Assembly (NCBI GenBank): GCA_049424145.1
Contig: JBMSSC010000016.1
Span: 1 to 30,743, forward strand
Direction of reading: 5' to 3'
DNA from: Bdellovibrionia bacterium
GTDB lineage: Bacteria > Bdellovibrionota > UBA1018
Length of the DNA stretch: 30,743 nucleotides
In this document: positions 1 to 30,743 of the stretch, one piece after another
Numbering within the stretch: the stretch's first letter is position 1
How the letters are laid out: every line of letters begins with the position of its first letter
Notes under the pieces: model-generated
Seen by the model: only the letters and a program-made list of their open reading frames with translations
Databases searched by the model: none
Told to the model about the DNA's origin: nothing
Translations under genes and position numbers: made by a program

Positions 1-117
1 CTTCAGAGCAGAAAACCACGTCCCCACGGACTCGGTCAACCGAAATAGAAAGGGGGGAATCGGGAGTAAACCTGAGGCCTTCCGTTCTCAACACCCAGCC
101 TCGGATCCGAAACGGAG

Positions 118-1704
118 TTAAGCCACCTCTTCAGAGGAACCGGGTCGAGGGATTTTTCGCTTATCGAGCTTATATTTTTCAACCTTCATGATCAATCCGG
201 CCCGAGAGATCCCCAGCTCCTTTGCCAGCCTACTTTTATTCCAGTTGGTCCGCTTTAAGCCTTCTCGGATCATCGTCTTTTCTAACTCTTCTAGGGTGTC
301 CTTGAGTTTTCCAGCCACACGAACGCCTTGCACCTTGGACTGCTCCCCAAAGTCTCGAATCCTGGGAGATAAAAGCTCAGCCGGAATTCTCTCATCCTCT
401 CCACTTAAAACAATCAGGCGCTCCACTTCATTTTCAAGCTCTCGAATATTGCCTGGCCAAGGGTAATCGAAGATCTTTTCCATGGTTCTTTTGGCAAAGC
501 TCTTGAGCTTGACGTTCTTCTCCTGACATCCTTTGGACAAGAAGTGGTCAATCAGGATTGGCATATCCTCTTTTCGGTCACGAAGGGGAGGAACAACCAG
601 GTTGATCACGTTAATCCGATAGTACAAGTCTTCTCGAAACGTCCCATCTTCAATCATTTCTTTTAAATCTTTATTGGTTGCCGCCACGACTCGGACGTCC
701 ACCTTCCTCTGCTCGGTCCCCCCCACAGGAGTGAAGGTTCCTTGCTGAATCACACGCAGCAACTTCACTTGCATCGACAGCTGCATGTCACCAATTTCAT
801 CGAGGAAGAGAGTTCCATGGTCCGCCGTTTCAAAGAGTCCCTTTTTATCCTTCACCGCTCCCGTGAAGGCACCTCGAACATGACCAAAGAGCTCGCTATC
901 GAGTAGGTTTTCATTAAAAGCTGAGCAGTTGACCGTGACAAACTGAGCTTTTTTTCTAGGTGAGTTAAAATGAATGGCTCGAGCGATCAGTTCTTTCCCG
1001 GTACCATTCTCCCCCTGGATCAAAACGGTGGACTCGGAGTTTTGGATCTTATCCAAAACCTGATAGAGGTCTTGCATGGGCTTGGACTTCCCAATCATCT
1101 GATCATAACGGTAGCGGTTGCCCAATTGATTATTCAGGGAGTGAATCCTCTCCTCTCGTTTGGTGATTTCCGTGTGAAACGTCTCGATCTCCTCAGCCAC
1201 TAGGTCCACGAGCTCAAAAAAGTACTTCTTTTGAGATTCCGACAACGTATGAAGTTTTCCAGCAGCCTGAGCAAACAGTTCGCCTTCGAGTCCAAAGGCG
1301 TCCATCGTCGTTTGAATCTGAGCCTGAGTTTTTGGGTCCATCTCGTTTTCAATAAACGAATAGGCCACCACACTTCCTAGGAACTCCTTGTCCACGACAA
1401 TCCGAGAAATGAATAATTTTTCAATGCCCGCGGGCCCGTTTAAGATCAAATGATTTTGATCTGTTTTGAGCACTTTCTCATTGGCCTCCACCAGACACTG
1501 GCTGAAGAGGAGTCTTCCTCGTTCCTTCTTAAAAAATGCAGAAGCAAGGGGATTTTTCAGTGAAGCATCGGCTTGAGTGAGATCGAAGTTCTGAATTTGA
1601 CCTTTTTCATCCACAAAGAAAATATCGGTCTCAAACCATTGGGCTAGGATCTGCTCCAGCTTTTTAATCACATGGATATGCTCTAACTCTTCCCAATTGA
1701 TCAT
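118..1704 (-). CDS. Sigma54-dependent transcriptional activator (bEBP) with N-terminal PocR-like sensor domain, AAA+ domain and Fis-type HTH
   Basis: Walker A GENGTGKE, GAFTGA loop, Walker B LFLDEIGD, FREDLYYR, WPGNIRELEN and C-terminal HTH (NKSRLAKELGISR). No receiver domain. Start moved from 1728 to ATG 1704 (MINWEE), which follows an AGGAGAGG SD. Confidence 0.93.
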   Translation of the reverse strand: MINWEELEHIHVIKKLEQILAQWFETDIFFVDEKGQIQNFDLTQADASLKNPLASAFFKKERGRLLFSQCLVEANEKVLKTDQNHLILNGPAGIEKLFISRIVVDKEFLGSVVAYSFIENEMDPKTQAQIQTTMDAFGLEGELFAQAAGKLHTLSESQKKYFFELVDLVAEEIETFHTEITKREERIHSLNNQLGNRYRYDQMIGKSKPMQDLYQVLDKIQNSESTVLIQGENGTGKELIARAIHFNSPRKKAQFVTVNCSAFNENLLDSELFGHVRGAFTGAVKDKKGLFETADHGTLFLDEIGDMQLSMQVKLLRVIQQGTFTPVGGTEQRKVDVRVVAATNKDLKEMIEDGTFREDLYYRINVINLVVPPLRDRKEDMPILIDHFLSKGCQEKNVKLKSFAKRTMEKIFDYPWPGNIRELENEVERLIVLSGEDERIPAELLSPRIRDFGEQSKVQGVRVAGKLKDTLEELEKTMIREGLKRTNWNKSRLAKELGISRAGLIMKVEKYKLDKRKIPRPGSSEEVA

Positions 1705-1873
1705 TGCTCTACCCTCTCCTGATAGCATCGGACGAAATTGGACAATTATTGAGAAAAAAATGTAAAGAAAGGTGTCAAAGGGTGTTTCTGCAGTTGATCC
1801 AAGGACTTAGACCCAGAGCCTTCGTCTACGTCCGAACCCAAGCCGAAGGCTCGATTGGGTGATCAGGGGGGAC

Positions 1874-2485
1874 TTAAGACGGCGTATTTTGATCCGATAT
1901 CCACCGCCGGAGGGCTTTTTGAAACTCCGGTTGATCCCAGGGCTGAGGGCCGACCCATTTTTGGACGATTTTCAGCTCAGAGTTGAGCAGATAGGTTTCT
2001 GGGAACTGAAAGGATCCATAGCGATCGGGGACCTGGCCGCTGGGATCCAGAAGGGAGACGAAATGGGATAGGCTGGGCTGTGGGGGGAGAATCTTCTGAG
2101 CGTCCGACCAGTTGGAGTCCAGGCTCACGGCGACAAACTGAAGGGAACTTCCTTGCATCTGCTCAACAAGACTCAGCCATTGTGGAATCTCCTCTAGGCA
2201 CGGGGGGCACCAACTGGCCCAAAAGTGAAGCAGAACAGCAGAGCCTTTGAGCTTGCTCAGAGTGTGAGTTTTTCCCTGCGAATCCATCAATTCAAACCCA
2301 GGGGCTGAACGAAGGGAGGCCCCCTCCTGAGATGGGGAGAGGGGCTTGGAACGGAGACTGACTTTTGAGTGCGCCCCCTGGTTCAGGAGGACAGCACCCA
2401 GGATGAAACCCACCCCGCCCAAAACACTCATGACGCCCGCAGCGACGCCCACTCTCTTGTTTTCTCTTAGCCTTTGCACCTTCAT
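1874..2485 (-). CDS. TlpA/ResA-family membrane-anchored thiol-disulfide oxidoreductase
   Basis: LLHFWASWCPPC active site, AP-x-F-x-L motif, FPETYLL cis-Pro loop, N-terminal hydrophobic helix. The ORF-track extension to 2761 overlaps the HNH gene antisense, so ATG 2485 is preferred. Confidence 0.88.
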   Translation of the reverse strand: MKVQRLRENKRVGVAAGVMSVLGGVGFILGAVLLNQGAHSKVSLRSKPLSPSQEGASLRSAPGFELMDSQGKTHTLSKLKGSAVLLHFWASWCPPCLEEIPQWLSLVEQMQGSSLQFVAVSLDSNWSDAQKILPPQPSLSHFVSLLDPSGQVPDRYGSFQFPETYLLNSELKIVQKWVGPQPWDQPEFQKALRRWISDQNTPS

Positions 2486-2551
2486 CAGGTCCCTGATCCT
2501 AGGGTTTTCCGTTCCGTTTTTCAAGTTGCATCCCTCCTGCTGCAAGAAGGG

Positions 2552-2581
2552 TTGCAACCGATTTGAAAAACCCTTTATACT
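2552..2581 (+). promoter_or_regulatory. Putative sigma70 promoter for the HNH/ECF cluster (likely leaderless mRNA)
   Basis: TTGCAA (2552-2557), 18 nt, TATACT (2576-2581). ATG at 2588 lies 6 nt after the -10 with no SD. Confidence 0.55.
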
Positions 2582-2587
2582 TCCCCT

Positions 2588-3154
2588 ATGAGCCATGCGT
2601 TGCTTCTCAATGCGTCGTTTGAGCCCCTCCACATTGTTCCCTGGCAACGGGCAATGCAGCTGCTGTTTCAGGGCAAGGTGGAAGTGGTTGAAGAGTCCGA
2701 TCAAGAAGTCAGGACTGTCCGCTTCACCATGAAAATCCCCGCCGTCCTCCGACTGTTGCACTATGTTCCACTGACGAAAAAAAAGCAGATCGTCCGCTTT
2801 TCTCGGATGAACATTTTTTTACGCGACGGGTACGTGTGCCAGTACTGTGGAATCCGGTTCGCCAAAACGCAGCTCACGCTCGATCATGTGCTTCCGATTG
2901 TGCAGGGTGGAAAAAAGTCCTGGGAAAATATCGTCACGGCGTGTAAGCCGTGTAACCAAACCAAAGGGGGCCGAACACCGCAACAGGCCAATATGCACCC
3001 CATTCGGCGCCCTAAGCAGCCCATTTGGCTGCCCACGGCCAGCCTTCAGCTCGGGATCACTCAAACTCCAGAGCGTTGGAAAATCTACCTCAAACTCGAA
3101 AAACCCCCCTTAGGAGGCTCGAGCAATGAGGATCCCGGCTCGGCCTGGGACTAA
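2588..3154 (+). CDS. HNH endonuclease (McrA-like family)
   Basis: LLLNASFEPL N-terminus, RDGYVCQYCG, LTLDHVLP, GG-x-x-SWENIVTACKPCNQTKG: zinc-binding CxxC...CxxC HNH motif. Confidence 0.92.
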   Translation: MSHALLLNASFEPLHIVPWQRAMQLLFQGKVEVVEESDQEVRTVRFTMKIPAVLRLLHYVPLTKKKQIVRFSRMNIFLRDGYVCQYCGIRFAKTQLTLDHVLPIVQGGKKSWENIVTACKPCNQTKGGRTPQQANMHPIRRPKQPIWLPTASLQLGITQTPERWKIYLKLEKPPLGGSSNEDPGSAWD

Positions 3155-3178
3155 GACATCAAAGATGGGAGACCTTTT

Positions 3179-3673
3179 TTGAGCTCAGAGAAAACCCTCA
3201 CTCACTATGTTGAATCCTACGGGGATCTTTTATTTCATCTCTGCTCATCGGTTCTTAAGAACCCGCTTCATGCCCAAATTGCCTTGAAGTCCATCCTCAG
3301 GAAAATTCAAGCCACCCCTGCACACCGGAGCTTCGAAGTCTACGAGCGCAGTTGGGTTTTAAAAATTGCCTATGAACTGCTCCTGCAATTCTTCAAGGAG
3401 CATGGCTACCAGATTTCAGCTGAAGAACAGATCCAGCTGGACTCCAACCCCACGATCGAGCAGCGATTCGCTCATTTTGACTCGTATTTTCATCGACTCA
3501 GCATGGAGGATCAGATCTTGCTGATTTTAAAAGATCAACTCCAATTACCCTATCCTGAGATCTCGGGAGCGATGTCGATGCCGGTGGAGTCCTTAAAAAT
3601 GAAACGTCAACTGGCGCTAAGAACCCTACAGGATTGGCTGTGGGGCGGAAGGAATCTCAATGACCTGTTTTGA
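3179..3673 (+). CDS. Divergent ECF-type RNA polymerase sigma factor (or sigma-like protein)
   Basis: 164 aa. Region-2-like 'VESYGDLLFHLC...FEVYERSWVLKIAY', region-4-like 'LSMEDQILLILKDQLQLPYPEISGAMSMPVESLKMKRQLA'. Directly upstream of a ZAS anti-sigma. TTG start after GGGAGA. Confidence 0.7.
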   Translation: MSSEKTLTHYVESYGDLLFHLCSSVLKNPLHAQIALKSILRKIQATPAHRSFEVYERSWVLKIAYELLLQFFKEHGYQISAEEQIQLDSNPTIEQRFAHFDSYFHRLSMEDQILLILKDQLQLPYPEISGAMSMPVESLKMKRQLALRTLQDWLWGGRNLNDLF

Positions 3674-4580
3674 GCTTCAGAGGTACTCCTCGGACTTCCT
3701 GGACAATCAGCTTCAGGAGAGCCTTAAAAAAGAGGCTCAAAAACACGTCCATCGCTGTAAAGCTTGCTCAGAGAGACTCTCCCGCACCCAGCTCATCTTA
3801 AAACACTTAGCCGCCCAACCCCAACGCTCATTGCCTGAGGAGATGAGACGTCTTCCCGTCTTCACGCAGTTTTCAGCCGAAGAGGCCTCTCGCTGGGGAG
3901 CTTACTCCTGGAGACGTATCCCCTGGTATTTCAGAACGGGGATTCAAGCCTTGGGGGTGGTGGGAGGAGTACTTCTGCTGATCTCGTGGGTCCCTCAGCT
4001 CAAAGGCCTTTATGAAAAAAGCATTGAGCACCACCTGAGTGACTTCCGAGGTACATTAAACGTTCAAGAAGCGAGCTCTGACGGATTCGATGGCTCGATT
4101 CGAGATTCCCAGGGCTTTGAGGCTGCAGCCAACTCTAAGCGAACTCCATCCGAGAAGGGAACCCTAGAAGAAGACACCGATGAGATCCAAGGAGAGGATG
4201 ACTTTGACTCCGAGGGGCCAAGCCCCCGGGCCCTGCAGGTGGGAAACTCCCAGCTCTGGCGCTTCACCATTCAAACGGTCAGCCCTGATGAGCTGAGGCC
4301 CCAGATTGCTCAAGTCCTGGCGGAATTAAAACTTTCCTCCAGTTCAGCGAATCTCAAAGGCACCCAGGTTCCTGGCGGAATTGAGTTTGAGATGATTGTC
4401 CCGCTTGCCTTAGTTTCCAACATCAAGCAATCCCTGGAGAAGATCGTGGCCAAGATGAGCCAAGCCCCTGAGGAAACAGTGGATTCATCTCGAATTTTCT
4501 CCTGGTATAAGGTCAAATCGCGGAAAAAACTACCCACAGGCATGTCAAAAGTTGTCATCTGGATTTCTCAGCCAAACTGA
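3660..4580 (+). CDS. Membrane-anchored anti-sigma factor with zf-HC2 (ZAS) domain
   Basis: MTC...FLDNQL...HVHRCKAC (HxxxCxxC), one TM helix (ALGVVGGVLLLISWV), acidic linker and C-terminal extracytoplasmic domain. Overlaps the sigma gene by 14 nt. Confidence 0.8.
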   Translation: MTCFELQRYSSDFLDNQLQESLKKEAQKHVHRCKACSERLSRTQLILKHLAAQPQRSLPEEMRRLPVFTQFSAEEASRWGAYSWRRIPWYFRTGIQALGVVGGVLLLISWVPQLKGLYEKSIEHHLSDFRGTLNVQEASSDGFDGSIRDSQGFEAAANSKRTPSEKGTLEEDTDEIQGEDDFDSEGPSPRALQVGNSQLWRFTIQTVSPDELRPQIAQVLAELKLSSSSANLKGTQVPGGIEFEMIVPLALVSNIKQSLEKIVAKMSQAPEETVDSSRIFSWYKVKSRKKLPTGMSKVVIWISQPN

Positions 4581-4583
4581 GTC

Positions 4584-6131
4584 TCACCAATAAGGATTAT
4601 AATAAGGTTCGTCTGAGGATGAAGCTCCTGAAGCAGGAGTTTGAGGCCGAAAACCGGGAGAAGACCCCCCTCGAACTACACCCTGAGAGGAACCCTGAGT
4701 TGCCGTTTGAGGCTTCAAGGGAGCATTGAGAAAATAACGATTCACGGGCACATCAAAAAAGTAGGCTCGTTTCACTTCTGAATCTGAGTTTTTATCCAGA
4801 GATCCAGAAGGAACAGCAACCATCTCCTCGTCTCCTGTATAAAATTTAGGCTGCTGAGGAGTAGGTTTCGTTGCCTGAGGAGATTGCAGTGTCTGAGGGG
4901 TCTGAGAAGTCCCCGAAACCCCAGGAAACGTGGCGGTTGTCGTAGTTGAGTTAAAGGCGTTCTGATTCGAGATGTACTGATTAAACGCATCGACCTTCTC
5001 TCCGCGCGCTTGATTGTAAAGAATACGCTCGACGCTTATTTTTTTAGGATCCTTCGACTCATCCTCTTTCACTTTCATCAACTCGGTTTGCCTCGTTTTG
5101 CCTTGCTTCTGACTCAGCAGGGTCTCGGTGAGATCATTCGGCGCATGATCTTTTTTTCGATCCGAACCAAAGTGTTTGTCATAGTAAGCCAGAGCCTTCT
5201 CATAGGCGACGCGGTCGTAGCGATTGGGTCCAGATTCAGGAACCTCAAAACTGCCTTTCGAAGGATCATTCGGATCTTTTGGAATTTTTTTAAATCGAAT
5301 GAAGTCATTGATGTCTGGCTTATAAATCCCAAATTGCTCGGCCATCACACCATCTTGAACTTGATCTAAGGAGTTAGCCTGCTGAGGCGCACTGAGCATC
5401 CGACCTGCTTTGTCTCTCAGTTCATCATACTTCATGAAATACGAACTTTGGGCCCACTTGGCCGAAGGGGAGCCCACTTCAATAGGAACGGAGCGATCGG
5501 AAGTGATCGATTTGGGGCCTTCAACCAGCCTCAGACACTGAGTCCGGTCCTCTGAGAACTGAGCACAAACCAATTGGTTTATGCTTTCATGATTTTTCTG
5601 AAGGGCTCGCCGGAGCCTTGGGTACCACAGCTGGTTCAGGCGGATGTATCGCTCCGCGCAATCATCCGTGTCTTCGGTGGGGCCACAAAAACTGCCCAAT
5701 AAACTCCGCTTTGAGCCTTGATCAGGAGAGAGAAGCAAAAAATCCATCTTTTTTCGGATATAATCGCCTTGAAGAGCGATGTTTTCATTTGCTCTTTGAT
5801 AATAACACTCCGGACCGCAACGTTCATATTGGGGATCAACGCTCAAGACAGGATGATTAAGAGAGGAGCCGGAATCAGGCGCCTGAGGCAGGACGCCTGA
5901 GGAAACCGGAGGGGCAGCAGGCCGATCGGAAGAAGCTTGCGACGGGGGTTGCACCAGCGACTGAGTGGAACCTGCACTGATTGAAGCAGGCCCTGTTGCA
6001 AACGCTGGCAGTACGCCCCCGGAAGCCGTTGCTAGAAAAGCCCAAAAAAGGAGTGAGGGCGAATCTGAAAGAACTGAGAACCTTGCATGACAAAGGAATT
6101 GAGCTGGACGTGATGCCTTTTTTAACCTCAC
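4584..6131 (-). CDS. Hypothetical secreted protein, Cys-containing, with low-complexity S/P/Q/T linkers
   Basis: 515-codon ORF. Hydrophobic segment ending LPAFA (signal-peptide-like), six Cys in the central domain, good upstream promoter. Exact start uncertain. Confidence 0.75.
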   Translation of the reverse strand: MRLKKASRPAQFLCHARFSVLSDSPSLLFWAFLATASGGVLPAFATGPASISAGSTQSLVQPPSQASSDRPAAPPVSSGVLPQAPDSGSSLNHPVLSVDPQYERCGPECYYQRANENIALQGDYIRKKMDFLLLSPDQGSKRSLLGSFCGPTEDTDDCAERYIRLNQLWYPRLRRALQKNHESINQLVCAQFSEDRTQCLRLVEGPKSITSDRSVPIEVGSPSAKWAQSSYFMKYDELRDKAGRMLSAPQQANSLDQVQDGVMAEQFGIYKPDINDFIRFKKIPKDPNDPSKGSFEVPESGPNRYDRVAYEKALAYYDKHFGSDRKKDHAPNDLTETLLSQKQGKTRQTELMKVKEDESKDPKKISVERILYNQARGEKVDAFNQYISNQNAFNSTTTTATFPGVSGTSQTPQTLQSPQATKPTPQQPKFYTGDEEMVAVPSGSLDKNSDSEVKRAYFFDVPVNRYFLNAPLKPQTATQGSSQGVVRGGSSPGFRPQTPASGASSSDEPYYNPYW

Positions 6132-6278
6132 TGCGAAGTTCCCCTTTCTTTTCTTTTTCCTGCCTCGAGCTGTTCCTCAAACCCACTCAGAGCCCACAGA
6201 GGAAGCATCGCCCAAGGAGCTTGGATCAAAAATCCTGAACCGATCCGACTGAGTCAATCCAGTCGTGAACGTTGCTTA

Positions 6279-6308
6279 ATTATATCATATATATTTAAAT
6301 TTTTTCAA
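6279..6308 (-). promoter_or_regulatory. Sigma70 promoter with extended -10 for the 4584-6131 gene
   Basis: Minus strand TTGAAA (6308-6303), 18 nt, TGA-TATAAT (-10 at 6284-6279) in an AT-rich block. Confidence 0.6.
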
Positions 6309-6420
6309 TTTTTCATTTGTTCCGTTGTTCCTCACTGAGCTCCTGAAACGAAACCTAAAAGCAGGTCTACCTCCCTCTTCAAAAAACCCGACCCACCTCA
6401 ATCAACTGAAACACTTGAGA

Positions 6421-6449
6421 TTGCACTCCTTCTAGGCTAATGGTACAAC
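6421..6449 (+). promoter_or_regulatory. Putative sigma70 promoter of the pan/coa operon
   Basis: TTGCAC (6421-6426), 17 nt, TG-G-TACAAC (-10 at 6444-6449). Confidence 0.5.
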
Positions 6450-6468
6450 GCGCTGCTATGGAGCAACA

Positions 6469-7536
6469 ATGATCCAAGACCCTCAGCCGCCGCCTCGAAT
6501 TCACTTGATTGGTTTTGGAAGCCAGGGATCAGCCTGGGCGCAGTGTTTAAAAACCTCGGGCTGGCAAACACGGGTTTACCTGCCTCAAACCCAGAGCACC
6601 TCTTGGCAAAAGGCTCAGTCCCTGGGGTTTGAACCCAGGCGCATCCAGGAGCTGGGCTCGGATCTCATGCAAGATGCTCCCAGCCACCCCCATGCTCTTT
6701 TGGCCTTGCTCTGCCCCGATAGCCAAATTCCGATCGTCTATGAGACGCACCTCAAGGATTTGCCTTTAGATCTTTGTTTGATCCTCGCTCACGGTTTTGC
6801 CCTGTACTCGTCGGATCTCCAACTGAGGGGTCCCCACCATCGAGCAGCGCTTTTAGCTCCCAAAGCCATTGGACCCAAGCTCCTGGAGAATTTTCAAAGG
6901 CATCAACCCACTGCCCACGGACTTTCGGCAGCGTTTTATGCTCCAGGCGTCAGTCCACCGAACGCCCAGGAGTTCAGGAGGCTCGATGATCCAACTCCCC
7001 TGGAGGACTTCAAGCGAGTTCAACAGGTGGCTCTGGGCTTGGGATTTCAACCACAAAACCTCATCCCCGCGTCGTTTGAGCAAGAGACCATCGGAGACTT
7101 GATCTAGGAGCAGGGTCTGCTTTGCGGCGGGATTTTTAACCTCTTGCTTGAAACGTTTCAAGCCATGGACTCCGCAGGAATTCCCCGCGCGCTCATCTGG
7201 GAGGAGTGCGTGACCGAACTGGAGCTCATTGCCGGGCTCATTCGAAGCCAAGGCCTTTCAAAAAGCTTTCAGGCCATTAGTCAAGCCGCCCAGTGTGGAA
7301 CCCTCAGCATGGGGGAGAGCCTTCAGAAGGCAGGACTCAGGGACCTGTTTCAATCTCAAGCCCAGTGGATTCGAGAGGGAGGATTTGCTGAGTTTTTCAA
7401 GTCAGGCGAGTGGAAGGGCAAGGCCCAAGAGTTTACTGGGATTTTAAGCCACTGGGAGTCCAAGCTCCGCACTGACCTCGAGCCCATCCCTCAAACCCTC
7501 TGCCCCCCTCAGAAAGAGAACAACACCCATGAGTAG
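6469..7536 (+). pseudogene. ilvC: IlvC-like ketol-acid reductoisomerase family gene (probable ketopantoate reductase role) interrupted by one in-frame TAG at 7105-7107; nonsense mutation, readthrough or sequence error
   Basis: IGFGSQGSAWA Rossmann motif, PD, LAHGF, APK-x-x-G, then FEQETIGDLI*EQGLLCGG and WEECVTELELI, matching KARI F.EETETDLFGEQ.VLCGG and FECLHELKLI. ORFs 6469-7107 and 7144-7536 are in the same frame and join into 355 codons. Confidence 0.85.
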
Positions 7537-8413
7537 TAGCCTCACCACCAAGCCCGTCACCGTCAAATGGGTTGCAGCCCAAAAGGGAAGACAAAAGTTC
7601 ACCATGCTTACGGCCTATGATTACCCCACTTCCGTTTTACTCGATGAAACCGGAGTGGATCTTTTATTAGTCGGCGACAGCGTGGCCACCGTCCTCTTTG
7701 GCGAGCCCAACACGTTATCCGTTACGATGGATGATCTGCTTCGCCATACTCGAGCAGTGACGCGAGGAGCAAAACGGGCCATGGTCATTGGGGACATGCC
7801 TTTTATGAGTTACCAGGTGAGCGCTGAGCAGGCCTTAATCAATGCCGGCCGCTTTTTGAAAGAAGGCTTAGCCCAGGGAGTGAAGCTCGAGGGCGGAAAA
7901 GAAATGGCAGAGCCGGTTCGTGCCATCACACGAGCAGGAATTCCTGTGATGGGACACATTGGACTGACGCCTCAGAGCATTCACGCCCTGGGATCCTATC
8001 GGACTCACGGAAAAACAGAGACCGAGCAGACCTACCTGCTTGAGTCAGCCCATGAGTTAGCCGAAGCCGGAGCCTTTGCATTGGTGCTGGAATGCGTTGA
8101 GGAGTCCTTAGCTGCTCGCATCACCCAAGAAATCAAAATCCCCACCATTGGAATTGGCTCAGGTCCCGCCTGTGACGGTCAAGTTCTAGTGACGCATGAT
8201 TTAGTGGGACTGACGGCAGGACGAGTGCCCCAGTTTGTCAAGCCCCTGGCAGCGCTCAAGATTCCGTTTCAGCATGCGGTCTCAGAGTTCATCCAAAGAA
8301 CCAAAAGCCTACCCATTGTGAATCCCAACATTCAACCCGAGCTCCCCTCCCCTGGACTGGTGCGAGACCTCCCTTTGACTCCCTCAGAGCCCAAAGATGT
8401 TTCTAGCCATTGA
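7529..8413 (+). CDS. panB: 3-methyl-2-oxobutanoate hydroxymethyltransferase
   Basis: MLTAYDY, LLVGDSV, GDMPFMSY, VKLEGG, GHIGLTPQS, PTIGIGSG, DGQVLVTHD. Confidence 0.97.
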   Translation: MSSSLTTKPVTVKWVAAQKGRQKFTMLTAYDYPTSVLLDETGVDLLLVGDSVATVLFGEPNTLSVTMDDLLRHTRAVTRGAKRAMVIGDMPFMSYQVSAEQALINAGRFLKEGLAQGVKLEGGKEMAEPVRAITRAGIPVMGHIGLTPQSIHALGSYRTHGKTETEQTYLLESAHELAEAGAFALVLECVEESLAARITQEIKIPTIGIGSGPACDGQVLVTHDLVGLTAGRVPQFVKPLAALKIPFQHAVSEFIQRTKSLPIVNPNIQPELPSPGLVRDLPLTPSEPKDVSSH

Positions 8414-9239
8414 TATCGGCAACACGCAGACGGTGATTGGGTATTTCATCCACGGCCAATTGCAGCGCCAGTGGAGGGTGTCCACTCATCCTCTGTGCAC
8501 CGCAGATGAGTTTCTATTGAAACTCGAGGGCATGTTATCGTCCTCTCAGATTTCGCTGCGCTCAATTGACACGATCCTCACCTCTTCAGTTGTACCGGCG
8601 TTCTCAAAGATGCTCGAAGCGGCCTTTCGAGGGAAACGCTTTTACCGAATCGACTGGCAGGCTCCGTTTTCATTTCAGTTAGCGGTGGATACGCCTCAGG
8701 AAGTAGGAGCGGATCGCCTGGTGAATGCGGAGGCAGCCGTTCGGCACTATGGATTTCCGAGCATCATTGTGGACTCAGGAACCGCAACCACGATCTGTGC
8801 TGTGGGTCAAACGAACCGGGGAGAGCCCGTGTACCTTGGGGGAGCCATTATTCCGGGCATTGAGCTTTCAATGCAGGCTCTGGCACAAAAGGCCGCCCAG
8901 CTCTACAGCATTGAGTTGACACCGCCTAAAAAAGCCATTGGCTCCAACACCAGAGAAGCCTTACGCAGTGGACTCCTTTTGGGCTATGCCTGCTTGATTG
9001 ATGGGATGGTCAAGCGATTTCAAAAGGAGCTCCACTTGGAGTCTGCTCCCGTAATCGCAACCGGAGGCGTGAGCTACTTAATGAAGGACCTCACACAAAG
9101 CATCACGCACTTTGATCCCGATTTGACACTGAAAGGAATCGCTTCACTTTATGGATCCCTGGGTTCAAGATCATCTCAGAGCGAGTTTAACGGGCAAGAA
9201 AATTTTACTCGGGATCACGGGGAGCATCGCCGCATTTAA
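8397..9239 (+). CDS. coaX: Type III pantothenate kinase
   Basis: LAIDIGNT, SSVVP, EVGADR, IVDSGTATT, GGAIIPG, VIATGG, LTLKG. Confidence 0.95.
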   Translation: MFLAIDIGNTQTVIGYFIHGQLQRQWRVSTHPLCTADEFLLKLEGMLSSSQISLRSIDTILTSSVVPAFSKMLEAAFRGKRFYRIDWQAPFSFQLAVDTPQEVGADRLVNAEAAVRHYGFPSIIVDSGTATTICAVGQTNRGEPVYLGGAIIPGIELSMQALAQKAAQLYSIELTPPKKAIGSNTREALRSGLLLGYACLIDGMVKRFQKELHLESAPVIATGGVSYLMKDLTQSITHFDPDLTLKGIASLYGSLGSRSSQSEFNGQENFTRDHGEHRRI

Positions 9240-10452
9240 GGCCTGTGACGTGATCCGATTTCTTCGAGCCTGTGGGGCTCAAGTGCGAGTTGTGCTCTCA
9301 GAGGGAGCAGAGAACTTTGTCACTGCAACCACCCTGGAGACACTCTCAGACGAGCCAGTGAACCAGAGTTTTTGGGTTCAGCCTCATCAACTGGGTAGCC
9401 CGATTCGTCATGGAACTCACCACATTGCCACAGCCCGGTGGGCCGATTTGATTCTTGTGGCTCCAGCGACGGCGCACTTTTTAGCCAAAGCGGCGTTAGG
9501 ACTCGCCGATGACCTCTTGTGCACGGAGCTTTTAGCTTTTTCGGGCCCCTTGCTCGTGGTGCCTGCGATGAATCCTACGATGTTTCAACACCCAGCGGTT
9601 CAGCAGAACGTGCGCACGCTTGAGCAAAGAGGGGTGGAGATCTTAGGTCCAACCTGGGGCGCAACCTCATGCGGGGAGGAGGGCTTAGGGCGGATGCTCG
9701 AGCCTGATCGGATCGTTGAAGAAGTGGCTCAGACGTTTTACCAAAAGCCGACGGGCAAGAAACTCCTCATCTCTCTTGGACCCACCCAAAGCCGATTGGA
9801 TCCCGTGCGCTTCCTCAGCAATCGATCCAGTGGCAAAATGGGAGCCTCGCTTTGCTGGGCTGCACGGGAGGCAGGTTTTCAGGTCACAGCGATCTGTGGC
9901 CCCCTGAGCTCAAAACTCCCTCAAAGCACAGGCCCGGGCTCTGCGCTTGAGATCATTCACGTGGAGACCGCCCAAGCCATGAGCGAGGCGGTCTTAAGCC
10001 ACTGGAGCCATTCTGATGCCTATCTGGGCGCCGCCGCCGTTCTGGATTGGGAGTTCAAAAACCCGAGCTCCCAGAAGCTGAAGAAAGAAGATGGCCCCCC
10101 CAGAGTGGAGTTTCAAAAAACGAGGGACCTTCTGGCCGAAGTTTGCCTCAGAAAGGCACCTCATCAGTGGGTCTTAGGCTTTGCCGCTGAGACGGACCAC
10201 CCGCTGGAGCATGGACGCAGTAAATTGAAGAGAAAAAACTGTGACGCCCTATTTGTCAATGATGTCTCCCAAGAGGGTTTAGGATTTGACTCCACGCAAA
10301 ATGCCGGCTGGTGGATGGAACCGAGCGGGCGTTGTGAGGAGATTTCAGCCCGCCCCAAATCCGAGGTTGCACGATGGATCATAAGAGAAGTCACTCAAGC
10401 ACTCAAAGTACTCTGCTCCCCGTCCCCCCCCTCTGACAACCAAGGACTTTAA
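9151..10452 (+). CDS. coaBC: Bifunctional phosphopantothenoylcysteine decarboxylase / phosphopantothenate-cysteine ligase
   Basis: GITGSIAAFK, APATA, PAMN-x-x-M, CGEEG-x-GRM, DPVRFLSNRSSGKMG, GFAAET, NDVS...GF. Confidence 0.96.
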   Translation: MDPWVQDHLRASLTGKKILLGITGSIAAFKACDVIRFLRACGAQVRVVLSEGAENFVTATTLETLSDEPVNQSFWVQPHQLGSPIRHGTHHIATARWADLILVAPATAHFLAKAALGLADDLLCTELLAFSGPLLVVPAMNPTMFQHPAVQQNVRTLEQRGVEILGPTWGATSCGEEGLGRMLEPDRIVEEVAQTFYQKPTGKKLLISLGPTQSRLDPVRFLSNRSSGKMGASLCWAAREAGFQVTAICGPLSSKLPQSTGPGSALEIIHVETAQAMSEAVLSHWSHSDAYLGAAAVLDWEFKNPSSQKLKKEDGPPRVEFQKTRDLLAEVCLRKAPHQWVLGFAAETDHPLEHGRSKLKRKNCDALFVNDVSQEGLGFDSTQNAGWWMEPSGRCEEISARPKSEVARWIIREVTQALKVLCSPSPPSDNQGL

Positions 10453-11370
10453 ATGATCCACCACCGCGCACCCCAAGTCATCTCCAGCCTGAAGGAAATT
10501 CGCCAGTGGCGGAGCGACGCTCAGGGCCTCAAGAAGGGATCATCCGAGAAAGTCACCATTGGCTTGGTTCCCACCATGGGGGCTTTACACGAGGGGCATG
10601 CCCACTTGCTCAGAACGCTCAGACCCCGGTGTGACCTTGCCGTTCTTTCCATCTTCGTCAACCCTTTGCAGTTTGGTGCGGGAGAGGATTTAAAGACCTA
10701 TCCCAGAACCTGGGAAGAGGACCTACGGATTGCTGAGCGCGAGGGCGTGGATGTGGTGTTTGCCCCCGAGGCGCAGGAACTCTACCCTCACGGCTTTAGT
10801 ACTCAAGTCGAAGAGACTCAGCTCAGCGTACCCTTGTGTGGAGCGTTTCGTCCGGGGCATTTTCGCGGGGTGAGCACCATTGTGCTCAAGCTCTTCCACC
10901 TGGTTCAACCTCATCTGGCGCTCTTTGGGCTCAAGGACGTCCAGCAATTCTTTGTCTTAAAAAAAATGGTAGAAGACCTCAACCTGAACATCCATGTGGA
11001 AGGGGTCCCCACAGTTCGGGAATCCAGCGGACTTGCACTCTCCTCACGCAATCGTTACCTCAGTCGTGAAGAAGCCGAAAAAGCCCCCCTCCTCTATCAG
11101 TGTTTAAACCGAATCCAAGCCCAAGCCCAAAAGATCAATCCTGCTCTGAGTCCCAATGAGGGACGGGAGCAGATATTCAGACTTCTGACATTGACCCAGG
11201 AGCAATTACAGAACGCAGGCTTTAGGGTTCAGTACTTGGAATTACGACGAGTCGAGGATCTTTCGCCGATTAAAGACGGTATAAAACCCGGAGAATCCTA
11301 CGTAGTGGCTGCGGCCGCATTTCTCGGGCGCACCCGACTCATTGACAACGTGATTTTTTCAACCACCTAA
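10453..11370 (+). CDS. panC: Pantoate--beta-alanine ligase
   Basis: VPTMGALHEGH, SIFVNPLQF, RPGHFRGV, FGLKD-x-QQ, GLALSSRN, RLIDN. Confidence 0.97.
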   Translation: MIHHRAPQVISSLKEIRQWRSDAQGLKKGSSEKVTIGLVPTMGALHEGHAHLLRTLRPRCDLAVLSIFVNPLQFGAGEDLKTYPRTWEEDLRIAEREGVDVVFAPEAQELYPHGFSTQVEETQLSVPLCGAFRPGHFRGVSTIVLKLFHLVQPHLALFGLKDVQQFFVLKKMVEDLNLNIHVEGVPTVRESSGLALSSRNRYLSREEAEKAPLLYQCLNRIQAQAQKINPALSPNEGREQIFRLLTLTQEQLQNAGFRVQYLELRRVEDLSPIKDGIKPGESYVVAAAAFLGRTRLIDNVIFSTT

Positions 11371-11418
11371 AGACAAAAAAAATCAACTCAACCCCTCAGC
11401 AGGGGTGAAAGCCCCCAC

Positions 11419-12225
11419 TCAGTGCTTCAGCGCCTGACTGAGTCCACCCTCTTGAACTGGGAGCCCAGCGGACGATTTCTCCCCCGCTCCTTGGCGGGCC
11501 TCCGAAGATGCACCTCCTCTTGAGCTGGAACGAGAATGGTTCTTTTTAGGAAACGTAATCTTCACCGACAGCATGGACTGCCGACCTTGAAGGGCTTCTC
11601 TTGGGATCTCAGGCAAAACCTGAAATACAATGGAAGAATTTCCATCTGCCTCAACGGGAACGCACTCACGCCTGCCGAGCTCCTTGGCGTAAGCATGCTT
11701 CATTCGTTGGATGAATGCTTCGGTCTGGACTTGCTTTTCCTCAGGCCGCACGTCTACGGTTGTTTGGCCGTCCTTCTCGTCCAAATCCTCCTCAGAGGCA
11801 TTCTGTGAGTCAGGACTTCCCACTTTAATCACCATGTTGCTGGTCAGGTTTCGATTTAATTTAAAACAAAGAGTCTTCGTACTCATCATTCTACGACTCG
11901 GATTGCGTTTCTCCTGTTGACCCTCCTCATCCGAACTCGGCTCCTCAGAACTACCGTCCTCGGAAGATAAATCCATTTCAAAAATAATCTCATCGTCATC
12001 CGAGTGACGATCCGGACGCAAGTAATGAACCTGAATTCCCTCAAGAATCGTGGTGGGCCTTGCAATCGACGAACTCGCTACAGCCCCAGAGACTGACGCC
12101 TTGTCATCTTCCTGCCCTGCCAAAACTAGCCTTGAATCGACCAAAAGAGCCAAGGCAAAAAATTGAAATCCAAACAAAATAGAACTGTATTTATTTTTAT
12201 TCATATATTTATATTTATTTTTCAC
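11419..12225 (-). CDS. Hypothetical secreted protein with acidic/Ser-rich segments
   Basis: 268-codon ORF with a basic N-terminus, hydrophobic core and VLA|G cleavage-like site. No recognisable domain. Confidence 0.65.
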   Translation of the reverse strand: MKNKYKYMNKNKYSSILFGFQFFALALLVDSRLVLAGQEDDKASVSGAVASSSIARPTTILEGIQVHYLRPDRHSDDDEIIFEMDLSSEDGSSEEPSSDEEGQQEKRNPSRRMMSTKTLCFKLNRNLTSNMVIKVGSPDSQNASEEDLDEKDGQTTVDVRPEEKQVQTEAFIQRMKHAYAKELGRRECVPVEADGNSSIVFQVLPEIPREALQGRQSMLSVKITFPKKNHSRSSSRGGASSEARQGAGEKSSAGLPVQEGGLSQALKH

Positions 12226-12444
12226 TCATCAACTCAATGTCACGCTTCAATGCTTGAACTCTTCCATACCTGATGGATTATTGAAATCCATCTCTGACTC
12301 ATGACTTGTTCATTTACTTCCTTACCGCATTTACTTTAAAGGAGACGTCTTCTACCCCAAAAAAAAATAAAAGTAAATATAAATAGAAGAAAATTAAATA
12401 CTCCATTTCATAGATCTTAATGATTCCCATTTTATCGAGTTCTA

Positions 12445-12499
12445 TCAGGCACTTAGAGCAGAACAAAGAGAGCTCAACTAGACCACTCCAAGTGCCTGA
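12445..12499. repeat. 14-bp inverted repeat (one mismatch, 27-nt spacer) in the divergent intergenic region
   Basis: TCAGGCACTTAGAG (12445-12458) versus CTCCAAGTGCCTGA (12486-12499). Confidence 0.7.
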
Positions 12500-12608
12500 G
12501 ATCACCTCACTCATCAAAAAAAGTCCAAAAATCAGACCCCCTCATTAAGCCCCAGCCCGATTCCTGACCCGGATTGCCTCCCGATTCCCAAATCGACTGA
12601 CTCTCAGG

Positions 12609-12624
12609 TGGCATGGTTTTCGCT
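12609..12624 (+). promoter_or_regulatory. Putative sigma54 (-24/-12) promoter
   Basis: TGGCATGGTTTTCGCT versus consensus TGGCACGNNNNTTGCW. GG and GC are correctly spaced, ending 17 nt before ATG 12642. Confidence 0.55.
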
Positions 12625-12641
12625 TTTTCTTCATCTCATTC

Positions 12642-13142
12642 ATGGGAAAACAACTTGTTGAACGAAGCCTCAGTCCAATCACCGACCGCAAATGGTACCT
12701 TGTGGCCGAACGCTCCCAGGTGCGCATCTACCAACAGCGCGAAGACCAGCCCTTCTCCTTTCTCACTCGACTGGAAAACCCACTGGCACGAATGACAGAA
12801 AGTGAGCTGGTCTCTGACCGCCCCGGTCGTGGCTTTGGTAACACGGGAAAAACCTCCGCAGGAAAACGCACACAGCGGCATGGCTATGACAATGAGGTCT
12901 CGCAGCACACCCACGTCGTCCTACAATTCACCCGCAGAGTGGCAACGTTTCTCAAGCAATCGGCACAGCACAATGAGTACACTGAGCTCATTGTTCTTGC
13001 AGAACCCAGACTCCTGGGCCTCCTCCGGCGCGCACTGCCTGATTCAGTTCGGGCGCGAATCACACATGAGATTCCCCACGAGTTTGCTCAAGGCTCAGAC
13101 CAGGCGCTTTATCAGTACATTTGCCAAAAATTAAAATTCTAA
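12642..13142 (+). CDS. Host attachment protein family (AtsE-like / baeRF12 release-factor-fold protein)
   Basis: WYLVAERSQVRIY, ELVSDRPGRGF, F-x-R-x-VA-x-x-L, LIVLAEPRLLGLLRRAL: characteristic Host_attach motifs. Confidence 0.85.
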   Translation: MGKQLVERSLSPITDRKWYLVAERSQVRIYQQREDQPFSFLTRLENPLARMTESELVSDRPGRGFGNTGKTSAGKRTQRHGYDNEVSQHTHVVLQFTRRVATFLKQSAQHNEYTELIVLAEPRLLGLLRRALPDSVRARITHEIPHEFAQGSDQALYQYICQKLKF

Positions 13143-13206
13143 AGCCAACTCACTGAAATCCAAGAAAGCCATGAAGCGATAGCGATAAAAACAAGGAAAG
13201 AGAAAT

Positions 13207-13256
13207 AAAAAAAACCGGCCTAAGATCACTCTGAATGAGTGCTCCTTAGGCCGGTT
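13207..13256 (-). terminator. Intrinsic terminator of the ribosomal superoperon
   Basis: Minus strand AACCGGCCTAAG-GAGCACTC-ATTCA-GAGTGATC-TTAGGCCGGTT running into a T tract, 50 nt after the rplQ stop. Confidence 0.85.
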
Positions 13257-13305
13257 CATCGAATTCGTTAGACTCGCTTGAAAAGCGTGAGCCTAAAACT
13301 CAGAA

Positions 13306-13908
13306 CTAACTGCTACTTCCGCCTGACTTGCTGCTTCCGCCGCCAGCCATGGTCTTACGAGCAGCGCCTGACTTTGCCGGACCCTTGCCCGCTTTTCCCT
13401 TGCCTGCGTTCTTCGGCTGAAAAAGCTTCCTAAACTTCCCAAACGGATCCTTTGCTTGAGCCGCTGACTTTTGCGCCGCATCCTCAGAAGAGGCTGCTTC
13501 AGCACTCACCGCGTCACCTGCCTTAGGCTTCCGCTTGCGATCCAAAACAGGATGATCCACAAGCTCCAACACGGCCATTTCAGCTGCATCGCCCCAACGA
13601 CGATCCGAGACCTTCAACACGCGCGTGTATCCACCAGCGCGAGCCTTATAGCGCTCCGAAAGGGTCGTAAACAACTTACGAACCACCAAGTCATTGCGGG
13701 TGCGGTCAAAAGCAAGCCGTCGTGAGGCAGGCGTTCCGCTTTTCCCTAGGGTAATTAAACGGTCCACCACGCGCCTAACTTCTTTTGCTTTTTGAACGGT
13801 CGTGATGATCTGTTCTTTCTCGATCACCGAATTAGCCATATTTCTAAACATCGCCACTCGGTGGGACGTATTCCGACCGAACTTCCGGCCGTCGACACTA
13901 TGCTTCAT
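13306..13908 (-). CDS. rplQ: 50S ribosomal protein L17 with ~80-aa C-terminal extension
   Basis: GRKFGRNTSHRVAMFRN, TTVQKAKE, GGYTRVLK, RWGDAAEMAVLELV. Confidence 0.97.
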   Translation of the reverse strand: MKHSVDGRKFGRNTSHRVAMFRNMANSVIEKEQIITTVQKAKEVRRVVDRLITLGKSGTPASRRLAFDRTRNDLVVRKLFTTLSERYKARAGGYTRVLKVSDRRWGDAAEMAVLELVDHPVLDRKRKPKAGDAVSAEAASSEDAAQKSAAQAKDPFGKFRKLFQPKNAGKGKAGKGPAKSGAARKTMAGGGSSKSGGSSS

Positions 13909-13926
13909 AAATACTCCTCAATTCCT

Positions 13927-15018
13927 TTAATCCTCAAAGTCTTCTTCTTCGTCTTCAGCCGATTCATCAAACTCATCGGATCGCTTTCCAGCAAGTTTGG
14001 CTTCCTCGACATCTGCTTCAGCCGACTTCGCAGGCTGAGACGGTGCCACAAATCCATCGAGCTTCATCCCCAAGCTCAAGCCCATCTCACCTAAGATGTC
14101 CTTGATCTCATTGAGAGATTTGCGACCAAAGTTTTTGGTCTTCAACATCTCCGACTCAGTCTTTTGAACCAGCTCGTAGATGTACTTGATGTTGGCGTTC
14201 TGTAAGCAGTTGGCGGAACGCACCGAAAGCTCTAGCTCCTCCACGGACCGATAGAGATTTGGGTTGAACTGTGAACTGCCCTCTTCCTTGGCTTGAGCAA
14301 TCGGTTCAGGCTCTTCTTCAAAGTTCAAGAACACGGAAAGCTGATCCTTTAAGATCTTCGAACCTAATGAAACAGCATCCTCAGGTTGAACCGAGCCATC
14401 GGTCCAAACTTCCAACGTGAGCTTATCGAAGTCGGTCCTCTGACCCACGCGGCTCTGAGTGACCGTGTAGTTCACTCGACGAATGGGGGAGAAAAAACTA
14501 TCAATGGGGATCCAACCCACTGGCATATCATCCGATTTATTGGCCTCAGCCGGACGGTAGCCCCGTCCGCGAGCCACTTGAATCTCAGCCTTCAATTTCC
14601 CACCGTCGCCCAAGGTGGCGATGACTTGGTTGGGATTCAGGACACGAACGTGCTCAGGCACAATCATATCCGAAGCCTTCACTTCACATGGACCCACGCG
14701 ATCAATTAAGACCGTAGCCTGCTCGGCTCCCTGCAACTGAAAACGAACTTCCTTCAAGTTCAAGATAATCTCAGCCACATCCTGCTTCACATCGGGGATG
14801 GAGGAAAACTCGTGAACGACGCCATCCACTTTCACGGCCGTCACAGCCGCCCCTTGCAGGGACGAAAGCAGCACTCGCCTTAACGAATTGCCTAAAGTTA
14901 ATCCGAAGCCACGCTCCAATGGCTTAGCAATGAACTTCCCGTATCCACTGGTCAGGCTTTCCTTATCGACATCCAGCGCCTTGGGCTTAATCAAATCACG
15001 CCAATTTTTCTCTAACAT
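13927..15018 (-). CDS. rpoA: RNA polymerase alpha subunit (acidic C-terminal tail)
   Basis: [62 protein letters not shown]. Confidence 0.98.
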
Positions 15019-15097
15019 GGTTCTCTCCTGTCATCCCCTCGCTCCAAGCCTCGTTTGGCTGACTCAACTTGGGAGCCATGCGGGGAGTATTCAAGTG

Positions 15098-15724
15098 TTA
15101 TTTCGAATACAGCTCAACAACTAAGCGTTCTTCCATCGGTGCAGTCACGTCATCGCGCGATGGCAAATCCCGGACCTTCGACTTCATATTGGCAGCATCC
15201 AGCTCCAACCACTGTGGAATTTCTCGACGACGAACCGCTTCTAATGCGCCTGCAATTCGGGTCATCTTCTTGCTCTTCTCACGAACCTCAATCAAATCCC
15301 CTTTATCCACTAGGTAAGAGGGAATGTTGACTTTCTTTCCGTTGACCGAAAAATGGCCGTGACGGACCAAGTGACGAGCTTCTGTGCGAGAATTCGCAAA
15401 CCCTGTGCGATAAGCCACGTTATCTAAACGGCGCTCCAAAGCCACTAAGAGGTTCGAACCCGTCACGCCCTTCGCGCGATCGGCCTTCTCAAACACACTG
15501 CGGAACTGACGCTCGAGCAAGCCATAGATTCTTTTAATCTTCTGCTTTTCGCGGAGCTGTAGCCCGTACTCAGAGAACTTAATACGTCCCTGACCGTGCT
15601 GACCGGGTGGGTAACCGCGGCGTTCAAACGAACACTTATCCGTGTAACAGCGGTCCCCTTTTAAAAACAATTTCTGATTTTCACGACGGCAAAGCCGGCA
15701 TACTGAACCAATGCAACGTGCCAT
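15098..15724 (-). CDS. rpsD: 30S ribosomal protein S4 (Zn-binding type)
   Basis: [16 protein letters not shown]...[32 protein letters not shown]. Confidence 0.98.
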
Positions 15725-15727
15725 ATA

Positions 15728-16174
15728 CTACACCCTTCTTCGTTTTGGCGGACGGCAACCATTATGAGGGATCGGAGTCACATCTTCAATAAAGCTGACA
15801 CGCAAACCTACTGATGCCAATGCCCGGAGAGCGGATTCTCGACCTGCCCCTGGACCACTTACAAACACCTGAACTTGACGCATTCCGTTTTCCACGGCTT
15901 TTCTACCTGCATCCTCAGCTGCAACCTGGGCTGCAAATGGAGTGTTTTTGCGGGACCCGCGAAACCCTTTTCCACCTGCACTGGACCAACAAATTGCGTT
16001 ACCCATGCTATCGGTAATCGTCACGATGGTATTGTTAAAAGAAGAAAGAATATAAACGTTCCCGGAGAATACGTTCTTCTTTCCCTTCTTCACTTTCTTT
16101 ACCGCTCCTTCAACAGCCACTGCGGCAGGAGCTTCTTTTTTCGTTTGTGCTTTTTCTGTTTTTTGTTCAGACAT
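15728..16174 (-). CDS. rpsK: 30S ribosomal protein S11
   Basis: [50 protein letters not shown]. Confidence 0.98.
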
Positions 16175-16180
16175 AATATC

Positions 16181-16564
16181 CTACTTCAACGCCTTCACGG
16201 ATTTCTTACCTGCAATCGCAACGGCTGGGCCCTTACGAGTCCGAGCATTCGAATGAGTTCTCTGACCGCGAACCGGTAAGCTCTTTCGATGTCGGATCCC
16301 ACGGTAACATCCCAAATCCACCAAGCGCTTAATGCTCAAGCTCACTTCGCGGCGGAGATCCCCTTCAACCCGAATCGTCCGATCGATGATTTCACGGACT
16401 TTTGCCACTTCCACTTCGGTCAATCCATCGGTTCTCTTATTGAGATCGATCTTTGCCTCGGTTAAAATTCTTTTTGCCATTGGACGACCCACTCCATAAA
16501 TATAAGTGAGTGCCACTTCCATTCGCTTATTGCGTGGGAGATCAACTCCCGCGATACGAGCCAC
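16181..16564 (-). CDS. rpsM: 30S ribosomal protein S13
   Basis: [42 protein letters not shown] start. Confidence 0.98.
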
Positions 16565-16599
16565 GCGCTACCTTCCTTTCAACTACTAACCGTTAAATC

Positions 16600-16713
16600 C
16601 TAACCCTGCCTTTGTTTGTGGCGCGGATTTTCACAAATCACGCGAACCACGCCCTTACGCCGAATTACTTTGCACTTATCACAGATTTTCTTAACTGACG
16701 CTCGAACCTTCAT
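16600..16713 (-). CDS. rpmJ: 50S ribosomal protein L36 (Zn-binding type); not in the ORF track
   Basis: Manual translation [37 protein letters not shown] (37 aa), GGAG SD upstream. Confidence 0.97.
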
Positions 16714-16980
16714 AACTTCTCCATCTTACTTAAGACTCACTTCAGTCTCACATAAGCCAAAAACCCAAGGCTTTCCACCTTAAGCTTCAAACACCACCAT
16801 CTCTATTGTGATGAACTGCGATGAATTCATGGGGCTTTCTTGAATCTTGATTCTCGATTCTCGGTAGTAGCCAGGAAGTAGCGTGATCAGCGGATGCGAT
16901 TGAACTAACCCGTCTTACTAATACTACTCAGACCGACTGAAGACCTACTGAACTCACTTGCTCTCACTTACTCCCTTTTT

Positions 16981-17730
16981 CTATGCCAAAGTCAAAATCT
17001 CTGGGCCTTTTTCGGTAATCGCAACCGTATGCTCGAAATGAGCAGACCAGGAATGATCGACCGTAACTGCAGTCCAACCATCCTTGAGTACTTTTACTTC
17101 GTGACTTCCAGCATTGACCATCGGCTCGATTGCGAGAACCATGCCGACTTTCAACAAAATTCCTTTACCTTTTGGCCCATAATTCGGCACTTGAGGTTCT
17201 TCATGAAGCGCTCGACCTATGCCATGACCAACGAACTCCCTTACCACGCCGTAACCAAATCTTTCAACATAATTTTGTACTGCGTGCCCAATATCAAAAA
17301 TTCGATTCCCTGCTCGACACTGCTCAATTCCGAGCCTGAGACTCTCCTCCGTCACACTGAGTAGGTTCTGGACCTCAGGAGCAATCTTTCCTACCGCCAC
17401 CGTACGAGCCGAATCTCCGAACCACCCATCCAGGCTCACCCCAAAGTCAAGCCCAATCACGTCGCCTTCCTTTAAGATCCGCTGCGCGGAAGGGATTCCG
17501 TGGACAATCTCGTTATTAATCGAACTGCAAAGAGTGGCCGGAAATCCATGATAGCCCTTAAACGCAGGCTTCACTTTCAGCTCCTTACAACGGGACTCAG
17601 CATACCGGTCCAACTCAGCCGTTGAAATCCCAGGTGCGACCATAGCCACCATCTCCGCTAGGATCTTGGCCACCACCTGCCCGGCTTTTCTCATCTGCTC
17701 GATTTCTCGGGGGGACTTTAACGTAATCAT
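16981..17730 (-). CDS. map: Type I methionine aminopeptidase
   Basis: PAFKGYHGFP, VHGIPS, DFG...GDSA, GHGIG..LHEEP, AIEPM, SAHFEHT. Confidence 0.97.
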   Translation of the reverse strand: MITLKSPREIEQMRKAGQVVAKILAEMVAMVAPGISTAELDRYAESRCKELKVKPAFKGYHGFPATLCSSINNEIVHGIPSAQRILKEGDVIGLDFGVSLDGWFGDSARTVAVGKIAPEVQNLLSVTEESLRLGIEQCRAGNRIFDIGHAVQNYVERFGYGVVREFVGHGIGRALHEEPQVPNYGPKGKGILLKVGMVLAIEPMVNAGSHEVKVLKDGWTAVTVDHSWSAHFEHTVAITEKGPEILTLA

Positions 17731-17802
17731 CGTTTATCCTAATTCAACAACCTTTCATTCCTAGGACTGCAACTGCGTCGCCTTCCGGATGCCTCACCCC
17801 AC

Positions 17803-18480
17803 TCACCTTGACTCACTCCACTCCATCGAACCCTCACCGGAACCCATCACCCGCATCAAACTCTGAGTGACCGCCTGAGCCGACTCCGTGGCATCCACCA
17901 CCTTCAACTTGCCCTGCTGGCGATAAAAACCCACCAAAGGTTTCGTTTGACCATGATAAACATCGAGCCTCTTTTGAACGACTTCGATTCGATCATCATC
18001 TCGTTGAACCAGTGCCGAACCACAGTGGTCACATTGGTTCGCCTGTTTTGGAACCAAAGACTCCACATGGTACATGGCCCCGCAGGTCAAACAGGTCCTC
18101 CTTCCAGTCAGACGACGGAGCAGATCCTGATCCTCAATCGAAAAGAGAACGGCCAAATCCACCCGACGGCCCGTCTGGGCGAGCATTTCATCTAAGGTCT
18201 GGGCCTGAGCCACATTCCTAGGGAAACCATCTAAGATAAACCCACGACGACAGTCCGGATCTAAACTTCGCTCGGAGATCAACCCCACCACCACGGAGTC
18301 TGGAACCAAAGCCCCGCGATCCATAAAGGTCTTGGCCTCTTTTCCTAGCTCTGTTCCCTTGGCAATGGCAGCCCGAAGCATATCGCCCGTGGACAACTGC
18401 GGAATTCCTTTTTCCTTTTGTAAGACCTTAGCCTGTGTCCCTTTACCAGAACCAGGAGGCCCCAGAAGTACCAAAATCAT
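17803..18480 (-). CDS. adk: Adenylate kinase (Zn-binding LID)
   Basis: GPPGSGKGTQA, STGDMLR, LDGFPR, CLTC...CDHC, QRDDD. ATGA overlap with secY. Confidence 0.97.
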   Translation of the reverse strand: MILVLLGPPGSGKGTQAKVLQKEKGIPQLSTGDMLRAAIAKGTELGKEAKTFMDRGALVPDSVVVGLISERSLDPDCRRGFILDGFPRNVAQAQTLDEMLAQTGRRVDLAVLFSIEDQDLLRRLTGRRTCLTCGAMYHVESLVPKQANQCDHCGSALVQRDDDRIEVVQKRLDVYHGQTKPLVGFYRQQGKLKVVDATESAQAVTQSLMRVMGSGEGSMEWSESR

Positions 18481-19781
18481 GTATACGCCGCTCTTCCTTT
18501 CACCCGAGTGTGCTTCATGAAGCCCTCGTAGTTCTTGGTTAAAAGGAAGGTCTCGATCTGAGCTACGGTATCTAACGCAACCCCCACGAGAATCAGAATA
18601 CTTGTACCCCCAAAGTAAAATGGCACTTTCATGGTCTGAGTGAAGAACGTTGGAAGCACACAGATGGCCGAGATATAAACGGCCCCTCCTAGGGTGATCC
18701 GAGATAAAACGTAATCAATGTATTGCATGGTAGGAGGCCCTGGACGAATGCCTGGGATAAACCCCCCGTACTTCTTGAGATTATCGGCAACATCATCGGT
18801 CTTAAACGAGACGGCCGTATAGAAGTAACAAAAGAACACGATCAAGCTGACAAACAGCACGTTGTAAAGCATGCTGCCGGGCTGAAGCAGACTCGTAAAC
18901 CGCTGAACTTTTTCTGACGGAAAAAAGGTGGCCACAGTGGCAGGGAACATGATCAGAGAGGAGGCAAAAATTGGGGGAATCACACCCGACGTATTCACCT
19001 TCAAAGGAAGATTGGTGTTTTGCCCACCATAGACTTTCCGACCGACGATTCGCTTCGCATACTGAATCGGAATGCGACGTGCGCCACGCTCCACAAAGAT
19101 GATGCAAAAGAACGTACCCACGATCACGGCCAAAATCAGAAGGATCTTGAAAAATGAGAGTTCACCCGAACGATAAAGACTCAGAGTGCTGCCGATCCCC
19201 GAGGGAATTCGAGCGGCAATCCCCGCATAAATCAAAAGCGAGATTCCATTTCCGATCCCCCGCTCCGACATCTGCTCGCCGACCCACATGAGGAAAACAG
19301 TTCCAGCAGTCAATGTGATGGTGGTGAGAAGCCTAAACCCCAGCCCTGCGTGCAGAACCACACTCGGGGAATTGTAGTGTTCCAAACCCGTTGCAATTCC
19401 GTACCCGTGAACAAGACAAAGCAAAACGGTCCCGTAGCGGGTGTACTGAGTGATCTTTTTGCGCCCCTGCTCCCCTTCCTTCTGCAAGTCGTGGAGGTAG
19501 GGCCAAACCACCGTCAGCAGCTGAAAAATAATTGAGCTACTGATGTAAGGCATGACCCCCAGAGCAAAAATACTGAAGCGCTCCAGTGCACCTCCGCTAA
19601 ACAGATTGAACCATCCAAAGATGGTTCCCTTCATATTGGCAAACACCTGCTGAAGAGCTGCCCCATCCACTCCTGGAGTGGGAATGTGAATCCCAATCCG
19701 ATAAACCGCTAGCATCACTAAAGTGAATAAAATACGTTTCCGAAGCTCGGGGATCTTAACCAGTCCATCAGCGCCTGACAT
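18477..19781 (-). CDS. secY: Preprotein translocase subunit SecY
   Basis: FALGVMPYISSSII, GIGNGISL, GVIPPIFASS, GGFIPGIRPG, FGGTSILI; multiple TM helices. Confidence 0.98.
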   Translation of the reverse strand: MSGADGLVKIPELRKRILFTLVMLAVYRIGIHIPTPGVDGAALQQVFANMKGTIFGWFNLFSGGALERFSIFALGVMPYISSSIIFQLLTVVWPYLHDLQKEGEQGRKKITQYTRYGTVLLCLVHGYGIATGLEHYNSPSVVLHAGLGFRLLTTITLTAGTVFLMWVGEQMSERGIGNGISLLIYAGIAARIPSGIGSTLSLYRSGELSFFKILLILAVIVGTFFCIIFVERGARRIPIQYAKRIVGRKVYGGQNTNLPLKVNTSGVIPPIFASSLIMFPATVATFFPSEKVQRFTSLLQPGSMLYNVLFVSLIVFFCYFYTAVSFKTDDVADNLKKYGGFIPGIRPGPPTMQYIDYVLSRITLGGAVYISAICVLPTFFTQTMKVPFYFGGTSILILVGVALDTVAQIETFLLTKNYEGFMKHTRVKGRAAYT

Positions 19782-19817
19782 TCTGTTTCCTCACAGGTGT
19801 TTCTGAGTCATGTTTGC

Positions 19818-20336
19818 TTAGGAGGCGGAGGTGTTTTTCGAATCTCCGTTTTTCTCCTCAGTTCTCTTTTTAGCTTTACCTGGGATTGGAAGCAACTCCA
19901 CTCGTCCACCGGCCTTCACAATTTTTTCCTGAGCCGAGGGGGTCACCTTGTGAGCCTTCACTACCCAAGCCTGAGTGACTTCGCCGGTCCCCAAAATGGA
20001 CAAACGGTCATACTGCCCCTTGAGCACCGAAATGGCCTTCAGCGACTCGAGGGTCACTTCGCCCACCACTTTGGGATCCAGGCGATCCAAATCGCCCACG
20101 TTGAGAATCGCAATGGCGCGTCGGGTCAGGCTCTTAAACCCTCGCTTTGGAACGCGGCGATACAACGGCATCTGACCGCCTTCAAATCCAGGGCGAACAC
20201 TGCCACCGGAGCGAGCCAACTGACCTTTATCCCCTTTACCTGCAGTCTGCCCCAAACCAGACCCAGAACCACGGCCTAACCTCTTCCGCTTTGTCGTTGA
20301 ACCTGGCTGTGCCTTGATCGTATTTAACCTTAACAT
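19818..20336 (-). CDS. rplO: 50S ribosomal protein L15
   Basis: RLGRGSGSGLGQTAGKGDKGQ, FEGGQMPLYRRVPKRGF. Confidence 0.97.
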   Translation of the reverse strand: MLRLNTIKAQPGSTTKRKRLGRGSGSGLGQTAGKGDKGQLARSGGSVRPGFEGGQMPLYRRVPKRGFKSLTRRAIAILNVGDLDRLDPKVVGEVTLESLKAISVLKGQYDRLSILGTGEVTQAWVVKAHKVTPSAQEKIVKAGGRVELLPIPGKAKKRTEEKNGDSKNTSAS

Positions 20337-20392
20337 AAAATCACTCTCACTTTTTCACAAAACTCTAGACACTCAGTCAGCCCTAAAGGCAC

Positions 20393-20596
20393 TTACCGAG
20401 TCTCCGCAACAACCTCGACAATATGCAGAACTTTCTTAATCATCCCGCGAACGGATGGAGTGTTCTCGAGGGTTCGCTCCTGCTCTCTCCTCTTCAGTCC
20501 CAAGCCATTGATGGTGGCCCGCTGAGTCGGGTTACAAGCAATCGTTCCCTTTTTTAAACGCACAGTAATCGTTCTTTTCTTTGCTGCAGCTGTCAT
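20393..20596 (-). CDS. rpmD: 50S ribosomal protein L30
   Basis: [17 protein letters not shown]; position between rpsE and rplO. Confidence 0.95.
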
Positions 20597-21111
20597 AGAA
20601 TCTCTCCTACTGTCTTATTTCGCCCCTTAGCAATGTCTGCGAAATTCCTCAAATCCTTTAAGCCGGCCAGTGTGGCACGAACCACGTTATGGGGATTATC
20701 CCGTCTGAGAGACTTCGTCAGGATGTTCTTAATCCCAGCGACTTCCATGATGGCACGAACCGAGGAGCTAGCGATAATTCCAGTTCCCTCAGGGGCGGGC
20801 TTCATGAGGACCTGAGAGGCCCCAAAGTGTCCCATCACGGTGTGAGGGATCGTGCTGTTTTCCATGGGGATCTTCATCAGATTCTTCTTGGCCTGTTTCC
20901 CAGCCTTTTTAATGGCCTCTGGAACTTCGCCTGCTTTTCCTAACCCCACTCCGACGCGGCCTTTCTTATCCCCAACCACAACGATTGCGGCAAAACTAAA
21001 CCGACGTCCGCCCTTCACCACTTTGGCGCAGCGATTGATGTGAATGACTTTATCTTCAAATTCTTGCTCTTCTGGTTGTTGGGAACGCCCAACTTGCTGC
21101 CCGAATGCCAT
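20593..21111 (-). CDS. rpsE: 30S ribosomal protein S5
   Basis: [45 protein letters not shown]. Confidence 0.98.
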
Positions 21112-21198
21112 AATTTCTCCTTGCCCTGCTTATTTCCTATTATTTGAGCTTTTCTAGGTCTTTGGATGGGAGGGATCCTGGAGCCCTCCCGTTCCCCA

Positions 21199-21576
21199 TT
21201 AAAACTTCAAGCCACCCTCACGGGCCGCATCCGCCAAAGCCTTGATCCGTCCATGGTACAAATAACCACCGCGATCAAAGACCACTTGGGAAATGTTCTT
21301 AGCCAAAGCGCGCTTAGCCATTAAACCACCCAGGGTCTTTGCCCCTTCAATGGTTCCACCGACTTGGTCCTTCAGAGATTCCTCCAAGCTGCACGCCGAT
21401 GCTAAGGTGTGACCCTTCACATCGTCAATCAGTTGGACGTAAATATGCCGATTGGACCGAAACACAGACAAGCGGGGCCGTTCAGCCGTCCCTTCCACTT
21501 TTGCACGGATTCGCTTTTTTCTCTTAAAGCGAATCTTCTGCTTTTGACTCGTCACTCTATGAATTTGAGTTGCCAT
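21199..21576 (-). CDS. rplR: 50S ribosomal protein L18
   Basis: [42 protein letters not shown]. Confidence 0.98.
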
Positions 21577-21595
21577 ACAACACTCCTCGTCCTAA

Positions 21596-22141
21596 CTACT
21601 TCGCACCTGCAGCTTTACCCTGCTTGCGGATAATGTGTTCATCCATGTACTTGATGCCTTTTCCTTGATAAGGCTCAGGTTCCCTAAAGGACCGGATCTT
21701 TGCAGCTACCAATCCTACTAGCATCTTATCTGCACCCGTGAGAACAATATGAGTATTGTTCTCCACCTTAGCCGTCACACCCACAGGGAGTTCATACTCC
21801 ACAGGATGAGAGTAACCCACGGTGAGAGTCAAAGTGCTGCCTTTGACCGCAGCGCGGTAACCCACGCCGACAATATCAAGCTCACGAGTAAACCCCGTGT
21901 GAACACCATGAACCATGTTGTGAATCAAAGTCCGGGTCAAGCCGTGAAGAGCAGGGGCAGCGGAGCTGACGTTCTTATCCCCTGCGACCAAGACGGCGCC
22001 ATTTTCAACCTTAGCCGAAACACCCTCAGCCAATTCATGGCTCAGTTTGCCTTTTGGGCCTTCCACCTTGATTTTGCCTTCTTTAATCTCGACCTTCACG
22101 CCTTGCAAAATTTTAACGGGCTGTTTTCCAACTCGAGACAT
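21596..22141 (-). CDS. rplF: 50S ribosomal protein L6
   Basis: MSRVGKQP, GPKG, GVGYRA, GYSHP, PEPYQGKGI. Confidence 0.98.
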   Translation of the reverse strand: MSRVGKQPVKILQGVKVEIKEGKIKVEGPKGKLSHELAEGVSAKVENGAVLVAGDKNVSSAAPALHGLTRTLIHNMVHGVHTGFTRELDIVGVGYRAAVKGSTLTLTVGYSHPVEYELPVGVTAKVENNTHIVLTGADKMLVGLVAAKIRSFREPEPYQGKGIKYMDEHIIRKQGKAAGAK

Positions 22142-22144
22142 AAA

Positions 22145-22543
22145 TCACCAAACCTCACAAAGAATTTCACCACCGACCTTCTGAGTCCGTGCCCGATGCC
22201 CCGTGGTCACCCCTCTTGAGGTCGACACAATGGCAACACCCGCACCGTCTAAAGGTCTTGGCATCTCTTGATACCCGGAGTAGCGTCTCAGTCCAGGGCG
22301 ACTCACTCGGCGAATCCCCTGAATCACACTCTGGCCGTCTTCCGTGTACTTCAAGTACACCTTAATCATCAGTCGGCCTTCCTCACGAACTAAACGAAAG
22401 TTCTTGATGTAACCTTCTTCTTTTAAAACACGAACAACGTTCGCTTTCAGACGAGAGGCGGGAACTTCCAGCTTCTCGTGCTTCTCTTTGGTAGCGTTAC
22501 GAATTCGTGTTAACAAATCTGCAACAGGATCAGTCATGCTCAT
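22145..22543 (-). CDS. rpsH: 30S ribosomal protein S8
   Basis: DPVADLLTRIRNA, LKEEGYI, SRPGLRRY, STSRG, GGEILCEVW. Confidence 0.98.
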   Translation of the reverse strand: MSMTDPVADLLTRIRNATKEKHEKLEVPASRLKANVVRVLKEEGYIKNFRLVREEGRLMIKVYLKYTEDGQSVIQGIRRVSRPGLRRYSGYQEMPRPLDGAGVAIVSTSRGVTTGHRARTQKVGGEILCEVW

Positions 22544-22564
22544 AATTTCTTATCCTCTCGCCTT

Positions 22565-22750
22565 TTACCAGCTTGACTTGGTCACGCCTGGCAATTGACC
22601 TTTCAGAGCCAATCCCCTAAAGCATAAACGGCACATATTAAATTTGCGCATATAGGCGCGTGGTCGCCCACAGAGGGGGCACCGATTTCTCACTCGCGTG
22701 GTGAACTTTGGCTTTTTTCCAATTTTTTCAAGTTTACACTTCTTTGACAA
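22565..22750 (-). CDS. rpsZ: 30S ribosomal protein S14 type Z (short, Zn-binding)
   Basis: 61 aa, [11 protein letters not shown]...CRLCFR...[11 protein letters not shown] start after AGGAG. Confidence 0.96.
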
Positions 22751-22762
22751 GATCGATCTCCT

Positions 22763-23506
22763 TTACTTTCGGAAAGGCATGCCAAGCTCAGCAAGCAGTG
22801 CACGCGCATGTTCATTCGTTTTTGCGGTAGTCGTAATCGTCACGGTCATCCCGCGAATCTTATCCACCTTATCGTAGTTGATCTCAGGAAAAATGATCTG
22901 CTCACGGATTCCCAGTGAGTAGTTCCCTCTTCCGTCAAATCCCTTCGGGTTCACGCCCTTAAAGTCTCGAACCCGAGGAAGTGCAACGTTCATCAAGCGA
23001 TCCAAAAACTCATACATTCGCGCCCTTCGGAGAGTCACCATCACACCCACAGGGTTTCCGGCTCTCACCTTAAAGGCAGCAATCGCTTTCTTCGCTCGCG
23101 TCATCACAGGCTTTTGCCCTGTGACCGCCATGATCTCTTCAAACGTCCCGTCTAAAACCTTAGGGTTAGCAACGGCATCCTTCACCGCGCAGTTCACCAC
23201 GACTTTAGTGATTCTGGGGACCTGCATGGCGGACTTAAACTGAAACTCCTTCATCAAAGCGGGAACCGCTTTTTTGGAGTACTGCTCAGCCAAGCGGGGA
23301 GCCTTGCTGCCTGAAACCTTGGTCTCCCCAGGCGCTGCTATCTTAAGGCTGGATGCTGCAGCAGCTTCCTTATCCTTCTTCGCTTTTGCGCGAGCAGCGT
23401 TTGCAGCTGCTTTTTTAGCTTCGGCTTTAGCCTGAGCTGTTTCATCCACCGACCCAGAATCAGCGCCGGTTTTTTTCTGATCTTTCTCATTGTTTGCTGC
23501 TACCAC
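22763..23506 (-). CDS. rplE: 50S ribosomal protein L5 with ~68-aa N-terminal extension
   Basis: [40 protein letters not shown] start with AGGAGG SD. Confidence 0.97.
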
Positions 23507-23525
23507 CTGATACCTCCTGCCTGAC

Positions 23526-23873
23526 TCACGTTAAATCCAAGTTCAGATCACAACGCTTACAGACCCGACTCTTTTTTCTCTGATCGCCCGAGCCGCTTAC
23601 GACGGTCTTATGGCGAACCCCTTGATTGCACTTGGGACAGAGCAATAAAACGTTCGAATAATCTAAGGGCAATTCCTTCTCCACAATCCCACCGGCTTGA
23701 GCCTGAGTGGGGCGCGTGTGACGTTTTCCGGTATTTAACCCTTCCACAGTCACTCGACCACTCTTGGAGTTGATCTTGAGGATCTTCCCTGTTTTTCCTT
23801 TTTCTTTTCCCGCAATGACCATCACTTGATCATTCTTGCGGAGAGAGAACTTTCGTCTTTCTACCTGGATCAT
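23526..23873 (-). CDS. rplX: 50S ribosomal protein L24
   Basis: KOW motif [40 protein letters not shown]. Start corrected to ATG 23873 (GAGG SD). Confidence 0.96.
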
Positions 23874-23880
23874 ACCAACC

Positions 23881-24249
23881 TCACAACACTTCGGGCGCAA
23901 GCGAGATGATCTTCGTAAACGCCCTTGCACGAAGCTCACGGGCCACTGGTCCAAAGATACGGGTCCCAATGGGCTCATTCTGTGCGTTAATTAAAACCGC
24001 TGAGTTCTTGTCGAACCGAATGTAAGTCCCATCGTTCCGATTGACTTCCTTCTTCGTCCGCACGATCACCGCTTTTAAAATCTCACCTTTTTTTACTTTT
24101 CCGTTCGGAGCGGCATCCTTCACGGTGACCACAATCACATCGCCGAGGGACGCGTACTTCCGTCGAGTTCCACCCAGGACCTTGATACACATGACTGACT
24201 TGGCACCCGAGTTATCTGCTACGTCTAAACGAGTTCGCATTTGAATCAT
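23881..24249 (-). CDS. rplN: 50S ribosomal protein L14
   Basis: [36 protein letters not shown]. Confidence 0.98.
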
Positions 24250-24273
24250 AAACTCACCTCTCCTGCCTTACCC

Positions 24274-24597
24274 TTAGACGTTCAGATCGGGGGCTTGTCC
24301 CGACCGCCTAATAATGGATTGCAACACCCAACGCTTCTCCCGACTGAGAGGGCGACTTTCGACTAACGAAACCCGATCTCCCACTCTTGCGTCGTTCTTC
24401 TCATCGTGCGCTTTGTAGCGTCGCGACTTCTCGATGTACTTGTGATAAAGTGAATGCCGGACTTGCCGATCCACTTGCACCACAATGGTCTTTTGCATTT
24501 TATCGCTGACCACAGTGCCCACCACTTCTCTGCGTTTCTGCAAAGGGTTCTTGGACTTACTGGTGGTCTCCACAGCTTCCTTCTTTTCCGTACCCAT
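24274..24597 (-). CDS. rpsQ: 30S ribosomal protein S17
   Basis: GTVVSDKMQKTIVV, AHDE, ESRPLSREKRW. Confidence 0.97.
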   Translation of the reverse strand: MGTEKKEAVETTSKSKNPLQKRREVVGTVVSDKMQKTIVVQVDRQVRHSLYHKYIEKSRRYKAHDEKNDARVGDRVSLVESRPLSREKRWVLQSIIRRSGQAPDLNV

Positions 24598-24599
24598 AC

Positions 24600-24818
24600 C
24601 TATTTCCTCGCCACCTGGGCTGCAGAACCCAATGCGGTCTGCAACGTTTTCATCCGGGCTATATCCTTACGCAATCTCCACAGCTTTGCCGTGTCTTCCA
24701 GCTGACCAACTGCCTTTTTCATACGCACTTGGAACAACTCCGCTTGAGATTCTCGGATCTTGGTTCCTAACTCGTCTTTCGACAAATTCTTCAGTTCTTT
24801 TAATCGCTTCGTTGCCAC
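24600..24818 (-). CDS. rpmC: 50S ribosomal protein L29
   Basis: ELKNLSKDEL, ELFQVR, GQLE, RKDIARMKT. Confidence 0.95.
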   Translation of the reverse strand: MATKRLKELKNLSKDELGTKIRESQAELFQVRMKKAVGQLEDTAKLWRLRKDIARMKTLQTALGSAAQVARK

Positions 24819-24836
24819 GTTCTCTCCTTATCCAGC

Positions 24837-25331
24837 CTAAGCCTTCACTGCTGGGGCAGAAGCTGCTTTCTTAGCAGCCTTTGCCTTGCGAGTTGCAAGC
24901 AAAGAGGCCTGTGCCAGAGCTTCTGTCTTTTTACTAATTGGCTTACAGTGAATGGGGAGCTTATTATTGGCCAACCGCAGCGCCTCAAAGGCCTCTGCCT
25001 GAGGAATCCCATCCATTTCAAAGATGACTCTTCCTGGCTTAATGACTGCTGCCCATTCCTCTACGTTCCCTTTACCGGAACCCATTCGGGTTTCAGCTGC
25101 TTTCTTTGTGATTGGCTTATCAGGGAACACTCGAATCCAAATCTTCCCACCGCGTTTCACATAACGGGTCATGGCCACACGGGAGGCCTCAATCTGCTTC
25201 GATGAGATTCTTCCGCACTCCGTGGCCTGTAAACCGAACTCACCGAAGAACAACGTTCCTCCGCGATCGGCTTTTCCTCGCATTTTGCCTTTTTGGACTT
25301 TACGCCATTTGACTCTTTTGGGTGACAACAT
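24837..25331 (-). CDS. rplP: 50S ribosomal protein L16 with Ala/Lys C-terminal tail
   Basis: [36 protein letters not shown]. Confidence 0.98.
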
Positions 25332-25342
25332 AAATCAATTCC

Positions 25343-26014
25343 TTATGCGCCTTGCATTGCTTTTGCTTCAGCAATGGCCTGTTTCTTCAGAGTCTGCGTT
25401 TCGCCGTGGTAGACCCAAGCTTTGACACCGATGACCCCATAAGTGGTTCTTGCTTCAGCAGTTCCGTAATCAATATTCGCTCTTAAGGTGTGAAGAGGAA
25501 CGCTATCTTCGCTGTACCACTCAGTTCGAGCAATTTCAGCTCCCCCTAAGCGACCGGAGACCCGAATCTTAATCCCTTTGATCCCTTGCTTAAAAGCAGC
25601 CGTCATGCACTTTTTCATCGCCCGGCGAAACGCAACGCGCTTCTCCAGCTGACTGGCGACGTTTTCAGCGATCAACGTAGCATTGGCTTCTGGCTTCTTC
25701 ACTTCCAAGATATTGAGGAACACCTCGTTCTTCGACAGCTTCTGAACTTCCGACTTCAAAGACTCAACGCCTGCGCCTTTTTTCCCGATCACAATCCCAG
25801 GGCGAGCCGTGTGGACGTTGATCTTGACCTTGTTTGCAGCTCTTTCGATCTCAATCCGAGCAATCCCAGCACCGCTGAGCTTCTCTTTCAGATGCGCGCG
25901 AAGCTGAATGTCTTCGTGCAAGAGCCTTGAGTAGTCGCGCTTGGCAAACCAACGACTATCCCAGGTGCGTGTAATTCCTAAGCGAAATCCAACTGGATTA
26001 ACTTTCTGACCCAT
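25343..26014 (-). CDS. rpsC: 30S ribosomal protein S3
   Basis: [41 protein letters not shown]. Confidence 0.98.
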
Positions 26015-26024
26015 GTTCTCCTCA

Positions 26025-26360
26025 TCACCGCTCTGCGAGCGTTACGCTCACGTGACTAGTTTTTTTGTTGATCCGAAATGCAGAACCCTTTGCGCGTGGT
26101 CGAAACCGCTTCAAAGTGGTCCCTTGTCCCACTAAGATGGTCTTGACGTAAAGCGTGTCTACATCGACGGTGCCCTTTTGGTCTGCATTCGCAGCTGCAC
26201 TCTTGAGCAACGTATGCAAAACATGAGCAGTCCGCTTCCTTGGAGAGAACTTCAGGTAAGTCAAAGCCTCGTTAATGGCTTTACCCCGAACCTCGTCAGC
26301 TAATAACCCCATTTTCCTTGGGGTAATCCGTACAAAACTAACTTTTGCACTCACTTCCAT
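26025..26360 (-). CDS. rplV: 50S ribosomal protein L22
   Basis: [28 protein letters not shown]. Confidence 0.97.
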
Positions 26361-26374
26361 TTCTTACTCCTTCC

Positions 26375-26704
26375 TTATGCCTTAGCAGCTGGGGCTGCAG
26401 CCTTGGGCGCTGCTGAAGCAGATCCCGAATCAGCGGCTTTTTTATCGGCTGGGGTATGTCCGTGGAAGGTACGTGTCACTGAGAATTCTCCCAGTTTATG
26501 TCCAACCATATTCTCAGTGACGTACACTGGAACAAACTTCTTCCCATTGTGAACCGCAAAAGTGAGCCCCACAAAGTCGGGCAAAACCGTCGATCTGCGA
26601 GACCAAGTCTTAATCACTTTACGATCTTGCGCCTGCCGCGCTGTCTGAACTTTCTTGACCAGATGGTCATCACAGAAAGGACCTTTTTTAATTGAACGAG
26701 CCAC
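26375..26704 (-). CDS. rpsS: 30S ribosomal protein S19 with Ala-rich tail
   Basis: [28 protein letters not shown]. Confidence 0.98.
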
Positions 26705-26716
26705 GATTCACTCTCC

Positions 26717-27550
26717 TTACCGACGATGTTTGACGATAAACGCGTCAGTCCGCTTGTTATTACGAGTTTTATAACCTTTAGTCGGAACGCCCCAAGGAGT
26801 CCTGGGATGTCCACCGCCTGAGGATTTTCCTTCTCCCCCTCCGTGTGGGTGATCCACTGGGTTCATGGAAACTCCTCGGTTGGTGGGTCGAACACCCAAC
26901 CAACGGTTACGACCGGCTTTACCAATGGTGATGTTCTCATGATCCGTGTTGGAGAGCTGACCGATGGACGCTCTGCAACGCGCATGAAGCAAGCGAATCT
27001 CGCCACTGGGCATCTTCACCTGGCAGTACTCGCCCTCTTTGGCCATCAACTGGGCAAAACCCCCGGCTGAACGACCGAGCTTTCCACCATGACCGGGTTC
27101 AAGCTCAATGTTGTGAATGAGCGTTCCCACAGGGATGTTCATTAATGAGAGATTATTGCCTGGCTTAATATCCGCCTTTTCACTGGCCAAGACGGCATCG
27201 CCCACGTTCAGATGAAGAGGAGCCAAAATATAGCGCTTCTCTCCGTCCGCGTAGTTTAAAAGAGCAATATATGCCGTACGGTTCGGATCATACTCCAGTG
27301 CTGCAACTTTAGCAGGCACATCCCGCTTGTCGCGCAAGAAGTCAATCATTCGGTACTTGCGCTTATGACCGCCACCGATGTGACGCACGGTCATCTTACC
27401 AAATTGGTTTCTGCCTCCGCTTTTGCTGAGAGCCACCGTCAAACGCTTTGGACGATGTGGCAGCTTGCTTTTTGGAGTCAATACTGAGAAATCAGCGACT
27501 GTTTTGTAGCGCTGAGATGGTGTTTTTGCCTTAAAGGATTTAATCGCCAT
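26717..27550 (-). CDS. rplB: 50S ribosomal protein L2
   Basis: [38 protein letters not shown]. Confidence 0.98.
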
Positions 27551-27558
27551 AGATCAAC

Positions 27559-27849
27559 TCACTTGGTTTGGAAGAAATCAATCTTTTGCCCATCAGCCAG
27601 AGTCACAAGCGCCTTCTTCCAATTAGATCGCTTAGTCTCAAAACGTCCGACGCGCTTGACTTTGCCGTGCATCACGAGGGTTCTCACTTGCTTCACATCC
27701 ACTTGAAACAAGTGATGAACAGCATCGCGAATCTCCTGCTTATTGGCCTGAGAAGCCACTTCAAACACATAGCAGCCTGCCACTTCGGCTAAAGCCGTAC
27801 TCTTTTCACTGATGATCGGTCTACGAATCACTTCATATCGTGTACGCAT
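27559..27849 (-). CDS. rplW: 50S ribosomal protein L23
   Basis: PIISEKS, ANKQEI, WKKALVTL. Confidence 0.96.
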   Translation of the reverse strand: MRTRYEVIRRPIISEKSTALAEVAGCYVFEVASQANKQEIRDAVHHLFQVDVKQVRTLVMHGKVKRVGRFETKRSNWKKALVTLADGQKIDFFQTK

Positions 27850-27859
27850 GGTTCACCTC

Positions 27860-28489
27860 TTACTTTGCGGGTGCTAAGCGAGTTTCCACTGCTTGCACTG
27901 CACGTTTCGTAATTACGACCCATTCGTTTCGAACAATGTCGTAGACATTCAAGCCTTCGGTTCGAAGCACTTTCACCTTAGGAATGTTCCTTCCGGAAAG
28001 CTCCAAGTGAGAGTTAGCATCATCCACGACCAAAACCTGATCCACTTGAAGCTTCTTCTTCAGAATCCCCACGAGGGCTTGGGTCTTAGGCCCGCTGAGC
28101 TTAAACTCATCGAGAACTAAAAGTCGCTTTTCCTTCACTCGATCAGACAGAGCCGAGCGCAAAGCGCCACGGATCATCTCCTTAGGAGTGCTCTGCTCAT
28201 ATGACCTAGGTTGTGGACCGAAACTCTGTCCACCGCCTGGCTGAAGAGGAGAACGGCTTGAACCCTGTCTTGCATTCCCAGTTCCCTTTTGACGAAATGG
28301 CTTACGACCACCGCCTCGTACTTCGGCTTTGGTCTTGGTCTTTGCAGTTCCCTGCCTCCGACCTGCCATTTGAGCCTTCAGCACTTGGTGAACCAGCGCT
28401 ACGTTCACATCGACTCCAAAAACATCGTTTCGAAGCTCGATGGTTCCTACTTTTTCTTTATCTTGATTGATTAATTCTAAAGTTGGCAT
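27860..28489 (-). CDS. rplD: 50S ribosomal protein L4
   Basis: RQGTAKTK, GGGRKPFRQKGTGNARQGS, FGPQPRSY, ALRSALS. Confidence 0.98.
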   Translation of the reverse strand: MPTLELINQDKEKVGTIELRNDVFGVDVNVALVHQVLKAQMAGRRQGTAKTKTKAEVRGGGRKPFRQKGTGNARQGSSRSPLQPGGGQSFGPQPRSYEQSTPKEMIRGALRSALSDRVKEKRLLVLDEFKLSGPKTQALVGILKKKLQVDQVLVVDDANSHLELSGRNIPKVKVLRTEGLNVYDIVRNEWVVITKRAVQAVETRLAPAK

Positions 28490-28492
28490 ATT

Positions 28493-29242
28493 TTATCTCG
28501 CGTTCTTCACAGTCCGGCGTACCGTAACAATCCCACTCCGAGGACCGGGGACGCTCCCATGAACCAACAACAGTTGATTCTCTAAATCCACGCGCACAAC
28601 CTGAACGTTTTGAACAGTCTTGCGAACGTTACCCATTTGACCTGCCATCTTTTTATTCTTAAAACACTTGGCTGGATCGGCGCGGTTTCCGATGGACCCG
28701 AGTTGACGATGCGATAACGAAGCACCGTGGGTTTTATTCCCCCCGGCCATGTGGTACCGCTTCATCCCGCCTTGAAAACCTTTTCCCTTGCTGACTGCCG
28801 TCAGATCCACGCAATCCCCAGGCTTGAGGAATTCAGCAGATAGGACTTTACCCACGGTCAAACCATCCAGCTTGTCATTTTGAGCCAATCTGAACTCTTG
28901 ATAGTGGTAGAAGCCAGAAGTCGAGGACGCTTTGGCATGCCCCTTCTCAGGACGATTACAGGCTTTTTCTTTCTTCTCTAAAAAACCCACTTGAATCGCT
29001 TGATATCCGTTTTGATCTTGGCTTTTGACTTGAGTGATCACAGCAGGCTTCAAATCAATCACGGTGACTGCAATGGAGTCCCCGTTCTCGTTAAAGACTT
29101 GAGTCATGCCGGCTTTCACTCCCAAAACTCCACCTCGACCTTGGGTCAGACTCACGCGCTCGCGTGAACCCAGATCCAACTTCGCATGGGACTCAGGAGC
29201 TTTTGAGGCACTCGTTGCCGTTGCTTCAGGCGCTTGTTCCAT
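28493..29242 (-). CDS. rplC: 50S ribosomal protein L3 with N-terminal extension
   Basis: GVKAGMTQVF, GYQAIQVG, SKGKGFQG, MAGQMG, GSVPG. ATG 29242 has a GGAG SD. Confidence 0.97.
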   Translation of the reverse strand: MEQAPEATATSASKAPESHAKLDLGSRERVSLTQGRGGVLGVKAGMTQVFNENGDSIAVTVIDLKPAVITQVKSQDQNGYQAIQVGFLEKKEKACNRPEKGHAKASSTSGFYHYQEFRLAQNDKLDGLTVGKVLSAEFLKPGDCVDLTAVSKGKGFQGGMKRYHMAGGNKTHGASLSHRQLGSIGNRADPAKCFKNKKMAGQMGNVRKTVQNVQVVRVDLENQLLLVHGSVPGPRSGIVTVRRTVKNAR

Positions 29243-29254
29243 AGTTTAATCTCC

Positions 29255-29554
29255 AAGAAGAGCACTGACACGTTCCAGCCCGCTCTTCAGTTTTGCTCTC
29301 CAGCAATTTTGTTCTTTCGAACCTACCGTCACAGCATCACCGGGAAGCCGCCATAATTCAGATTAAGGCCGCCGGATGCTTTCATGCGATAGACACAGAG
29401 TGCCGTGACTTTTTCTTTGGGAATATCCTTACGGTTACTGCAAAGAAGAGTTTCGCTTCACCCCGAAGAAACATGATCCCTGAACTTTCTTAAAGAATGG
29501 GGATCATGATGTCTCTTGGCTTTTCAGCCCACTTTGTCCATGAGACAAAGTGAA
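29255..29554 (-). ncRNA. Candidate structured RNA element (multi-hairpin) filling the rpsJ-rplC spacer
   Basis: Serial and nested helices read by eye, including GGCT-GAAA-AGCC, GTTC-GAAA-GAAC, CC-GTAA-GG tetraloops and three 9-bp helices. Family not recognised. Confidence 0.55.
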
Positions 29555-29866
29555 TTAGGACTTAATTTCGACGTCAACCCCAGCTGATAAATCGAGTTTC
29601 ATCAAAGAATCGACGGTTTGCTGAGTTGGCTCCAAAATATCCAAAAGCCGCTTATGAGTTCGAACTTCGAACTGCTCGCGGGACTTTTTGTCTACATGAG
29701 GAGACCTCAAAACGCAATACTTATTAATTACGGTCGGAAGAGGAATTGGACCTCGTACCGTTGCTCCAGTCCGTTTTGCCGTATTGACAATTTCCCAGAC
29801 GGATTGATCCAAAACTCGATGATCAAATGCTTTCAGTTTAATTCGAATCTTATGTTCCATAGCCAT
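29555..29866 (-). CDS. rpsJ: 30S ribosomal protein S10
   Basis: [43 protein letters not shown] 29866 (8 nt after GGAG) preferred over GTG 29872. Confidence 0.98.
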
Positions 29867-29890
29867 AGTCACATCTCCAGTTTAAATTTT

Positions 29891-29940
29891 CAGGGGAGTT
29901 CCCCTAGCACGGATGTGTGTGGCTAGGCAATCTGTCCCTG
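29891..29940 (-). promoter_or_regulatory. Structured 5' leader of the S10 operon (candidate r-leader)
   Basis: Minus strand CAGGG...CCTAG(C)CAC-ACACATCC-GTGCTAGG...CCCTG: nested helices between the promoter and the rpsJ SD. Confidence 0.55.
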
Positions 29941-29957
29941 AGCTTCAGAATCCGGGT

Positions 29958-30008
29958 GATATACCGATTTTAGAGAAAGATGACAAGGTGAAAAAAGTTT
30001 TTTTTAAA
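29958..30008 (-). promoter_or_regulatory. Sigma70 promoter with A/T-tract UP-like element for the S10 operon
   Basis: TTGTCA (29986-29981), 17 nt, TATATC (29963-29958), with A/T tracts at 29991-30008. Confidence 0.6.
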
Positions 30009-30019
30009 AGGAGCGCGAG

Positions 30020-30328
30020 TCAGGAACGATCGCAAGCGCAAACGTTCAGACGAACTCGACAAAGCTCAATGGCCTGTTCTTGACTCAATCGAGTCAGAAG
30101 GATCGCTTCTCGATAGCAAGCCACAGGATCCGCGGATTGAGCCCCCTGACACAGACGAAGAGCCACTTCAGATTCATACCCAAAGGCTTGGGCTTGCTTA
30201 ACACACTCCACTTGAGGAGCAGTAAAACCAGGAACTGAACTCAAAAAGGCACAGACGCAGAATAATAGGCTGAAATTTTTTTTCCAATTGAACTGAACGG
30301 TTTGACCCATAAAAAACACCTTCTTCAC
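30020..30328 (-). CDS. Small hypothetical secreted Cys-rich protein with an internal duplication
   Basis: Hydrophobic signal-like segment, then two similar units C-x3-A...A-x-x-LC (CVKQA...ALRLC; CYREA...AIELC). Start may be ATG 30310. Confidence 0.6.
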   Translation of the reverse strand: MKKVFFMGQTVQFNWKKNFSLLFCVCAFLSSVPGFTAPQVECVKQAQAFGYESEVALRLCQGAQSADPVACYREAILLTRLSQEQAIELCRVRLNVCACDRS

Positions 30329-30474
30329 TGCTTTTCTTCACCAGGAAACTCACTGACACCTTACCCTGCGAGTCCTCGGTCCTGCCCCTCGTGCAAGAGA
30401 CATACCCCAAAAGGAAAACCTGGATTGGACTCACTTCTCTTCAAATCAGGGGAAGACCAAGTACAGCCCAACTC

Positions 30475-30503
30475 AAAACAGGTGTCTAAGGCGTAGACAC
30501 CTG
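30475..30503 (-). terminator. Intrinsic terminator
   Basis: Minus strand CAGGTGTCTA-CGCCT-TAGACACCTG-TTTT: perfect 10-bp stem plus T run. Confidence 0.7.
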
Positions 30504-30506
30504 CCT

Positions 30507-30702
30507 AAGCCCGATACGTCCCGATCCACACTCCCTCAGCCCAGTCAAAACGTATGTCGTTTTGCCGGTGCCGTTAGACAGGGCGTAAGCCGCCAAGTCC
30601 GTAATGACTTGTTACCATGCGGCGGCCACAGGGTAACGGATGAGCAGCAGAGGAACCCGTGTTTGAGCAAGCTAAGGAAGGCTTGCGGAGTAAAAAGACT
30701 TG
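30507..30702 (-). ncRNA. Candidate rod-shaped small RNA (6S-like size and topology, family unassigned)
   Basis: Six nested, near-symmetric helices centred on ~30602. G-U pairs form only on the minus strand, and a terminator follows directly. Confidence 0.5.
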
Positions 30703-30743
30703 CTTCCCATTCTGCGGATTCCATGTTAGCCAGCTTTAAGTCA

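Follow-up and report, generated by a model that had tools for sequence, protein, structure and literature searches.

An in-frame amber codon in an IlvC-derived reductase gene of a Bdellovibrionia assembly, most likely a consensus error

IlvC-fold enzymes in pantothenate synthesis

In several bacteria, the step of pantothenate synthesis that is carried out by the ketopantoate reductase PanE can be filled by an enzyme of the IlvC fold. Published reports describe a Buchnera ilvC that complements panE (PMC4306246), IlvC serving the ketopantoate reductase step in Corynebacterium glutamicum and Thermotoga maritima (PMC4353338, PMC7883664), and IlvC as a third reductase in Bacillus subtilis, where PanG is a PanE paralogue and not a DUF2520 protein (PMC11487621). 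In these reports such IlvCs are dual-use enzymes shared with branched-chain amino acid synthesis, whereas the Bdellovibrionota gene described here, which has the fold and the probable task in common with them, appears to be dedicated, as it stands in a panB operon, is fused to PanB in one relative and occurs in genomes without detectable ilvD. A literature search outside most subscription journals found no paper on an IlvC-derived subfamily in Bdellovibrionota. Its members are annotated as ketol-acid reductoisomerase (KARI) and would likely represent a third interchangeable enzyme for the same step besides PanE and DUF2520, a point of modest value.

The gene lies in a window of 30,743 nucleotides, the whole stretch of DNA analysed here, from a Bdellovibrionia bacterium (contig JBMSSC010000016.1 of assembly GCA_049424145.1; its genome G000, 95% complete, comprises 193 contigs with a total of 2.69 Mb and, going by the names of homologs, likely belongs to Bdellovibrionota), and it is interrupted by an in-frame TAG. 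The organism itself most likely lacks the amber that had been flagged. Because nearly identical DNA in another sample reads a Ser codon at this position, an error with no special decoding is the most likely explanation.

A probable ketopantoate reductase at the head of a CoA operon

The reductase gene (6469..7536, plus strand) consists of 355 codons and encodes a KARI_N and a KARI_C domain. It is followed on the same strand by panB, encoding ketopantoate hydroxymethyltransferase (7529..8413), a gene that begins shortly before the reductase gene ends, and then by coaX for a type III pantothenate kinase (8397..9239), coaBC with Flavoprotein and DFP domains (9151..10452), and panC for pantoate-beta-alanine ligase (10453..11370). 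The first-pass annotation had called the gene ilvC-like, which is right as regards the fold: the two halves match KARI_N with 57.8 bits and KARI_C with 60.7 bits, both above the cut-off, in the two-domain layout of class I KARI IlvC (TIGR00465, NF004017; PF07991 plus PF01450; PDB 5e4r_A and 8ep7_A). The likeness stops short of the branched-chain amino acid enzyme, as the protein falls below the ilvC equivalog cut-offs (P0001 scores 115.5 bits against 226.15 for TIGR00465 and 128.8 against 336 for NF004017) and is more likely a ketopantoate reductase. Low scores are shared across the subfamily, with P0001 and five intact members at 90-133 bits for TIGR00465, below the cut-off that the canonical P0090 exceeds.

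Homology searching found 93 proteins, comprising the truncated product of the window gene, 86 members of the subfamily and 6 canonical KARIs; the subfamily loci are L002-L014 and L160-L192 in addition to window 6469-7536. In alignment with the canonical KARIs, the motifs G-x-G-S-Q-G, H-G and A-P-K and the residues D210, E214, E246 and E250 coincide, which we take to be the metal and catalytic ligands of KARIs, and the subfamily keeps the acidic and His/Lys positions of the solved structures. It differs from canonical KARIs in having APK-AIGP for APK-GPGH, Ser for Gly at 213, Thr or Ser for His at 249, and Glu for Lys at 252. It also differs from IlvC in its place before panB and in its occurrence in genomes without detectable ilvD or true AHAS.

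These genomic relationships were examined in a set of 61 genomes (G000 and 60 relatives), and since these are kin, their counts are given without a statistic. KARI_C was matched in 14 of the 61, with the gene directly before panB in all 14, and among 33 further loci panB stood right behind the gene in 28, the other five ending too early to tell. One relative, G042, has the reductase fused to PanB in a single open frame of 707 codons (L097:3349-5469, G042:C2). No ilvD (ILVD_EDD_N) was found in any of the 61 genomes, and no AHAS (TIGR00118) over the cut-off, with weaker matches to thiamine enzymes in 31; both models detected their targets in 14 of 14 controls. One thiamine-dependent enzyme in G000 (C35:19619-21304) scores 348 bits against the AHAS model, whose cut-off is 538. 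DUF2520 proteins, which we take to be PanG ketopantoate reductases, occur in 14 other genomes, directly before panB in 13, and never together with the reductase gene (0 of 14). ApbA_C occurs in 14 genomes, two of them shared with the reductase gene, and both of these are over the PanE cut-off. At least one of the reductase gene, DUF2520 and ApbA_C is carried by 36 of the 40 genomes with panB, and none of the 21 genomes without panB has the reductase gene or DUF2520.

The slot before panB, the mutual exclusion with DUF2520, the absence of detectable ilvD and AHAS, and scores below the ilvC cut-offs with the KARI positions kept thus make it likely that the product of the gene is a ketopantoate reductase of IlvC descent, dedicated to this one task. 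The enzyme, encoded at the head of the panB-coaX-coaBC-panC operon, would likely reduce ketopantoate to pantoate.

An amber codon in an otherwise intact frame

Window 7096-7113 reads GAC TTG ATC TAG GAG CAG, or D-L-I-stop-E-Q, so that an in-frame TAG occupies codon 213 (7105..7107, plus strand). The TAG is real as a feature of the assembly, and it was reproduced in none of the four public sequencing runs that contain parts of the window. The first-pass annotation had described a single amber inside an otherwise intact ilvC-like frame that stays open to 7536, and this description was borne out throughout. With the TAG taken as X, frame 6469-7536 is 355 codons long and closes with another TAG, overlapping the panB start codon (ATG at 7529). 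Its further statement that no other lesion is visible also agrees with the alignment: taking the columns with at least 80% conservation in the subfamily, the window protein keeps 49 of 49 before the TAG and 43 of 45 beyond. Identity to 40 homologs averages 0.50 before the TAG and 0.53 after, and to judge by its residues the gene shows no sign of decay or relaxation beyond the TAG. A second copy of the reductase gene in G000 was not found by tblastn. Within its N-terminal domain the window protein carries some 15-18 additional residues (window 6946-6999, residues ~160-177), an insertion missing from nearly all homologs. The truncated product of 212 residues now sits in the protein collection as P0002.

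The codon at this site is a serine codon throughout the relatives. Ser is found in 86 of 86 subfamily proteins, and of the 60 relative genomes the 13 that have the gene show no stop at the site, with TCA, TCG or TCC in all 12 in which the codon was read (G053 was left out). A further 33 loci, some of which duplicate genomes already counted, all have TCN, none of them from the same species as the window (best DNA identity about 70-74%). The comparison of orthologues that had been proposed as a check therefore gives Ser in every case, encoded by TCN wherever the codon was read, and TAG in no relative. Two apparent stops in these comparisons were set aside: a TGA in the G057 match is the true end of the gene, and an early stop in L172 comes after a run of N. 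TCG, the Ser codon from which TAG had been said to lie one change away, is itself seen in another run. The DLFGEQ motif that had served as reference is that of canonical KARI, while the subfamily has D-L-[ILM]-S-E-Q.

The same DNA in other public runs

Four public DNA runs (of nine listed), from three studies, contain parts of the window, and all were compared as assembled contigs; no RNA run was listed as containing the stretch. The disputed base is 7106 (plus strand), which is A in the window, C in a contig of run X2, and a one-base uncovered gap between two contigs of run X1. In X2 (study P2), a 172-nt contig spans 7088-7259 with one other letter relative to the window, and its loose end before 7107 reads ...ATCTC, which makes 7105-7107 TCG (Ser). 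This TCG comes from one contig of depth 3.3, at a base 19 letters from the contig end, fewer than the 31 that the bridging rule of the comparison tool asks for, and the tool warns that such differences may be errors. The letter that X2 gives does, however, restore the residue shared by all relatives. In X1 (study P1), all eight listed pieces are identical to the window; coverage ends with one contig at 7105 and resumes with another at 7107, the depths being 2.7 and 3.1. A gap of one base is what k-mer assembly would be expected to leave where few reads disagree. X1 may be the source sample and was not counted as independent. The contigs of X3 and X4 stop short of 7106, so that A at 7106 appears in none of the four runs and TCG in one. 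With the 29 bases 3' of the TAG as query, metagenome_contigs gave no exact match.

A sequencing or assembly error had been among the options raised at first, to be recognised by a sense codon in the data. The codon found in X2 is exactly the Ser codon that had been proposed, which goes most of the way to settling the matter, and error is now the best supported option. We consider it most likely that the TAG is a consensus error of a low-depth metagenome assembly, in which a single C at 7106 was miscalled as A, and that the true codon is TCG (Ser213), on the basis of the TCG in X2, the X1 break at 7106, Ser in the relatives, the lack of decay, the presence of other lone stops in the assembly and the absence of detectable amber machinery. 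At a depth of 2-3, the reads would have disagreed at 7106 and the assembler would have kept the wrong base, and the living organism would make the full-length, 355-residue IlvC-derived reductase.

An unlikely alternative is a real and very recent nonsense allele, carried by some or all of the sampled population, in which TCG mutated to TAG and left a dead N-terminal fragment of 212 residues, while other strains keep TCG. The stop is indeed one step from the conserved codon, and the break in X1 would also arise with two alleles each seen once. The neighbouring 483-nt contig of X2 has four other letters relative to the window, pointing to slightly different strains in X2, so that the TCG could itself be a strain difference. 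Loss of the enzyme would have to be borne by a genome with no PanE over the cut-off and no DUF2520, but pantothenate might be imported if the organism lives as a predator or scavenger. Against such an allele, the A was recovered in no run, the gene is free of decay elsewhere, and panB, coaX, coaBC and panC are all open. A similar stop in MraY of the same assembly, within a cluster of miscall-like changes, also speaks against it. MraY is essential.

Other lone stops in the assembly

Low-depth metagenome-assembled genomes contain spurious in-frame stops, and the amber in the reductase gene resembles these in being one base from a conserved codon, unreproduced in other runs, and one of several in its genome, some of which fall in same-direction clusters; the likeness is known here from contigs, and no specific difference was seen. 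For a wider view of G000, 2,485 frames from 2.78 Mb of the relative G005 (about three quarters of that genome) were compared with it, giving 1,246 alignments with 344,678 interior codons and 33 stops. Inspection by eye removed 22 of the 33 rows as gene ends, frameshift tails or shadow frames, leaving 11 lone in-frame stops (7 TAG, 2 TGA and 2 TAA). The genes with a lone TAG, named from the aligned residues, include the window reductase, MraY, a YchF-like gene, a molybdopterin oxidoreductase-like gene, a helicase and an insertion-sequence gene. Two further lone TAGs came from other screens, a conserved-gene comparison and a reference-free screen, for 13 lone stops in all. The reference-free screen is no census, as 26 of its 29 hits were adjacent same-frame genes by eye and it missed the window's own TAG. 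An earlier impression from a set of 597 genes, that all lone stops were TAG, was weakened once the enlarged reference gave TGA and TAA cases.

Two of these stops sit among other changes. In mraY (G000:C1:55753), a TAG takes the place of Leu, and two Phe close by are changed to Ile, all by T to A. In the Walker A motif of an ABC gene (G000:C13:8259), a TGA replaces Gly, with two more changes toward T that turn a neighbouring Asn into Ile and a neighbouring Gly into Trp. Each cluster packs three changes into about 15 bases, all of them toward A on one strand, and, as a pattern of letters, likely stems from one poor read; the C to A at 7106 has the same direction. A TGA and a TAG lie 384 bases apart in one helicase-like gene on the minus strand (G000:C27:13124 and C27:12740), and six TAG and two TAA make up the further lone stops (G000:C42:9130, C14:16575, C93:5163, C151:340, C176:1771, C131:5634, C18:28739 and C147:4705), among which C18:28739 and C147:4705, in insertion-sequence-like genes, may be true pseudogenes. 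The reciprocal comparison on G005 gave 76 stops, nearly all of them frameshift tails or shadow frames, with two lone cases, both at gaps at gene starts. G005 has a different error mode and is therefore a weak control. Many frameshifts in its ribosomal protein and EF-Tu genes (e.g., L032, L066) are likely indel errors of the G005 assembly. With about 12 lone nonsense codons in the G000 assembly, apparent pseudogenes or recoding there need checking against reads.

Decoding of amber codons

Readthrough or ambiguous decoding of amber, whether through a suppressor tRNA, pyrrolysine, or a near-cognate tRNA stimulated by the hairpin, with ambers tolerated in several genes, is highly improbable. What lends it some colour is the count of TAG among the lone stops, 9 of 13 against a fraction of 0.40 expected from uniform errors (p ~0.03, for a hand-picked set and post hoc), together with the hairpin directly 3' of the TAG and the 95% completeness of the genome, which leaves room for a tRNA missing from the assembly. 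The insertion of a single amino acid is hard to reconcile with the residues aligned to the lone TAGs, which are of seven kinds (S, V, I, L, V, W, G and Y), and lone TGA and TAA also occur. Against the error reading stand this lean to TAG and the alignment of some TAGs to Val, Ile or Gly, whose G005 codons may lie more than one step from TAG.

The decoding machinery offers no support. No CUA tRNA is present among the 40 tRNAs that ARAGORN finds in G000 at its default score (RF00005 gives the same 40 places). A lowered-score run with introns was discarded, as it produced many spurious Pyl, SeC and Stop calls and was noise for all three stops. The best pylS match in G000 has 24 bits against a cut-off of 178, with the control over the cut-off in 1 of 14 genomes, and pylB reaches 69 bits against 348; the proposed search, run for pylS, pylB and a CUA tRNA, thus turned up none of them. 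RF1 is over its cut-off and has no internal stop. The first stop in 515 conserved genes of G000 is TAA in 217, TGA in 175 and TAG in 123, and TAG also ends the reductase gene itself. That TAG is a normal stop here, with global recoding excluded, was already the earlier view and is upheld by these data: map, rpmJ, rpsM, rpsK, rplF, rpmC and rplP, and also rplQ, terminate in TAG (gene names read from translations). Genome-wide reassignment would look different, as TAG is a common terminator, lone internal TAGs number about 7 in 344,678 codons and fall at mixed residues, and RF1 is intact. Pyrrolysine (pylTSBCD) and amber suppressor tRNA systems share with this locus the in-frame TAG and nothing else; unlike them, it comes with neither pylS nor pylB over the cut-off and with no CUA tRNA, its TAG is not conserved, and a sense codon is read in another run.

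The hairpin right after the TAG does fold, as had been noted, but is weak and recurs where there is no stop. It has 6 base pairs (7108..7122, plus strand) and a predicted -5.1 kcal/mol with a z of -2.3 for these hand-picked 15 nt, while three longer windows around it give z values of 0.33, -1.58 and 0.44, two of them near zero. Of 12 relatives with a Ser codon, 5 form a hairpin (-2.3 to -6.7 kcal/mol) at this very position and 7 lack one, so the structure follows from the codons of E-Q-x-L-L, here E-Q-G-L-L, as a by-product. An Rfam scan found no match close to the gathering score near the TAG, and promoter and terminator scans gave nothing linked to it. Site-specific readthrough, which had been one of the original options, accordingly finds no backing: Ser stands in every relative examined, the searches revealed neither a suppressor nor a pyl system, and some stop-free relatives also have the hairpin. 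We give equally little credence to a population that still ends genes with TAG but tolerates ambers because termination is weak or a suppressor tRNA escaped assembly, so that in-frame TAGs persist in several conserved genes, among them those of the reductase, MraY and YchF; if true, a bacterium would have been caught in nature just as reassignment of a stop codon begins.

Surroundings of the operon

Two long minus-strand frames flank the operon, at 4584-6131 and 11419-12225, and neither of them matched Pfam at E 0.01. Upstream of frame 4584-6131, the minus strand carries a sigma-70-like site (6308-6279) that matches at 11 of 12 positions.
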